Source of the DNA: Lachnospiraceae bacterium | GTDB taxonomy: Bacteria > Bacillota > Clostridia > Lachnospirales > Lachnospiraceae | Length of the DNA stretch: 64,000 nt | Reading direction: 5' to 3' | Assembly: GCA_015056945.1 (NCBI GenBank) | Contig: SVFH01000014.1 | Coordinates: forward strand, 171 to 64,170 | Shown here: positions 1 through 64,000 of the stretch, in pieces | Layout: each line of letters begins with the position of its first letter | Numbering within the stretch: position 1 is the stretch's first letter | The notes under the pieces: generated by a model | What the model saw: only the letters and a program-made list of their open reading frames with translations | What the model was told of the DNA's origin: nothing | The model's database searches: none | Made by a program: the position numbers and the translations under genes

Positions 1-75
1 TCTTCCTTGCGCGCGAGTGTGCATCCTTAGCGGAGCTTTTTTATTGCATAGGAATTTCCTATGCAATAAAAAACC
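1..75. repeat. Dispersed structured repeat family A, copy 1 (cut by window edge)
   Basis: Nearly identical to 48848-48921; contains palindrome TTTTTTATTGCATAGGAA-T-TTCCTATGCAATAAAAAA (37-73). Confidence 0.85.
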
Positions 76-99
76 GCCGATGCAATACACCGGCGGTTT
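68..99 (-). terminator. Intrinsic terminator after spoVG
   Basis: AAAACCGCCG...CGGCGGTTTT hairpin with T tracts on both sides. Confidence 0.75.
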
Positions 100-112
100 C
101 TTTGCTATAACC

Positions 113-379
113 TTATTCTTCTTTGTTCATCTCGTTTTCGTATGCTTTCAGGATTTCATTCTGCACATACTCACGCGTCTCCGCTTTAATCGGATGCGCA
201 ATATCACGAAACTGATTTTCGCCGCTCTTTTTACTTGGCATCGCTATAAATAACCCCTTTTCACCTTCGATGATTTTAATATCATGGACAACAAACTCGT
301 CATCCAGCGTAATGGATGCCACTGCACACAATCTTCCTTCATTCGGCACCTTTCTAACTCGAACATCTGTAATCTTCAT
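113..379 (-). CDS. spoVG: Septation regulator SpoVG
   Basis: [10 protein letters not shown]...[29 protein letters not shown]...FRDIAHPI; start reassigned to ATG 379 after a GGAGG RBS. Confidence 0.95.
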
Positions 380-426
380 GATATTAGCCTCCTTCCAAAA
401 TCGAAAATGGTCCCCAACCATTTTAC

Positions 427-1554
427 CTATACATCATAGCGTTCATTCTTCTCTATCAGGATTTTCACTTCACCATCGCCAACGTAACTGGAGTTTGCGC
501 GAATCGTCGCACTGCTCTCTACAATGCAGTTCTCGATATACGTATTGTCTCCGATATATACGTCATTTAAAATAATGGAGTTCTTAATGGTACAATTGTT
601 ACCCACAAATACTTTTTTGAAAATAATGGAGTTTTCAATCTTACCATTGATGATACTGCCGCTTGAAACTAAGCTGTTACTAACCTGTGCCCCCACATTG
701 TACTTAGCAGGCGGAAGATCATCCACTTTAGAGTAAACGTCCGGATATTCCTTAAAGAAATAATTTCTCACAGCCGGCTTTAAGAAATCCATATTGGTAG
801 CATAGTAATCATCCACGGATGCTACATTTTTCCAATATTCTTTCATCTTATATCCAAAGATACGTTTCATTCCTTTGTAACGGATTAAAATATCTGCCAC
901 AAGATCATAACGTCCTTCTTCGTAAGAATTCTCTATTAATTCGATCAAAAGTCTTCTTCTGATTACATAAATACCGCAGGAAACGGTATTGGTCTTTGCA
1001 ACCATCGGCTTTTCCTCAAATTCTTCGATCCGACTCTCTTCATTCATCTTGATAACGCCGTAACGCTCAACATTTACATTCTCGGGCATATCCTTGCAAA
1101 CAACCGTAATGTCAGCCTTTTTATCAATGTGATATTCAAGAACCTTATTGTAATCAAGCTTGTACACGCAATCGCCGGAAGCAATTACTACATACGGTTC
1201 ATGGCTGTTTTTCAAAAATTCGATATTCTGATAAATCGCATCAGCCGTTCCGCGGTACCAGTTGCTGTTCTCTGCCGTCACTACCGGTGTGAAAACATAC
1301 AAGCCTCCCTGCTTACGACCGAAATCCCACCATTTGGAAGAACTCAAATGTTCATTTAAGCTTCTTGCATTGTACTGGGTAAGAACTGCTACTCTCTGAA
1401 TATGAGAGTTTGACATATTACTCAGTGCAAAGTCAATACTTCTGTAACTTCCCGCAATCGGCATCGCTGAGATTGCACGCTTCTGGGAAAGTTCACGCAT
1501 ACGGTGGTTATGACCACCCGCCAAAATAATTCCTATCGCTCTCATATTACTCAC
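427..1554 (-). CDS. glgD: Glucose-1-phosphate adenylyltransferase subunit GlgD
   Basis: [21 protein letters not shown]-terminal beta-helix; directly follows glgC. Confidence 0.92.
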
Positions 1555-2815
1555 CTGCCTTAATCAATGTTCTGCCGCTTCCAAGATACGAATCCGGGTA
1601 ATCCTCTTTGACTGTGATACCCCCCACAACCGAGTTTTTACCAACAGATACACCATTTGGAATCACACTCTTTTCACCGACTGTCACCAGACCGTGATTA
1701 TAAATATGAGGCGCGCTGTCGTTCTCTGTTTCTTCTCCGACACCGAGCTTTACATCGTTTCCGATGGTAACGTTTTCTGCAATAATACCCTTGTTAATCT
1801 CACAATTATCCCCAATCACGGTTTCATTCATAATGATGGAATCTCTTACCACCGTACCTTCACCGATTGTAACCCCGCAACCGATGATGGAATTATAAAC
1901 CTTACCGCATATCGTTGAACCTTCTCCAATCAGACACTTCTCAATTACGCTGTCGGAAGAAATATACTGAGGCGGAAGTGTATCGCTCTTCGTGTAAATC
2001 TTCCAATACTCCTCATACAAATTAAATACGGGAACGATGTCAATCAGTTCCATATTTGCTTCCCAATAAGAATGAAGTGTTCCTACATCCTTCCAGTATC
2101 CGTTGTACTCATACGCATAAAGTGGCGAGCCGTTCTCGTGGCAATACGGAATAATGTGCTTACCAAAATCTAACTTCGGCTGTTCCGCCCGTGCCAGAAG
2201 AGCTTCTTTCAATGTTTTCCAGTTGAAAATATAGATACCCATGGAAGCAAGATTACTTCTCGGATTCTCGGGCTTTTCTTCGAAATCAACAATCTTTCTG
2301 TCCTCGTCAGCGATAACAATACCGAAACGCTTTGCTTCTTCATAAGGAACCGGCATAACGGCAATCGTTACTTCTGCACCGTTCTTCTTATGGAAATCAA
2401 GCATTACTTCGTAATCCATCTTATAAATATGGTCACCGGACAGAATCAATACATATTCCGGATTAAAACTTTCCATATAGTCAAGATTCTGATAAATTGC
2501 ATTCGCAGTACCTGTGTACCATTCGCTGTTTCCGCTCTTCTCATACGGCGGAAGCACCGTAACACCACCAATATTTCTGTCCAAATCCCAGGGAATACCG
2601 ATTCCGATATGAGTATTCAGACGAAGCGGCTGGTACTGTGTTAACACACCGACTGTATCAACACCGGAATTGATGCAGTTACTGAGCGGGAAATCAATAA
2701 TACGATACTTTCCGCCAAATGCAACCGCAGGTTTTGCTACCTTGGAAGTGAGGATTCCGAGTCGGCTACCCTGACCACCGGCAAGCAACATTGCAATCAT
2801 TTCTTTTTTTACCAT
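1547..2815 (-). CDS. glgC: Glucose-1-phosphate adenylyltransferase GlgC
   Basis: [54 protein letters not shown]; start at ATG 2815. Confidence 0.95.
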
Positions 2816-3167
2816 GTCTTCACCCCTTAGTTGTAATATTTGTAGAAATCCGGAAACCCCCAATTGTCTCCGCTTTCATTTTTGTAACCCAGTATTTTTC
2901 ACATAATTATAACATGACAAACACCAAAAGTGAACCTTTTGCACGAAATAAATCGTTCTTTTCCGCACTTTTTTCGTAACTTTTTACAAATTTTACATAA
3001 TCCATTATCGTTTTTTGGTACATTTTACCTTTTGCGATTTTTTAACACTTCCATTTTATACAAAAAAGTGAAATGCCACTTTTTTTTTTACGCATGATTG
3101 TGTATGATTATATAAAATGTAGAAAAAGGATTTTATACCCTTTTTCAATCCAGAAAAGAGGTACATT

Positions 3168-4547
3168 ATGTACAAAATTGATTTTGACAATCCCATTGCC
3201 GTTCATTTCATCGGAATCGGCGGAATCAGCATGAGCGGACTTGCGCAGATTCTTATGGCAAACGGATTTAAAGTATCCGGTTCTGACAATCGGGCCTCAG
3301 AACTTACGGAGGAATTAGAAAGAAACGGTGCGACCATATATATAGGCCAGTGTGCCGCCAACATCAAAGAGCCGTTGGATTTAGTGGTTTACACTGCGGC
3401 TATCCGGGAAGACAATCCCGAATTCGCACGTTGCAAAGAGCTTTCCCTTCCTATGATTACACGTGCGGAATTACTCGGACAGATTATGCGCAATTACGGA
3501 CACGCAATCGCTGTCAGCGGAACCCATGGTAAAACAACCACCTCATCCATGGCATCCGAGATATTACTGGCGGCAGATTTAGACCCCACGCTTACCATCG
3601 GCGGTATTTTAAAAAGTATCGGCGGTAATTTAAAACTGGGAAATTCAGAATATTTTCTGACGGAAGCGTGTGAATATACAAACAGCTTTTTATCTTTTTA
3701 TCCGAAATACGGCATTATCTTAAATGTAGAAGAAGACCATTTAGACTTCTTTAAAGATATTAATGAAATCAGGGACTCATTCCATAAATTTGCAAGTCTC
3801 CTTCCCGAAGACGGCGCGCTCATTATCAATAGTGACATTGATAATTACATTGCGCTAACCGAAGGAATTGCTGCACCTGTCCATACTTTTGGTTTCAGCG
3901 ATGCTGCCGATTATTACTGCACCGATTTGCATGTGGGTGACCACGGCGCATACAAGTTTCTGTTTCATACACCAGACGGTCGTTCCCAGGAAGTCATACT
4001 GAATGTAGTAGGACTTCATAATGTCAGCAACGCACTTGCATCACTTGTGCTTGCAGACCTTCTTCATATTGATTTACAGATTGCGGCCAAAGCGCTCCTC
4101 TCCTGCTCCGGAGCCAACCGTCGTTTCGAGTTAAAAGGTAATTTGGGCGGTGTAACCGTGATAGACGATTACGCACACCATCCAACCGAAATCAAAGCAA
4201 CGCTTTCTGCTGCTAAGGATTATCCGCATCGGGAATTATGGTGCGTATTCCAGCCGCATACCTACACAAGAACGCAGGCGTTTCTCGATGACTTTGCGGA
4301 TGCACTTTCTGCTGCAGACCATGTAGTCCTGACCGATATTTACGCCGCAAGAGAGAAGAATACCATCGGCATATCTTCCGTAGATTTACAAAAAAAATTA
4401 TTGCAAAAGAACGTTGATTGCCATTATTTTTCTTCATTTGGCGACATTGAAATATTTTTATTACAAAATTGTATCCCCAATGACCTGTTGATAACTATGG
4501 GGGCCGGAGATGTCGTTAAAATCGGAGAAAACCTGTTAGGAAAATAA
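3168..4547 (+). CDS. murC: UDP-N-acetylmuramate--L-alanine ligase
   Basis: HFIGIGGISMSGLA, GTHGKTTT, EACEY, DDYAHHPTE, FQPH, TMGAGD. Confidence 0.95.
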   Translation: MYKIDFDNPIAVHFIGIGGISMSGLAQILMANGFKVSGSDNRASELTEELERNGATIYIGQCAANIKEPLDLVVYTAAIREDNPEFARCKELSLPMITRAELLGQIMRNYGHAIAVSGTHGKTTTSSMASEILLAADLDPTLTIGGILKSIGGNLKLGNSEYFLTEACEYTNSFLSFYPKYGIILNVEEDHLDFFKDINEIRDSFHKFASLLPEDGALIINSDIDNYIALTEGIAAPVHTFGFSDAADYYCTDLHVGDHGAYKFLFHTPDGRSQEVILNVVGLHNVSNALASLVLADLLHIDLQIAAKALLSCSGANRRFELKGNLGGVTVIDDYAHHPTEIKATLSAAKDYPHRELWCVFQPHTYTRTQAFLDDFADALSAADHVVLTDIYAAREKNTIGISSVDLQKKLLQKNVDCHYFSSFGDIEIFLLQNCIPNDLLITMGAGDVVKIGENLLGK

Positions 4548-4721
4548 CTTATCCACATTATCCACAGTTTGAGCCGGTTTAAACGGCACTCGAAACTGTG
4601 GATATTTTTTGTTAACATAATCTTTTTATTTATTTTTTGTTTGTAAGTAAAATCGGGCTTTTGAGATTCTTTTAGAGACATTATGTGTACCTGAAAATAA
4701 AAGTTGTCCACATTATCCACA
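4486..4721. promoter_or_regulatory. DnaA-box cluster
   Basis: TTATCCACA at 4549, 4558 and 4713; one-mismatch boxes TTGTCCACA at 4704, TGTGGATAT at 4597 and TGTTGATAA at 4486. Confidence 0.75.
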
Positions 4722-4890
4722 AAACCGCAAACCCCAGTGTTTATAAGGGTTTGCGCCAATTTTGGGTGTTCCTTTTTCGAAAACTTTGTGCTATAATTCA
4801 TTTTGCTTTTAAATATTCGTCCGGTTACAGACAACCCATCCCAAACGAACCCGTTTCGGATGCCTCGGACCGGACATGGGGGAACTGAAA

Positions 4891-5931
4891 ATGAATCATA
4901 TTGCACTTTATCGGGAAGACCATTCCGGGCTGACCGGTGTGTCTAATCTTTTCATTGACACTTACATGAAAGATGCCAATGATGCGCAAATCAAGACATA
5001 CCTTTATTTAATTCGCGCGCAGTCCGCTAATCTTCCGATCTGCATTTCGGAAATTGCAGATACTTTTAACCATACCGAGAAAGAGGTCGTACGCTCATTA
5101 CAATACTGGGAACGTATGAACCTGCTTAAGCTCAGTTACGACAACGAACATAATATTACAGGCATTTGTCTTTTGGAATTGCAGCCCGAGAAGCCATTGG
5201 CACCGGTTGTTACATTGTTACAGCAGGACCGTCCGAAGGAGGAAGAAACGGAAGCAATCGTGGTTGGTGCACCGCCCAAGCCTTCTTACAACGCAGACGA
5301 TATCCGCTTACATAAACAGGATCAGGACTTCTGTGCACTACTTTGCATTATTGAGCACTACCTCGGCAAACCGCTTAGCATTGCCGACGTCAAGAGTATC
5401 CTTTATATTCACCGGGAGCTTGCATTTTCAAATGATTTGATTGATACCCTGCTTGAGTATTGCCTGGAACGCGGAAAGAAAGAGCTTCGTTACATCGAGA
5501 AGACTGCCGTTGCGTGGTACGAGAACAACATTCGTACTCCTGAAGATGCAAAGGAGCATGTTGCCGGCTATGATAAAACAGTCTATACCGTTATGAAAGC
5601 TTTGGGTAAATATTACACTCCAACCGTACACGAAGTGGATTACATCAATAAATGGCGGAACTCATACGGTTTCAGTACGGAAATGATTCTGGAATCCTGC
5701 GCGCGCACCGTAATGGCTACAGACAATCATCGTTTCGAATACGCCGACGGAATTCTGAGCAAATGGAAAGAGCAAAACTTAAGAACACTTGCTGCCGTCC
5801 GCGAAGCTGACAAGAATTTCCGCAGCGCAAAGCCTGCAGCAAACAAGCAGACCGCTGAACCTGCTTTTAATCGTTTTATGAAGACAAGCTATGACTTTGA
5901 AGCTCTTGAGAAAGAGATTCTGAGTAATTAA
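4891..5931 (+). CDS. DnaD/DnaB-domain replication protein
   Basis: VSNLFIDTYM..AN..QIK.YLY N-terminus plus two DnaB_2-like repeats (RYIEKTAVAW, EYADGILSKW). Confidence 0.85.
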   Translation: MNHIALYREDHSGLTGVSNLFIDTYMKDANDAQIKTYLYLIRAQSANLPICISEIADTFNHTEKEVVRSLQYWERMNLLKLSYDNEHNITGICLLELQPEKPLAPVVTLLQQDRPKEEETEAIVVGAPPKPSYNADDIRLHKQDQDFCALLCIIEHYLGKPLSIADVKSILYIHRELAFSNDLIDTLLEYCLERGKKELRYIEKTAVAWYENNIRTPEDAKEHVAGYDKTVYTVMKALGKYYTPTVHEVDYINKWRNSYGFSTEMILESCARTVMATDNHRFEYADGILSKWKEQNLRTLAAVREADKNFRSAKPAANKQTAEPAFNRFMKTSYDFEALEKEILSN

Positions 5932-5943
5932 AGGAGAACACAA

Positions 5944-6918
5944 GTGGCACTTAGCAATTCACAATATGACAGTATCATCCGTTCATATAACCAGAGACGT
6001 CTTGACTCCAAGCGCCTTTTAGAAGAACGAACAAAAGAAGTCTATGAAGCCTTACCGGAATACAAAGAAATGGACGAGCTGATTGCCTCGCTCTCCATCA
6101 GTCGTGCCAAAGCACAGCTTATGGAGGAAGACAACGGTACTACCGACGATATCCACGATATTCTCGAAGATATCAACACACGCAAAAAGCTCCTATTAAC
6201 CGGAGCAGGCTATTCCATTAATTATCTGGATCCTGTTTATACCTGTACCTTCTGTAAGGACACCGGTTTTATCGACAATGAAAAATGCCATTGTTTCAAA
6301 CAGGCAATGCTTGATTTACTTTATGAGCAGTCAAACATCCGTGACATTCTTAAGGATGAGACCTTTGATCAGATTTCTTACGAGTATCAAATAGGTGACG
6401 ATCTGACTCGCTTCAAAAAGGCTGTAAACGGTGCCGAAAATTTCGTAGAACAATTTGACAGGAATTACGAAAACATCTTACTCTACGGAACCGTTGGTAC
6501 CGGCAAAAGTTTCCTTTCCAACTGCATGGCAAATGCACTGATTGAAAAGGGACATTCCGTGATATATTTCAGCGCTATTACACTGTTCCAGAAAATTTCA
6601 GAATATACTTTCCAAAAAAATGCGAAAGAATATTTGACAAATCCCTTCGAAGATATATATAATTGTGATTTGTTGATTATAGATGATTTAGGAACGGAAT
6701 TAGCAAACAGCTTCGTTACCTCGCAATTATTTGCCTGCTTAAACGAACGCCATCTGCGCCATAAGTCTACAATCATCTCCACTAACCTTGATTTAAATGA
6801 ATTGACACAACGTTATTCAGACCGTGTCATCTCAAGATTAATCAGTAATTATAATGTTTATAAATTATCCGGACAGGATATTCGTACCTATAGAAAAAGA
6901 TTGATGAGCAGAAAGTGA
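5944..6918 (+). CDS. DnaC/DnaI-like helicase-loader AAA+ ATPase
   Basis: Zn motif CTFC..C.C, Walker A GTVGTGKS, Walker B LLIIDDLGTE, STN, RVISR; GTG start. Confidence 0.88.
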   Translation: MALSNSQYDSIIRSYNQRRLDSKRLLEERTKEVYEALPEYKEMDELIASLSISRAKAQLMEEDNGTTDDIHDILEDINTRKKLLLTGAGYSINYLDPVYTCTFCKDTGFIDNEKCHCFKQAMLDLLYEQSNIRDILKDETFDQISYEYQIGDDLTRFKKAVNGAENFVEQFDRNYENILLYGTVGTGKSFLSNCMANALIEKGHSVIYFSAITLFQKISEYTFQKNAKEYLTNPFEDIYNCDLLIIDDLGTELANSFVTSQLFACLNERHLRHKSTIISTNLDLNELTQRYSDRVISRLISNYNVYKLSGQDIRTYRKRLMSRK

Positions 6919-6928
6919 GGATTATAGT

Positions 6929-8107
6929 ATGGCTACCCAAAGTGGTGAAATACGTAACTTGGAATCTATCCCCGTTGGTTCTCTCGGTATCATTCCCTTG
7001 GAAGGATGCAGAGAATTAGGCGAAAAAGTGAATCAGTACCTTGTTGAATGGAGAACAGAACGTGAGAACGAGCACAAAGACAGCCTTGCATTTGCAGGTT
7101 ATCAACGTGACTCTTATCTTCTTGATGCAAAGGTTCCGCGTTTCGGTACCGGTGAAGCCAAAGGTGTTATTAACGAATCCGTTCGTGGCGATGACCTCTA
7201 TATCATGGTAGATGTCTGCAACCACAGTCTCACCTATTCCCTTTGCGGAAAGACCAACCGCATGTCACCTGATGATCATTATCAGGATTTAAAACGTATC
7301 ATCGCTGCAGTAGGCGGTAAAGCAAGACGTATTACCGTAATTATGCCTTTCCTCTATGAAAGCAGACAGCATAAGAGAAGCTCCAGAGAATCTTTGGACT
7401 GTGCACTTGCTTTACAGGAACTTGTATACATGGGTGTTGATAATATCATTACTTTCGATGCACACGATCCTCGTGTACAGAATGCAATTCCTTTACACGG
7501 TTTTGAAACCGTACAGCCTGCTTATCAGTTTATCAAAGGTCTTGTGAACAATGTTCCTGACATCAAACTTGATGCTGAGCATATGATGATGATCAGCCCT
7601 GACGAAGGTGGCATGTCTCGTGCAATCTATATGGCAAACGTTCTCGGTCTTGATATGGGTATGTTCTATAAGAGAAGAGATTACACAAGAATCGTAGACG
7701 GAAGAAACCCGATTGTAGCGCATGAATTCCTTGGAACCAGCGTAGACGGCAAGGATGTCATTATCATTGATGATATGATTTCTTCCGGCGAAAGCGTTTT
7801 AGAAGTTGCTTCTGCATTGAAAGCAAGAAAGGCAAATCGTATCTTTATCGCTTCCACCTTTGGTCTTTTCACCAACGGTTTGGAGAAATTTGACAAAGCA
7901 TTTGAAGAGGGCTTGATTTACAGAGTTCTCACCACAAACCTGATTTATCAGACACCGGAATTATTGAATCGTGAATGGTACATAAACTGTGATATGAGTA
8001 AATATATCGCATATATCATTGATACCTTAAATCACGACAGTTCTATCAGTGATTTATTAAATCCCAGCGAAAGAATTCAGAATCTTTTAAAAGAACATAA
8101 TAAATAA
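6929..8107 (+). CDS. prs: Ribose-phosphate pyrophosphokinase
   Basis: RFGTGE, VRGDD, PFLYESRQ, DAH, SPDEGG, IIIDDMISSGES. Confidence 0.92.
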   Translation: MATQSGEIRNLESIPVGSLGIIPLEGCRELGEKVNQYLVEWRTERENEHKDSLAFAGYQRDSYLLDAKVPRFGTGEAKGVINESVRGDDLYIMVDVCNHSLTYSLCGKTNRMSPDDHYQDLKRIIAAVGGKARRITVIMPFLYESRQHKRSSRESLDCALALQELVYMGVDNIITFDAHDPRVQNAIPLHGFETVQPAYQFIKGLVNNVPDIKLDAEHMMMISPDEGGMSRAIYMANVLGLDMGMFYKRRDYTRIVDGRNPIVAHEFLGTSVDGKDVIIIDDMISSGESVLEVASALKARKANRIFIASTFGLFTNGLEKFDKAFEEGLIYRVLTTNLIYQTPELLNREWYINCDMSKYIAYIIDTLNHDSSISDLLNPSERIQNLLKEHNK

Positions 8108-8111
8108 ACTA

Positions 8112-8160
8112 TTAAAACCATAAAAAGACAATTACACCGCTTGCCTTTTTATGGTTTTAA
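8112..8160 (+). terminator. Probable terminator after prs
   Basis: TTAAAACCATAAAAAG...CTTTTTATGGTTTTAA inverted repeat. Confidence 0.55.
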
Positions 8161-8217
8161 TGCTATTCTCTCTATAGATGCAACTTGTCATTTTGTTTTT
8201 AATATTGAGGTTCACAT

Positions 8218-8703
8218 ATGATAAAAAATAATAAAGGATTTTCACTTGTAGAATTGATTATTGTAATCGCCATTATGGTTTTACTTGTTGGTTCTCTTGC
8301 ACCCCTGCTATTACGTTTTATCGAAAAAACACAGGTTTCTTCCGATATGCAGTTAGCAGACACCGTTAGAACCGCAGTTGCCACTGCCATTGTTGATGTT
8401 GAAGTACAAAGGGATCAAGCAAGCCGGCCTTATCTTGATCTGATGGAATCTTCAACCGGAATGATAATTAACGAAAATTCATCATTCTTAAATTCGCAAA
8501 GCGTTTTAAGAGAAAGCTTGGAAACTGCTTTTGGTTTTCCGGCAAGCGAAATTATGGACCAATTGCGTTCTGCGCATGGCGATAGTGACTGCATCGTCAA
8601 AACAACACATGGCGTTGTAACCGTACAATTTACATGTACCGACATAACTGCCAATAAAGACACAACATCCGCTACACCGAATAATGATATTTTAGTAAAA
8701 TAG
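8218..8703 (+). CDS. Type IV pilin-like protein (prepilin N-terminal cleavage/methylation motif)
   Basis: KG|FSLVELIIVIAIM class III signal with Glu at +5. Confidence 0.9.
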   Translation: MIKNNKGFSLVELIIVIAIMVLLVGSLAPLLLRFIEKTQVSSDMQLADTVRTAVATAIVDVEVQRDQASRPYLDLMESSTGMIINENSSFLNSQSVLRESLETAFGFPASEIMDQLRSAHGDSDCIVKTTHGVVTVQFTCTDITANKDTTSATPNNDILVK

Positions 8704-8712
8704 CACTATTAT

Positions 8713-8754
8713 GGTCAGTTCGAAACCATCCTGACCTTAAACAAAACTAAGGAG
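8713..8754 (+). ncRNA. preQ1 class I riboswitch
   Basis: GGTCAG-TTCGAAACCATC-CTGACC stem-loop followed by A-rich tail AAACAAAACTAA adjoining the GGAG RBS of a QueT gene. Confidence 0.9.
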
Positions 8755-8762
8755 ACAAAAAA

Positions 8763-9269
8763 ATGAAAAACAAGAAAGTACTGTACCTGACACAGGCCGC
8801 CATCATTGTGGTTCTCTATGTCTTGTTGACACAGCTTTCAAACGTATTCGGACTTGCATCTTCTTTGATACAAGTCCGTTTTTCTGAAGCGCTGTGCATC
8901 ATGGCACTCTTTACACCGGCAGCAATCCCCGGTCTTACAATCGGATGTTTGCTGTCAAACTTACTGACCGGTTGCGCTATTCCGGACATTCTATTCGGCA
9001 GTTTGGCAACATTGCTCGGAGCATTTGGCACACGTGCCTTTTACAAATTGGCCAAACGTAAAACCGGCTGGTTATTTCCGGCGTTACTCCCACCCATCTT
9101 AAGCAATACCATTATTATCCCTTTCGTATTGAAATATGCTTATGGTTTAGGACCTCTTTGGCTTTCCTTTGTAACCGTATTTGCCGGAGAATTTATCTCA
9201 TGCGGCATCCTTGGAAGCATTCTCTACTTTGCATTACGCAAACACATCTATAAAATATGGTCTGAATAA
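8763..9269 (+). CDS. queT: QueT family queuosine-precursor transporter (ECF S component)
   Basis: IQVRFSEAL, AIPGLTIGCLLSN, DILFGSLATL; lies downstream of a preQ1 riboswitch. Confidence 0.9.
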   Translation: MKNKKVLYLTQAAIIVVLYVLLTQLSNVFGLASSLIQVRFSEALCIMALFTPAAIPGLTIGCLLSNLLTGCAIPDILFGSLATLLGAFGTRAFYKLAKRKTGWLFPALLPPILSNTIIIPFVLKYAYGLGPLWLSFVTVFAGEFISCGILGSILYFALRKHIYKIWSE

Positions 9270-9280
9270 AAGAGTTTCGC

Positions 9281-10300
9281 TTACGCATTTTCGTATCCGT
9301 TTGGATTCTGTTTCTGCCAGTTCCATGAATCGCGGCACATTTCAAAAATGCCTCGTTTGGCTTCCCAGCCAAGCTCTTCAAAGGCTTTCTTGGGGCTTGC
9401 ATAACATTCTGCAATATCTCCCGGTCTTCTGTCTTTTATCTGATACGGAATCTTAACATCATTTGCCTTCTCAAAATTTTCAACAATTTCAAGCACGCTA
9501 TAACCTTTACCGGTTCCCAAATTATATACCTTTAATCCCGGTTTTTCTGTCATCTTTGCGATTGCCTTCACATGTCCGTCAGCCAAATCTACAACATGCA
9601 AATAATCTCTGACTCCGGTTCCGTCCGGTGTCGGGTAATCATTTCCAAACACACCCAGACACTCCAGTTTGCCAACTGCGACCTGTGTGATATAAGGCAT
9701 CAGATTATTCGGTATTCCATTTGGATTCTCACCGATTGTACCACTTTCATGTGCACCAATCGGATTGAAGTAACGAAGTAAAATCACATTCCATTCCGGA
9801 TCTGCTTTCTGCATATCCGATAATATCTGCTCAAGCATAGATTTGGTATGACCGTACGGATTGGTAATTTCACCTTTCGGACACTCCTCTGTTATCGGCA
9901 CAAACGCAGGACTTCCGTACACTGTTGCCGAGGAAGAAAATACAATATTTTTCACTCCGAATTCTTCCATTACATGAACAAGATTTAACGTTCCGGCAAT
10001 ATTATTCTGATAATACAGCCACGGTTTGCTGACAGATTCGCCAACCGCTTTCAACCCCGCAAAATGAATACAGGAATCTATTTTTTCTTTTCTAAAAACT
10101 TCACGCAACCCTTCTTCATCAAGAATATCCACCTGATAAAACGGCACTTCTTTTCCGGTCAATTTTTCCACACGTTTCAAAGACTTTTCGCTGGAATTAC
10201 TCAAATTATCCACTACGACAACGTCATACCCTGCATTCTGCAATTCTACAACGGTATGACTTCCGATATATCCGGCTCCGCCTGTTACCAAAATAGCCAT
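9281..10300 (-). CDS. galE: UDP-glucose 4-epimerase
   Basis: [54 protein letters not shown]. Confidence 0.96.
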
Positions 10301-10340
10301 ATTTTTCTGCTCCTTCTCTATGAACCGTAATTAAGGAATT

Positions 10341-11261
10341 CTATTTCCACAACTCTTCAGGATAGGTTCCGTTTTCCTTCAATGCACGAATAGAACTTTC
10401 AACCATAGGCTTATCTTCCTTATAAGTTACACCGAACCATTTATCGGAAGAAGTCATTACCTGTACGGTTGCTTTGTCTTTCTTTAACAGATTGCCAACC
10501 TCTATAGGAAGATAACACTCTGCTTTCAAAGGATTATCTTTTACTTTGTTTGCAAAGAAATCATCCAATGCAACACCCAGCTCTTTGATAATGCTCGGTG
10601 TAAAAGCCCACATATTCATAGAAACCGGTGTATCCGGTGAAATTTCTGTATAGGTTTCGCCACCGTCTTCCGAATAAGCAGCACCACTTTCAGTCTTAAT
10701 AATATTGGTACGCTCTGCAATATCCACCAGATATCCCTGATTGGTCACACAACATCCTCTTGCAACGCTGCCGTGCTCTGTAAGGGTATTTCCAAGACGA
10801 TAACCTACCATCGCATAACGATATTTATCATCATCCTGCGTTGTTGTGAGGAAATCGTATAATAACCGAAATGCTTCCACACCATAATAATCATCTGCAT
10901 TAATTACCGCAAACGGTTCTTTGACCGTTTCACGACAACTATAAACCGCATGCGCAGTACCCCACGGTTTTACGCGCTCTTCAGGGATTTGAAATCCCTC
11001 CGGCACGTCATTCAAATCCTGGAACACATAAGCTACTTCCATGAATTTGCTGATAGGATCGCCTACGCACTCACGAAATACCTGCTCATTCTCTTTCTTA
11101 ATGATAAAAATAGCTTTTTTGAACCCTGCTCGTTTGGCATCAAAAAGAGAGAAATCCAAAATCTTATGTCCCTGCGGATCTACCGGATCAATCTGTTTCA
11201 ACCCACCATAACGACTTCCCATTCCTGCTGCCAAAATCACCAATACCGGCGCTTTCATCAT
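10341..11261 (-). CDS. Sugar-phosphate nucleotidyltransferase family protein
   Basis: LAAGMGSRYGGLKQ, KPWGTAHA, VINADDYYG. Confidence 0.85.
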   Translation of the reverse strand: MMKAPVLVILAAGMGSRYGGLKQIDPVDPQGHKILDFSLFDAKRAGFKKAIFIIKKENEQVFRECVGDPISKFMEVAYVFQDLNDVPEGFQIPEERVKPWGTAHAVYSCRETVKEPFAVINADDYYGVEAFRLLYDFLTTTQDDDKYRYAMVGYRLGNTLTEHGSVARGCCVTNQGYLVDIAERTNIIKTESGAAYSEDGGETYTEISPDTPVSMNMWAFTPSIIKELGVALDDFFANKVKDNPLKAECYLPIEVGNLLKKDKATVQVMTSSDKWFGVTYKEDKPMVESSIRALKENGTYPEELWK

Positions 11262-11304
11262 TTCATTTCTCCTTTTTCACAATATTTTCGTTCTCACAAA
11301 CCGA

Positions 11305-13416
11305 TTAAACTTCAAATAATAAATCACCATAGGTCGGGAACGGCCAAATTTCTTTATCAGTAATCATTTCCAACGCATCCGCAGGCTCACGGAGTGCTTC
11401 CATGGCAACCTTCACACGATCACGATAGAATAAAGCACATTCCTTATGGTCTTTCATCCCTTCTGCAATCTGCATTTCAGATTCAAGTAACACCAAAGCA
11501 TCCTGCATTTTTTCAAGTAACGCAGTTACACGTTCAAGTAAATCACGCTGCACGCGGTCGCTCACACCGGCATTCTTTGCCGCAATCACTGCTTCCGATA
11601 ATTCTTTGGCATAAAATACGATTGCCGGAATCAGTTTCTTTTTAGCAATTTCCATCATACATTTTCCTTCGATATGAATGGTTTTAGCAAAAGTCTCATA
11701 AAGGACATCTTTACGTGACTCTAATTCTGCCTGCGTGAAAATACCGAATTTTTCAAACAAGGCAATGGACTTCTCCGTTGTCAATGTTTCTACGGCATCA
11801 AGCATAGTCGGAAGATTCGGAAGTCCCCTTCTCTTTGCTTCCTCCACCCACTCAGGCGCATATCCGTTTCCGTTGAAAATAATGCGCTGATGTTTGGTCA
11901 TATATTCCTTAATCAAATCATGTACAGCAAGGTCGAAATCTTCCGCGGCTTCCAATCTGTCAGCCGCATCGCAGAACGCCTGTGCAACAATTGTATTTAA
12001 AATAGTATTCGGATCCCCTATGGAATCAGAAGATCCAACCATTCTAAACTCAAATTTATTACCGGTAAAAGCAAACGGTGACGTGCGGTTACGGTCCGTT
12101 GCATCCTTCAATAAATCCGGCAATGTCGAAACACCGGTTTCGAGGACACCGCCTTCCATAAGATGTGTGGCTTCTCCGGTTTCTACAAGCTGCATAACCA
12201 CATCTTCAAGCTGCTCCCCAAGGAACATGGACACGATTGCCGGCGGCGCTTCATCTGCACCAAGACGATGATCGTTTCCAACATCCGAAGCGCTCTGGCG
12301 TAACAAATCAGCATGTCTGTCCACTGCACACATAATACATGCAAGCACAAGCAAAAACTGTATATTCTCATTCGGCGTCTCTCCGGGATCCAAAAGATTT
12401 ACGCCATTGTCTGTTGTGAGTGACCAGTTATTATGCTTACCGGAACCGTTCACACCCTGAAACGGTTTCTCATGTAAAAGGCAGGTCAAACCATGGCGAC
12501 CCGCAACCTTTTTTAATGTTTCCATGACAAGCTGATTATGGTCTGCTGCAACATTTGAGGTCTCGTAAATCGGTGCCAGTTCATGCTGTGCAGGAGCCAC
12601 CTCATTATGCTGTGTCTTAGCTGTCACCCCAAGCTTCCACAGCTCAACATTCAAATCCTTCATAAAAGCGCCGATACGCTCGCGGATGCATCCGTAATAA
12701 TGGTCATCCATTTCCTGTCCTTTCGGCGGGAGCGCACCAAAGAGCGTTCTTCCGGCATATACCAAATCATCTCTCTGCAAATAACGTTCTCTGTCTACCA
12801 GGAAATATTCCTGCTCTGCACCGACTGACGGCGTAACTTTAGTTGCCTTGGTATTTCCAAACAGGCGGACAATTCTCAATGCCTGTTTATTAATTGCATC
12901 CATGGAACGAAGTAATGGTGTCTTCTTATCAAGCGCCTCTCCTTTATAGGAACAAAAAGCAGTCGGAATACAAAGAATTTTACCGGTAGCATCCTCTTTG
13001 ATAAATACAGGGGAAGTAATATCCCACGCCGTATATCCTCTCGCCTCAAAAGTTGCGCGTAATCCGCCGGACGGGAAGGAGGATGCATCCGGCTCTCCTT
13101 TAACAAGCTCTTTTCCCTTAAATTCAAGAAGCATTTTACCCGCTTTGTTCGGATGTGAAATAAAAGAATCATGCTTTTCTGCCGTAAATCCCGTCAAAGG
13201 CTGGAACCAGTGTGAATAGTGTGTCGCACCTAATTCCACAGCCCAATCCTTCATCGCTTTGGCAATCGCATCAGCTGCACGCGAGGACAATTCTCCTCCA
13301 TTCTCCACGACATGCATAAACTCACCAAACACATCATCCGGAAGACGTTCCTTCATCGTCGCATATGTAAATACATTCTCTGCAAAAATTTCTTCAATGT
13401 TAATTTTATCTGCCAT
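11305..13416 (-). CDS. glnA: Glutamine synthetase type III
   Basis: [71 protein letters not shown]. Confidence 0.95.
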
Positions 13417-13500
13417 TGATTTTCTCCATTATCTAATCTTTTTCCCCAAAGACTATCCCATACACTTTTTTGACAATATACCACGAAATATACGCTTTGT

Positions 13501-14742
13501 CTAATTTTTCTCTGACTCCATACGTAAAAGATCGTATTGCTCACAAGGAGCACTCAAGGCTACCTTAAGCTTCTGTTTCGGATGCGGTGCACTCTCCATT
13601 GCATTTCCTTCCTCATCCCAAATCCCCTGCACCTGAGCAGCTACATTTCTTCCGTCTGGTTTCATGATTTCTATTGTATCACCGACACAGAATTTATTCT
13701 TTTGTTCAATGGAAATCAATCCCTTTTCATCTACTGCATTTACAATACCCAGATAAATAAATTCATTGATATAGGTATTGGAATCATAAATCTGCGTTTC
13801 CTCATTCGGTTTCCCGAAATAGAATCCTGTCGTAAACTGGCGATAGGTACACTTTGCAATTTCCGCCTGATACCATGCTCTGTTCTGTTCATACTTTTCC
13901 TGACTTTCATAAAAGTCATCTATCGCCTTTCTGTAGGTACGGGCAACACATGCCACATACAGCGCAGTTTTCATACGCCCTTCTATTTTCAGCGAGTCAA
14001 TGCCTGCATCTACAAGCTGCGGCACATAGTCAATCATACACAAATCCTTGGAATTAAAAATATAGGTACCGCGTTCATTCTCATATACGGGAAGATATTC
14101 TCCCGGTCTGCTCTCCTCGACAACAGCGTATTTCCATCTGCACGGATGCGTGCAGGCACCCTGATTGGCATCACGCCCGGTAAAATAATTTGATAACAGG
14201 CATCTTCCCGAATAGGAAATACACATTGCACCATGGATGAAACTCTCAATCTCCATCTCTTCCGGAATTTTAGCACGAATCTCTTTGATTTCCGCAAGTG
14301 AAAGCTCGCGCGCACTCACCACACGTTTGATTCCCTGCTTCCACCAGAAAAGATACGTATTATAGTTTGTATTATTTGCCTGCGTGGATATATGAATATC
14401 TACATCGGGGCAGTTTTCTTTGGCAAGCATTACCATACCGGGATCTGAAACAATCACGCCGTCCGGTTTCATTTCCTGCAACTCACGGAAATACTCTGCC
14501 GCTCCCTCCAAATCTGAATTGTGCGCAAGAATATTTGCCGTCACATATACTTTTACCCCTCTCTCATGCGCAAATGCAATACCCTCCTGCATTTCCTCCG
14601 AGGTGAAATTTTTTGCCTTGGCACGCAAACCGAATGCGGAACCTCCGATATACACCGCATCTGCGCCAAAAATGACTGCGGTTTTCAACACTTCCAGACT
14701 ACTAGCCGGAACGAGAAGCTCAGGTTTCTTTGTGTTGCCCAT
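13501..14742 (-). CDS. U32 family protein (TrhP-like tRNA hydroxylase)
   Basis: KPELLVPA, GADAVYIG, HISTQAN, HGAMCISYSGRCLLS, CTHPCRW, LKIEGRMK. Confidence 0.9.
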   Translation of the reverse strand: MGNTKKPELLVPASSLEVLKTAVIFGADAVYIGGSAFGLRAKAKNFTSEEMQEGIAFAHERGVKVYVTANILAHNSDLEGAAEYFRELQEMKPDGVIVSDPGMVMLAKENCPDVDIHISTQANNTNYNTYLFWWKQGIKRVVSARELSLAEIKEIRAKIPEEMEIESFIHGAMCISYSGRCLLSNYFTGRDANQGACTHPCRWKYAVVEESRPGEYLPVYENERGTYIFNSKDLCMIDYVPQLVDAGIDSLKIEGRMKTALYVACVARTYRKAIDDFYESQEKYEQNRAWYQAEIAKCTYRQFTTGFYFGKPNEETQIYDSNTYINEFIYLGIVNAVDEKGLISIEQKNKFCVGDTIEIMKPDGRNVAAQVQGIWDEEGNAMESAPHPKQKLKVALSAPCEQYDLLRMESEKN

Positions 14743-15397
14743 TTGCATCTTCCTCAACTTTCTTTACGCTTATCGTTACACCATCCCCAACTGTCAGAAT
14801 CACGGAATCCAGTTGCGGATGATTCTTAATCTCATATAAATACTGTCGCATTCTGTTATGTATGGTGCGGTTTCTTCTTGTCACCGCAAAACGTGACTCG
14901 CATACATCGCCGTCCTGTAACACATTATCCGACACCAGCATTCCACCTGGCGCAAGCAGTCTTACCAGATCGGGCAGATACGCTAAATACTGCGCTTTTG
15001 CCGCATCCATAAAGATAAAATCATAGGCGGGTGTAAGCCCTTCCAAAATATCTTTGGCATCTCCCTCGAGAAGGGTAATACGCTCCTGCATCCCTGCCTT
15101 CTTAAAATTCTCTTTGGCAAGCGGAATTCTTTTTTCGAACTTTTCAATCGTTGTAATATGACAGGTTTCTTTTGTGTTTTCCCCCATCAGAATTGCCGAA
15201 AAACCGATTGCCGTCCCGACTTCCAGAATATGTTCCGGTTGTTTCAAACGCAACAAGAAACGAAGGAGATTCTGCATGTCCTTACGGATAATCGGCACAA
15301 AATCTTTCTTCGCTTCCTGTTCAAGTTCTTCTAAAAATAACGAATTTGCTTTATCAAAAGAATTGATAAAGGTTATCATTCTTTCATCAACTGTCAT
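14720..15397 (-). CDS. O-methyltransferase (YrrM/TrmR family)
   Basis: VPII, ILEVGTAIGFS, FIFMDAAKAQY, DNVL, GDGV; adjacent to the U32 gene. Confidence 0.88.
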   Translation of the reverse strand: MTVDERMITFINSFDKANSLFLEELEQEAKKDFVPIIRKDMQNLLRFLLRLKQPEHILEVGTAIGFSAILMGENTKETCHITTIEKFEKRIPLAKENFKKAGMQERITLLEGDAKDILEGLTPAYDFIFMDAAKAQYLAYLPDLVRLLAPGGMLVSDNVLQDGDVCESRFAVTRRNRTIHNRMRQYLYEIKNHPQLDSVILTVGDGVTISVKKVEEDANGQHKET

Positions 15398-15406
15398 TGG
15401 GGTACC

Positions 15407-15784
15407 TTACTCCTTTTCCTCTTCCACCTGTCCTGCCATAATCTGCATCATCTCAAAAGGTGTCATTCCGGTATTCAACTCATATACCCCGGGTTGCAGT
15501 TCGTCGTGATATTCCGAAAACATTTCCTGAAAGATGAAAAGAAATCCGTCGCGAATCAGTCCTTTTTCTTCCAGAATTTTACCGATTTCTTTCGGTGTTT
15601 TTCCCTCTACAATCGTAACAGATGCGGTTCTTACACCAATACTGTCCACGGGATCTTCCACAAAAATACGATAGCCAAAATCATATGCCGAAAAAGAAAA
15701 CTTATACACAATCAATACAATCACTACAGCGGCAGTGATTTTTAATAATGTCATCAACACGGACAACAACATTTTTTTACTCAT
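15407..15784 (-). CDS. Short MltG/YceG N-terminal-like membrane protein
   Basis: One TM helix plus IGKILEEKGLI and LQPGVYELNTGMT; no catalytic domain. Confidence 0.7.
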   Translation of the reverse strand: MSKKMLLSVLMTLLKITAAVVIVLIVYKFSFSAYDFGYRIFVEDPVDSIGVRTASVTIVEGKTPKEIGKILEEKGLIRDGFLFIFQEMFSEYHDELQPGVYELNTGMTPFEMMQIMAGQVEEEKE

Positions 15785-15801
15785 ATCCTACTCCTTTAGA
15801 T

Positions 15802-16134
15802 CTATTCAAAATCCAAAGAATCCACCATGGAAAAAAAGATTTCCTGCATCATTCTGCAAAGAGCAAGCTCCGCATCCAGAAACGCAGCCACTTGGGGATT
15901 CATACGATATTGCTGCTCTTCAAGAACAAATGATTCCATACGTTCGTATAACTCATCTCCTCCTGCAAGCTGCTGGATTTCATATCGTTTTTTACGATAT
16001 TGTTGTAATGTTTCCCAACGTTCTTTGTCCTGTTTCAAGGCTTCTTTGGCATCCAAATATTCCTGATATACCTTTGTTTCATGCAATGCATCACGAAAAA
16101 GGGCAGTAGCCAGTTCCAGTTCTTTCATATTCAT
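15802..16134 (-). CDS. YlbF family regulator
   Basis: Helical ~110 aa protein with VYQEY and FLDAELALCRMMQ; conserved position after rnj. Confidence 0.75.
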   Translation of the reverse strand: MNMKELELATALFRDALHETKVYQEYLDAKEALKQDKERWETLQQYRKKRYEIQQLAGGDELYERMESFVLEEQQYRMNPQVAAFLDAELALCRMMQEIFFSMVDSLDFE

Positions 16135-16157
16135 ACTTCCTTCCCTTTAAACTCCGA

Positions 16158-17846
16158 TTACCCTTCAATCAGAATAGGAAGAATCATGGGACGGCGCTTC
16201 ATGGTTTTCCATATATGATCGCTCAAATCATCACGCATTACGCTTTTGATTTTGCCCCAATCACTAATTCCTTTCATCAGGCATTTATCAATAGACTCAT
16301 ACGCAATATTTTGTGCATCATCCAAAATATCTTCGCTCTCACGTGCATAAACAAAGCCTCTGGAAATCACATCCGGTCCGTTTATCAACACATTTGCCTG
16401 AGAATCCAGTACAGCTACAACCACAACAATACCATCCTCTGCGAGACGCTGTCTGTCGCGTAACACAACGTTTCCGACATCTCCCACACCAAGACCATCA
16501 ACTAAAATTGCCCCAACAGGAACATTTCCTACGATACGTGCTTCGTCTTCGCTTAATTCCAGAATATTTCCGGACTGTAAAATAAAGATATTATCCTTGG
16601 GCACACCAATCTGCTCTGCAAGCTTAGCATGTGCCTTCAAGTGCTTGTATTCGCCATGAACAGGAATCGCATACTGCGGCTGTGTCAACGTATAAATTAA
16701 TTTAATTTCCTCCTGGCAGGCATGACCCGATACATGCGCATCCTGAAAGATAACATCCGCTCCCTTATGGAACAACTCATTAATGACTTTCGTGACTGCC
16801 TTTTCATTTCCGGGAATCGGGCTGGATGAAAAGATAATGGTATCATTGCAACCAATCTTAACCTTTTTGTGCTGGCCCATTGCCATACGGCTCAATGCAG
16901 CCATACTTTCGCCCTGGCTTCCGGTTGTAATAATAACTGTTTTTTCTTCCGGGTAATCCTTCAGTGTCTCAATATCAATCAAAGTATTGTCGGGAACACT
17001 TAATCGTCCCAACTCGGTAGCCGTTTCAATGATATTTACCATGCTGCGACCTTCCACAACTACCTTGCGGCCAAAACGGTTTGCTGCATTGATAATCTGC
17101 TGCACACGGTCCACATTGGATGCAAACGTCGCCACAATAATTCTTGTATTCTGATGCTCCGTAAAAATAGTATCGAACGTCTTACCAACCGTTCTCTCCG
17201 ACTGCGTAAAGCCGGCACGCTCTGCATTGGTGGAATCACATAAAAGCGCCAGTACGCCTCTGGTTCCAAGCTCTGCGAAACGCTGCAAATCAATGGCATC
17301 ACCAAATACCGGTGTATAATCCACCTTGAAATCACCGGTATGGATAATCACACCGGCCGGCGAATAGATTGCAAGCGCAGCAGCGTCTACAATACTATGG
17401 TTTGTCTTAATAAATTCAATACCGAAATCACCAATTGTAACCAGGTCGCCAAACTGTACGGTATGACGGGTTACAATATCTTCCATCTCATGTTCTTTCA
17501 ACTTGTGCTCGATAATCCCCATTGTAAGGGTTGTTGCAAATATAGGCACATTGATTTCTTTTAATACATAGGGGAGAGCACCGATATGGTCCTCATGACC
17601 GTGTGTAATCATGAATGCCTTCACCCTGTCTTTGTTTGCTACCAGATAAGAAACATCAGGAATCACCAGATCAATTCCCAACATATCATCTGCGGGAAAG
17701 CTCAAACCGCAGTCAACCACTACGATACTGTCCCCATATTCAAATGCGGTAATATTCATACCGATTTGTTCTAAACCGCCTAAAGGAATCACACGGATTT
17801 TCTGCTCCGCATTTCCTCTTTTATTTTTCTCATTCTTCAAATTCAT
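16158..17846 (-). CDS. rnj: Ribonuclease J
   Basis: IPLGGLEQIGMN, THGHEDHIG, HTGDFK, DSTNA, HVSGH, PVHGE. Confidence 0.95.
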   Translation of the reverse strand: MNLKNEKNKRGNAEQKIRVIPLGGLEQIGMNITAFEYGDSIVVVDCGLSFPADDMLGIDLVIPDVSYLVANKDRVKAFMITHGHEDHIGALPYVLKEINVPIFATTLTMGIIEHKLKEHEMEDIVTRHTVQFGDLVTIGDFGIEFIKTNHSIVDAAALAIYSPAGVIIHTGDFKVDYTPVFGDAIDLQRFAELGTRGVLALLCDSTNAERAGFTQSERTVGKTFDTIFTEHQNTRIIVATFASNVDRVQQIINAANRFGRKVVVEGRSMVNIIETATELGRLSVPDNTLIDIETLKDYPEEKTVIITTGSQGESMAALSRMAMGQHKKVKIGCNDTIIFSSSPIPGNEKAVTKVINELFHKGADVIFQDAHVSGHACQEEIKLIYTLTQPQYAIPVHGEYKHLKAHAKLAEQIGVPKDNIFILQSGNILELSEDEARIVGNVPVGAILVDGLGVGDVGNVVLRDRQRLAEDGIVVVVAVLDSQANVLINGPDVISRGFVYARESEDILDDAQNIAYESIDKCLMKGISDWGKIKSVMRDDLSDHIWKTMKRRPMILPILIEG

Positions 17847-17893
17847 TAACCTCCAAATTATCAGGAACTTACCTTTCAATCGGATGCCGATTT

Positions 17894-18154
17894 TTATTCC
17901 TGTGAAAAAGAAACATCATCAAGCAGATTCTCAAAAATGGACGCAATTGCATTCAGTTCCTTCTCATCTTCCACAATCACGTAATCCGCCTCTGCATCTT
18001 CATTTGCCGACAAATCCTTCAGAATCAGGGCCTCACAATCTCCATCCTCATCTTCGGTTACAAGGATATAATTTACCCCTGCTACTGTTGTCTGCTCTAA
18101 TACGTAAAAATCAACCGGTTCTTCTCCTACCGCCTGAAAAGTAATTTTTTCCAT
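17894..18154 (-). CDS. DUF1292 family protein
   Basis: Small acidic protein (FYVLEQT, YILVT, ALILKD) after ruvX. Confidence 0.8.
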   Translation of the reverse strand: MEKITFQAVGEEPVDFYVLEQTTVAGVNYILVTEDEDGDCEALILKDLSANEDAEADYVIVEDEKELNAIASIFENLLDDVSFSQE

Positions 18155-18166
18155 TGTTTTTCTCCG

Positions 18167-18592
18167 TTATTCTTTATTATGATACTGCATGTAACCTTCC
18201 AGAATCAGGGTTGCCGCAATACTGTCCACATACTTCTTCCGGTCCTTGCCGGATACCCCCATCTCTGTCATCAGCTCGTGCGCTTCTACAGTTGTAAGCC
18301 TTTCATCCCACAACTCTACCGGCAAGCCGGTCCGTCTCTCAAGCATCTCCTGAAAAGCTTTGGTCTTTGCTACTCTGTCGCCTTCCGTATCGTTCATGTT
18401 CTTCGGATATCCGAGCACAATACGTTCCACTTCATATTCCTGAATCAATACTTCAATACGGGCCAAGGTCTGACGCAGTTTATCTTCTCTGTCACGTCTG
18501 ATAATTTCCACACCGGACGCAATAACGCCCAAGGGATCAGTCACTGCCACGCCGACTGTTTTGGAACCAAAGTCTAATCCCATGATTCGCAT
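18167..18592 (-). CDS. ruvX: YqgF/RuvX family nuclease
   Basis: [40 protein letters not shown]. Confidence 0.93.
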
Positions 18593-18602
18593 AAGTATCC
18601 TC

Positions 18603-18869
18603 CTAGTTGCCCCACTGATTGGTCTTGATGTATTCGCGGAACATCTCCTCTACAAGTTCATCTCTTTCTACTTTCATAATGAGACTTCTCGCATTATTGT
18701 GGCTTGTAATATATGTCGGATCTCCTGACATAATATAGCCTACAATCTGGTCAACCGGATTATATCCCTTTTCCTTCAGTGCCTCATATACTGTTTTAAT
18801 CACATTGCGGATTCTGTCCTCCGAATCCGGTTCTACAGTAAAAAACTGTGTTTCCTGTACGTTCATCAT
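18603..18869 (-). CDS. IreB/ReoM family regulatory phosphoprotein (UPF0297)
   Basis: [29 protein letters not shown]...ERDELVE. Confidence 0.93.
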
Positions 18870-19170
18870 TCTTCACGCCCTTTAATCATTCCTATGTATT
18901 GTTTATAAACCTATAATCTGTTTTATTGTACCCCAAAACAGTCAAAAAAACAAGTCCGCCGCACAAATGCACTTCTTTTTCAAAGGATTCCCTTCCGTAT
19001 CTTTTTTATACAATCTGATTTACACAATTTTATGATAAAAGTTACATACATTCTTCTTTACTATTGTCATTTTTTTATTTATACTTATTCTAAATATAAA
19101 AGGGGGAAATTTAGGAACCTGCAGGCATCACCGCAGGTTCATTTTCCAAAACTTAAGAAAGGTGAAAACA

Positions 19171-21528
19171 ATGAAAGAATATTGGACCAAAAAAATTTAC
19201 AAGGCCATCGTCCTTTGCTTTATGCTTCTGTTTTCTCTTCCTATAATCGGCCCGTTTCTCTCGGAATATCAGTTGAATCCGTTTGATTACGCCCGTATTA
19301 CAGATGTAGAATACAAAGCAGTGGTACAGGACGAACCTGAAAACGGCGGAAGCCTTCTTATCACGGAACGCTTGACCTATGATATTCACGCTGCTTCCTC
19401 CAACAACACGTTCTGGGAGCTTTGGCGAGACTTATCAGAAGATGTGGACGAAGGACTCAAAGTTGATTACACAGTACACTCTGTGAAACAGATTTTACCG
19501 GACGGCTCCGAAATCGTATATGAAGAAAGCCCGGTCCTTTACTGGGAAGATGAAGACTATGTTTCCTCAAACAAAGAGCTCGGTCCCGGCAAATGGTACC
19601 ACAGCAAAGGACCTTACAACGAAGATGCAAGACAGTATGAATGCGTTTTCTTTTACATTGATGATGTATACCGCGACGAAATGGTTTTTGAAATCGTTTA
19701 TGAAATGCACAATGCCTCCATGCGTTATGCAGACTGTTCCGAATTATATGTTGCAATGTATTCAGGCACAACCGTAAATCACCTGGACTCTTTTAAGGCG
19801 GATATTTTATTCCCTGCCAAAGACATGCCGGCCAACGGCAATTACGAAGCATCTACATACGGTACCTCTGAATTTAACTTCCCGTTTGAAGAATCAGACA
19901 GCAAGTATCCCGGCTATCATACCTTTTCCATTGATTTGGATAAAAAAGATTTAAAATTCGCTTATGATACCGACTATCTTGAGTTTGATTTATTCTCATA
20001 CGGCGATGACAAGCACATTTTCACAAACCACGCACCGGATAATTCCTATTCCAATGATCCTGCTCTTGATGAAATCTACGAAGAACAGGAGTATTACCAC
20101 TCATTAGCGCAAAAAATCAAAGCTTTCAAGGTAATATATTTCATTTGTGCCATCCTTTTATCTGTAGTTGTTATCGTTCTGGCATATACCGTCAATCGCT
20201 GGATTCGCTTAAAGCACTACTTCTTTAAGCCGACAGAGAAATATCAGTTCTACCGGGAGATTCCGGATGATTTGGATCCGAACTTTGCGGCAGAAGTTGT
20301 ATTCAGCAAACTGAATAAGAACGGCAAAAAAACCGGTATTTATCCCGCGTTGTTGCTAAGTCTGGTTCGTAAAAAATACATAGCAATTGAAGATACGGGA
20401 AGTACTGCACTCATCAATGTTCTTCACCAAAAACAGAACACGCCCCCGCAAATACCGGAGCCTTCCGGAACGCTTTTGGAACGGCTTGCGGCAAGCGGTC
20501 CTATTATGCAGGATCACTCTTCTGAAGACTCCTTCACCGGAACTCTTTCGAAAGAAAATATTCTTTTAAGTGAGCAGGAACCTGTATTGAACCGTCTTTT
20601 CGGTGTTGAACCGATTCAGATTGTTCACGAATCGGCTGAACCGACGTTCTTATCAGAGCTTGCTCCCGAAGGGCCTATCATGGCAGATCATGAACCACTC
20701 GTATCGGAAGAAGTAGCTAACCTTGAGTGGGATGCACCGTTTGAAGAGAAACCGCAGGAAATTCTCGAGCCGCTTACTCCTTGTGAAGAATCTCTTTTTG
20801 ATTTGATTATATACCATGCCTATATGGGTTCCATCACATTAAGCGAACTTGAAAGTTCCATGGTTTCCGACTACGATACAACAGAAACCTTTTCAACACA
20901 GATGGAAGAAGCGATTGTAAATATCGGTATCGACAAACAGTTTTATCAGAAGCTTTCCTGCAAACAGCCTGCAGAATTCTTACAGAGAATATCAAAAATG
21001 ATGAAGACCTTTGCTTTACTGATTCTGATTTTCGGAACCCTGTTCACATGGTTTTCCTCCATCGGCTTAGCCTTTGGCGCAAATTTCATTCTGGCAGCTG
21101 TACTTATTTTTGCGTCTTGTCGCATTAAGAAAGTGGCTCACAAATACATTCTTTATACACAACACGGTGAAGACGAATGTGCAAAATGGGTTGGTTTATA
21201 TAACTTCTTAAACAGTGACACATTGATGAACGAACGCACCTATACAGAAGTAGCAATCTGGGAAAAATACCTGGTTTATGCAACAGCCTTCGGTATTTCA
21301 GAAAAAGTAATAAATGCTATTAATATCCGTTGTCCCGAAGTCGCTGAGAGTCCTGTTCTTAGTAACGATTATTACCGTACCACAAGATTCCGTCATTCCG
21401 GTCATTCCTTCCATCGTTCCGTACGAGTCGGAACCCGTACCGCACGCAGCAGCTACGGCGATGGTTTTGGCGGTGGCAGCTACGGTGGCGGCGGCCGAGG
21501 CGGCGGTGGCGGTGGCGGCGGTCACTAA
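19171..21528 (+). CDS. DUF2207 family membrane protein, paralog 1
   Basis: N-terminal TM, extracellular domain, TMs, YREIP, LLSLVRK, KW.GLYNFL, WEKYLVYATAFG, Gly-rich tail. Confidence 0.85.
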   Translation: MKEYWTKKIYKAIVLCFMLLFSLPIIGPFLSEYQLNPFDYARITDVEYKAVVQDEPENGGSLLITERLTYDIHAASSNNTFWELWRDLSEDVDEGLKVDYTVHSVKQILPDGSEIVYEESPVLYWEDEDYVSSNKELGPGKWYHSKGPYNEDARQYECVFFYIDDVYRDEMVFEIVYEMHNASMRYADCSELYVAMYSGTTVNHLDSFKADILFPAKDMPANGNYEASTYGTSEFNFPFEESDSKYPGYHTFSIDLDKKDLKFAYDTDYLEFDLFSYGDDKHIFTNHAPDNSYSNDPALDEIYEEQEYYHSLAQKIKAFKVIYFICAILLSVVVIVLAYTVNRWIRLKHYFFKPTEKYQFYREIPDDLDPNFAAEVVFSKLNKNGKKTGIYPALLLSLVRKKYIAIEDTGSTALINVLHQKQNTPPQIPEPSGTLLERLAASGPIMQDHSSEDSFTGTLSKENILLSEQEPVLNRLFGVEPIQIVHESAEPTFLSELAPEGPIMADHEPLVSEEVANLEWDAPFEEKPQEILEPLTPCEESLFDLIIYHAYMGSITLSELESSMVSDYDTTETFSTQMEEAIVNIGIDKQFYQKLSCKQPAEFLQRISKMMKTFALLILIFGTLFTWFSSIGLAFGANFILAAVLIFASCRIKKVAHKYILYTQHGEDECAKWVGLYNFLNSDTLMNERTYTEVAIWEKYLVYATAFGISEKVINAINIRCPEVAESPVLSNDYYRTTRFRHSGHSFHRSVRVGTRTARSSYGDGFGGGSYGGGGRGGGGGGGGH

Positions 21529-21704
21529 AATTGCCCATGAATTGAGATTATATGAGGGTATCTTAGAATATGTTTTTACTTAAATCATCCCATTCCGGTG
21601 CATTGAAAGCCTCTTTTATCTCTGCCTTAAGCACGGCATCATCAAGCAATTCTCCTTCACACAATTTTCTTACAACTCTATTAAAAACATAGTTGCGCAA
21701 ACAT

Positions 21705-21742
21705 GATATAAAAAAACTCCGAAATCGGAGTTTTTTTATATC
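21705..21742. terminator. Bidirectional intrinsic terminator
   Basis: GATATAAAAAAACTCCGA-AA-TCGGAGTTTTTTTATATC between convergent DUF2207 and lemA. Confidence 0.85.
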
Positions 21743-21748
21743 TATTAT

Positions 21749-22441
21749 TTACACTAACCTTGCGCCACAATACTGACAATATCTTGTACCATCAGGAACG
21801 CCCATACAATTCGGACATTTCTGCGGATAACGCTTCTTTTCTTCATCCGTCAAATCGTCATCATCAAACAATTCCGGCATTTCTCTTACTTCATCCGTTA
21901 CATTAAAGAGTTCCTCTTCCTCAAACTTAAACATTCCTCCAATGATATTTCCCGGGAACATCTGAAGTTTGTTGTTATACATGGTAACCGCATCATTATA
22001 GAACTGTCTCGCAAATGTCACCTTATCTTCCGTCTCTGTCAATTCTTCCTGTAATTGCAAAAAGTGCTTATTTGACTTTAAGTCAGGATACTTCTCAGAT
22101 ACCACATACAAAGAACTGAGTACGGAATTCAGATGTGCATTTGTTTTCATTTTATCTTTGGCAAGTTCTGATTTCACAAATGCCTCGCGGCTTGCCGCAA
22201 CATTTTCCAACAGCACTTTTTCGTGGGATGCAAATTCCTGTACGGTATCCACCAGATTCGGAAGCAAATCAAATCTCCGCTGCAACTGTGCATCAATCTG
22301 CGCAAATGAATTCTTGACACGGTTTTTCGCTTTGACAAGACCGTTATATGTAATTACCAAAAATACCGCAACTGCAATCAATACAACTAAAATAATTAAC
22401 AACACAATTGCCAGTAACACCACTCCTGCTAATCCTATCAT
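21749..22441 (-). CDS. lemA: LemA family protein with C-terminal zinc ribbon
   Basis: YNGLV, QIDAQLQRRFDLLPNLV, EKYPDLKS, ARQFYND, FP.N; tail CPNC...CQYC. Confidence 0.9.
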   Translation of the reverse strand: MIGLAGVVLLAIVLLIILVVLIAVAVFLVITYNGLVKAKNRVKNSFAQIDAQLQRRFDLLPNLVDTVQEFASHEKVLLENVAASREAFVKSELAKDKMKTNAHLNSVLSSLYVVSEKYPDLKSNKHFLQLQEELTETEDKVTFARQFYNDAVTMYNNKLQMFPGNIIGGMFKFEEEELFNVTDEVREMPELFDDDDLTDEEKKRYPQKCPNCMGVPDGTRYCQYCGARLV

Positions 22442-22529
22442 TTGTTTCACTCCTTTAATTTCATTAATGGCATTATATCATCGTTCCTGCCTTTTCGCAA
22501 TGTATTCTCCTGTGGCAAAGAGTAAATCT

Positions 22530-24002
22530 CTACTCAACGAAAATATCTTTCGCCTGCAAATCATCAAAATTCACCTGCATATATTTGGCGACCTCATCCT
22601 TAGAGAACGTCCGATAAATCGTTTTGGAGATATATTTCTCTGCCGTTTTCAAAACCGTCTTATAATCCGAAATATCGTCCGGGAAATAAATTCCTCCTTT
22701 ATTACGGTTTGATAACATCCAGCACACTGCCGCAAGTGCAGACATGGAAACCGGTGTAATGGTCGGCGTCTGCCAGAAAGACCCCTCTTTCTTTTTGTAT
22801 AGAAACGATGTTTCCACGCGGTTGCCTACCCATACCGGTTCAAACGCATCTCCAAGAAGCAATACTCCCACATATTCCGTTCCGGAATCTATTTTTTCCT
22901 GATACAGCACTTCGAAACGCTCCGGATATTCGTATCCGCGGATGATTGTTTTCATACCCGGAGTTTCACAATCCTGCGGTTTCTCAGGATCCGCATCCGG
23001 ATAATTGTTCACCTTTGCATGTTCAAAATATTTGCAGGCATACTCACAGGGCTGATAGAGAAACATCACAGTAGGGCGGTATACCACCTTATCATTTTCT
23101 TTGATTTCAAGCCCCTTCGCAATGGTAATCGTTTCTTCATGCGGTACAAGATACCCTTCAAATCCGCCTCCCGGATAAAAAGTTCTGCACCTTTTATCTG
23201 CTGCAAGTTGTCGGAATGTAAAATATCCTTTTTCTGCACCAAAATTATTAACATTCTCCGCAAAATCCATGCTTTCATGCGTCCCGACATCCATGGTCGC
23301 TTCGCTTAACATCTCAAACCAGAACGAGTCCATGCACCATGTCGTGTACAGTACATTGTCACAGTACTCCCCCTTAACCTTCTGCAAATCAATGTCATTT
23401 ACATGCACCATCTTAAGTCCAAGCGCCCGTGCCGCCTCTGCAAAATTACCCTCTTTCACCAATTTCTTTAAATATTTGTCCTTCGGAAACTGTTTCGAAA
23501 CAATATATGAAATTCCTTCCTTGGTAAAATGCGACACAAGCCCGGGATTATTCCCGTGTTGTAACACAATCGGATGTCTGTTCTTATCCGGCCTTGCCGC
23601 AAACTCCGCCTTCAATGCATTCTTGCGCTCATTCTCTTCAAAAATACAGTACCAGTGGTCAGGCCAATCCGTTTCTCCGGTATTTATGTACATGATATTC
23701 CGCTCAGCACACCATCTGCAGATATCCAGCGTCCCCACGGTATCCGCAAAATCTACCAGCAAATCTCCGCTTTGAAGCAAAGAGCCAAACACTTCATCGT
23801 AATTCTCCCTGGTCACCTCTTTGGTATGAAAATTAGAACTGATACCACCGAGATTCACGTACGCCTTGAATTCAGCGCCGTCCATGGTAATCACGTGATA
23901 TTTATGCTCGTTATATTTGATTTCTTTTGAAATTTTCTCAAAAAAACTTTTCCCGACTGCCCCGAATCCGAACTGGACAATCGTTCCATCAAATCTAATC
24001 AA
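22530..24002 (-). CDS. Homospermidine synthase-like protein (saccharopine-dehydrogenase-type NAD(P)-binding fold)
   Basis: FGFGAVG, GNNPGLVSHF, TTW, GTHE, GYLVPHEE, YRPT..F.Y.PC, G.EYVGVLL motifs are collinear with bacterial HSS; TTG start. Confidence 0.8.
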   Translation of the reverse strand: MIRFDGTIVQFGFGAVGKSFFEKISKEIKYNEHKYHVITMDGAEFKAYVNLGGISSNFHTKEVTRENYDEVFGSLLQSGDLLVDFADTVGTLDICRWCAERNIMYINTGETDWPDHWYCIFEENERKNALKAEFAARPDKNRHPIVLQHGNNPGLVSHFTKEGISYIVSKQFPKDKYLKKLVKEGNFAEAARALGLKMVHVNDIDLQKVKGEYCDNVLYTTWCMDSFWFEMLSEATMDVGTHESMDFAENVNNFGAEKGYFTFRQLAADKRCRTFYPGGGFEGYLVPHEETITIAKGLEIKENDKVVYRPTVMFLYQPCEYACKYFEHAKVNNYPDADPEKPQDCETPGMKTIIRGYEYPERFEVLYQEKIDSGTEYVGVLLLGDAFEPVWVGNRVETSFLYKKKEGSFWQTPTITPVSMSALAAVCWMLSNRNKGGIYFPDDISDYKTVLKTAEKYISKTIYRTFSKDEVAKYMQVNFDDLQAKDIFVE

Positions 24003-24018
24003 AACGTTCTACCCCTCT

Positions 24019-24669
24019 TTACACTTTCCGCGGTTTTCGTATTTTTACTTTTATGGGCTTCTGATATCTGTTTGTCCATAATATTTCTATCTGCTTTTTC
24101 TTGAACGGATATAAAATCTTCTGCAAATCCGGTGAAAAACTTTCTCCAATTACAATAATCCTGTGAATACCGTTTTCGATAAAATAATCTGCCGACGGCA
24201 GGTCCTGATGATATACATCCCAGCTGTTATCAAAAACGGAAACGTTTATTTTATGTCTGTTTAACCTGTTTCTGTCTACCAGAAAAGCCGGAAGTGCATC
24301 CGGCGCAATCTCAATCCCGGCAAGATGTCTTGCCCCAAGGATTAATCCGCTGACAATTACCTGGTTGTTTACCGTCGCCCTGGCATTCTTTTGTTCAATC
24401 GTGCCGTTATATACAGGAACCGGCCTGTATCCCGCTTTTGCAAGTGCAATGCCTTCCTTAATACTGTTCATGCCCGGCAAATCTACAATCAGCGCCGCAC
24501 CTTCGAAGGACTCGTCCAGATAATGCAGCTTCGGAATCACAAGCTCCGCCTGTGAGTATCCCTTTGTACACTGCTTCAACCCCGTAAAAGGAACAGGTCT
24601 GGCCCAGTCTGTCCATTTGGCACCTTCCGGCGCCCAAATTCTGTAAACATCCTTTATTGTCAACACCAT
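24019..24669 (-). CDS. Conserved hypothetical protein, paralog of 43223-43870
   Basis: Shared motifs IWAP..KW.DW.RPV.F, GYRP.PVYNGTIEQ, FDNSWD.Y.QDLP; GAAAGGAG RBS. Confidence 0.85.
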   Translation of the reverse strand: MVLTIKDVYRIWAPEGAKWTDWARPVPFTGLKQCTKGYSQAELVIPKLHYLDESFEGAALIVDLPGMNSIKEGIALAKAGYRPVPVYNGTIEQKNARATVNNQVIVSGLILGARHLAGIEIAPDALPAFLVDRNRLNRHKINVSVFDNSWDVYHQDLPSADYFIENGIHRIIVIGESFSPDLQKILYPFKKKQIEILWTNRYQKPIKVKIRKPRKV

Positions 24670-24712
24670 ATCTCCTTTCCGTATTTCTTTTGCCTGCGCT
24701 TGCAACGCACCT

Positions 24713-26131
24713 TTATGCCAGGCAATAATCCTTATTCAGTGCTTCACAAATCATTACGGTTTGTATTGTATTGGTCAAATCACCATCATATTGAAGCGCA
24801 ACCGATATATACTCCGGCGTATGACCAATCCAATAGCACGTATCATCAATATATTTTTCCTCTTCAAAAAGCACCTGTACTTCTTTTCCGTAAAATGTTT
24901 CCCGATAGGCCGATGCCATCTCTTCTTCCAACGCAAGCAGACAGTTGCTGCGCTCTGTTTTTACCTGCTCCGGAATCTGCTCCGGCATCAAATCCGCCTT
25001 CGTGCCTTTTCTTCTGGAATATTTAAAAACATGCATTTGGGCAAACGCAACCTTCTCAAGAAACGCCTTCGTCTGTGCAAATTCTTCTTCGGTTTCTCCC
25101 GGAAATCCGACAATTACATCCGTTGTAATTGCAGGATTGCCAAAAATCCTACGCAACAATTCTACTTTTTCGTAGTATTGTTCGGAAGTATATCTGCGAT
25201 TCATTCTTTTTAGCGTTGCATCGCAACCGCTTTGTAATGAAATGTGAAAATGCGGACAAAGCGATTTTATCTCTTTTAAATTCTTAACAAATTCCTCTGT
25301 CAGAATCATCGGTTCAAAAGAGCCGATTCTGATTCGCGCCACTCCTTTTATCGCATCCATTTCCTTCATCAGGGCTATCAATGCAGTTGCAGGATCCTTC
25401 TTAGGAAAATCCAGGCCATAGGAACTGATATGAATTCCTGTCAGAACAAATTCACGATACCCTTTTGCCACAAGTCCTTTCACTTCTTCAATTACCTGCT
25501 TCGGATCACGGCTTCGGACACCGCCTCTTGTATACGGAATAATACAATAGCTGCAAAAACGGTTACAGCCGTCCTGTATCTTAATATATGCCCTTGTATG
25601 CTCCGCAGTCTCTTCCACACAAGCTTCTTCAAACGGTGCTTTTTTCACATCCACCACCGTAGTATTTCCAAGCGTTTTACGAAGAAAAACCAATACTTCC
25701 TCTTTTTCACTTCCGTCTTCCCAGCTGCCTTCACCGCTTTGAAGAAGTGCTTCATACGGCTCTTCGCCGGCATTCAAACGTTCCCTCAAAACTTCATATT
25801 CTGCCAGAATTTCCACGATATCTTTTTTTCGATTGTTCCCGATTAAAAGGTCAATCGCCTCATCCTGCGCCGCCTGATAAGCATCTGCCTGGACAAAACA
25901 TCCTACTGCAACTACAACTGCCTCCGGATTCATTTTACGTGCTTTATGAAGCATTTGGCGGCTCTTTCTGTCTGCCATATTCGTCACAGAACAGGTATTT
26001 ATCACATAAATGTCTGATTTTTGGTTGAATTGTACAATTTTATAGCCGTGTTTTTGTAATAATTGTTGCATAACATCTACTTCATAGGAATTCACTTTGC
26101 AGCCTAAGTTGTGTAATGCTATAGTTTTCAT
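24713..26131 (-). CDS. mtaB: tRNA t6A methylthiotransferase MtaB
   Basis: LGCKVNSYE, INTCSVT, KIQDGCNRFCSYCIIP, HISLQSG, DVIVGFPGET, HVFKYSRRKGT. Confidence 0.92.
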   Translation of the reverse strand: MKTIALHNLGCKVNSYEVDVMQQLLQKHGYKIVQFNQKSDIYVINTCSVTNMADRKSRQMLHKARKMNPEAVVVAVGCFVQADAYQAAQDEAIDLLIGNNRKKDIVEILAEYEVLRERLNAGEEPYEALLQSGEGSWEDGSEKEEVLVFLRKTLGNTTVVDVKKAPFEEACVEETAEHTRAYIKIQDGCNRFCSYCIIPYTRGGVRSRDPKQVIEEVKGLVAKGYREFVLTGIHISSYGLDFPKKDPATALIALMKEMDAIKGVARIRIGSFEPMILTEEFVKNLKEIKSLCPHFHISLQSGCDATLKRMNRRYTSEQYYEKVELLRRIFGNPAITTDVIVGFPGETEEEFAQTKAFLEKVAFAQMHVFKYSRRKGTKADLMPEQIPEQVKTERSNCLLALEEEMASAYRETFYGKEVQVLFEEEKYIDDTCYWIGHTPEYISVALQYDGDLTNTIQTVMICEALNKDYCLA

Positions 26132-26255
26132 AGAAATCTCCTTTTTTTTTGGCACCTTTATCAATTGACTTTTCCTCCGAATTCAACTACTATAAAAGCG
26201 GAAGTTGTTAAACTTTCCACAACAAGAAGGTATATATGTTAAGGAGGATAACATT

Positions 26256-26486
26256 ATGAAGACAGTATCTATTTCTTTAAACTCAATCGACAAAGTAAAG
26301 TCTTTCGTAAATGAAATTACTAAATTCGACCATGACTTTGACTTGGTTTCAGGCAGATATGTTATCGATGCTAAATCCATTATGGGTATTTTCAGTTTGG
26401 ATTTATCCAAGCCCATCGATTTAAACATTCATGCAGAAGACGGCGTTGATGACATTCTCGCTGTATTGGCACCTTACATCGTGTAA
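26256..26486 (+). CDS. HPr-family protein lacking the His15 motif
   Basis: GRYVIDAKSIMGIFSL (Ser46 region) present, GLHARP absent; AAGGAGG RBS. Confidence 0.85.
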   Translation: MKTVSISLNSIDKVKSFVNEITKFDHDFDLVSGRYVIDAKSIMGIFSLDLSKPIDLNIHAEDGVDDILAVLAPYIV

Positions 26487-26506
26487 GATTCCAAACCTGT
26501 TGGGTT

Positions 26507-26535
26507 TAAAGCAAGACAGAGGTCTTGCTTTTTTT
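26507..26535 (+). terminator. Intrinsic terminator after the HPr-like gene
   Basis: AAAGCAAGAC-AGAG-GTCTTGCTTTTTTT. Confidence 0.8.
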
Positions 26536-26756
26536 CTGCCCTTTTCAGGGAAACAGCAGTGATTTTTATTTACTGCGTGCGGACGGTTCCTCTATCTTTT
26601 TAGCGGCAGCCACACGCGCGAGACAATAAAAATCACCATATACTCATATTCACAAACGCCTAACGCTGTTATAAGCCTTGGTTTAATATCTTAAAAATTC
26701 CGGGAAAATCCCGGAATTTTTTTATTAAATGATTAAACTGTCAAAGCATCTATTTA

Positions 26757-27051
26757 GGATTCACCGGATTGCTTCGCACTTCGCGCTCTCGCAATCCTAC
26801 ACGAAATCCTTTCTTTTTAATGATTCCACGGATTGCTACGCGCTTCACGCTCCCGCAATCCTACACGAAATCCTTTCTTTTTAATGATTCCACGGATTGC
26901 TTCGCACTTCGCGCTCTCGCAATCCTACACAATATTCGCATATCGCGGAACTTACGTTCCGCTTTTATGCTCATATTGTGGCGTGTCCCAAAGTCATGAA
27001 ACCACTTATGTGCAAGCACATGTGGTTTATGACCTTTTGACACTGGAATCC
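26757..27051 (-). repeat. Structured repeat family B, copy 1, with tandem 64-bp duplications of one end
   Basis: Units start at 26757, 26821 and 26885; the full element 26885-27051 matches 60341-60508. Confidence 0.88.
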
Positions 27052-27848
27052 TAAAAAATTTTTTTTACATAATTGTACAAGCCATGCAGCCAGACCTTAA
27101 ATTCATGTCCGCCTTCCGTCGTGTAGAATATGTGCTCTGTGCCGTTTTTTACTAATGCTTCATGATAACTGCGGGGATGATGTTTCACTACATCATCGGT
27201 TGCACCTTCCACAATCATCACGAAGTGGTCGCTTCCTTCGGGTAATTTAAAGGTATCCTCTGTAAATAGTCCTTCTTCGTAAACACCGAAATTTTCATAA
27301 GGAAATAATCCCGGTGCCGGTGTAAATGCACCAATATATCCGAAGGTGTCATACATATGGAAGCCAATATTAAGTGTCTCTCTGCCTCCCATGGACAAAC
27401 CTGCGATTGCAGTATGTTTACGGTCAGTGAAAACCGGATAATTGGCATTAATAAAAGGCATCAAATCATTCTTCAAATCATTCATGAAATTGTCAAATGC
27501 TTTGAAATGCTCTATCGAAAAAATATCCTCCGGATTGGCCGCATCATTTGCTCTGGCGCGCACATTCGGAACTACCGCAATCAAGTCTTTCGCCTCACCT
27601 GCTGCCATCATGTTATAAAGAACCGTTGCTGCACCGCCGCCAATCCATTCATTATGATCACCGCCGATTCCGTGCAACAGATATAAAACCGGATATTTCT
27701 TTTCTTCGGAAAATCCTGCCGGCAAAATAATATTTGCTTTTCTGTCCGTTCCCGTCGTCTTGGAAGGATAGGTGATTTCAACTACCTTCCCGTAATTCAC
27801 ATCCTTTTTCTCATCTGCATACCCTATAGGTACTGTATACTCTGCCAT
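27051..27848 (-). CDS. Alpha/beta-hydrolase esterase (CE1/XynZ-like)
   Basis: YPVLYLLHGIGG, AIAGLSMGG nucleophile elbow, GGHEF..W. Confidence 0.85.
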   Translation of the reverse strand: MAEYTVPIGYADEKKDVNYGKVVEITYPSKTTGTDRKANIILPAGFSEEKKYPVLYLLHGIGGDHNEWIGGGAATVLYNMMAAGEAKDLIAVVPNVRARANDAANPEDIFSIEHFKAFDNFMNDLKNDLMPFINANYPVFTDRKHTAIAGLSMGGRETLNIGFHMYDTFGYIGAFTPAPGLFPYENFGVYEEGLFTEDTFKLPEGSDHFVMIVEGATDDVVKHHPRSYHEALVKNGTEHIFYTTEGGHEFKVWLHGLYNYVKKIF

Positions 27849-27871
27849 TTTTCTGCCCCTGTCAAAATAAT

Positions 27872-29050
27872 TTATTCAATCTCAACAATTTCTCGTTCTT
27901 CCAAAGCACGTTTCACCATATCATCAATACAGTCAGCAAGATTCTCTTCATGCTTTGCAATTACATTTACATTCGGCTTCGTCACCGGATGTTCCGCAAC
28001 AAAAATCGTACAACAGTCTTCATACGGAAGAATTGAGGTTTCATAAGTGTTAATCTTCTCTGCGATTGCCACAATATCCTGCTTGTCAAATGCAATCAGC
28101 GGACGATATACCGGAAGCGTACATACCGCATTGGTCGCATTCAAACTCTGCATGGTCTGCGATGCCACCTGGCCGATACTCTCACCGGTAATCAATCCGA
28201 GGCAATTATTCTCAAGTGCAATCGTCTCAGCAATGCGCATCATATAACGGCGCATGATAATCGTTAATTCATCATGCGGACATAATTCATAAATCGCTTT
28301 CTGAATCTCCGTAAAATTGATAACATGCAATTTAATCGGACCTGTATACTTAGAAATCAACTGTGCCAAATCAACGACCTTCTGACGCGCACGTTCAGAG
28401 GTATAAGGCGGTGCATGGAAATACGTTGCTTCCAACTTCACACCTCGCTTTGACACCATGTAACCTGCTACAGGAGAATCAAGTCCACCGGAAAGCAATA
28501 ACATCGCTTTACCGCCGGTTCCTACAGGCATACCGCCAAGTCCCGGAATTATAATGGAATACACATAAATTCTTTCTCTGATTTCTACATAAAAAAGAAT
28601 ATCCGGCTTATGCACATCCACACGAGTCTCAGGATATGCATCCAGAATCGCTCCTCCAATTTCACAATTCATTTCCATGGAATTCAAGGGATAATTCTTT
28701 CTTGCTCTTTTCGAATGTACCTTAAAAGTAAAATTCTTTTCCTCATGTACATCCGCAATATATTTTACAACATCTTCTTTTAACTGCTCAAACCCTAAAT
28801 CCTCAAGCACCAGCACCGGGCAAATCGCCGTAACACCAAATACGGAAGAAAGCGCATCAATCAGCTCATCGTAATCAAAATCTCCAAGTGCCTCCACATA
28901 AATTCTTGAAAGCGACTTGTGTACCTTAAACTCGCCGTCACACTTCGCCACTGCACGTTTCACCTGCTCTACAAGAGCATCTTCAAACATGTATCTGTTT
29001 TTTCCTTTCAGGAAAATCTCACCGTATTTCAATAAAAAGGTACGAAACAT
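27872..29050 (-). CDS. thiI: tRNA 4-thiouridine synthase ThiI
   Basis: KYGEIFLKGKNR, THUMP domain, GGMPVG, LLSGGLDSPVA, TGESIGQVASQT, EDCC. Confidence 0.95.
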   Translation of the reverse strand: MFRTFLLKYGEIFLKGKNRYMFEDALVEQVKRAVAKCDGEFKVHKSLSRIYVEALGDFDYDELIDALSSVFGVTAICPVLVLEDLGFEQLKEDVVKYIADVHEEKNFTFKVHSKRARKNYPLNSMEMNCEIGGAILDAYPETRVDVHKPDILFYVEIRERIYVYSIIIPGLGGMPVGTGGKAMLLLSGGLDSPVAGYMVSKRGVKLEATYFHAPPYTSERARQKVVDLAQLISKYTGPIKLHVINFTEIQKAIYELCPHDELTIIMRRYMMRIAETIALENNCLGLITGESIGQVASQTMQSLNATNAVCTLPVYRPLIAFDKQDIVAIAEKINTYETSILPYEDCCTIFVAEHPVTKPNVNVIAKHEENLADCIDDMVKRALEEREIVEIE

Positions 29051-29107
29051 ATAAAACTCCATTCTGCCGTTTATAAACCGGCATGCGCAGTCCCAATACC
29101 ACGCCAA

Positions 29108-29809
29108 CTAGTATTTCATAAATTTATTCTTAATTTCTGCATACTGCAACTGACTGACCGGAATCTCCACACCACTCTTGGTTAAGAAACGATAACGGGC
29201 AAGATCTTTGACATGTGCGAGATTAATGATATAGGATCTGTGACAACGTAAAAAAGAATCTGCCGGAAGCTGCTGTTCCATATCCGAAAACTTCATATGT
29301 ACGCTGATTGTTTCCTCCGCAGTAATAATATTGGTATCGCGTCCCTGACTCTCAAGATATTCTATCTGCTCAAACGGAAGATTATACAGCTTATCCGCTA
29401 CCTGGAATTTCAGAAATCCGCTACTGTTCATGGACATTCTGTATGCTTCCAATAATGCTTCCTGTAATCGTTCATACTCCACCGGTTTCTTTAAATACCG
29501 TAAAGCATGCACACGATAACCATCCATTGCATATTCGGCTGTAGAAGAAACAAATACAATGGGAATCTTTTCTCCGAGACGGCGCAATTCTTCCGCGGCT
29601 TCAATTCCTGTCATGCCCACAGCAAGAATATCCGAAAGCAAAAGATGATATTCATCCCTTCCGCTCGAAAGTTCCTTGGTCATTACAAGCATATCCTCAA
29701 AAGTCGCAATCTCATATTCAATTTCTGCTTCTTCCAAAATCTGTTCCGTCAGCGCTTCGATAATCTGTAACGAAGTCGCTTCATCATCACATATCGCTAC
29801 TCTAAACAT
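29108..29809 (-). CDS. LytTR family response regulator
   Basis: AICDDE, LSDI, YLKKPV, FLRCHRSYIIN. Confidence 0.9.
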   Translation of the reverse strand: MFRVAICDDEATSLQIIEALTEQILEEAEIEYEIATFEDMLVMTKELSSGRDEYHLLLSDILAVGMTGIEAAEELRRLGEKIPIVFVSSTAEYAMDGYRVHALRYLKKPVEYERLQEALLEAYRMSMNSSGFLKFQVADKLYNLPFEQIEYLESQGRDTNIITAEETISVHMKFSDMEQQLPADSFLRCHRSYIINLAHVKDLARYRFLTKSGVEIPVSQLQYAEIKNKFMKY

Positions 29810-29894
29810 ATTTCCTCCAAAATAACCCAAACACAACTTATCTTGTAATTATACACATTTTTCCTGATTTTTGCAAGAAAACCACCGCGCAAAC

Positions 29895-32039
29895 CTATTG
29901 ATTCTGATAATCCAGCAACGCCTTTGTAATCTTTTTAAGTAATTTACCGTAAGCATCTGCAAAATCTCTGTGGTTATCCCAAATATACGGCATATCCGAA
30001 CGTTTCCCTGCCTTCTCAAGTTCATAGGCCATATCTGCCACCTGGTTCGCACCGATATTGCGACATGCCCCTTTAATAGAGTGAGATAAAACCATATAAT
30101 TCTGAATGTCTTCCTGTTCAAAATACTCCTCTAATCCCGCCAAAAGATTAGACGCGGCAAAGGTTTGTAACACTCTGACGTAAACATTCCTGTTTCCTCC
30201 GCAGTTGCGCAAACCATCCTCTACATCTATGTCTTGCAAAAACTCGATAATGTCTTTCTTTGGAATTCCTTGTGAAACATGTAATCCTCCGGGAGACTTT
30301 TTCTCTTCTTTTTGGATCTTGGCCACTTCTTTTCCTTCAATTATGCGGACCTGCTTATCAATTGGAATCCATTTCTGAAGAATTTCACTCAGCTGTTTCA
30401 TATGAATCGGCTTGGAAATGTAATCATTCATTCCTGCCAGCCTGAACTGTTTTTCTACGCCTTTGATGGCATTTGCCGTCAGGGCAACAATCGGAAGTTC
30501 GGCAGCATACTCGGTATCAAGTGCACGAATTCTTTGTGTCGCTTCAACACCATCCATAAACGGCATCATATGATCCATGAAAACAATATCATATGTAACC
30601 AGATGTTCTTCTATCCTCTCTACGGCCTCTGCTCCGCTTTCCACCAACGTAGCCTCAAAACCGAAACGCTTCATCAACTCGCATGCCACCATCAGATTTA
30701 CTTTATTGTCATCCACAATCATAACTTTGGCACTCGGCGCCTTAAATGTAATCTTGAAGGTGTCATTCATTTCCTGAATTTCTTCATGATTTGTTTCATA
30801 ATTCGAAGGACGAGAGTCCTTTACTCTCTGCGGCAAACGGAACGAAAAGGTACTACCTTCCTTCTCCTTGCTTCGTACCCAGATATCGCCTCCCATTAAA
30901 TTCAAAAGACTTTTGGAAATAGCAAGTCCAAGACCGGTACCTTCCACATTACGGTTCTTTCTCGTATCAATCTGACCAAAAGCACGGAAGAGTTTTTTCA
31001 TATTCTCTTCAGAAATACCAATACCCGTATCTTCTACCGCAACTTCAAGCACACCACTGTCTTCATCATTCTTCACCCAATGAATATGCAGGGTAATATA
31101 TCCTCTGTTCGTGAAATTCACCGCATTATTTAACAGGTTAATCAATACCTGTCTGATTCTTAACTCATCACCAATCATAGCTCTCGGTACTTTCGGATCA
31201 ATATCAACCTTAAGCTTAACTGTTTTACTTTTCATCCTAAACTCAATGATACTTAATACATCATGAATCAGAGAGTTGAAATCATACTCTTCTTCAATGA
31301 TTTCCATATTTCCGGAATCAATCTTCGAGAAATCCAGAATCTCATTGATAATAGATAAAAGACTGTCCGCCGAGCGCTGTATGGTCGCAACATACTCATT
31401 CTCTTCCTTGGAAAATTCGCGTTCGGAAAGAAGTTGTGCCATACCGCTGATTGCATTCATCGGTGTACGGATTTCATGAGACATATTTGCAAGGAAATTC
31501 GCCTTAGCCTCAACAGCATGTCTTGCTTCCTCATTCTTCTCTTCCATCTTCGCTTTGTATGAATTTACACCTGTAACAAGGAACAAGAGTGTAATCATTC
31601 CGAAGCAGTAGATCAAAAGATAAATCAAATAAATACCGACATGGAAAAACACTTCAATTTCTTTCGTCTGAAAAATAAGAACCAGAACCAAAATCACGTG
31701 TGATACAATGATATACTCTACCAAAAGCCTCGTTTTGGCATACAACGCAATAATCATACCTTCGGCAAGATAGATAATAATCAGAATCCCCAGCAGCTTA
31801 AGCTGTCCCGTAACTATATACGTCGTAATTGTCATTGTAATGTAAAAACACCTTACAATCCAATCCTCGCTTTTGATGGTTCTAAACAACAACAAGGTTA
31901 GTAGTACCGGTAAAAAACCGATTGACATTAACAATGCCTTCTCCGGTCCGTACATATTAAATGCATAAATAACATGCAATAAAATAATACTGAAAAACTC
32001 AATGATACTTAACCAGACACTTGTAGAAAACGGTAACAA
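29895..32039 (-). CDS. Membrane hybrid histidine kinase (HisKA-HATPase-REC-Hpt)
   Basis: Several TMs, FLANMSHEIRTPMN, DTGIGI, GTGLGLAI, VDDN..FMDHMMP, HSIKGA. Confidence 0.92.
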   Translation of the reverse strand: MLPFSTSVWLSIIEFFSIILLHVIYAFNMYGPEKALLMSIGFLPVLLTLLLFRTIKSEDWIVRCFYITMTITTYIVTGQLKLLGILIIIYLAEGMIIALYAKTRLLVEYIIVSHVILVLVLIFQTKEIEVFFHVGIYLIYLLIYCFGMITLLFLVTGVNSYKAKMEEKNEEARHAVEAKANFLANMSHEIRTPMNAISGMAQLLSEREFSKEENEYVATIQRSADSLLSIINEILDFSKIDSGNMEIIEEEYDFNSLIHDVLSIIEFRMKSKTVKLKVDIDPKVPRAMIGDELRIRQVLINLLNNAVNFTNRGYITLHIHWVKNDEDSGVLEVAVEDTGIGISEENMKKLFRAFGQIDTRKNRNVEGTGLGLAISKSLLNLMGGDIWVRSKEKEGSTFSFRLPQRVKDSRPSNYETNHEEIQEMNDTFKITFKAPSAKVMIVDDNKVNLMVACELMKRFGFEATLVESGAEAVERIEEHLVTYDIVFMDHMMPFMDGVEATQRIRALDTEYAAELPIVALTANAIKGVEKQFRLAGMNDYISKPIHMKQLSEILQKWIPIDKQVRIIEGKEVAKIQKEEKKSPGGLHVSQGIPKKDIIEFLQDIDVEDGLRNCGGNRNVYVRVLQTFAASNLLAGLEEYFEQEDIQNYMVLSHSIKGACRNIGANQVADMAYELEKAGKRSDMPYIWDNHRDFADAYGKLLKKITKALLDYQNQ

Positions 32040-32109
32040 GTAATCCCCCTCCTTTTATCCTGCGTGAGGCGTTTTCCGCAGAAAACACCCCACGTTATTT
32101 ACTTTTGAT

Positions 32110-33264
32110 TTATCTTCGTGTGAAACGTCTCAATTCCGTAATCAGCTCTTTGAGACACGTAACGGTATAAACCAGTTCTTCTTCTGTCGTGAACACACTG
32201 AAACTGAAACGTATTGTAGATGACAAATGCTCTTTCGGCAGACCGATTGCCTTGAGTGTTTCACTTACTGCCGGCTTGTGAGATGCGCAGGCACTTCCCG
32301 CCGAAACGTAGATTCCTTTTTCTTCCAAGGCGTGAAGCAGAACTTCGCTACGCACCCCCGGAACGGAAAGACTTACGATATGCGGAGCACAAAAACCTTC
32401 TTTTCCGCCGTTTACAAACACATTATCTATTTGCAACAATTCTTTCACAAACATCTCTCTTAACGCATGCATTCTTTTCACATCGTTCTCGATATCATGA
32501 AAAACAATGTCAGCTGCTTTGGCGATTCCTACAATGCCGGAAGCATTCTCCGTACCGGAACGCACACCCTTTTGCTGTCCGCCTCCGTAAATAATCGGTT
32601 TCAGCCTTACTTTCTCGTTCACGTACAAAAAGCCGATTCCCTTCGGTCCGTGAATCTTGTGCCCGCTGACCGAAAGCAGGTCGATTTTATATCGGCGCGG
32701 ATAAATCGGAATTTTACCATAGCCCTGTACTGCGTCCACGTGAAAGAGTGTATTCGGATTACGCTTTTTAATCTTCTCTCCTAACACTTCAATCGGCTGA
32801 ATAGTTCCGATTTCGTTATTTACTGCCATCACGGAAACAAGAATCGTGTCCGGTCTGATGGCAGAAAGTAAGGATTCCGTGCAGACACGCCCCATCGAAT
32901 CCACAGGAACATACGTTACTTCAAAGCCCTGTGACTGCAGATATTTCATACTCTGAAGCACTGCAGGATGTTCAATCTGCGTCGTGATAATATGACGTCC
33001 CCGGCGCTGATATGCGTATGCCGCTCCTATGATTGCAAGATTATCGCTTTCCGTACCTCCGGAGGTATAGATAATCTCTTTCGGCATAACCTTTAAGGTG
33101 GCAGCAATTGTTTCGCCGGCCCTTGCCACTTCACGCTCCGCATCAGAGCCTTTTCTATGCATACTGGACGGATTCCCGTACTCAGTCTGCATCATATATG
33201 AAACCGCTTCCACCACTTCGTCAAAGCACTTGGTTGTTGCGGAATTATCCAAATAAATATCCAT
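32110..33264 (-). CDS. Cysteine desulfurase (NifS/IscS family)
   Basis: IYLDNSATT, GNPSSMH, TSGGTESDN, HVDAVQ, SGHKIHGPKG, SAGSAC. Confidence 0.93.
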   Translation of the reverse strand: MDIYLDNSATTKCFDEVVEAVSYMMQTEYGNPSSMHRKGSDAEREVARAGETIAATLKVMPKEIIYTSGGTESDNLAIIGAAYAYQRRGRHIITTQIEHPAVLQSMKYLQSQGFEVTYVPVDSMGRVCTESLLSAIRPDTILVSVMAVNNEIGTIQPIEVLGEKIKKRNPNTLFHVDAVQGYGKIPIYPRRYKIDLLSVSGHKIHGPKGIGFLYVNEKVRLKPIIYGGGQQKGVRSGTENASGIVGIAKAADIVFHDIENDVKRMHALREMFVKELLQIDNVFVNGGKEGFCAPHIVSLSVPGVRSEVLLHALEEKGIYVSAGSACASHKPAVSETLKAIGLPKEHLSSTIRFSFSVFTTEEELVYTVTCLKELITELRRFTRR

Positions 33265-33326
33265 TGTTAACCTCAATCTTCTTTTTACTTTCATTATATG
33301 GAATGCGTGCGATTTACGTCACCCTT

Positions 33327-34073
33327 TTACTCCATCACTTCCAAACGATACTGGAGCCATGCAAGCACCGTAAATCCGGCTGTTTCCGTCCGCAGGATCC
33401 TTTTGCCCAGTGAAATCGGTGTGACGCCGGCCTCTGTGGCCGCCTGAATCTCACTTTCATCAAAACCGCCCTCCGGTCCGATAAATACCGCAATTTCCAT
33501 GCCCGGTTTGCAGGAATCAAAAAAAGTTCTTGCGCTTTCCATTCCTTCCGCAAGTTCATACGGAATAATTTTACCATCCATCTTTGATGCTTTGGCAAGT
33601 GCCTCCTTCATGCTCATCATGGGAGAAACAACAGGTATAATACCGCGTTTACTCTGTTTGGCGGCAGCCTCACTGATTCCCTGCCAGCGTGAAATCTTGG
33701 ACGCTTCCTTCTTCGCATCAAGCTTCACCACGCAACGTTTCATCGCAACGGGAACAATCTCCGTCACGCCGAGCTCTACTGCCTTCTGGATAATCAGTTC
33801 CATTTTATCTGCCTTCGGCAGCCCCTGAAAAAGCGTTACCTTCACAGGAAGTTCCACGTCATTTTCCCTGATAAAAACAAGACTGCATACAATGCGTTCT
33901 TCTTCAAAAGCTTCAATTCTGCAACGGTATTCTTTTTCATCCATGCCGTTACCGACCGCAAGCTCTTCTCCGATTCGCATACGAAGCACATTTTTGATAT
34001 GATTTACATCTTTTCCTTCAATAAAAATCTGTTTGCCCTGAATCTGTCCGGGCTCCACAAAAAAATGATACAT
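33327..34073 (-). CDS. rsmE: 16S rRNA m3U1498 methyltransferase RsmE
   Basis: HIKNVLRM, QKAVELGV, AAKQS, IGPEGGF, LGKRILRTETA. Confidence 0.95.
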   Translation of the reverse strand: MYHFFVEPGQIQGKQIFIEGKDVNHIKNVLRMRIGEELAVGNGMDEKEYRCRIEAFEEERIVCSLVFIRENDVELPVKVTLFQGLPKADKMELIIQKAVELGVTEIVPVAMKRCVVKLDAKKEASKISRWQGISEAAAKQSKRGIIPVVSPMMSMKEALAKASKMDGKIIPYELAEGMESARTFFDSCKPGMEIAVFIGPEGGFDESEIQAATEAGVTPISLGKRILRTETAGFTVLAWLQYRLEVME

Positions 34074-34078
34074 TTCTT

Positions 34079-35041
34079 TTACTCCGGTTTCTTGGCTGTA
34101 ACGCTGACCCATTCTCCCTGTCTTGTTACTTCCACAAGTTCAAGTCCTGCTTTCTTCACTACATCTACGACAAAATCTTCCTTCTCTGCAATAATACCGG
34201 ACGTAATGTACACAGCACCCGGCTTCATCTGAGCCGTAATCACAGGAGTAAGAATTTCCAGCACGTTATGAAGAATATTTGCCACTACGATATCATAGCA
34301 CTCATATCCGGCCCAGTCCTGCACTTCTTTCTCACTGATGATATTACCGATGATAACTTCGAAATCTTTCGGATCAATGCCGTTTGCTTCCATATTCTCA
34401 AGGGTTGCATCCAGTGCGCAAGGGTCAAGGTCTGTTCCCTTGGCATGCTTTGCACCGTACATAAGCGCTAAGATTGCAAGGATACCGCTACCGCAGCCCA
34501 CATCGAGAATCTGTGTCTCGGGAGTCACATACTTCTTAATCTGACGGATGCAAAGCTGTGTGGTTTCATGCATACCGGTTCCGAATGCCGTTCCCGGATC
34601 AATATGCAGAATCATTTTATCCTTATCCTCTTCTTTGACTTCTTCCCAGGACGGAATAACAAGAAGCTCATCAATGTAAAACTGGTGGAAATACTTTTTC
34701 CAATTGTTAATCCAATCCAAATCTTCTGTTTCGGACAGGGTAATGCTACCTTCTCCGATATCCATAAACATTCTGAGTTCTTCCAGCTCTTCTTTTACCT
34801 GCTCCACAAGTGCATCCATATCAAGATTCTCATCCTGCTCCACAAAGAAATTCAGATAAGCCACGCCGTCATCTTCCTCTGTCTGCGGCAGGATGTCTAC
34901 AAACATCTGCTCCTTCTCAAGCGGTGTCAAAGGAATTTTATCTTCAATCTGCGCACCCTCCAGACCGATATCCGCAAGAGTGCAGATAATGATATCTTCA
35001 GCCTCCGTAATTGTTTTCACTGATATTTTATTCCATTTCAT
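34079..35041 (-). CDS. prmA: Ribosomal protein L11 methyltransferase
   Basis: W..NWKKYF, IDPGTAFGTGMHETT, LDVGCGSGIL, VANIL, SGII. Confidence 0.95.
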   Translation of the reverse strand: MKWNKISVKTITEAEDIIICTLADIGLEGAQIEDKIPLTPLEKEQMFVDILPQTEEDDGVAYLNFFVEQDENLDMDALVEQVKEELEELRMFMDIGEGSITLSETEDLDWINNWKKYFHQFYIDELLVIPSWEEVKEEDKDKMILHIDPGTAFGTGMHETTQLCIRQIKKYVTPETQILDVGCGSGILAILALMYGAKHAKGTDLDPCALDATLENMEANGIDPKDFEVIIGNIISEKEVQDWAGYECYDIVVANILHNVLEILTPVITAQMKPGAVYITSGIIAEKEDFVVDVVKKAGLELVEVTRQGEWVSVTAKKPE

Positions 35042-35082
35042 TGCATTTCCTCCTGCTTTTTTCTTTGTTATCCTAACGTATT

Positions 35083-35286
35083 CTACACTGCCAGTTCCAT
35101 GGCGACATGCACGATTCCCGTATCTTCATCCTTTATGAAACAATGAAGGCTTCCGTAATCAATATCTTCCATATACTGATAATTAATATTTTGCTCCATG
35201 ATGAAAATCTCTGCACGAGCCTTCAAAATTTCATATAGTTCTGTAGTTGCCAATTCATCAAATTTTTTCGCCGTTATATTCATCAT
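35083..35286 (-). pseudogene. ElaA-family GNAT acetyltransferase remnant (internal deletion)
   Basis: ElaA-like N-terminus FDEL...ELYEILKARAEIFIMEQ joined directly to C-terminal GIVHVAMEL; only 67 aa. Confidence 0.65.
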
Positions 35287-35305
35287 AAATCCTCATTCCG
35301 CCTTT

Positions 35306-35839
35306 TTACTCCCGATCTGCCAAATCCTGCTGCAACGCATCCAGGTAAGGCACCAGCACGCCACTGTGCTTCGGCAGGATGTAGGCCGGATTCAATTCCT
35401 CATGACGGAAGCTCTTACGCCCCCCGTTTTGAGCCCGCTCCCAAAAGAGTTTGAGATACTCAAACGGCAGGTAATAAAGTTCATCGATTGCAGTATAATA
35501 AATCAGAAAAAAAGCAATGCCTCCCTGCTTCTCGAAATCCGCCATAAACTCCACCTGATGCGCATGAATATTCTGCAAAGCAAATGTTAAACTCGCGCTT
35601 TCCTTTGCATCGAAACAAACCGGAATCCCCTGCACTGCACCGATGTAATCGACGGTACTTTTCTGGTCAAAATACGCAAGCGTAATATGTCTGCTTTCCT
35701 GATCTATCTTAACGGGCGTAATGGGTGTTGGCACCTTCTGAATCAATGCAAGTCCGGCTTCTCTGTATCTCTCATTTGTTCTGTTAATCATATCCTCAAG
35801 CGTCGAACCGCGAAGTCCGCGCGATGACCACGTTGCCAT
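35306..35839 (-). CDS. recU: Holliday junction resolvase RecU
   Basis: RGSTLE, QKVPTPI, KSTVDY, FDAKE, NIHAHQ. Confidence 0.93.
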   Translation of the reverse strand: MATWSSRGLRGSTLEDMINRTNERYREAGLALIQKVPTPITPVKIDQESRHITLAYFDQKSTVDYIGAVQGIPVCFDAKESASLTFALQNIHAHQVEFMADFEKQGGIAFFLIYYTAIDELYYLPFEYLKLFWERAQNGGRKSFRHEELNPAYILPKHSGVLVPYLDALQQDLADRE

Positions 35840-35841
35840 AA

Positions 35842-36393
35842 TTACTCCTCTTCCGGTATCGGCAAATCAACCACAGTAACCTCATGGCCCGTTGCCGGCA
35901 AAAATTTATCCAGCAAATCCTTTGTTTGAATCTTTAAGCTGGAAGTATTCACGCAAGGATGACACCCAACATATTCACTCTCAAGCACCGGCTTATCAAT
36001 CAGAAGACGCACTCTTTTGCCTGTATCATTCATCAGTCCCATAATGGAAACCGCACCCGGCTTAATATCAAGAAATTCTTCCATAAATTCCGGTTTTCCG
36101 AAAGAAAGACGGGCAGAGTTAATCTGCTTTGACAAGTCCTTTGTTTTAAAAGGCTTGTCCCCGGGCATCATAAGAAGATAAAACTCCGTCTCCTGACGGT
36201 TGCACAGAAAAAGATTTTTGCACATCGGCACACCGAGGACTTCATCAATTGCATTACATGCTTCCATTGTATTTGCTTCCTCATGATCTGTTCGCAAATA
36301 CTCTATTCCAAGACTGTCCAACATATCATAAACTCTGATTTCACGTTCTAATCTACCCTGAACATCCTGCGGTCTTATGCTCATCAACTTCAT
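35842..36393 (-). CDS. Prolyl-tRNA editing protein (PrdX/ProX, YbaK superfamily)
   Basis: CKNLFL, RLSF, PGAVSIMGLMND, CHPCVNTSS. Confidence 0.88.
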   Translation of the reverse strand: MKLMSIRPQDVQGRLEREIRVYDMLDSLGIEYLRTDHEEANTMEACNAIDEVLGVPMCKNLFLCNRQETEFYLLMMPGDKPFKTKDLSKQINSARLSFGKPEFMEEFLDIKPGAVSIMGLMNDTGKRVRLLIDKPVLESEYVGCHPCVNTSSLKIQTKDLLDKFLPATGHEVTVVDLPIPEEE

Positions 36394-36550
36394 TACTGCT
36401 CTCCTCTCATTCTATCCGTAAATTTTATTATATCACTCCGTTAGATATACTGCAATCAACATCTCTTTTTTGAGATAAACGTAGAAAATCTCCTATATTT
36501 TTGTTATACTGTTAAAGAATGAATTCTATGAAAGGATTTTTGCGGATTTC

Positions 36551-37912
36551 ATGAAAAGATTTTTAGAGAATAAACTATCTTCTATTCATATCATTTTATT
36601 AAGCTTTTTGGTTGCAATTTTGATGGGAAGTCTGCTCCTTGCGCTTCCCATCAGTTCGGCAACAGGCAAGCCCGTTCCATACATCGATGCGCTGTTCACG
36701 GCAACTACCGCGACATGTGTTACCGGCCTGGTCACCTTACCAACCGTTTCTGCCTGGAGCACGTTCGGACAAATTGTTATCTTAATTCTGATTCAAATCG
36801 GCGGTCTTGGAATTGTCACCATATTGAGTGGCTTAATGATTTACTTTCACCAAAAAATATCCCTGCGCGGACGCATGCTATTACAAGATGCTTTTAATCT
36901 GAACTCCCTTTCCGGTCTGATTCGTTTTACCAAAAAAGTAATTTTAGGGACTTTTCTTATCGAAGGAATCGGTGCCATACTGTATATGTTTGTTTTTGTT
37001 CCGGAATTCGGTCCTCGCGGAATCTGGATTTCCGTCTTTACCTCTATTTCAGCATTTTGCAATGCAGGCATCGACATCATCGGCGAAACCAGCTTATGTA
37101 ATTACACTTACAACCCCCTCATTAATTTCGTCACCTCTGCCCTCATCGTTTTGGGCGGAATCGGTTTTATCGTCTGGTGGGACCTTATCCGTATCCTGCC
37201 ACAATTCCGCAAACAGGGCATCAAAGCCATACGTAGTCTGACATTGCACAGTAAAATAGCCTTAAGTTCTACCATTGCACTAATTTTTATCGGTGGTATT
37301 GTTTTTTTTCTTCTGGAAGCCAACAACCCTCTAACCTTACAGGGGCAACCTATGCTGAAGCAATTACAAGCCGCTTTCTTTCAATCCGTCACCACACGTA
37401 CGGCGGGTTTTGCCACGCTTCCGCAAGAAAGTCTTTCCAACGCATCCGCCATTTTTGCTCTTTTATTGATGTTCATCGGCGGTTCTCCCGTCGGGACAGC
37501 AGGTGGTATCAAAACCGTCACACTGGTTATTATTGTTGCCAGCACCCTTGCGTTGGTACGAAACAAAAACGAAGTTGTTTTGTTTCACCGTAATATTTCC
37601 CGCTACACTTTAAGCAAGGCTGTAGCAGTAGCCACCATATCTTTTCTGACTTTATTTATTTCGACTATTTTGCTCGCAAGTGTTACCAACGCGGATACAA
37701 TCGACATCCTGTATGAAACCGTCAGTGCAACAGCAACTGTAGGTCTTTCAAGAAATCTAACTTCACAGTTAAATATCTGGGGCAAAATAATTATTATATT
37801 TACTATGTATTTTGGCAGGGTTGGGCCGATTTCACTCGCAGTCGCTTTTAATACCAGAAAAGAAAGTCCAAACCTGATTAAAAATCCAACTGAAGAAATC
37901 AGCGTCGGCTAA
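36551..37912 (+). CDS. Trk/Ktr potassium uptake membrane subunit (KtrB/TrkH)
   Basis: ATCVTGL, SAFCNAG, TTRTAGF, FIGGSPVGTAGGIK, ATVGLS, GRVGP. Confidence 0.93.
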   Translation: MKRFLENKLSSIHIILLSFLVAILMGSLLLALPISSATGKPVPYIDALFTATTATCVTGLVTLPTVSAWSTFGQIVILILIQIGGLGIVTILSGLMIYFHQKISLRGRMLLQDAFNLNSLSGLIRFTKKVILGTFLIEGIGAILYMFVFVPEFGPRGIWISVFTSISAFCNAGIDIIGETSLCNYTYNPLINFVTSALIVLGGIGFIVWWDLIRILPQFRKQGIKAIRSLTLHSKIALSSTIALIFIGGIVFFLLEANNPLTLQGQPMLKQLQAAFFQSVTTRTAGFATLPQESLSNASAIFALLLMFIGGSPVGTAGGIKTVTLVIIVASTLALVRNKNEVVLFHRNISRYTLSKAVAVATISFLTLFISTILLASVTNADTIDILYETVSATATVGLSRNLTSQLNIWGKIIIIFTMYFGRVGPISLAVAFNTRKESPNLIKNPTEEISVG

Positions 37913-37934
37913 ATGCCGAAGAAAGGAATTTTTC

Positions 37935-38588
37935 ATGAAAACAAATAAAACTTATGCAGTTTTCGGCCTTGGAAAATACGGCTCTGCAGTTGCAAAAGAA
38001 CTGGCAGCAAACGGAGTTGATGTTATTGCCGTAGATGACAATGAATCTATTGTAAACGATCTCGCCACAGATTTACCGATTTGTAAATGTGCAGACATTA
38101 CCGACCCTGAAGTACTTAAACAACTCGGCATTGCCAATGTAGACGTTGTTATCATTGCCATGGCAACAAATCTGGAAGCCAGTCTGATGGCCATTGTTCA
38201 CTGTAAAGAACTCGGTATCCCGACTATTATTGCTAAGAGCGGAAATGAAACACATAAAAAAATAATGGAGAAAGTCGGCGCAACACAAGTAGTTCTCCCC
38301 GAAAGCGAATCCGGTTTTAGACTTGCCAAAAACATATTGTCTTCCGGATTTATTGATGTGATTGAACTCGCCAAAAATGTTTCAATGTTAGATATCCCCA
38401 TCCAACCGGAATGGATTGGCAAAACCATTTTGGATTTGGATTTACGCAAAAAATATTCAATCAATATTGTTGCAATATGTGAGAACGACAGTGTGAATAT
38501 CAACATTAATCCTCAAACTGTTCTAACTTCATCTATGCATTTGATTGTTATTGCCAATCCTGAGAAATTAGAAAAATTGCAGTCATAG
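37935..38588 (+). CDS. Trk/Ktr NAD-binding regulatory subunit (KtrA/TrkA)
   Basis: VFGLGKYG RCK_N, VVLPE, RCK_C (WIGKT..DLDLRKKY). Confidence 0.92.
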   Translation: MKTNKTYAVFGLGKYGSAVAKELAANGVDVIAVDDNESIVNDLATDLPICKCADITDPEVLKQLGIANVDVVIIAMATNLEASLMAIVHCKELGIPTIIAKSGNETHKKIMEKVGATQVVLPESESGFRLAKNILSSGFIDVIELAKNVSMLDIPIQPEWIGKTILDLDLRKKYSINIVAICENDSVNININPQTVLTSSMHLIVIANPEKLEKLQS

Positions 38589-38687
38589 CGCATGCCTTCA
38601 TCCCTATGACTCTTCTCCTCTTGATAATACTCTTTGTAGAAAAACACCTCAGGCTCTGTATTCCCATAAAAAAAACATAATATGCAA

Positions 38688-38720
38688 GGGCTGTCGCATT
38701 TTACAAATGCAACAGCCCTC
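38688..38720. terminator. Hairpin between convergent ktrA-like and rubrerythrin genes
   Basis: AGGGCTGTCGCATTT-TAC-AAATGCAACAGCCCT. Confidence 0.65.
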
Positions 38721-38729
38721 TCTACCATG

Positions 38730-39281
38730 TTAATAATTTGCTTTCTTCACTTCAAAATAGCTCTGCGGATGTTTACATACAGGACAAACTTCCGGTGCCT
38801 TTACGGCTGTTACGACATGACCGCAGTTACGGCATTCCCACATTACGATGCCTGCCTTCTCGAATACCTGCTTACTCTCTACGTTTTTAAGAAGTGCACG
38901 GTATCTTTCTTCGTGCATTCTCTCAATTGCTGCTACACCACGAAACTGTGCGGCAAGTTCTACAAAACCTTCTTCTTCCGCTTCTGCTGCCATTCTGTCG
39001 TACATATCGGTCCATTCGAAGTTCTCACCTTCTGCAGCATGCAAAAGATTCTCTTCGGTTGTTCCAAGTTCTCCAAGTGCCTTGAACCATAACTTTGCAT
39101 GTTCCTTTTCATTCTCTGCGGTTTCAAGGAACAGCGCCGCAATCTGCTCATAACCTGCCTTCTTGGCTACGGATGCAAAGTACGTATACTTATTACGTGC
39201 CTGTGATTCTCCTGCAAAAGCTTCCCAGAGATTCTTCTCCGTTTTGGTTCCTGCATAAGGATTTTTTTTGTTTTCTGCCAT
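38730..39281 (-). CDS. rbr: Rubrerythrin
   Basis: [37 protein letters not shown]. Confidence 0.93.
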
Positions 39282-39420
39282 ATTCTTTTTCCTCCTAAAA
39301 ATTTTTTTCTCCGATGCACACATTTTTGACTTATCATTTATCCGATATTGTCGGGTGTATTTTATTTCCCACCGGAACACACCCGACAATATTCATTTTC
39401 TGCAATCACAAATGTGCTCA

Positions 39421-39981
39421 TCAGGAGTTCGTTTTTAATTTCATGCCATCCGAAAAAGCGGTGCCGACCGTTTCTCCAAATGTAACATATGCGTGAGTAA
39501 TCGGATTGTATGCAATGGGGTTTAACTTTGCCATGTCAATTTTTCCGTCTGTCAAAACACTTTCATCCACACTGACATTGACAATCTCGCCCACAAGGAT
39601 TTCATCTTCGTAACTTTTCACGACACATTCAAGCGAAAGCGGAAGTTCTGCAATTAAGGGTGCATTCACAAACCCGCTTTTTACCGCATGAAATCCGGCT
39701 CTGACAAATTTATCAGGTACATTGTCAGCAGATTCAACGCCCACATAATCACAGGCTACTACCGTGTCTGCGGTCGCCATACTTACCGTAAAAGCCTTTG
39801 TAACCTCCAAATTTGCAGTTGTTTTATGAGGGGACATACTGATGGTAACCTCATTCATATCGCTAATCATCCCCCAGGCCGCATTCATTGCATTTGGAAT
39901 CCCGTTTTCATCGTAAGTTCCGATAATCAATACCGGCATCGGAACAATCCAGGGTTTTGCCCCATAATTTATTCTGCCCAT
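39421..39981 (-). CDS. Flavin reductase family protein (flavoredoxin-like)
   Basis: PMPVLIIGTYD, PNAMNAAWG, HKT, DYVG..S, APLI.E.P.SLEC. Confidence 0.85.
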   Translation of the reverse strand: MGRINYGAKPWIVPMPVLIIGTYDENGIPNAMNAAWGMISDMNEVTISMSPHKTTANLEVTKAFTVSMATADTVVACDYVGVESADNVPDKFVRAGFHAVKSGFVNAPLIAELPLSLECVVKSYEDEILVGEIVNVSVDESVLTDGKIDMAKLNPIAYNPITHAYVTFGETVGTAFSDGMKLKTNS

Positions 39982-39985
39982 TTCT

Positions 39986-40546
39986 CTACCTCGTAATCTG
40001 ATGTGAAATAGCTGTTTTCATACTGCCAAGAACATCCTTTTGCATCTCATTCAAGGATTTATATCCGATTACATAGCCTCCGTCCTGCGCCGTCGCGGAA
40101 ACCTCCACCCTCTGACCTATATGGATTGGTTCATCAGATGTCATCGTCCCGTCAGCAGTAATTATCGTATTCCTGTAATACACTACCGTATAACGCTCTG
40201 TCATCACCCCTGACGGAGAAGTAAAAGAAGCTTTGTAAGTATCATAAACTTCCGCTACCGCACCATCCTCACATGCCAGATATAGTGCAACCGGCTCAAG
40301 TCCTGTCAGCTGTGCCGTAATACCTTTACCGTACGCCTCTGTTAAAAAAGCCTCTGTTTCCGCATGAATTCCTAAAACAGTTTCTTCGTCAAGCAATGCT
40401 CTTCCGTCCGGCAATGTCTTGTCTTCTTCCTGAAGAATTTCTTCTAATGATTCCTCTACCGAAGCACGTTCTTCCTCCGCCTGCACGCAGGCAGAAAAAA
40501 CAAACAACATAAATACCGTTGCCACGCATACCACTTTACGTAACAT
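39986..40546 (-). CDS. Hypothetical lipoprotein
   Basis: Hydrophobic signal ending in FSA|C; located within a same-strand gene run. Confidence 0.65.
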   Translation of the reverse strand: MLRKVVCVATVFMLFVFSACVQAEEERASVEESLEEILQEEDKTLPDGRALLDEETVLGIHAETEAFLTEAYGKGITAQLTGLEPVALYLACEDGAVAEVYDTYKASFTSPSGVMTERYTVVYYRNTIITADGTMTSDEPIHIGQRVEVSATAQDGGYVIGYKSLNEMQKDVLGSMKTAISHQITR

Positions 40547-40548
40547 TC

Positions 40549-41502
40549 CTAAAAACCTGCCTTCTCAATCTCTCGAACCAGATTTCTTCCGTAAACCTCA
40601 CCGCCAAGACAGTTCGGATGCAACTTGTCCAGGAAATATTCCTCCAGATGCGGAACAAGCTTGAACCCATCCACAATCGTAATATTGGAATATTTCTCGC
40701 AAATTGCTTTTAACTTATTACAGAATGAAATCAAAGTCGGCTCTCCATTCTCAACATCACCTCTCCAAATCGGAGTAACCACCAGTATGGGAGTATCTGC
40801 ATAAATCGCTTTCAATCTCTCATAATATTCTTCAATATCCTGCATCGTCTCGGTTCCAAACTGGTTAGTACCCATTGCGATTATTATTTTATCAGGTTTA
40901 TAGTCACCCATCTGCATAAGAATATTTTTATCATATACATAACCGCCGATTCCCTGATTAATAATATCATAATTCAAAAGTCGGTTTGCCACACTTACAT
41001 AAGTATGACCGGAACGAAGCGGCCCGAACCCCTGTGTAATGGAATCCCCAAGCCAAAGCACCTTTATATCCTTTGTCACGCATCTGTAGTCATCAATTTC
41101 AAAATTTTTAATCTGCATGGTTGCATCTGCCGGCAGATAAAGAAGAATGGTTTTCTCTCCTGCAGGAAGTGTAAACGAAAGCGTTCCTTCCTCCTCCATA
41201 TCCTTGATATAGCGGATATCCGTAACAACACCATCCACATATAACTCCACGGAATCCTCAGAGCCCTTCCAGATGATACGGTATTCGAAGGAAAAAGCCT
41301 CCGCCTCTGTCTTAAATTCTAATGTTTTTGCAGTTGATGCAGTACATCTTTCAAACCAGAAATCCGATACACGCTCGAAATAATCTTCCTGTTCCTTCAT
41401 ATACTGAAATCCTTGTAAATAACCGTCTTCTGTCTCTTCGAAACGAAGTGCTCCCCAATAAATCTTCTGTAACTCTGCATTTGACAATATCATTTTATTC
41501 AA
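40549..41502 (-). CDS. SGNH/GDSL hydrolase
   Basis: GDSITQG, NQGIGG, GTN, DKLHPN. Confidence 0.88.
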   Translation of the reverse strand: MNKMILSNAELQKIYWGALRFEETEDGYLQGFQYMKEQEDYFERVSDFWFERCTASTAKTLEFKTEAEAFSFEYRIIWKGSEDSVELYVDGVVTDIRYIKDMEEEGTLSFTLPAGEKTILLYLPADATMQIKNFEIDDYRCVTKDIKVLWLGDSITQGFGPLRSGHTYVSVANRLLNYDIINQGIGGYVYDKNILMQMGDYKPDKIIIAMGTNQFGTETMQDIEEYYERLKAIYADTPILVVTPIWRGDVENGEPTLISFCNKLKAICEKYSNITIVDGFKLVPHLEEYFLDKLHPNCLGGEVYGRNLVREIEKAGF

Positions 41503-41620
41503 TCCCTTCTCTGTTTTATCACTCTTTTCTACTACTGCATTCTTTTCAAATCATAGCATGTTTTTAATATTTTTACAATAAAAATGGATGTGCATCAAAA
41601 CACATCCATTTCTAAAAAGA

Positions 41621-42313
41621 TTAATTATAATCAAAATGTTCTTCCTTGGAATCTGTACCATACGGCACTTCCTGAAATTCCTGCGCATAATTTCCATATC
41701 CGTATTCCGGCTCCCTGCCTATAAGGAAAGGATACGCAACCAACGGAACAATCGGTACGAAAATGCCGATAACTGCTATTGCCGTTGCGCCGCCATCCAT
41801 ACCGTAGGTTCTGAACAAGTCAAGGTTCATACGCATCTTAATCAGCGCTACACTCAAAGCAAAAATGCAATAAACAAGTGCAACAAAAATCCAGAGTATT
41901 ACTGCCACAATCGCAATAGCATCCCAAAAAACCTCACGTCCCGGCAAAATCTCATCGGGATTAATATTCATTGTTATCTCGTTGCTAAACTGATTTATTC
42001 CGCCTTGAATGGAAGACGCAATACTCGTCGCAATCTGCGCAATCAGCAAAATCCAGAATGCCATAATTCGCTTCTTGGGTTTAATAAATAACAGTTCGTA
42101 CTTTCTCTGTGGTAAAACCATCGGCACATAGTCCTGCGCTACAGGAATAAATGCCAGCCAGGAAAGCGGAACTCCCGCTTTCTGACCAATCATAAAAAAT
42201 GAAACTGCTTTGATCACATATTGAACAAATGCCACCAGAACAGCTACTGCAATAATGATAAAAAGGAAACCGCCCAACACACCCAGTATTGCTATTGCCG
42301 CCAAATCGTTCAT
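41621..42313 (-). CDS. Hypothetical multi-TM membrane protein (DUF5684-like)
   Basis: KAGVPLSWLAFIPV motif; similar to neighbour 42338-42883. Confidence 0.7.
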   Translation of the reverse strand: MNDLAAIAILGVLGGFLFIIIAVAVLVAFVQYVIKAVSFFMIGQKAGVPLSWLAFIPVAQDYVPMVLPQRKYELLFIKPKKRIMAFWILLIAQIATSIASSIQGGINQFSNEITMNINPDEILPGREVFWDAIAIVAVILWIFVALVYCIFALSVALIKMRMNLDLFRTYGMDGGATAIAVIGIFVPIVPLVAYPFLIGREPEYGYGNYAQEFQEVPYGTDSKEEHFDYN

Positions 42314-42337
42314 TTAAATCCCCCCGTTTCTTATAAA

Positions 42338-42883
42338 TTACGCATTAAAATCCGGTTCACGATTCATAATCATGAAAGCAACAACTATCGATACAATGGG
42401 AACAAACATACCCAAAATGGAAAGAAGCATTGCATTATCCTGCATACCGTATGTCATATAAATATCATAATTCATTCTCCATGTGAAACCATATGTAATT
42501 ACTCCAATCGCTACACAATATGCGAAATAAAGTAACCATCCCAACACCGGAATCACCATACTGAAAGCAAATGGAACAGCAAGTACGCCCGCAATCAAAG
42601 TGAACAATAAAAAATGCCAGAAGACTTTTGTTCTGTCTGTCTGAATATACTTGTTAAAAAGATTAAACTCTCTCCTCGGCAAATTTAACATTACCCAAAT
42701 ATTTCCGACAGGGACAAATACAAGCCATGCATGAGGCAATCCCTGTCTCTTTGCCATCCTGTAATACGGAAACACAAATACAATATAAAACGCGATTACA
42801 AAAAGAAACATCAACAGATAAATCAAAAGACCTACACCCATTCCCATCATTCCGACAAGACTTGCCAATTCGTTTTCACTCAT
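42338..42883 (-). CDS. Hypothetical multi-TM membrane protein (DUF5684-like)
   Basis: RQGLPHAWLVFVPVGN; shares RMN.D...TYGM and REP with its neighbour. Confidence 0.7.
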   Translation of the reverse strand: MSENELASLVGMMGMGVGLLIYLLMFLFVIAFYIVFVFPYYRMAKRQGLPHAWLVFVPVGNIWVMLNLPRREFNLFNKYIQTDRTKVFWHFLLFTLIAGVLAVPFAFSMVIPVLGWLLYFAYCVAIGVITYGFTWRMNYDIYMTYGMQDNAMLLSILGMFVPIVSIVVAFMIMNREPDFNA

Positions 42884-42978
42884 AACACATAACTCCTTTT
42901 CTTAAATGTAATTTTTTACTATTATATCAAAAGCAAATCACCTTTTCAATCATTTATCAATGCAATTAATAACGTCCT

Positions 42979-43086
42979 CCCTAATGTGTAACCGGATCTG
43001 CCCCGGTATTCCATCCGAAGATTCCCCTCAGAATCACAGATTCCAACCTCCGTCAACCAAACATACCATTCCGATTACACATCAGG
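42979..43086 (-). ncRNA. Candidate structured RNA (long irregular hairpin)
   Basis: Minus-strand CCTGATGTGTAATCGGA pairs with TCCGGTTACACATTAGG, with inner stems; TTGACA-17-TAATAT promoter upstream (-35 at 43179-43174). Confidence 0.45.
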
Positions 43087-43222
43087 CAAACGCCTTTCCT
43101 GATTATCCCCTTTCAATATTATCTTTGCGATAATATTTCCCTGTATTCTCATATTATTACATTTTAGATAATATGTCAACAGGTTTTTTGCAAATTTTAT
43201 ACACATAAAGAGAACGTATTTA

Positions 43223-43870
43223 TCAGTCCGGAAATAACGGGCGTAAAAGTTTGATTCTTACCTTTTTTTCATACTCCTTCACCCGATACAGTTCGACACC
43301 TTTCTTCTGATAACGGTACAGTATCTTCTTTAAATCACGAGAGACCTTATTTCCGACAATCACCACTTTACGGATTCCGTTCTTTCGTAAATACTCTCCC
43401 GTCGGAAGATCCTGTGCATATAAATCCCAACTGTTATCAAACAAAGAACGATGCTTGCGAAATTGATTCAGGCGATTCGAATCAGTCAGGAAAACAGGAG
43501 GCGCATCATCTTCAAATGTCATTTGGCTAAGCGTATCCGCACACTGATGCAATGCCTTTCCCACACTTAAATTATCTACTTTAGCAGCTGCCTCATTTTG
43601 CTCAATGGTGCCGTTATATACAGGAATCGGACGATACCCGATTGCCGCCAGAGCCAGCCCCATGTATACACTTTCCGCACCCGGCATATCCACGATAAAA
43701 GCCGTATCTTTTTCGCAAACTTCCTGAAACAAAACAGGAGGAAGTTCTTCTTCCTGCAGATAATAACCCCTGTCATAAAGATGATTCCCGACAAAAGCCA
43801 CCGGGCGTACCCAGTCTACCCATTTTTTACCGTAAGGGGCCCAGATACGGTATATTTCCTTCTCTGTCAT
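43223..43870 (-). CDS. Conserved hypothetical protein, paralog of 24019-24669
   Basis: IWAPYGKKWVDWVRPVAF, GYRPIPVYNGTIEQ, FDNSWDLYAQDLP; starts 2 bp after the GspS-like stop. Confidence 0.85.
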   Translation of the reverse strand: MTEKEIYRIWAPYGKKWVDWVRPVAFVGNHLYDRGYYLQEEELPPVLFQEVCEKDTAFIVDMPGAESVYMGLALAAIGYRPIPVYNGTIEQNEAAAKVDNLSVGKALHQCADTLSQMTFEDDAPPVFLTDSNRLNQFRKHRSLFDNSWDLYAQDLPTGEYLRKNGIRKVVIVGNKVSRDLKKILYRYQKKGVELYRVKEYEKKVRIKLLRPLFPD

Positions 43871-43872
43871 AC

Positions 43873-45081
43873 TTATGCCTCCTCTACCAGCACGGGAATA
43901 TCCGCAGCATTCGAATCAATTCGCGGTGTATCACTGATTCTTGCATAATATCCTGCATGTTCACCGTTCACTGCATACGATCCAAGACAAACATGATAGA
44001 ATTCTCCGTTTACTCCTGTTAAAGGAAGGCTGTGAAAGCGCTTCTGCGCCAAATAATCCTTCGGATGAAATTTGACTGCTTTCATAATTTTGCGATACTC
44101 ATCATCTTTACAGGCTTCGCGGATGGAAATATTTTCACCCACACGGCCATAAACAGGTTTATAAATATACCCTTCTTTTCCTTTAGCAGCTTTTACCGTA
44201 ATCGTATCCGGCAAAAGTTTACGCCAGGTTGCCATACTGACACCGTGAGCCTCCATTGCATCCCACACGAAGGGAAAACGTTTGGTCTGTGCAAAAATCG
44301 CAATCGGATGATTGCAGGAAGGGGTAATTGTATCAAAATATCCGTGCCAGCGTTTCGGTTTCACTTCCGTCAGCCATTCCAACGGAGAAAAGCGAACAAT
44401 TCCGTCCACTTCCCCTTCGTTTCCGTCAAGTATGGAAAATGCACGGTTGTTTTCAAATCTCAGGTGGTCCGATGCTGCATAAATAATATGATAGCCATCT
44501 TCTTCCAGGCGATCTCCTAAATACTGCATCACCTGTCTGTCGTCACTGTAGCAGGTACAATGTACCATCATGATTCTACCGCCCTTTTTTACCTTGGAAG
44601 AAATTGCTTTCACCAGAGTTTCGCCAAAACTTTTGAAATAATACTTCCCCTCCGGCAAAAACTGCCTGGCCGCTTCGGGTAAAAGAGAACTCTCTGCGAA
44701 TCCGCCGGGCACATCGCTGTTTACTTCACTGATTGCCCAATCCCCTTCAACAGTAGGGTGAAAATCATAACGCATCAGACGGATGTGTTTATCCGGATCG
44801 TAATTTTTCATACGGATAATATCCCGCTTCACATTACGCGGAAGCCCCAACGGTTTGGCAAGAGACAAATCGGAATTGATTAACTGCTCTGCCGCCCTTG
44901 TTTCTTTATCAAGTGCCTCCGTATAAGCAGAAACCGCCTCATGTTCTTCTTTGGTAAGAACAAGTGCATATTTCGCAATCGTATTGTGGTCCAAAAACTG
45001 CGGATCCCACTTATAGCAGTCAAACATCGCACACAACCTGTACTCTTCGTATTTTTCTTCCGGTATCGCCACCAGTTTCAT
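43873..45081 (-). CDS. Glutathionylspermidine synthetase-family ATP-grasp ligase (synthetase domain only)
   Basis: MRYDF, SEVNSDVPGG..E, QTKR, YKPVYGRVGENI, YLAQ, LGSYAV, YARI; no CHAP amidase domain. Confidence 0.85.
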   Translation of the reverse strand: MKLVAIPEEKYEEYRLCAMFDCYKWDPQFLDHNTIAKYALVLTKEEHEAVSAYTEALDKETRAAEQLINSDLSLAKPLGLPRNVKRDIIRMKNYDPDKHIRLMRYDFHPTVEGDWAISEVNSDVPGGFAESSLLPEAARQFLPEGKYYFKSFGETLVKAISSKVKKGGRIMMVHCTCYSDDRQVMQYLGDRLEEDGYHIIYAASDHLRFENNRAFSILDGNEGEVDGIVRFSPLEWLTEVKPKRWHGYFDTITPSCNHPIAIFAQTKRFPFVWDAMEAHGVSMATWRKLLPDTITVKAAKGKEGYIYKPVYGRVGENISIREACKDDEYRKIMKAVKFHPKDYLAQKRFHSLPLTGVNGEFYHVCLGSYAVNGEHAGYYARISDTPRIDSNAADIPVLVEEA

Positions 45082-45099
45082 TTCTTTTTCCCTCTCTAT

Positions 45100-46464
45100 C
45101 TATTGGTGAATATCTTCGCGCGTGATATTCTTAATCCATTTACCGCTTTTATACTGCTTAAATACCCATGGCCATTTCACAAACTCATCCGTACACAACA
45201 GGAAATAAACCGCAAGCACGGGGAGTTTCAATACAAATGCCGCAAGCAGTCCAACCGGCACCGCATACCCCCACATATCAATCGCATCGCAAACCAGTCC
45301 GAACTTTGTATCTCCGCCGGCACGGAACACACCTGCAATCAGCATCGTATTGACCGCCGTCCCGGTAATATAATACACATTCATCAAAAGCATCCATTTC
45401 AAATAGTGCATTGCCGTATCGGTAAACTGTAACGACGCATACTGTAAAACAAACGGGATTGAAACAAGTACGATCAAACCGCCGACAGCACCGCTTAAAA
45501 AAGCAAGTTTCAACAGTTTTGACGCATCCTTTTTCGCATCCTCGAGACGATTTTCTCCCAATGTGTTTCCAAGTAAAATCGTGCCGCCGCTGGCAACCGC
45601 ATAACAGAGAATCGTACCGAAGTTACGTACTACAACCACAAAGGAATTTGCTGCCACGGCATCGTCTCCGAGATGACCGATGATTACCGCATACATGGAA
45701 AAAGCAAGTCCCCATACAATATCATTTCCGAGTGCCGGCAATGAAAGCCTGACAAAATCCTTAAATAACACTTTGTTTCTTGTGAAAATACTTAAGAAAC
45801 TCATCTTCACATCCTTTGAGTATGCCGAAACAATCATACAACAAATCAACTCAATCACGCGTGAAGTAGTTGTTGCGATTGCAACTCCGGTAGCGCCAAG
45901 CTTCGGCGCACCAAACAGTCCAAAAATAAAAACAGCATTCAGGCCTACATTTACAACAAAAGCAATCACATTCATGACCGTACAGATTGCCACCCTTCCG
46001 ACACTTCGGAGTGCAGAAAGATACACTTCTATTATACTCCAGCAAATATAGGAAAGACTCATGATACGCAGATAAGATGCACCAATCTGAATTGCTTCCG
46101 GATTATCGATAAAAATTTTCATCATTACTTCCGGAATTAACAGCGCAGGGAGCGCAACAATCAATCCTCCCGCAAGAGAGAAGCGCAGTGCTATTCCCTG
46201 TACAATCTTAATCGCCTCAAAGTCCTTTTTACCGTAATACTGGGCGCATAACATTGTAACACCGGTCCCTACTCCGTATAATACGGAAAAAAGGATATTG
46301 GCATACTGCGCCGCCTGGGAAACGGCGGCAACCGATGTCTGCCCCACATAGTTCAGCATAATTACGTCTGCGGAACTGATTGCAGCGCTCAAAAGATTCT
46401 GCAATACAATCGGCAAAACCAACTTGAATATTTTAGAATAAAACTCTGTCTTTTGTGTTTGCAT
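45100..46464 (-). CDS. MATE family efflux transporter
   Basis: About 12 TMs, LPIVLQNL, D.IM, AQYYGK, PKLGATGVAIAT, RAGGD; candidate promoter TTGCAC-17-TATAAG upstream. Confidence 0.92.
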   Translation of the reverse strand: MQTQKTEFYSKIFKLVLPIVLQNLLSAAISSADVIMLNYVGQTSVAAVSQAAQYANILFSVLYGVGTGVTMLCAQYYGKKDFEAIKIVQGIALRFSLAGGLIVALPALLIPEVMMKIFIDNPEAIQIGASYLRIMSLSYICWSIIEVYLSALRSVGRVAICTVMNVIAFVVNVGLNAVFIFGLFGAPKLGATGVAIATTTSRVIELICCMIVSAYSKDVKMSFLSIFTRNKVLFKDFVRLSLPALGNDIVWGLAFSMYAVIIGHLGDDAVAANSFVVVVRNFGTILCYAVASGGTILLGNTLGENRLEDAKKDASKLLKLAFLSGAVGGLIVLVSIPFVLQYASLQFTDTAMHYLKWMLLMNVYYITGTAVNTMLIAGVFRAGGDTKFGLVCDAIDMWGYAVPVGLLAAFVLKLPVLAVYFLLCTDEFVKWPWVFKQYKSGKWIKNITREDIHQ

Positions 46465-46544
46465 TTCTTCTTTGTTTTCCTTTATCTTTTGATTTACTTC
46501 TCATTTTTCTTATATCACAAGGGAAGTGAATGTGCAAGGTTCAT

Positions 46545-47591
46545 TCAACGTTCATATTCTATCAAAGTCATTCTTTCATTGATTACCCGCTCTTCTCCCG
46601 TCCGTACAAAACCGCATTTCTCATATAGGTGACAATTCCCTTTTTCCTGCTTGATGGTATCAAGCCACCACTGGTCTGCATCAGGATACATTGCAAAAAC
46701 TTTCTGAATTGTCACAAATCCGATTCCCTGATTCTGATATTTGGGGAGAATAAAAAGCGGACTGATAACATACACTTTTTTGCCGTTTATATCTCTGTAT
46801 CCGATATTGATTCCCCCTACTCTTGCGCCGTCTTTTAGAATGAAATAATAGGTTCTTCCTTCCTGCAGGAAGCGTGCACGCACACGTTCTAACGACTCAA
46901 GTGCCGGCGAACACTCATCCTTATACTTCTCATATAAAGGCATAAAACTTTCCACCTGCATGGCATGAAGATATCCTAATTCATCCTCCCTTACTTCTTC
47001 AAGAAATACGCGGTTCTCCAATTCTGCCATGCCTTTAGACGGAAGTTCAAAGGCCTCTTTGATTTGCTTTGCAACGACATCCGGTTCCAGATTGGTATTA
47101 TCTATCCTTATATAGTTGGCAAAAGGAATTTCTCCTTCATGACTCACAAGTCTGTACTTCGTTTCCTCTCGTAACATTCTGCCCTCAGACGCGGCAAGAT
47201 CACGCTTGGAGGCTTTATTGAGAAGTATGTTCTCTGTCTTATTTCTCTCGATTCTGACTTCCCTGTCCGCAATCAGTTCCACATAGTAGACCGTACCGCC
47301 CGTCGCCTCAAATTTCGCTGCAACATTCCGTATGTATTCCCAGTCAGACGGCATGTCAAATGCCCACATAAACGTAAAAATCATGCCCTGATATTCCGTC
47401 TTCATAAAAGCATCAAAAATATCTTCACGCAACTTGCTGACAAGTGCACCGTCAAATCTACCCATGATTTCTATCACGGGTTCAATCATCATGTGATTGT
47501 GAAAAAGCCTGAAATCCGTTATTTTCATAAGTTCCTGTCCGACGGTCATTTTACCGACGGCACCGCTTCCTATTAAAATGATCAAGTCCAT
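46545..47591 (-). CDS. P-loop kinase-like domain fused to a C-terminal GNAT acetyltransferase
   Basis: GSGAVGKMTVG, LFHNH, YYVEL; C-terminal PKYQNQGIG and NCHLYEKCGF. Confidence 0.8.
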   Translation of the reverse strand: MDLIILIGSGAVGKMTVGQELMKITDFRLFHNHMMIEPVIEIMGRFDGALVSKLREDIFDAFMKTEYQGMIFTFMWAFDMPSDWEYIRNVAAKFEATGGTVYYVELIADREVRIERNKTENILLNKASKRDLAASEGRMLREETKYRLVSHEGEIPFANYIRIDNTNLEPDVVAKQIKEAFELPSKGMAELENRVFLEEVREDELGYLHAMQVESFMPLYEKYKDECSPALESLERVRARFLQEGRTYYFILKDGARVGGINIGYRDINGKKVYVISPLFILPKYQNQGIGFVTIQKVFAMYPDADQWWLDTIKQEKGNCHLYEKCGFVRTGEERVINERMTLIEYER

Positions 47592-47637
47592 TGTGTTGCC
47601 CTTCCTTTTTTCTTTTACTGTTTCCTGTTTCTTTTTA

Positions 47638-48753
47638 TCAGACAATGTTTTTACCATCAAAAACAATCAGCGGAATCCGCATTTCATCTTCCGTAATGCT
47701 ACCATGCATGGATTTAAACTCTTCCTCCAGAAAGAGAATCGACAAATCACTTGTTGCAATCGCCAGATAATTCCCGAGCATGGAACGAAACTGTTCATGT
47801 TCCTTCCCTGTTCCCATCAGCTTTCTTGCAATCACTTCTTCCATCGTCATCAAAAGAAACTTATCGCCGAATTCTTTCCTGAATTCTTCTTCGAAAAAAG
47901 TTTTTTTATCTTCCTTTACGAAAAGATTTAATACTCTGGGTTCCAACGAGGGACATCTTTCAAGACACTCCCAAAGCAGCGGATAGTCTTCCAAATTCGC
48001 AAAATCCGTGTCAATATGCCCGTGGTCGGCCGTAACAATCAGAAGTGTATCCTCAAGCTCCGATGCCATCTCGGAAATCATTCCTTCCAAAAATGTCAGT
48101 TCCTCCTTAACAATCTCCGCCTGGCAGCCGTATTTGTGCAACAATCCGTCCGGTTCTTTCCAGTACGCATAAATATATTTCTTTCCTTCTTCTTTGCAAA
48201 GCTTCTTAATCCGTGCACAAATCTCCTCTGCATCACTTGGAAAAGGCGGTGCAAACGGCATGGCATCATACGCCTGATGTCCTGCCTTATTAAGCCTTTC
48301 CACAACGGATTCATATGGTGTCACCGCATTCGCAACATGATAATCCGCAGCCGGTTCATCCGTCCCCTGGATGACGTTTAAGAATACGGTTACGTTCCGG
48401 TCGATGGAAGGATAATAACAGTCCCAGCCAAGCCAACCGTGCTCACATGGGTGCTGCCCCGTAATCGCCGACATCGTTGCCGCAACAGTCGTTGACAAAA
48501 AAACGGAATTCGTCTCTCCTGCAAGATGTGTACGAAACGCACCATCCTTCTTCAGATGCTTCTCTAAAATGCGCATCCCCATTCCGTCCAACAAAAAAAG
48601 TACCACATTTTTATACTCTTTCTCAAGATATCCGTCAATCAAAGGATGCGTCACACCTAGCGGTGTCTCACCAAACCACTTTAAAACCGAATTCGGAATA
48701 TTTGCAAGACAGTTCTCATAATCCGGCCAAACCAACTTCTTCTCTTTCTCCAT
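47638..48753 (-). CDS. Alkaline phosphatase superfamily protein (NPP/phosphodiesterase-like)
   Basis: LLDGMG, STT, HGW.GW, EPDGLLH, TADHGH, MHGS. Confidence 0.85.
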   Translation of the reverse strand: MEKEKKLVWPDYENCLANIPNSVLKWFGETPLGVTHPLIDGYLEKEYKNVVLFLLDGMGMRILEKHLKKDGAFRTHLAGETNSVFLSTTVAATMSAITGQHPCEHGWLGWDCYYPSIDRNVTVFLNVIQGTDEPAADYHVANAVTPYESVVERLNKAGHQAYDAMPFAPPFPSDAEEICARIKKLCKEEGKKYIYAYWKEPDGLLHKYGCQAEIVKEELTFLEGMISEMASELEDTLLIVTADHGHIDTDFANLEDYPLLWECLERCPSLEPRVLNLFVKEDKKTFFEEEFRKEFGDKFLLMTMEEVIARKLMGTGKEHEQFRSMLGNYLAIATSDLSILFLEEEFKSMHGSITEDEMRIPLIVFDGKNIV

Positions 48754-48799
48754 CGCGTTTCCTCCTTTTCTTATCAAAAACTTTCCTGTATGAGAACAA

Positions 48800-48921
48800 A
48801 GAGTCCGCAAACGGACTCTCGCGCCGAGCGCGGTTGCGATAGCAACATCTTCCTTACGCGCGAGTGTGCATCCTTAGCGGAGCTTTTTATTGCATAGGAA
48901 TTTCCTATGCAATAAAAAACC
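48800..48921. repeat. Dispersed structured repeat family A, copy 2
   Basis: 48848-48921 matches 1-75; additional hairpin AGAGTCCG-CAAA-CGGACTCT and CTCGCGC...GCGCGAG stem. Confidence 0.85.
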
Positions 48922-48948
48922 ACCTACCCCGGAAAGGATAAGTGGTTC
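48914..48948 (-). terminator. Intrinsic terminator after the candidate small ORF
   Basis: Minus strand AACCACTTATCC...GGGTAGGTGGTT followed by a T tract. Confidence 0.65.
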
Positions 48949-48986
48949 AACTTCAATCTTCACTGCAAACTTCTTGAATGAAAACT

Positions 48987-49097
48987 TTATTCTTCCCTGC
49001 GAGCATCTTTATGACATAGCAAATGAAAACCGTACATACGAGAATAGCGCACGATTGAATCAAAAATGTATGCAGTTCTGATAACTGACTTGCTCAT
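48987..49097 (-). CDS. Candidate 36-aa small protein or leader peptide
   Basis: MSKSVIRTAYIFDSIVRYSRMYGFHLLCHKDARREE; GAGAGGA RBS; TTGACG-17-TAGAAT promoter (49155-49127); terminator downstream. Confidence 0.45.
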   Translation of the reverse strand: MSKSVIRTAYIFDSIVRYSRMYGFHLLCHKDARREE

Positions 49098-49202
49098 GGA
49101 AATCGTTTCCTCTCAAATTTTTACTCATTCTATACCACAATCTATTATTCGTCAACATCTTTTTCATGTGAATTTCTTTGCGGAAGGTTTCTCGCCATTC
49201 GA

Positions 49203-49300
49203 GCTTCTTTGCACAGTTTCTCGTCACATGGACTTCTTTGCACAGTTCTTCGTCACATGGACTTCTTTGCACAGTTCTTCGTCACATGGACTTCTTTGCA
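49203..49300. repeat. 29-bp tandem repeat, about 3.3 copies
   Basis: Unit GACTTCTTTGCACAGTTCTTCGTCACATG, head-to-tail with no spacers. Confidence 0.9.
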
Positions 49301-49624
49301 GAAGACCTTTCGTCGCATTATACGCCTTTCACAAAGCTTTTCTTCCGTTTAAAGTATCTATAGCCAAAAATTTCTTTTCCAGGTCCACTTATTCTTCAAT
49401 AACATAACTAAAAGAAACAAAAAAAGTATCTATCAGAAAAAACTTATTCTCCGGCAACTTTTTTCTTAAAATAAGTGGAACCGAAAAACAGTTTTTTCTA
49501 TATAGATACTTTAGACCTCATTCCAATGTCCCCGATAAAGCGGATACGCCAAACTTTATTCTGTACCCACACTTTTCTTGCAATAATCGTCCCAAACAAC
49601 AATTATCGGATTCGAAAGCGGGTT

Positions 49625-50383
49625 TTATTTTGTGGGTGCCATGAGAATTTTACCGGTACCGCGGTAAACATTTACAAGCCCTTCACCGGAGGTTGCACTT
49701 CCCATAAGGGAATTGCCTGCACGCTCGGTTGAGAACTGAAGACTTGCAGACCAGCATACTGCAAAGTTACCGTCAATCTTGATGCAATCATTCTCTAATT
49801 CAATTTCATATAATTCTTCTCTCGGGCAACGGCTCAACAATACCGCCTGGCCGTTTCCGACAAGTTTTAAGTTGAATAAACCTTCACCGCCTGCTACTGC
49901 AGAAGTAAGGTTGGTACGCATCTGTACTTCATCCTTCACTTCATCATCACAGCAGATAAACATACCGTCGTCACAGCAAAGTCCGTTCCACTCTGCAACA
50001 TTTTCAATAATCGGATAAAGATATGTAGGTTCGCAGACCACAAGGCCGGTACCCTTGTACAGAGGCTTAACAGGCGCATCACCTGTTAATTTGGACTTAA
50101 ACATTTTGCCCATCATATCACCTACGCCGTTTACTCCTGCCGTCTGGGTTACATTTCCGGTAATAAACTGCATTGCACCGGGTTTTAATCTGATTGCGTT
50201 GTCCTGTAATTCAATCGCAACCTGCTTCAAGGTACAATTTGTTTTGGACATGAAATAAGAAGTTGACGCACTGTTCGGTGTTACCGACATATCCATATTG
50301 TGCTGGAATACGGTAAATACTCCTTTCTGTTCCAAAATTTTGATGTTGTCATTATCATAAATAAAATTTTTGATTCTTACCAT
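49625..50383 (-). CDS. AIM24 family protein
   Basis: PGAMQF, YKGTG.V..EPT, GGEGLFNL, IDGNFA, SGEGLVNVYRGTG. Confidence 0.88.
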   Translation of the reverse strand: MVRIKNFIYDNDNIKILEQKGVFTVFQHNMDMSVTPNSASTSYFMSKTNCTLKQVAIELQDNAIRLKPGAMQFITGNVTQTAGVNGVGDMMGKMFKSKLTGDAPVKPLYKGTGLVVCEPTYLYPIIENVAEWNGLCCDDGMFICCDDEVKDEVQMRTNLTSAVAGGEGLFNLKLVGNGQAVLLSRCPREELYEIELENDCIKIDGNFAVCWSASLQFSTERAGNSLMGSATSGEGLVNVYRGTGKILMAPTK

Positions 50384-50577
50384 TTCTTGTCTCCTTTGGG
50401 ATTTATCTTTACTTTCTTAGTTTATCACTTTTTCACCGGAGTATATAGTATTTTTTTTGCAAAATAACATATTCTATTTCGCACTTTTCAATATATTCCT
50501 TCACAAAGCGCATATTTTTCCTTTACACCTTATTTATTTTACAATATACTGAAAAAAAAACAAATGAATGGAGTAGG

Positions 50578-52668
50578 ATGATTATGAATTCGCAAACCAA
50601 AGTAAACCTGCTCATTGTTCTTTTTTGCATCCTTCCGATATGCCTCGGTATACTTGTTCCTATTTTAGAGGAAGCAGAATTTGAGTTTACCAATCCTTAC
50701 GATTATGCAAGGATAACGGATGTAGAATACAAGGCCGTCGTAGTAGATGAGCCGGAACAAAAGGGCAAGGTTATCATTACAGAGCGTCTCACCTTCGACA
50801 TTCATGCCGCTTCCAAGAACAATCTTTTCTGGGAATTGTGGCGTGAATTACCGGAACAATATGTTGATGGCGTCAAGGTGGACTATAAGGTTAATTCCGT
50901 TAAACAAATTTACCCTGACGGACGTGTATATGTTTATGAGGAAAGCCCGAAGCTGTACTGGAATGATTCCGATTATGTGAAAGAAAATACCAAATACGGT
51001 CCGGGGAAATGGTTCCACAGTGAAGGACCTTACAATCCCGACCAGAGAAGATATGAATGCGTATTGTTCTATGTAGACGGTCTTTATCGGGAAGAAGTCG
51101 TGTATGAGATTGAATACGAAATGTACAATGCCGGTCTTCGCTACGGTGACTGTTCCGAGCTTTACCTTTCAATGTATTCCGGCGATACCATCAAGTATCT
51201 GGACTCCTATAAAGCCCAGATTCTGGTTCCGAATGATGACATGCCGGCGAAAGGAAACTATCTGGTACAGACTTATGGTACCTCAAAGAATGATTTTCCG
51301 TACAAAGAGTCTGCCGATGCAAATCCCGGATATCATACGTTTTCTTTCGAGTTGGACAAGTGGGACCTGCGTTTTAACCCGTATAACGAATATATCGAAT
51401 TTGTGCTTTTATCTTATGGTGAAGATGCATTTTCCTTCACGGAACATGCGTCTGTAAATGACTACTATTATGACGACAGCCTAGATTACATTCACAGAGA
51501 TATGAACGAGTACAAGATGCGTCCGGTTCTGTTTTTCTTCCTAAAAGCAATCATTGCTTTTGCATTGACAGCGCTTGGACTGTGGTTCGTCATTTATGCT
51601 CTTATAACAGACAGAAGACTTCGCAAAAAATATAAATTCTTTACTCCGGAAACAGACTATAAATATTTTCGCGACATTCCGTCTGATTTGGACCCGGTTG
51701 TAGCTTCACGATTTGTTTTCTGTAAGAAGAAGTCCAAAAAAGATATCGCTGCATCATCCTATGCAGCCATCTTATTAAGCCTTGCACGAAAAAAATATAT
51801 CTTATTGCGTGAGCTTTCCAATGACGATATAGAAATCTACATTCCGAACAGACCGGGACCGAATAAAGAAACGCAACTCACGACTTTAGAGCCGCTTAGC
51901 CATTGCGAGTCTCTTTATTATAACCTTTTATTAAGACATGCTTCTACGGACACCATTTCCATGAGAAGCTTTCGAAACAAAGTATCTACGGACTATAATG
52001 CTACCAATACATTTGCACAGAACATGAATCTTGCTTTTTCCAAAGTAGCATTCCGTTTGAACTATATCCAGAAAGCATCATACACACAGCCGCAGAATGG
52101 TTTGAGAACTGCACGCACTGCCCTATTTACTATAGGTGCGCTCTCCATTACACTGGTTAATTTTATCTCTTCACTAACCAGACTGGACATGGCATTCGGA
52201 GCCTATACCTTATTTGGCATCCTTTGCATCATCGCCGGAATCATTATAAACACAAAGATTCCGAAGTATATTCTTCTGACACAGCTTGGAGAAAACGAAT
52301 ATGCGAAATGGCGCGGTTTATATAACTTCTTAAACAGCGATACGTTATTAAGCGACTCTACGGTTATTGCCCTTCCGGTTTGGGAAAAATACCTTGTGTA
52401 CGCAACCGCATTCGGTATCTCCTCCAAAGTCATCAAGGCAATTGAATTGAAATGTAAGGAGATTGCAACTGAAAGTCCTATTTTGAGTAACAGCTTTTAT
52501 CATTCGCGTTCCTTCCACATTTCAAGCGGTCATTTCCATTCTTCTGTCCGCTCCGGTTCTTACAGTGGCGGTTCCTTTGGAGGAAGCTACGGTGGTGGCG
52601 GAGGCTACGGCGGCGGAGGCTACGGTGGTGGCGGCCGAGGCGGCGGTGGCGGTGGCGGCGGTCACTAA
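50578..52668 (+). CDS. DUF2207 family membrane protein, paralog 2
   Basis: NP.DYARITDVEYKAVV shared with paralog 1; WEKYLVYATAFG; tail ...YGGGGRGGGGGGGGH. Confidence 0.85.
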   Translation: MIMNSQTKVNLLIVLFCILPICLGILVPILEEAEFEFTNPYDYARITDVEYKAVVVDEPEQKGKVIITERLTFDIHAASKNNLFWELWRELPEQYVDGVKVDYKVNSVKQIYPDGRVYVYEESPKLYWNDSDYVKENTKYGPGKWFHSEGPYNPDQRRYECVLFYVDGLYREEVVYEIEYEMYNAGLRYGDCSELYLSMYSGDTIKYLDSYKAQILVPNDDMPAKGNYLVQTYGTSKNDFPYKESADANPGYHTFSFELDKWDLRFNPYNEYIEFVLLSYGEDAFSFTEHASVNDYYYDDSLDYIHRDMNEYKMRPVLFFFLKAIIAFALTALGLWFVIYALITDRRLRKKYKFFTPETDYKYFRDIPSDLDPVVASRFVFCKKKSKKDIAASSYAAILLSLARKKYILLRELSNDDIEIYIPNRPGPNKETQLTTLEPLSHCESLYYNLLLRHASTDTISMRSFRNKVSTDYNATNTFAQNMNLAFSKVAFRLNYIQKASYTQPQNGLRTARTALFTIGALSITLVNFISSLTRLDMAFGAYTLFGILCIIAGIIINTKIPKYILLTQLGENEYAKWRGLYNFLNSDTLLSDSTVIALPVWEKYLVYATAFGISSKVIKAIELKCKEIATESPILSNSFYHSRSFHISSGHFHSSVRSGSYSGGSFGGSYGGGGGYGGGGYGGGGRGGGGGGGGH

Positions 52669-52690
52669 TACTGACACATACAGACTTTAG

Positions 52691-52746
52691 AATAAACAAA
52701 AACACTCCGCAAAGTGATACAGCTTTGCGGAGTATTTTTGTTTATT
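52691..52746. terminator. Bidirectional intrinsic terminator
   Basis: AATAAACAAAAACACTCCGCAAAG...CTTTGCGGAGTATTTTTGTTTATT. Confidence 0.85.
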
Positions 52747-52747
52747 A

Positions 52748-53094
52748 TTACGAAACGCAGTAAATACGTTCAAAATTGCATTCTGTTTCAATATACTTGC
52801 GACGTTCTTCTTCTTTGTCAAATAACGAATATGCAATCACAAGCTTTGCATATGCCGTTTCCTCTGTGAAACCATATAAAAAGCGAATACGATGCCCATT
52901 GGTCTCATGTTCTGCAATTTCGTAAATTGTCTCATACGTTCCTTTTCTATACACGGAAGGTGAGAGATACACATCAATCGATTTGTCAAAAGAGAAGCAG
53001 AAATCCCCGTTTTTTCATGCACGGACAGATTACCTTTTTCATTTATTGCCGTACAAATCGTACCCCCAACCAAAAGCAAAAGAACTTTTTTCAT
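52748..53094 (-). pseudogene. L-asparaginase family remnant (large internal deletion with frame change)
   Basis: N-terminal MKKVLLLLVGGTIC in one frame; C-terminal-like FTEETAYAKL..AYS in another frame; about 350 bp in total. Confidence 0.6.
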
Positions 53095-53149
53095 ACCTTC
53101 TTCTAACGTAAAACGGGAGACAAAGCTCCCGTTTCTATTGTGCCGTTTA

Positions 53150-54574
53150 TTATTTTCCATCCAGTTTCTGATCCAAAAGTGACTTAATCACTGCCGTATC
53201 AGCTGTATTCTTCAGTTCACGCATGCAGGCACCAAAAATTGCCTGTTTTGCCTTCACTTTGCCGTTTCTGTAATCTTCTACTGCCTGTGCATTCTCGCTG
53301 ATGACACGATCCATAATCGTCTCAATAGTAGATGCATCTACCTGACTGTCTAACTCATTTTCCTTGCAGTATGCAACCGGGTCAACACCCTCTTCCAATA
53401 CAGCTGTCAGAATCTTTCTTCCGCTCGCACGGTTTACTTTATTCTCATCAACCATCTTAATGATGGTAGAAAGCTCTTCTGCCGTAATTTCAAGATCACC
53501 TAAGAGTTTGCCCTGCTTACGAAGCACGCCTGCACAGTCTGTCAGAATCCAGCCTGCTGCATTCTTTGCATTACAACCCAAAGTAACAACATCATCAAGA
53601 AGCTTACTTACTTTGTGATTGTGAATCAACATATCAATTTCTTTCTCGGAAATGCCTGCTTCTCTGTAAGCATCTGCCTTCTCATCCACTGCCACAGGTT
53701 TCGCTGCTTTAATCTGCTCTAACCATGCATCATCAATGATAATCGGCATAAGGTTTGCATCCGGGAAATAACGATAATCTGCTTCTGTTTCCTTATTACG
53801 CATTGCAAATGTCTTACCGGAAGCATCATCAAAACGTCTGGTTTCCTGTACAAGTTCCTCTGTTTCAAACTCAAGTGCATCTATGTGACGCTGTGCTTCA
53901 TACTTAATTGCCTTCTCAATTGCTTCAAAAGAGGCCATGTTTTTAATCTCTGTACGAACACCGAACTCTGTGCTGCCTTCAGGACGAACGGAAATATTAA
54001 CGTCACAACGCATTGCACCTTCTTCACACTCGGAAATACCGCCGGAACGGAACATGGATTTCAATTTATTCAGGTAAACCAAAACTTCCTCTGCACTACG
54101 GAAATCAGGCTGTGTTACAATCTCAATCAAAGGAACGCTGGTACGATTGAAATCGACGAAAGAAGCTTTTCCTGCATGCACAAGCTTACCTGCATCTTCT
54201 TCCATATGAATCTGCTTAATATGAATATCACGCTCTCCCTCAGAAGTCTTCAAGGTCACACAACCATTTGTACAAATGGGGTGATTTAACTGTGTAATCT
54301 GATATGCACAGGGAAGATCCGGATAGTAGTAATTCTTTTTATCAAAAGTTGTGTATCTGCTGATTTCACAATTCAACATAAGTCCGGCGGTTACTGCCAG
54401 CTCAACAACTCTTTTATTCATAACCGGCAACATACCGGGCATACCGCTGCAGGCAGGGCAAACACAGTCGTTGGGTTCTTTGGATGCGGAATGTCCGCCG
54501 CAGGAACAAAAAATCTTGGATTCCGTGCTGAGTTCCACATGCGTTTCAAGACCGATGACAAGTTCATATTTCAT
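53150..54574 (-). CDS. gatB: Asp/Glu-tRNA amidotransferase subunit B
   Basis: GLETHVEL, KNYYYPDLP, HMEEDAGK, NR..VPLIEIVT, RCDVNIS, TEIKN, QETR, DYRYFP. Confidence 0.95.
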   Translation of the reverse strand: MKYELVIGLETHVELSTESKIFCSCGGHSASKEPNDCVCPACSGMPGMLPVMNKRVVELAVTAGLMLNCEISRYTTFDKKNYYYPDLPCAYQITQLNHPICTNGCVTLKTSEGERDIHIKQIHMEEDAGKLVHAGKASFVDFNRTSVPLIEIVTQPDFRSAEEVLVYLNKLKSMFRSGGISECEEGAMRCDVNISVRPEGSTEFGVRTEIKNMASFEAIEKAIKYEAQRHIDALEFETEELVQETRRFDDASGKTFAMRNKETEADYRYFPDANLMPIIIDDAWLEQIKAAKPVAVDEKADAYREAGISEKEIDMLIHNHKVSKLLDDVVTLGCNAKNAAGWILTDCAGVLRKQGKLLGDLEITAEELSTIIKMVDENKVNRASGRKILTAVLEEGVDPVAYCKENELDSQVDASTIETIMDRVISENAQAVEDYRNGKVKAKQAIFGACMRELKNTADTAVIKSLLDQKLDGK

Positions 54575-54576
54575 AA

Positions 54577-55761
54577 TTATTCACCTATCCTTTCCGTGCT
54601 TCCCGCAAGACTAAGCAGAACACTTTCACTAAACTGTTTACCCATGAGCTGTACACCACCGCTGACAAGTGCAGGGATACCAATGAGGTTTGCTACTGCT
54701 GTAAATATGCTTTCTTCGAATACTTTAACAAATGCATCTTTCATATCATACGCTTCATATGCAGTCTTTGCGCATGCCGGTGTCAGAACTGCATCATACC
54801 GTGCAAATACTTCTGCCATTCTGTCCGCAACCACGCGACGCACCTTCAACGCTTTGCCGTAACAATCATCATAGCGGTTCTTGGATAACACATCCGAACC
54901 ATAGAGAATAACTGCTTTTGTCAGGAAGTTGAAGCCTTCCGTTCTGGAATTTACGTATAATTCATCTATATTCTTATATTCTTTAGCACGATATCCGAAT
55001 TTCACACCATCATAACGGGAAACATTGTTACAGGTTTCTGCCGTCATAAGAATCTGCCATGTTGTATTTGCAACATCAACAATATCGAGAGAAATCTCTT
55101 CCACAACCACTCCGTTTGCACGAAGCTTCTCTGCGTAAGCATTCACGTTTGCACGTGTCACATCGTCCGCTTTCTCAAGCAACTCTTTCACGATTGCAAC
55201 TTTTTTACCCGTAACGGATGCTTTGGCATCATATGTGTAGCTTTCTTCTTTCAAACAAGTGCCGTCTTTCTCATCATATCCGGCAATCACACCCATGATT
55301 TCAGCAATACCTTCCGCATTCTTTGCATAAACGCCAAGCTGCTCTCCGGAAGCCGCGCAGGAAATGATTCCGTAACGGGAAACCGTACCATAGGTCGGCT
55401 TTAAGAAATCTACACCGGAAAGTGCTGCCGCACGTCTGGGTGCACCGATCATGTCAACGCCGAGTGCCGCTTCTACGGCTCCCTGTGCCACTAACTCTGC
55501 TGCGGCTCCTTTTAAAGTACCTTCCTGTTTGTTATAGTAGGAAAACTCACCCACAAGGTCGAGTCCGAACTCGCCTACATGAGTCTTTCCTGAAATGGTA
55601 TATCCGCTTTTTTCCAGTCTGGTAACAGCCTCTGCACTAAACAGCGGCTTAAAGCCCTCTAACATATGAGAGCCTGCGCCGGTCTGTGCACCTTTGACAA
55701 GAATCATATCATCAACTGCTACCGTACCCTGTTCTGATAACTGTGTTGTATATAAACTCAT
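54577..55761 (-). CDS. gatA: Degenerate GatA (amidase-signature fold, catalytic triad apparently absent)
   Basis: S.MLEGF.P, KPTYGTVSRYG, SRYDGVKFGYR, SRTEGF and ANL.GIPA retained; KDN, GGSSGG and GSDTGGS motifs replaced. Confidence 0.85.
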   Translation of the reverse strand: MSLYTTQLSEQGTVAVDDMILVKGAQTGAGSHMLEGFKPLFSAEAVTRLEKSGYTISGKTHVGEFGLDLVGEFSYYNKQEGTLKGAAAELVAQGAVEAALGVDMIGAPRRAAALSGVDFLKPTYGTVSRYGIISCAASGEQLGVYAKNAEGIAEIMGVIAGYDEKDGTCLKEESYTYDAKASVTGKKVAIVKELLEKADDVTRANVNAYAEKLRANGVVVEEISLDIVDVANTTWQILMTAETCNNVSRYDGVKFGYRAKEYKNIDELYVNSRTEGFNFLTKAVILYGSDVLSKNRYDDCYGKALKVRRVVADRMAEVFARYDAVLTPACAKTAYEAYDMKDAFVKVFEESIFTAVANLIGIPALVSGGVQLMGKQFSESVLLSLAGSTERIGE

Positions 55762-55771
55762 TCTATGCACC

Positions 55772-57850
55772 TCACTTTACAAGTCTTGGCACCTGCCAAC
55801 TGTCTTCACTACGCTCCGGAGCTCCTTCTAAAAGGCTCTCACGGCTAAACTCCTGTTTTCTGACATCTTCACGCAGAATATTAGTCATCGGCATTACATA
55901 AATCATTTCTTCCACGTTTGCGGTATCGATACCTGCAAGCGCTTCTTCATGCGCCTTCATGCCTTTGAAAATCTCCTGCATACAGCTCTCTTCCTCTTCT
56001 GTTAAGGAAAGCTGGTTCAGCTGCTGTGCGTTGGAAAAGGTTGCACGCTTCTCACTGTGTTTTCTGCTTGCGCCACCGGTTGCTGCAGCGCGACCTGCCA
56101 ATGCACTGCCGTTTCCGAGAAGATGTACATCCTCTAACTGCTGATTGGTTACTTCACTCGGTGCACCAAGCAATAAATCCTGCGCATTACCATTAAGCGG
56201 GAATGCAATAACTTCAAGAATCTTCTCTTCGTCTGTTAAAAGCATAACCGTACGGTCAATTCCCGGTGCCATACCTGCATGAGGCGGTGCTCCGTACTGG
56301 AATGCCGTATAAAGCGCATTGAATCTGGTCTTTAACTCTTCTTCGGAATAACCTGCAATTTCAAATGCCTTTTTCATAATATCAATGTCATGGTTACGAA
56401 CCGCACCGGAAGCAAGCTCGATACCGTTACATACAAGGTCATACTGATAAGCCAGCACCTGTGTCGGATCGCTTCCAAGGAGTGCTTCCATACCCCCCTG
56501 CGGCATAGAGAACGGGTTGTGTGTGAAAATGGTATCTCCTGTTTCCTCGTCGATTTCATACATCGGGAAATCTACAACGAAACAGAATTCAAATGCATCA
56601 TCACGAATCAAATCAAGCTGTTCTTTCTTTGCAAGCCAGGTACGGATGTGTCCGGCTTTCTTTTCTGTATCACCCTTCTTGTCATCACAAATGAAGAAGA
56701 GAGTCTCACCTTCTTTTACACCTGTTAATGCAATAATCTCTGCCTTCTTTTCATCGCTTAAAAACTTCGCAATCGGTCCTGCAAAAACGCCTTCTTTTAA
56801 GGTAATATAACCAAGTCCGCCAAGTCCGACTTCCGGAGAAGTTGCAAACTTCAAAGAATCCTCAAAGAACTTCTTTGACTTTCCTGCGCAGTTGGCTACA
56901 ATACCTCTGACCGGTTTACCCTTAAAAGCAGGGAACTCAACATCAGCAAAAAACGCGGTCAAATCACAAATCAAAAGCGGATTACGAAGGTCCGGCTTGT
57001 CTGAACCATAGGTCATCATTGCGTCCGCATACGTAATACGGCGGAACGGTTTCTCAGTAACCTTCTTGGTTGTAAATGCTTTGAAAGTATCGTAGATTAC
57101 ATCTTCACAAACCTCAAGAACTTCTTCCTGGGTTGCAAAGGCCATCTCAAAGTCTAACTGATAGAATTCACCCGGAGAACGGTCTGCTCTCGCATCCTCA
57201 TCTCTAAAGCACGGTGCTACCTGGAAATAACGGTCAAATCCTGACACCATCAGGAGCTGCTTAAACTGCTGGGGAGCCTGCGGCAACGCATAGAATTTGC
57301 CGGGATGCTTACGGCTGGGAACGAGGAAGTCTCTTGCTCCTTCCGGAGAAGAAGCCGTCAGAATCGGCGTCTGCATATCTAAGAAATTCTTCTCTTCCAT
57401 TTTATTTCTCATGAAACGGATAATCTTGGAACGCATCACAATATTGTCATGGTTCTTGGGATTACGAAGATCGAGATAACGGTATTTCAAACGTAACTCA
57501 TCTTTGCTCAAATGAGAGGATCTTACCTCAAATGGCAACATATTGCGGCTCTTACCTAATACCTGAAGGGTATCTGCAACCAATTCCACATATCCGGTTG
57601 CAATCTTTTCATTCACAGTTTCAGGCGCACGCTTATTCACGATTCCGCTTACACTGATTACGGTCTCACGATTGACATTCTTCAATAATTCCTCATCATG
57701 GATAACAACCTGGGTTACGCCCGTGTAGTCACGCAAATCAATAAAAATAACGCCACCATGATCACGGACCACGTCAACCCAACCTGCAAGCTGCACATTT
57801 TGGCCGATATGCTTATCGCAAATATCGTTACAGAATTGTGTTCTATACAT
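55772..57850 (-). CDS. aspS: Aspartyl-tRNA synthetase fused to a C-terminal GatC domain
   Basis: RDHGGVIFIDLRD, PEGARDF, LPQAPQQFKQ, CFRDED, GAPPHAG; Gly/Ala linker then LSLTEEE...DT.NVE...NILRED...AP......VPRLV. Confidence 0.92.
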   Translation of the reverse strand: MYRTQFCNDICDKHIGQNVQLAGWVDVVRDHGGVIFIDLRDYTGVTQVVIHDEELLKNVNRETVISVSGIVNKRAPETVNEKIATGYVELVADTLQVLGKSRNMLPFEVRSSHLSKDELRLKYRYLDLRNPKNHDNIVMRSKIIRFMRNKMEEKNFLDMQTPILTASSPEGARDFLVPSRKHPGKFYALPQAPQQFKQLLMVSGFDRYFQVAPCFRDEDARADRSPGEFYQLDFEMAFATQEEVLEVCEDVIYDTFKAFTTKKVTEKPFRRITYADAMMTYGSDKPDLRNPLLICDLTAFFADVEFPAFKGKPVRGIVANCAGKSKKFFEDSLKFATSPEVGLGGLGYITLKEGVFAGPIAKFLSDEKKAEIIALTGVKEGETLFFICDDKKGDTEKKAGHIRTWLAKKEQLDLIRDDAFEFCFVVDFPMYEIDEETGDTIFTHNPFSMPQGGMEALLGSDPTQVLAYQYDLVCNGIELASGAVRNHDIDIMKKAFEIAGYSEEELKTRFNALYTAFQYGAPPHAGMAPGIDRTVMLLTDEEKILEVIAFPLNGNAQDLLLGAPSEVTNQQLEDVHLLGNGSALAGRAAATGGASRKHSEKRATFSNAQQLNQLSLTEEEESCMQEIFKGMKAHEEALAGIDTANVEEMIYVMPMTNILREDVRKQEFSRESLLEGAPERSEDSWQVPRLVK

Positions 57851-57869
57851 ACTAAATCCTCCCTATATA

Positions 57870-58085
57870 AAATAATCCCGGGAATATTTCAACAATATTC
57901 CCGGGACGAGTAAACAATTTTCACCCGCGGTGCCACCCGCATTGATGCCGATAAAAGCATCCTCTTTTCTACTATTCAAATATCTCTACTTCAGAGTGTT
58001 CCCAAACTTACTACTCATCTGAAATGCGCTTTCAGTCGCCGACGCATTCTCCCTGACAGACTTTCCACAAAAGCTGAGTCTCCGA
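57870..58085 (-). ncRNA. T-box leader, probable Asn (AAC) specifier
   Basis: Stem I GGGAGA/GACTGAAAG motifs, GGG-AAC-ACTC specifier (58000-57998), GCGGGTGGCACCGCGG T-box, CGTCCC antiterminator arm, TCCCGGGAATATT terminator; TTGACA-17-TAGAAT promoter. Confidence 0.88.
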
Positions 58086-58243
58086 TTTGGATTCTATCAA
58101 ACTCAAAACGCCTTGTCAATAACATTATATTCAAGTTTTATCAAATTATTCCTTCTTTAAACAATTTCTATCTTTATTCCATAACTGCTAAATCAAATCT
58201 TTGACGCTTCTGAAACCATCCCGCAAACGCATCCTTGCAGCAA

Positions 58244-59074
58244 TTACAGATTTTTTATGTAGGATTCTATCACTTTCACATTTTCATTCAGGCTCTCCAT
58301 AATTGCGGCAATTTCCTGTAACGAGGCTGCCTGCTGGCTGATTGATTCTGACGTTTCCCTTGATTTCTCACTGACATGATTTACCTGACTGTCCACACCA
58401 CCTAACATAGCACTGATTTCTCTGGCAGACTGTGTAGTATTATTAGACATTTTTTCAATCTCTTTGGCAACCACGAAGAAACCTCTTCCGGCTTCTCCCG
58501 CACGGGACGCTTCAATGGAAGCATTCAGTCCGAGCATTTTTGCCGATGTGCTGAGTTTATTGATAACGCCGAGAATACTGTTCATTTTAGCCGTTTCATC
58601 CAGTAGCTTTGTCATCAGTTCATAAATCTGCTGATTGTTGGACGAAATATGTTGAATCTCATCCGTAATTCCACTCACGGAACGGGATACCTTCTCCATT
58701 TCTGAAGCAAGGGTAGAAATGGCATCTTTAGTCGCTTTGATTTTTTCAATACTTTTGGCAATCATCAGACAACCGACAACCTTATCTCCTTCCCACAAAG
58801 GAATCGCATAGGACAAAAAAGGAACGCCGTAAACATGAGCCGGAACTTCCCGCACCATTCTTTTTCTGGATTCTATTACCATACGCGGCGTACTCTCCGC
58901 CGGAAACGGTTTCCCTATCTCGCATTTTACCGGAATCTCATTACACGGCTGGTTATATATAAAACTTTCCGTATTTGTAATCGCCACCGAAACAGGTTCA
59001 TCGATGAATAACGGAATATATTTAGATATACTTACAAATTCCTGCAAAATCTTCTTTTCATTAGAAAAATCCAT
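58244..59074 (-). CDS. Cytoplasmic methyl-accepting chemotaxis protein
   Basis: MLGLNASIEASRAGEAGRGF.VVAKEI hairpin; no TM; N-terminal sensor domain. Confidence 0.88.
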   Translation of the reverse strand: MDFSNEKKILQEFVSISKYIPLFIDEPVSVAITNTESFIYNQPCNEIPVKCEIGKPFPAESTPRMVIESRKRMVREVPAHVYGVPFLSYAIPLWEGDKVVGCLMIAKSIEKIKATKDAISTLASEMEKVSRSVSGITDEIQHISSNNQQIYELMTKLLDETAKMNSILGVINKLSTSAKMLGLNASIEASRAGEAGRGFFVVAKEIEKMSNNTTQSAREISAMLGGVDSQVNHVSEKSRETSESISQQAASLQEIAAIMESLNENVKVIESYIKNL

Positions 59075-59173
59075 ACGCGCCTCTCCTTTACTTCTATGCT
59101 GTACCCATATCGGCATTATAGCATATTGCGGAAAAAATCGCTATGGATTTTTCATTTATCACTTATGAAACTT

Positions 59174-59365
59174 CTAAAATTTAATCACTTCGGGAGCAGC
59201 TGTGAATGAAGAAAATGTTGCCGTTGCGTTTGCAAGATACAATACCTGCGTATTTCCGTCAAAAATGTTCGCCGTGCCAAAGGGTCTGACACGCGGCTGA
59301 TCTCCCTCTACGGTTGCCAGATAATAAACTCCTGCTTCTTTCAAGAAATTGCAAACTTTCTCCAT
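59174..59365 (-). pseudogene. Pyridoxamine 5'-phosphate oxidase-like protein remnant (in-frame internal deletion)
   Basis: YYLATVEGDQPRVRPFG N-terminus joined at DG to the C-terminal NTQVLYL..ATATFSSF; 63 aa. Confidence 0.65.
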
Positions 59366-59383
59366 AAGTAAAAGACTCCTTTA

Positions 59384-60268
59384 TTAAAGTATACCGTATG
59401 CTTCCATTGCTGCTTTCAATCTTGCGGTTGTATCTGCTTCCATCTCTGTTAAAGGAAGACGTAATCCGCCTGCTTCCATTCCCATTAAATTCAATGCCTG
59501 CTTTACCGGAATCGGGTTCACTTCGCAGAAAAGGGCTTCTACCAATTCAATTGCATCTAACTGCATCTGTGTGGAACCTGCCACATCTCCGGCAAAGAAT
59601 TTCGCACACAACTCATGTGTCTGGCGGGGCGCCACGTTGGAAAGAACGGAAATAACACCCTTGCCTCCCAGAGAAAGAATAGGAAGAATCTGGTCATCAT
59701 TTCCTGAATAAATGTCGATTTTTCCTTTTGCCAAAGCTGCAATTTTAGCTACCTGGCTGATATTTCCGCTGGCTTCTTTTACTGCTACGATATTCTCACA
59801 TGCTTCACATAATCTTACGATAGTTGCAGGTGCAATATTCATACCGGTTCTGCTCTGTACATTGTAAAGGATAATAGGGATTTTAACCGCATCAGCAACC
59901 GCCTTAAAATGTGCAAACAGACCGTTCTGTGTCGCTTTATTATAGTAAGGAGAAACCAGTAAAAGTCCGTCCGCTCCTGCTTTCTCTGCTTCTGTTGATA
60001 AATAAATCGCTGTCTCCGTACAGTTAGAACCTGTTCCTGCAATAACGGGAATTCTCTTTGCTACTACATCCACACAGTATTTGATTACATCCAGATGCTC
60101 TTCGTGAGTTAAAGTAGATGCTTCACCTGTTGTACCGCATACGATAATCGCATCTGTCTGATTCTCAATCTGGAATTCGATTAACTTTCTGAAGCTTTCA
60201 TAGTTAACGCTTCCGTCCGCATTCATCGGTGTTACAATTGCTGTTCCTGAACCTGTAAAAATTGACAT
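59384..60268 (-). CDS. dapA: 4-hydroxy-tetrahydrodipicolinate synthase
   Basis: AIVTPM, GTTGE, AGTGSN, PYYNK, LYNV.SRT, VKEASG, YSGND, NPIPVK. Confidence 0.96.
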   Translation of the reverse strand: MSIFTGSGTAIVTPMNADGSVNYESFRKLIEFQIENQTDAIIVCGTTGEASTLTHEEHLDVIKYCVDVVAKRIPVIAGTGSNCTETAIYLSTEAEKAGADGLLLVSPYYNKATQNGLFAHFKAVADAVKIPIILYNVQSRTGMNIAPATIVRLCEACENIVAVKEASGNISQVAKIAALAKGKIDIYSGNDDQILPILSLGGKGVISVLSNVAPRQTHELCAKFFAGDVAGSTQMQLDAIELVEALFCEVNPIPVKQALNLMGMEAGGLRLPLTEMEADTTARLKAAMEAYGIL

Positions 60269-60340
60269 ATAATCCTCCATTCCGCCCTTCGCGGGCAATA
60301 AAAGTTAATTTCTGAAGAGGCTTCTCACTTCAAAGTTGTC

Positions 60341-60508
60341 TGATTCCACGGATTGCTCCGCGCTGTCGCACTCTCGCAATCCTTCACAACATTCGCATAT
60401 CGCGGAGCTTACGCCCCGCTTTTATGCTCATGTTGTGGCGTGTACCAAATTCATAAAACCACTTATGTGCTAGCACATGTGGTTTATGAGCTTGGTACAC
60501 TGGAATCA
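60341..60508 (-). repeat. Structured repeat family B, copy 2
   Basis: TGATTCCA...TGGAATCA closing inverted repeat with three internal hairpins; homologous to 26885-27051. Confidence 0.88.
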
Positions 60509-60568
60509 AAAAAAGACGCATAGCGCGCCAATATTATATTCCGTACGTACTTTCCGTCCGAATAATAT

Positions 60569-60737
60569 ATGATAGCGCCCCATCTAAAACCAGATGACAG
60601 TCATACAGTTCTTCACTGTATGCCCAAGACTCGACTTTCAGGCCATCTCCTCTTTCGGCGTCTTCCCCTTTCCTTCTTTCCTCATCTGTGCCTGTCACAT
60701 CCAAAAGAATTACTGTTGAAAAACGCAACCTCTACCT
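60569..60737 (-). ncRNA. Lysine riboswitch
   Basis: GGTAGAGGTTGCG, AGTA, GAAAGG, GCCGAAA, TTGGGCAT, ACTGTC, GGGGCGCTATC; upstream of dapA; TTGACA-17-TATTAT promoter (-35 at 60787-60782). Confidence 0.92.
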
Positions 60738-60801
60738 TTATTTTCTGTTGTTAAAGGGATAATAGCATTAACAATCTGCTTTGTCAATGCTATTTTCTCT
60801 T

Positions 60802-61449
60802 TTATCGATGTGTTTCGATATCTGTTCCGGGAATTCTTACGTATACAGAATAGTCATCCACTTCAAACTCTATGGATTCTGCATTCTTTGAATTTACCTT
60901 ATCAAGCAACTCATCATAGGAATCCACACCCATTATCATCCGGAAGGACTTTGTGAATTCATTCTCTTCCTCAAACATAATCTCTACATCGAAAATGCCT
61001 CCGTTGCAATAATCCTCCATAAATTCAGCTGATTCTTCATCCGTTACAATCGCAGGATCAATCATCACTGTCACAATAGCTGCTCCGATTGTATCACAAA
61101 GCATCAAATCTTCAGAAGATTTGGCTTTCTGTGTATAATCCATCACCTGGGTTCCCAAAATGCCGCTCATCATAATTACAATGCCCAATATACAGATTAC
61201 TGATATCGCAACACCGATAATACCCATTACCATACCTGTCGTACCGGTAGTCTTGCGGCTCTTTTTACGGGCAATCGCTCCTACTACAATCGCAACAATA
61301 CCACAGATAAAAGAAATAGGTCCAAGGCATCCGATTAACGAAATGACACCGCAAATAATTGCTGCAATTCCTTTTCCCTGGTGTAACTGTTTTAAAGCTG
61401 CTAAATCCTGTAACTCTTGCGAATTCATCGTTTGGTTTTCCATGAACAA
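60802..61449 (-). CDS. DUF4190-type membrane protein with pilin-like C-terminal domain
   Basis: AAIICGVIS..GIVAIVVGAIA..TGMVMGIIG TM block, then KAKSSEDLMLCDTI..A..T...D resembling the pilin at 8218. Confidence 0.65.
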   Translation of the reverse strand: MFMENQTMNSQELQDLAALKQLHQGKGIAAIICGVISLIGCLGPISFICGIVAIVVGAIARKKSRKTTGTTGMVMGIIGVAISVICILGIVIMMSGILGTQVMDYTQKAKSSEDLMLCDTIGAAIVTVMIDPAIVTDEESAEFMEDYCNGGIFDVEIMFEEENEFTKSFRMIMGVDSYDELLDKVNSKNAESIEFEVDDYSVYVRIPGTDIETHR

Positions 61450-61512
61450 TTCCTCCCTTTATTTACTACCGTGATTCTACCCTATTTTTCGTTCAATTTC
61501 AACCAAAACCTC

Positions 61513-62781
61513 TTACTGTTGTTGATAATCCCACACGGCAATGGGGGTTGCCTCATAGACAAAAATCATGCCGTTATACAGTTCGCCCGGTGCAATGCGA
61601 ATCTGATATGTGTTTTTCATCACTTCCATCAGCGGGGAATAACTTTCTCCAAGGCTTCCCGTAGGGATGGCTTTCTCAATAACTCCGGCAAGGTCCGTAG
61701 ACGTTGCAGCCTCGGCAAAATCAAGATAATATACATTTCCTTCCAGTCCTCCTACTGCTGCTGCCAGGGGATCGTCGGAACAAAAGTCATAATCAGCGCG
61801 ACCGTCCTGTGTGGGCAGATTGCAGGTAGTCTTATAAAAGTCTGTTCCAATGACAAAATACTCTTCTCCCAGTTCTTCATGCAGATAAAATCCCATATTA
61901 GTATATGCACTGCTTACCGCTTTTGCCACATGACCGTTATGTCCGGCAATCATCAGCTTCGCACCGTATACTTCCTGCTCACGTTCATATATCCACTTCA
62001 CATTCTCTGCCATGTTTTCATCCCTGATTTGAGAATAGTTGCCCGCCGTCTGTAATTCAATATCCTGCAGCATACACTTTGCGCCCTGCAACGCATATGC
62101 GTATGCCTCTTCATTGATTCCGGCGTACTCTGCCCCCTTCTCCTCTAAATCTGCAACAATTTGATTGAAAATTTCTTCTGCCTCCGAAATTTTATCCGGC
62201 TCATACGCATGGTTTGCCTCATCAAACAGTGTGTCAAATTTTGCACTATATTCCATTGCCTTTTCTGCATCTGTAAGACTGTAAAAATCTGATATAAGGT
62301 ACGCACTTTCGAAATCACGCTGCATGTCAAAACCATATAGTCTGACCTGTTCTCCTTCCTCTGCATTCATATTATAGTCATGCATCCATTCCACAAGCTC
62401 GAGCATCTGATCCGTACGATAGATTTGAAACCCAAGTTTCGCAACAGCCTCCTCTGCGGTTCCATCGTTGTAAAGAATATAGCGGTTTGCCACGGCACAG
62501 CCGCCGAAAGCCCCTTCCAGTGCAAGCGCGCGAACATCCGTGGTTTCCACCAAATGCGCAAAAACATCCAGCTTCAATTCCTGAAATTCCTTATTCCCAT
62601 GTGTCGCCTCTCCAAGCGCAACAATACCGGCTTCTTCCGGAATTGTAATTTCATTCACACCCTTTGCGTATGCAGCAAATTCCTGTGCATTCACAGCATT
62701 GTCGCCACAACCGGTAAGCATCCCCATGCCCATAATCAGTGCTGCTCCGAGACAAATTATTTTCTTCCATTTATTTTTCAT
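61513..62781 (-). CDS. Erythromycin-esterase (EreA/ChaN-like superfamily) lipoprotein
   Basis: LTG|C lipobox, ALGEATHG, YGFDMQ, RDENMAENV.W, GHNGH. Confidence 0.85.
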   Translation of the reverse strand: MKNKWKKIICLGAALIMGMGMLTGCGDNAVNAQEFAAYAKGVNEITIPEEAGIVALGEATHGNKEFQELKLDVFAHLVETTDVRALALEGAFGGCAVANRYILYNDGTAEEAVAKLGFQIYRTDQMLELVEWMHDYNMNAEEGEQVRLYGFDMQRDFESAYLISDFYSLTDAEKAMEYSAKFDTLFDEANHAYEPDKISEAEEIFNQIVADLEEKGAEYAGINEEAYAYALQGAKCMLQDIELQTAGNYSQIRDENMAENVKWIYEREQEVYGAKLMIAGHNGHVAKAVSSAYTNMGFYLHEELGEEYFVIGTDFYKTTCNLPTQDGRADYDFCSDDPLAAAVGGLEGNVYYLDFAEAATSTDLAGVIEKAIPTGSLGESYSPLMEVMKNTYQIRIAPGELYNGMIFVYEATPIAVWDYQQQ

Positions 62782-62805
62782 TTCTGTTTTCCCTTTTCTT
62801 TCCAT

Positions 62806-64000
62806 TTATTTTATTTCTCTTTCTAATCCGACTATTCTTTTGCTTGTGCTGTATGTGGCGATAAAGTATGCTCCATACAATATCACAAGCACAATTACGG
62901 TAGCGGCAATTCCCCATCCGATGTTCTGTCTGGTAACAGAATTAATCACTCTATTTACATAGAGAAGACCAAAAACTGAGTGAATCATAGCACCCAAAAG
63001 CGGCAATCCGAAGTATGCTCCGACCTGACCGAATAAGGCTCTTTTCAGCATGTGGTTTTCGCAACCGATTTTTTTAAGAATCTCATATTTTCCTGTGGAA
63101 TCAATCGCCTCGGAAAGTGCTTTTAAGGCAAGCATTGCCGCACTGGCGATTAAAAATACCACACCGACATAGATTACAAGAAAAGCCACGATCATCGTAA
63201 GGCCGTTATTGGATTCCCTGATATCCATTCCCGTCTCAAAAAACATGGGAGGAATCGGATTCTCGTTCATATAGTTATAGGCCGTATACGTACTTACCGC
63301 ATCCCACAGGCGGTCATTTATTTCTTTGATTTCTTCCCGCCCTTTCACCGAATAATTTCCGCTCATCACGGAACCGGCTCTGTAAATAACTCCCTGCTCT
63401 TTCTCAATCACGGCATCCGGAAGAATGAGAATTCCCGCATTGCTGCTCGTACCTGACATCATCAGATATCCCTCCTCACACTTAGGAAGTGCAGGCTTCA
63501 AAACAGTATTCCCCACCTGCTGGGTTCCACCTTGTGCAAGGTTTCTGTCACGTAATTCCTGTAACAGTAAAAAATTGCAGACAACCAGATATTCATCCTC
63601 TTTTAATTCGAATGTTTCCTTTCCGTACATGGTTGCAAGACGATTATAATCCGATATGCTAAGAATCGTTTCCGGTGTATTCCATCTTGCCGCAGGGAAC
63701 TGTTCCTTCGCAGCATCAATCACGCTTCCGAGCGCCGTTGCCCAGGTTACACTTTCGCAGTTATAAAATGGAATCTCAATATAGTCGTTTGTCCATGTTT
63801 CCGCAGGTATTCCTTCCCGTTCAAAACATTCCGTTACCGTTTCATCTGCCGTATACATGATACTGAAATCCACCGGTGTCATTTCACGTACATTTTGCTG
63901 TAACCGGTACGCTACGGAAATGCCTCCGGAGAAAGTACAAATCATCGCAAAAATCATAAGACAAATTATTCCCATGGAGATTGCAGAAGAATTGATGCTT
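62806..64000 (-). CDS. ABC transporter permease, FtsX/BceB-like (5' end outside window)
   Basis: ICLMIF TM, large extracellular domain, YVGVVFLIAS, YEILKKIG, F.LPL..A..HS. Confidence 0.85.
   Translation of the reverse strand, partial: SINSSAISMGIICLMIFAMICTFSGGISVAYRLQQNVREMTPVDFSIMYTADETVTECFEREGIPAETWTNDYIEIPFYNCESVTWATALGSVIDAAKEQFPAARWNTPETILSISDYNRLATMYGKETFELKEDEYLVVCNFLLLQELRDRNLAQGGTQQVGNTVLKPALPKCEEGYLMMSGTSSNAGILILPDAVIEKEQGVIYRAGSVMSGNYSVKGREEIKEINDRLWDAVSTYTAYNYMNENPIPPMFFETGMDIRESNNGLTMIVAFLVIYVGVVFLIASAAMLALKALSEAIDSTGKYEILKKIGCENHMLKRALFGQVGAYFGLPLLGAMIHSVFGLLYVNRVINSVTRQNIGWGIAATVIVLVILYGAYFIATYSTSKRIVGLEREIK

Follow-up and report, generated by a model that had tools for sequence, protein, structure and literature searches.

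Which reaction could unite an enzyme similar to homospermidine synthase (HSS), an unnamed protein (X), a LemA protein and a DUF2207 membrane protein, the genes of which lie together in the genome of a Lachnospiraceae bacterium, and why does a second X gene directly follow the gene of a GspS-like ligase elsewhere on the same contig? The window, i.e., the whole stretch of 64,000 nucleotides that was analysed, contains both regions. An initial annotation had suggested that the X paralogs link polyamine synthesis and polyamine ligation into one pathway. The reading favored here, with a probability of slightly less than one half, is that the ligase and X together modify the Gly-rich C-terminal tail of the DUF2207 membrane protein with a polyamine, the probable one being homospermidine from the HSS-like enzyme.

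Two partial copies of a cassette

All components proposed by the initial annotation were located at the positions it had given, namely X1, the HSS-like gene, lemA, DUF2207a, X2, the GspS-like gene and DUF2207b, and X2 was indeed found directly behind the ligase gene (Table 1). The module X1-hss-lemA-DUF2207a is flanked by the gene for an MtaB-type radical SAM protein and by ireB, and X1 and the HSS-like gene are 16 bp apart (24003-24018). DUF2207a differs from DUF2207b by an insertion of about 110 aa, and the zinc ribbon of LemA gives a weak match in Pfam (E 0.019). A promoter-like site was noted for lemA (22500-22472), with the reservation that promoter-like matches overall, and also terminator and promoter matches taken together, were no commoner than expected by chance.

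Table 1. Features of the cassette in the window.
Feature	Position	Strand	Remarks
X1, unnamed alpha/beta protein, 216 aa	24019..24669	-	ATG start; member of the tailless clade; by prediction, accessory subunit of the ligase
HSS-like NAD-dependent enzyme, 490 aa	22530..24002	-	own long-branched clade
LemA with C-terminal CxxC...CxxC	21749..22450	-	PF04011, E 2e-50; optional cassette member
17-bp hairpin between A/T tracts, convergent genes on either side	21705..21742	.	likely bidirectional terminator
DUF2207a membrane protein, proposed acceptor	19162/19171..21528	+	convergent to lemA; C-terminus YGGGGRGGGGGGGGH
Coding sequence for the conserved G4-R-G8-H tail at the DUF2207a C-terminus	21481..21528	+	
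GspS/YgiC-like ATP-grasp amine ligase, 402 aa	43873..45081	-	single copy in the genome
X2, paralog of X1	43223..43870	-	2 bp behind the ligase gene; 45% identity to X1, E 1e-69
DUF2207b, second copy	50578..52668	+	identical G4-R-G8-H tail; 53% identity to DUF2207a over 407 aa

The contigs of one other run (X4), which show strain-level differences, cover both regions with overlapping pieces over all 30 bins, and therefore an assembly artefact is excluded. The GC content did not reveal a genomic island. In three gut metatranscriptomes, all from a single study, contigs of low depth touch parts of DUF2207a, lemA, hss, X1 and gspS; strand and level are unreadable in these data, which might stem from DNA, and they were therefore left out of account. 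Taken together with the gene order in other genomes (see below), the window contains a conserved cassette in two partial copies that complement each other. A recent duplication in place was ruled out, as X1 and X2 are 1.92 changes per site apart and each has closer relatives elsewhere.

Gene order in related genomes

X was found at 79 loci in related genomes, the kinship of which means that the following counts are not independent. The GspS-like gene is located immediately upstream of X at 77 loci (adjoining it at 78), and the HSS-like gene immediately downstream at 71 (adjoining at 72). At 58 loci the downstream sequence extends over 5 kb or more, and among these DUF2207 and gspS were present at all 58, HSS at 52 and LemA at 31. 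The usual order is thus gspS-X-hss-(lemA)-><-DUF2207, as had been predicted from the window, and the enrichment of these neighbors next to X homologs, proposed as a check, is evident. The arrangement is not due to chance, given that most of the 79 genomes show it too. GspS and X are fused at nine of the 79 loci and in all three longer matches. The ligase was not found in the L002 genome, a 2.3-Mb MAG.

The cassette core consists of ligase, X and DUF2207, while hss and lemA are optional. HSS was not found in seven of the cassette-bearing genomes searched, all incomplete MAGs, and the host genome already has a spermidine operon; HSS therefore seems dispensable for the core. When the HSS-like protein was used as query against the 399 scored genomes of the class, it matched two, its own genome and G832, in which the gene is located between X and DUF2207. 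X was present in four of 351 genomes of the family, and full-length matches of the ligase subfamily occurred in the same four, next to five further matches elsewhere that were weak and covered the C-terminus only. With X in about 1% of the sampled family genomes, the cassette represents a rare accessory trait. A search of the PLSDB plasmids did not reveal X. Clustering of the neighboring genes revealed no unexplained recurrent gene and no cluster that was PspA-sized or evidently CesT/Tir-PspA-like, and DUF350 was found at none of the 79 loci by tblastn, nor in the window's own genome, which is 88% complete.

The ligase and the HSS-like enzyme

The ligase matches PF03738 with 86.7 bits (cut-off 29.3, E 2e-24), and its PDB match is YgiC (7uk8, E 1e-5; E 4e-9 with a profile). 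R104, D106, E119, N121, K267, K308 and R381 are retained in 67 of 67 sequences. They correspond to the seven triphosphate/Mg residues of GspS (R-x-D, E-x-N, K, K, R; PMC2427367), and thus the catalytic set is kept. Very probably, the enzyme would use ATP to form an acyl phosphate at the C-terminus of a peptide, which is then amidated by a polyamine. To judge from its sequence, it is not a glutathionylspermidine synthetase proper: Ser335, Asp387 and Glu392 of the glutathione pocket of EcGspS are replaced by Val, Tyr and Asp, the protein has 402 aa versus 619 aa of GspS and lacks the N-terminal amidase domain, and it scores 30 bits against PRK10507, for which the cut-off is 882.

The best PDB matches of the HSS-like protein are 2ph5 (E 3e-41) and 4xq9 (E 2e-31), and all 14 matches are homospermidine synthases, with homology over the full length. 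Five of the seven catalytic residues of BvHSS are present: N152, W222, E230 and E290 in 68 of 68 sequences and H288 in at least 97%, the counterparts of N162, W229, E237, E298 and H296 (PMC8489232). Glu210 of BvHSS is replaced by Asp203 in all 68 sequences. Glu117, the exchange of which (E117Q) leaves 1.5% activity (PMC8489232), is replaced by Ala or Thr at position 111, flanked by Glu110 (66/68) and Asp112 (67/68). Identity to known HSS is about 26%, and the protein forms a separate long branch. It is likely that it joins diamines with the aid of NAD, and somewhat favored that the product is homospermidine itself.

The X family and its predicted complex with the ligase

X has no convincing match to a Pfam or NCBIfam family; the best match was DUF3137 (E 1e-4), obtained with nine of 118 members. 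The X family comprises 1,094 clusters at 50% identity. Two models have pLDDT values of 83.5 and 91.6. They had no Foldseek match at E values up to 0.001, and the best VIA Z scores were 4.5 and 4.9, with TOPRIM-like, PTS IIB and other folds all tied. A profile search of the PDB returned nothing under E 0.45, and the ESM Atlas yielded two unnamed clusters only (TM about 0.6). X possibly has an undescribed fold, with the proviso that an unmatched model is no proof of novelty. A suggested likeness to NYN/PIN domains was not supported.

The initial annotation had recommended modeling of X together with GspS. The pair of a tail-bearing relative, L091, which stands in for the ligase and X of the window, was predicted to form a complex with an ipSAE of 0.81, whereas the best of three controls reached 0.00. 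The mark applied is reached by 116 of 157 solved pairs and by two of 215 mismatched pairs, and a pass through memorization by the predictor is unlikely, as the structure searches did not bring up any solved protein similar to X. The runs share at least 53% of the contacts, and the partners have a pLDDT of at least 78. The interface comprises 36 residues of X and includes eight of the 22 that are conserved to at least 90% (Fisher p 0.03); X1 and X2 retain each of the eight. By prediction, X very probably docks on the N-terminal F-x3-KWDPQ-x2-D motif of the ligase and on the loop that forms the lip of the acyl-donor (peptide) pocket. The tail of the L091 X protein (residues 228-248) does not appear in the confidently placed part of the interface, which is uninformative either way.

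X has several near-invariant polar residues (D63, N88, D129, R132, D145, N146, D154 and D179), and the predicted interface does not include four of them (D63, D129, R132 and D179). They might indicate that X has an enzymatic role of its own, in preparing the modification site or in reversing it, by trimming of the terminal His, by alteration of the fixed Arg of the tail, or as an amidase. Bifunctional GspS has an amidase domain, and the terminal His of the acceptor calls for an explanation. However, X has neither a near-invariant His nor a near-invariant Cys, no match to a hydrolase fold was found within the Z scores given above, and X occurs just as regularly together with tails that are Gly-terminal from the outset. 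An enzymatic role, which would be compatible with the favored reading, therefore appears rather unlikely.

The C-terminal tails

In the tail-bearing X proteins, 53 of 55 distinct tails are Gly-terminal. Their operon type is DUF350-gspS-X, with gspS at 35 of 35 and DUF350 at 33 of 35 loci with 2.5 kb of upstream sequence, and HSS, LemA or DUF2207 was found at none of 80 such loci. Most of the wider family has DUF350 instead of the partners seen in the window, and other X clades combine DUF350 with an RxxxxGGFG...G tail. Three distant tailless X are neighbored by a long GspS-like gene and by a small protein with a Gly/Ser tail. By sequence, a Gly-rich C-terminal tail accompanies the ligase across the X family, either on X, on a small partner or on DUF2207.

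DUF2207 of the window matches PF09972 and PF20990 above cut-off and has a membrane topology and a Gly-rich tail. The tail reads R-Gn-[HQN] in 50 of 63 cassette proteins and exactly GGGR-G8-H in 44; 12 of the other 13 read alike once a CGG-N step is allowed. The last residue is His, except for Gln or Asn in two. A tail of the G4-R-G8-H type was found in none of 28 control DUF2207 proteins from outside the cassette, 22 of which end with (S/A)W. As 24 of the 28 controls also have a Gly-rich tail, only the Arg and the terminal His are specific for the cassette.

These results bear on the view that DUF2207 and LemA constitute an envelope module of their own and only accompany the ligase-X-HSS operon. 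Pairs of lemA and DUF2207 often occur outside the cassette, as at 16 of 28 control loci, PMC12631010 regards a similar pair next to ovoA as unrelated, and DUF2207 is encoded on the opposite strand. Yet DUF2207 is present at every one of the 58 loci and thus steadier than hss or lemA, it has been duplicated together with X (in the window and L034) and with hss (L056), and its tail is cassette-specific, so that this view is very improbable.

Another possibility is that the HSS-like enzyme acts on a protein-bound amine, i.e., that it adds an aminobutyl group to ligated putrescine or to an Arg-derived ornithine of the tail in the manner of deoxyhypusine synthase, without free homospermidine. The long branch that sets its clade apart, the altered residues of its entry loop and inner site, the fixed Arg at position -10 of the tail, and the X copy that remains beside hss in both split cassettes (window and L034) would fit. 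However, the Arg and the His of the tail persist at the seven loci without hss, the distant HSS homologs tested to date yield free homospermidine, and, as a weak argument, an X-HSS fusion occurs in none of three longer matches. This possibility is considered improbable.

The ligase could also make a soluble conjugate, glutathionyl- or short-peptidyl-homospermidine, which DUF2207 and LemA sense, export or only accompany. In PMC9992855, hss-gss clusters are read as potential makers of glutathionylhomospermidine, YgiC and YjfC have been described as peptidyl-polyamine synthetases, and the DUF2207 tail is not Gly-terminal. On the other hand, Ser335 and Asp387 of the glutathione-binding site are lost in the window ligase, a tailed partner was present in every X lineage examined, and the cassette tail is fixed residue for residue, in contrast to the controls. 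A soluble product is thus unlikely, albeit worth keeping in mind.

Proposed mechanism and significance

According to the favored reading, attachment of a polyamine to the DUF2207 tail, the HSS-like enzyme would supply the polyamine, likely homospermidine, X would sit on the ligase as a bound subunit, and the ligase would activate the C-terminus of the acceptor with ATP as an acyl phosphate and convert it to an amide with the polyamine. GspS uses a Gly carboxylate and the tail-bearing X proteins end with Gly, while the DUF2207 tail ends with His; therefore, acceptance of His or its trimming must be assumed. The chances are about even that the acceptor is the cytoplasmic DUF2207 tail, modified either on the terminal His or on a Gly exposed by trimming. 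The purpose may be envelope maintenance at the inner face of the membrane, which is the weakest part of the proposal; the published envelope-stress link of polyamine operons (PMC11237479) rests on PspA operons, with the CesT/Tir-PspA dyad or replacements thereof.

More tentatively, a two-subunit ligase, one subunit of which would have an undescribed fold, might C-terminally homospermidinylate the Gly tail of a membrane protein, possibly on His, and the movement of the tail between X, the small partner and DUF2207 might identify Gly-rich tails as natural substrates of the whole stand-alone GspS/YgiC family. X plus ligase represents a natural experiment, in which a Gly-rich C-terminal tail always accompanies the pair and has been fixed in this clade as a 15-residue peptide. 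If true, such a tail would point to the long-sought natural target of the YgiC-type ligases, a new bacterial protein modification would be at hand, the unnamed X family, with its confident model and no clear match to a solved fold, would gain a function, and a handle would be provided on DUF2207 tails and on a homospermidine route in gut Bacillota.

Comparison with known systems

The initial annotation knew of no description of this combination. This holds for the cassette and for X, for which none was found, and has to be qualified for its elements, as hss-gss clustering (PMC9992855) and GspS/DUF350/DUF1190 operons (PMC11237479) have been described. The literature search yielded nothing on the cassette, X, the predicted complex, the tail swap or a tail modification; subscription papers were largely outside its coverage.

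The E. coli operons YgiB-YgiC and YjfL(DUF350)-YjfM(DUF1190)-YjfC are peptide-spermidine ligase operons according to PMC11762307 and PMC11237479 (Pederick 2023, as cited there), the first of which states that the physiological substrate of the peptide-spermidine ligase YgiC is unknown. They share with the window a GspS-like ATP-grasp ligase that stands alone and has identical catalytic residues, and, as its neighbors, a membrane protein and a protein with a Gly-rich C-terminus; DUF350 and the RxxxxGGFG...G tails of other X clades extend this likeness. In contrast, the window ligase belongs to a distant subfamily, has a predicted extra subunit and is linked to HSS; no recurrent gene is left for DUF1190, DUF350 and a recurrent PspA were not found, and the tail is that of DUF2207 and His-terminal.

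A homospermidine synthase gene beside a GspS-like gene also characterizes the hss-gss clusters of beta-proteobacteria and of the Achromobacter phage Motura, which PMC9992855 interprets as potential glutathionylhomospermidine makers. The phage encodes hss, a DUF1190-like lipoprotein of 127 aa ending with RGGFG...AGG, gss and DUF350. In these clusters HSS is canonical, and so is the PF03738 ligase (E 5e-144), whereas the window has distant clades of both, in Bacillota, together with X, LemA and DUF2207. Compared with the bacterial HSS of B. viridis (4XQ9/4PLP), 2PH5 and that of P. aeruginosa (6Y87), the HSS-like protein shows full-length homology and retains the NAD loop, N162, W229 and the E237-H296-E298 triad; it differs in its low identity and long branch, in the Glu210 and Glu117 exchanges, the latter with flanking acids, and in its C-terminal motif. 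Lastly, the lemA-DUF2207 operons of the same family share both protein families and a Gly-rich DUF2207 tail with the cassette. However, they are co-directional and their tail ends G6-(S/A)-W, while in the cassette the genes are convergent, the tail is G4-R-G8-H, and ligase and X are always present.

Organization of the cassette in the window

The initial annotation had proposed that polyamine synthesis and ligation are linked in one pathway, and every element it named was found at its position in the window, where two partial copies of a cassette are present. The cassette encodes a GspS/YgiC-like ATP-grasp amine ligase (gspS), the unnamed protein X, a homospermidine synthase (HSS)-like enzyme, optionally LemA, and a convergent DUF2207 protein. 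The X1/HSS-like/lemA block is encoded on the minus strand and is flanked by ireB and a gene for an MtaB-type radical SAM protein, and a 17-bp hairpin separates the convergent lemA and DUF2207a genes. The host genome (88% complete) contains one ligase, one HSS-like, two X and two DUF2207 genes, and every copy is inside the window. Both regions are covered by contigs from another run with strain-level differences, and the closest named relatives are Lachnospiraceae MAGs of animal-gut origin, which points to the same family for the host.

Positions of cassette genes and neighboring features, counted from the window start
Feature	Position	Strand	Remarks
X1	24019-24669	minus	within the interval from the MtaB-type radical SAM gene to ireB
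HSS-like gene	22530-24002	minus	16-bp gap from X1
lemA	21749-22450	minus	
DUF2207a	19171-21528		converges with the X1-HSS-lemA set
Insertion in DUF2207a	about 20395-20735		acidic, Pro-rich, ~110 aa; absent from DUF2207b
GspS-like gene	43873-45081		
X2			2 bp behind the GspS-like gene; 45% identical to X1
Two paralogous unnamed membrane proteins	41621-42883		230 and 181 aa, downstream of X2; relatives in 2 of 79 loci (best 80 of 189 stretches)
Intergenic repeats	49187-49300, 49347-49516		before the AIM24 gene; tandem 29-nt repeat; 47-nt inverted repeat enclosing a 72-nt-spaced direct repeat
DUF2207b	50578-52668		

A multi-copy element is present at 48790-48920 and 52698, with a summed contig depth of 360 in its bin versus about 14 (sequencing run X4). 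A contig joint of the same run skips 48916-52698, the AIM24 and DUF2207b block. The joint is probably a repeat artefact, and possibly the block is excisable.

Conservation of gene linkage

A scan of species-representative genomes led to 189 confirmed stretches, the best 80 of which comprise 79 loci that were scored for gene content by tblastn. In this selection, gspS is immediately upstream of X in 77 loci, HSS immediately downstream in 71, and nine loci encode a GspS+X fusion. In the 58 of its loci that extend 5 kb or more downstream, DUF2207 and gspS are always present, HSS occurs in 52, LemA in 31 and DUF350 in none; that DUF2207 is a bystander seems very improbable. The loci counts overstate independence, because the genomes are kin. 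X is present in 4 of 351 family genomes, and reciprocally the ligase subfamily has full-length matches in the same four, plus five weak partial matches. The HSS-like query matched in 2 of 399 scored class genomes, each time within the cassette. The expectation that X homologs neighbor GspS, HSS, LemA and DUF2207 genes elsewhere is borne out by the scored loci, and the reciprocal searches for ligase and HSS are in agreement. Seven genomes with room for HSS at the locus but lacking it there yielded none genome-wide, which is weak evidence, since these genomes are MAGs. From the linkage counts and the genomes without HSS it follows that ligase, X and DUF2207 form the core, while hss and lemA are optional. 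The cassette is real, conserved and rare.

A recent duplication as the source of the two halves was rejected, because X1 and X2 have different nearest relatives. X1 and the window HSS are closest to L001 and L002, loci in which gspS is displaced or missing (a search of the L002 genome did not find the ligase), X2 is closest to loci with the GspS+X fusion, and the X1-X2 distance is 1.92 changes per site. Two further loci, L034 and L056, have other partial duplications. In L001, of the closest relatives' lineage, gspS and X are separated by two additional genes (1242 and 305 aa), possibly an intermediate on the way to the split arrangement of the window.

The X family and its predicted complex with the ligase

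A profile search revealed 1,094 X clusters at 50% identity (best 150 listed), and no convincing match to a named family was found, while the structure models of X are confident (pLDDT 83.5 and 91.6). Four architectures were observed. In (a), the form found in the window, X has about 216 aa and no tail; in (b), it is about 250 aa long and carries the tail GLRRNxAGGFG...G; in (c), it reaches 400-470 aa, contains hydrophobic segments and has an Arg/Gly tail whose final residues are GG; and in (d), three distant X lack a tail and precede genes for a Gly/Ser-tailed protein of 94-125 aa and a double GspS-like protein, with DUF350 near two of them. For form (b), the best 80 of 515 confirmed metagenome loci, some near-identical, contain gspS in 73 and DUF350 in 47 cases, and HSS, LemA and DUF2207 are absent from all 80; with 2.5 kb upstream available, gspS is found in 35/35 and DUF350 in 33/35. 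Gly is the terminal residue of 53 of 55 distinct tails of tail-bearing X, and of 83 of 97 X representatives of 231-330 aa. Constant across the neighborhoods of forms (a), (b) and (d) are the ligase, X and a Gly-rich C-terminus.

Individual loci and proteins also stand out. In L092-L094, a distant X neighbors a protein of 820-880 aa made up of two GspS-like halves, together with a small Gly/Ser-tailed protein. In the X-family protein P0274, one chain of 745 aa unites a GspS-like domain, a segment resembling a lipoprotein, an X domain and a Gly/Ser tail; it could be a genuine triple fusion or an artefact of merged gene calls. An AdoMet decarboxylase gene (L091:3222-3611) lies two genes upstream of a DUF350-gspS-X operon.

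The L091 ligase was folded with its tail-bearing X, using alignments that included the window's proteins. The complex scored 0.81, while the highest-scoring of three controls had 0.00; the score mark is attained by 116 of 157 solved pairs and by 2 of 215 mismatched ones. Contact agreement between runs was at least 53% and partner pLDDT at least 78. The model supports binding of X to the ligase. The modeled interface involves F19, K23-D30, T173-Q180 and H203 of the ligase and W23, P26, F29, N88, D145-W148 and Q153-S157 of X. The 36-residue interface contains eight of the 22 highly conserved X residues (p 0.03), and X1 and X2 retain all eight; on the ligase side, enrichment of conserved residues was not significant (p 0.18). 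Ligase residues 173-183 align to E. coli GspS 385-394, a stretch with Asp387 and Glu392 of the glutathione pocket and with Glu391, which binds the polyamine (available text of PMC2427367), which would place X at the substrate entrance. The model thus suggests that X is a presenting subunit for the ligase; that it is a processing enzyme is unlikely.

The two enzymes

All seven triphosphate/Mg residues (from the available text of PMC2427367) are kept in 67/67 ligase sequences. Glutathione is an unlikely acceptor, because Val and Tyr replace the glutathione-binding residues Ser335 and Asp387 and the amidase domain is missing. That the ligase product is a soluble conjugate is regarded as rather unlikely. 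Most invariant residues are common to the ligases of clades (a) and (b). Position 232 is Thr/Ser in clade (a) and Phe/Tyr in clade (b) and YgiC; speculatively, Thr/Ser232 might leave space for a bulkier terminal residue.

The HSS-like protein retains N162, W229 and the E237-H296-E298 triad of the B. viridis reference enzyme, while Glu210 is replaced by Asp and Glu117 by Ala/Thr with acids on either side (residues and numbering from the available text of PMC8489232). A tree of 17 rows resolves it as a supported clade (99/95) with a long stem, separate from six other HSS, at a point where, as the tool warns, long branches meet. The enzyme would most likely produce homospermidine; action on a protein-bound amine seems quite improbable. 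A putrescine supply is plausible because the host has its own polyamine genes, for a decarboxylase, a spermidine synthase, an arginase-family protein and the carboxyspermidine route, on another contig.

The glycine-rich tail of DUF2207

The hydropathy of DUF2207 predicts an anchor at the N-terminus, a single helix in the middle and a hairpin, which points to a cytoplasmic C-terminus, together with the soluble enzymes. Among 63 cassette DUF2207 proteins longer than 580 aa, 50 end in R-Gn-[HQN] and 44 exactly in GGGR-G8-H; 12 of the other 13 yield the same tail if CGG-N is read as a single step. Of the 30 best DUF2207_C loci in the family, two are cassette copies, and the 28 others served as controls. 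Gly tails are present in 24 of these (22 ending in W, one in F, one in R) and missing in four; R-G8-H was found in 0/28. In the host genome, only 4 of 2,365 ORFs carry at least six Gly among their final 15 residues; the DUF2207s account for two of these, and none of the four terminates in Gly.

We propose that the HSS-like enzyme would supply homospermidine, and that the ligase-X pair would use ATP to activate the C-terminal carboxylate of DUF2207 and then amidate it with the polyamine, so that a flexible acid-ended tail would turn polycationic at the inner membrane face. This model as a whole is given slightly less than an even chance (about 0.47). Two points count against the tail as acceptor: a Gly tail is an ancient feature of DUF2207, and the tail ends in His, whereas Gly would be expected for this ligase type. 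Iyer and colleagues (2009) reportedly discussed GspS-like ATP-grasp neighborhoods and protein modification; the tail idea may go back to that work.

In 14 loci (L012, L013, L014, L027, L037, L038, L039, L042, L043, L049, L055, L062, L064 and L066) +1 shifts disrupt DUF2207; they fall at a CGG-N word, in most cases CGGA in place of a Gly codon of relatives, and their positions differ between genomes. The genomes are low-GC (26-33%) clostridial and stem from several studies. If CGG-N is taken as one step, the exact tail reappears in 14/14 loci and the whole gene in L012. In-frame CGG accounts for 7 of 68,563 codons in the shifted loci and two others; low-GC loci outside this set have 22 of 58,893. 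The pattern resembles systematic +1 frameshifting, or four-base decoding, at CGG within one clade; a literature search turned up no description, and the pattern merits a separate study.

Comparison with known systems

The initial annotation had regarded the combination as undescribed. Literature searches turned up neither X nor the cassette nor the tail swap between partners, but hss-gss clustering is on record: the available text of PMC9992855 reports it for phage Motura and beta-proteobacteria, with glutathionylhomospermidine as the suggested product. In Motura (L208:4977-8570), the gene between hss and gss encodes a DUF1190-like lipoprotein (E 5e-4, under the cut-off) that ends in RGGFG...AGG, and a DUF350 gene follows. 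This set of hss, tailed lipoprotein, gss and DUF350 parallels the window-type cassette, and the hss-gss clusters on record may act on tails rather than on glutathione.

PMC11237479 describes PspA operons that combine a GspS-like ligase with DUF350 and DUF1190, and its available main text mentions neither LemA nor homospermidine. HSS and SpeY routes are treated in the available text of PMC13625781, and a lemA-DUF2207 pair next to ovoA was judged unrelated to ovoA (PMC12631010, available text). YgiC and YjfC are reported to be peptide-spermidine ligases (available texts of PMC11762307 and PMC12568646), the substrate of which is stated to be unknown in the former. The cassette is a new variant of the YgiC/YjfC-type system, and what it adds is a predicted extra subunit, X, and a sharply defined candidate substrate.
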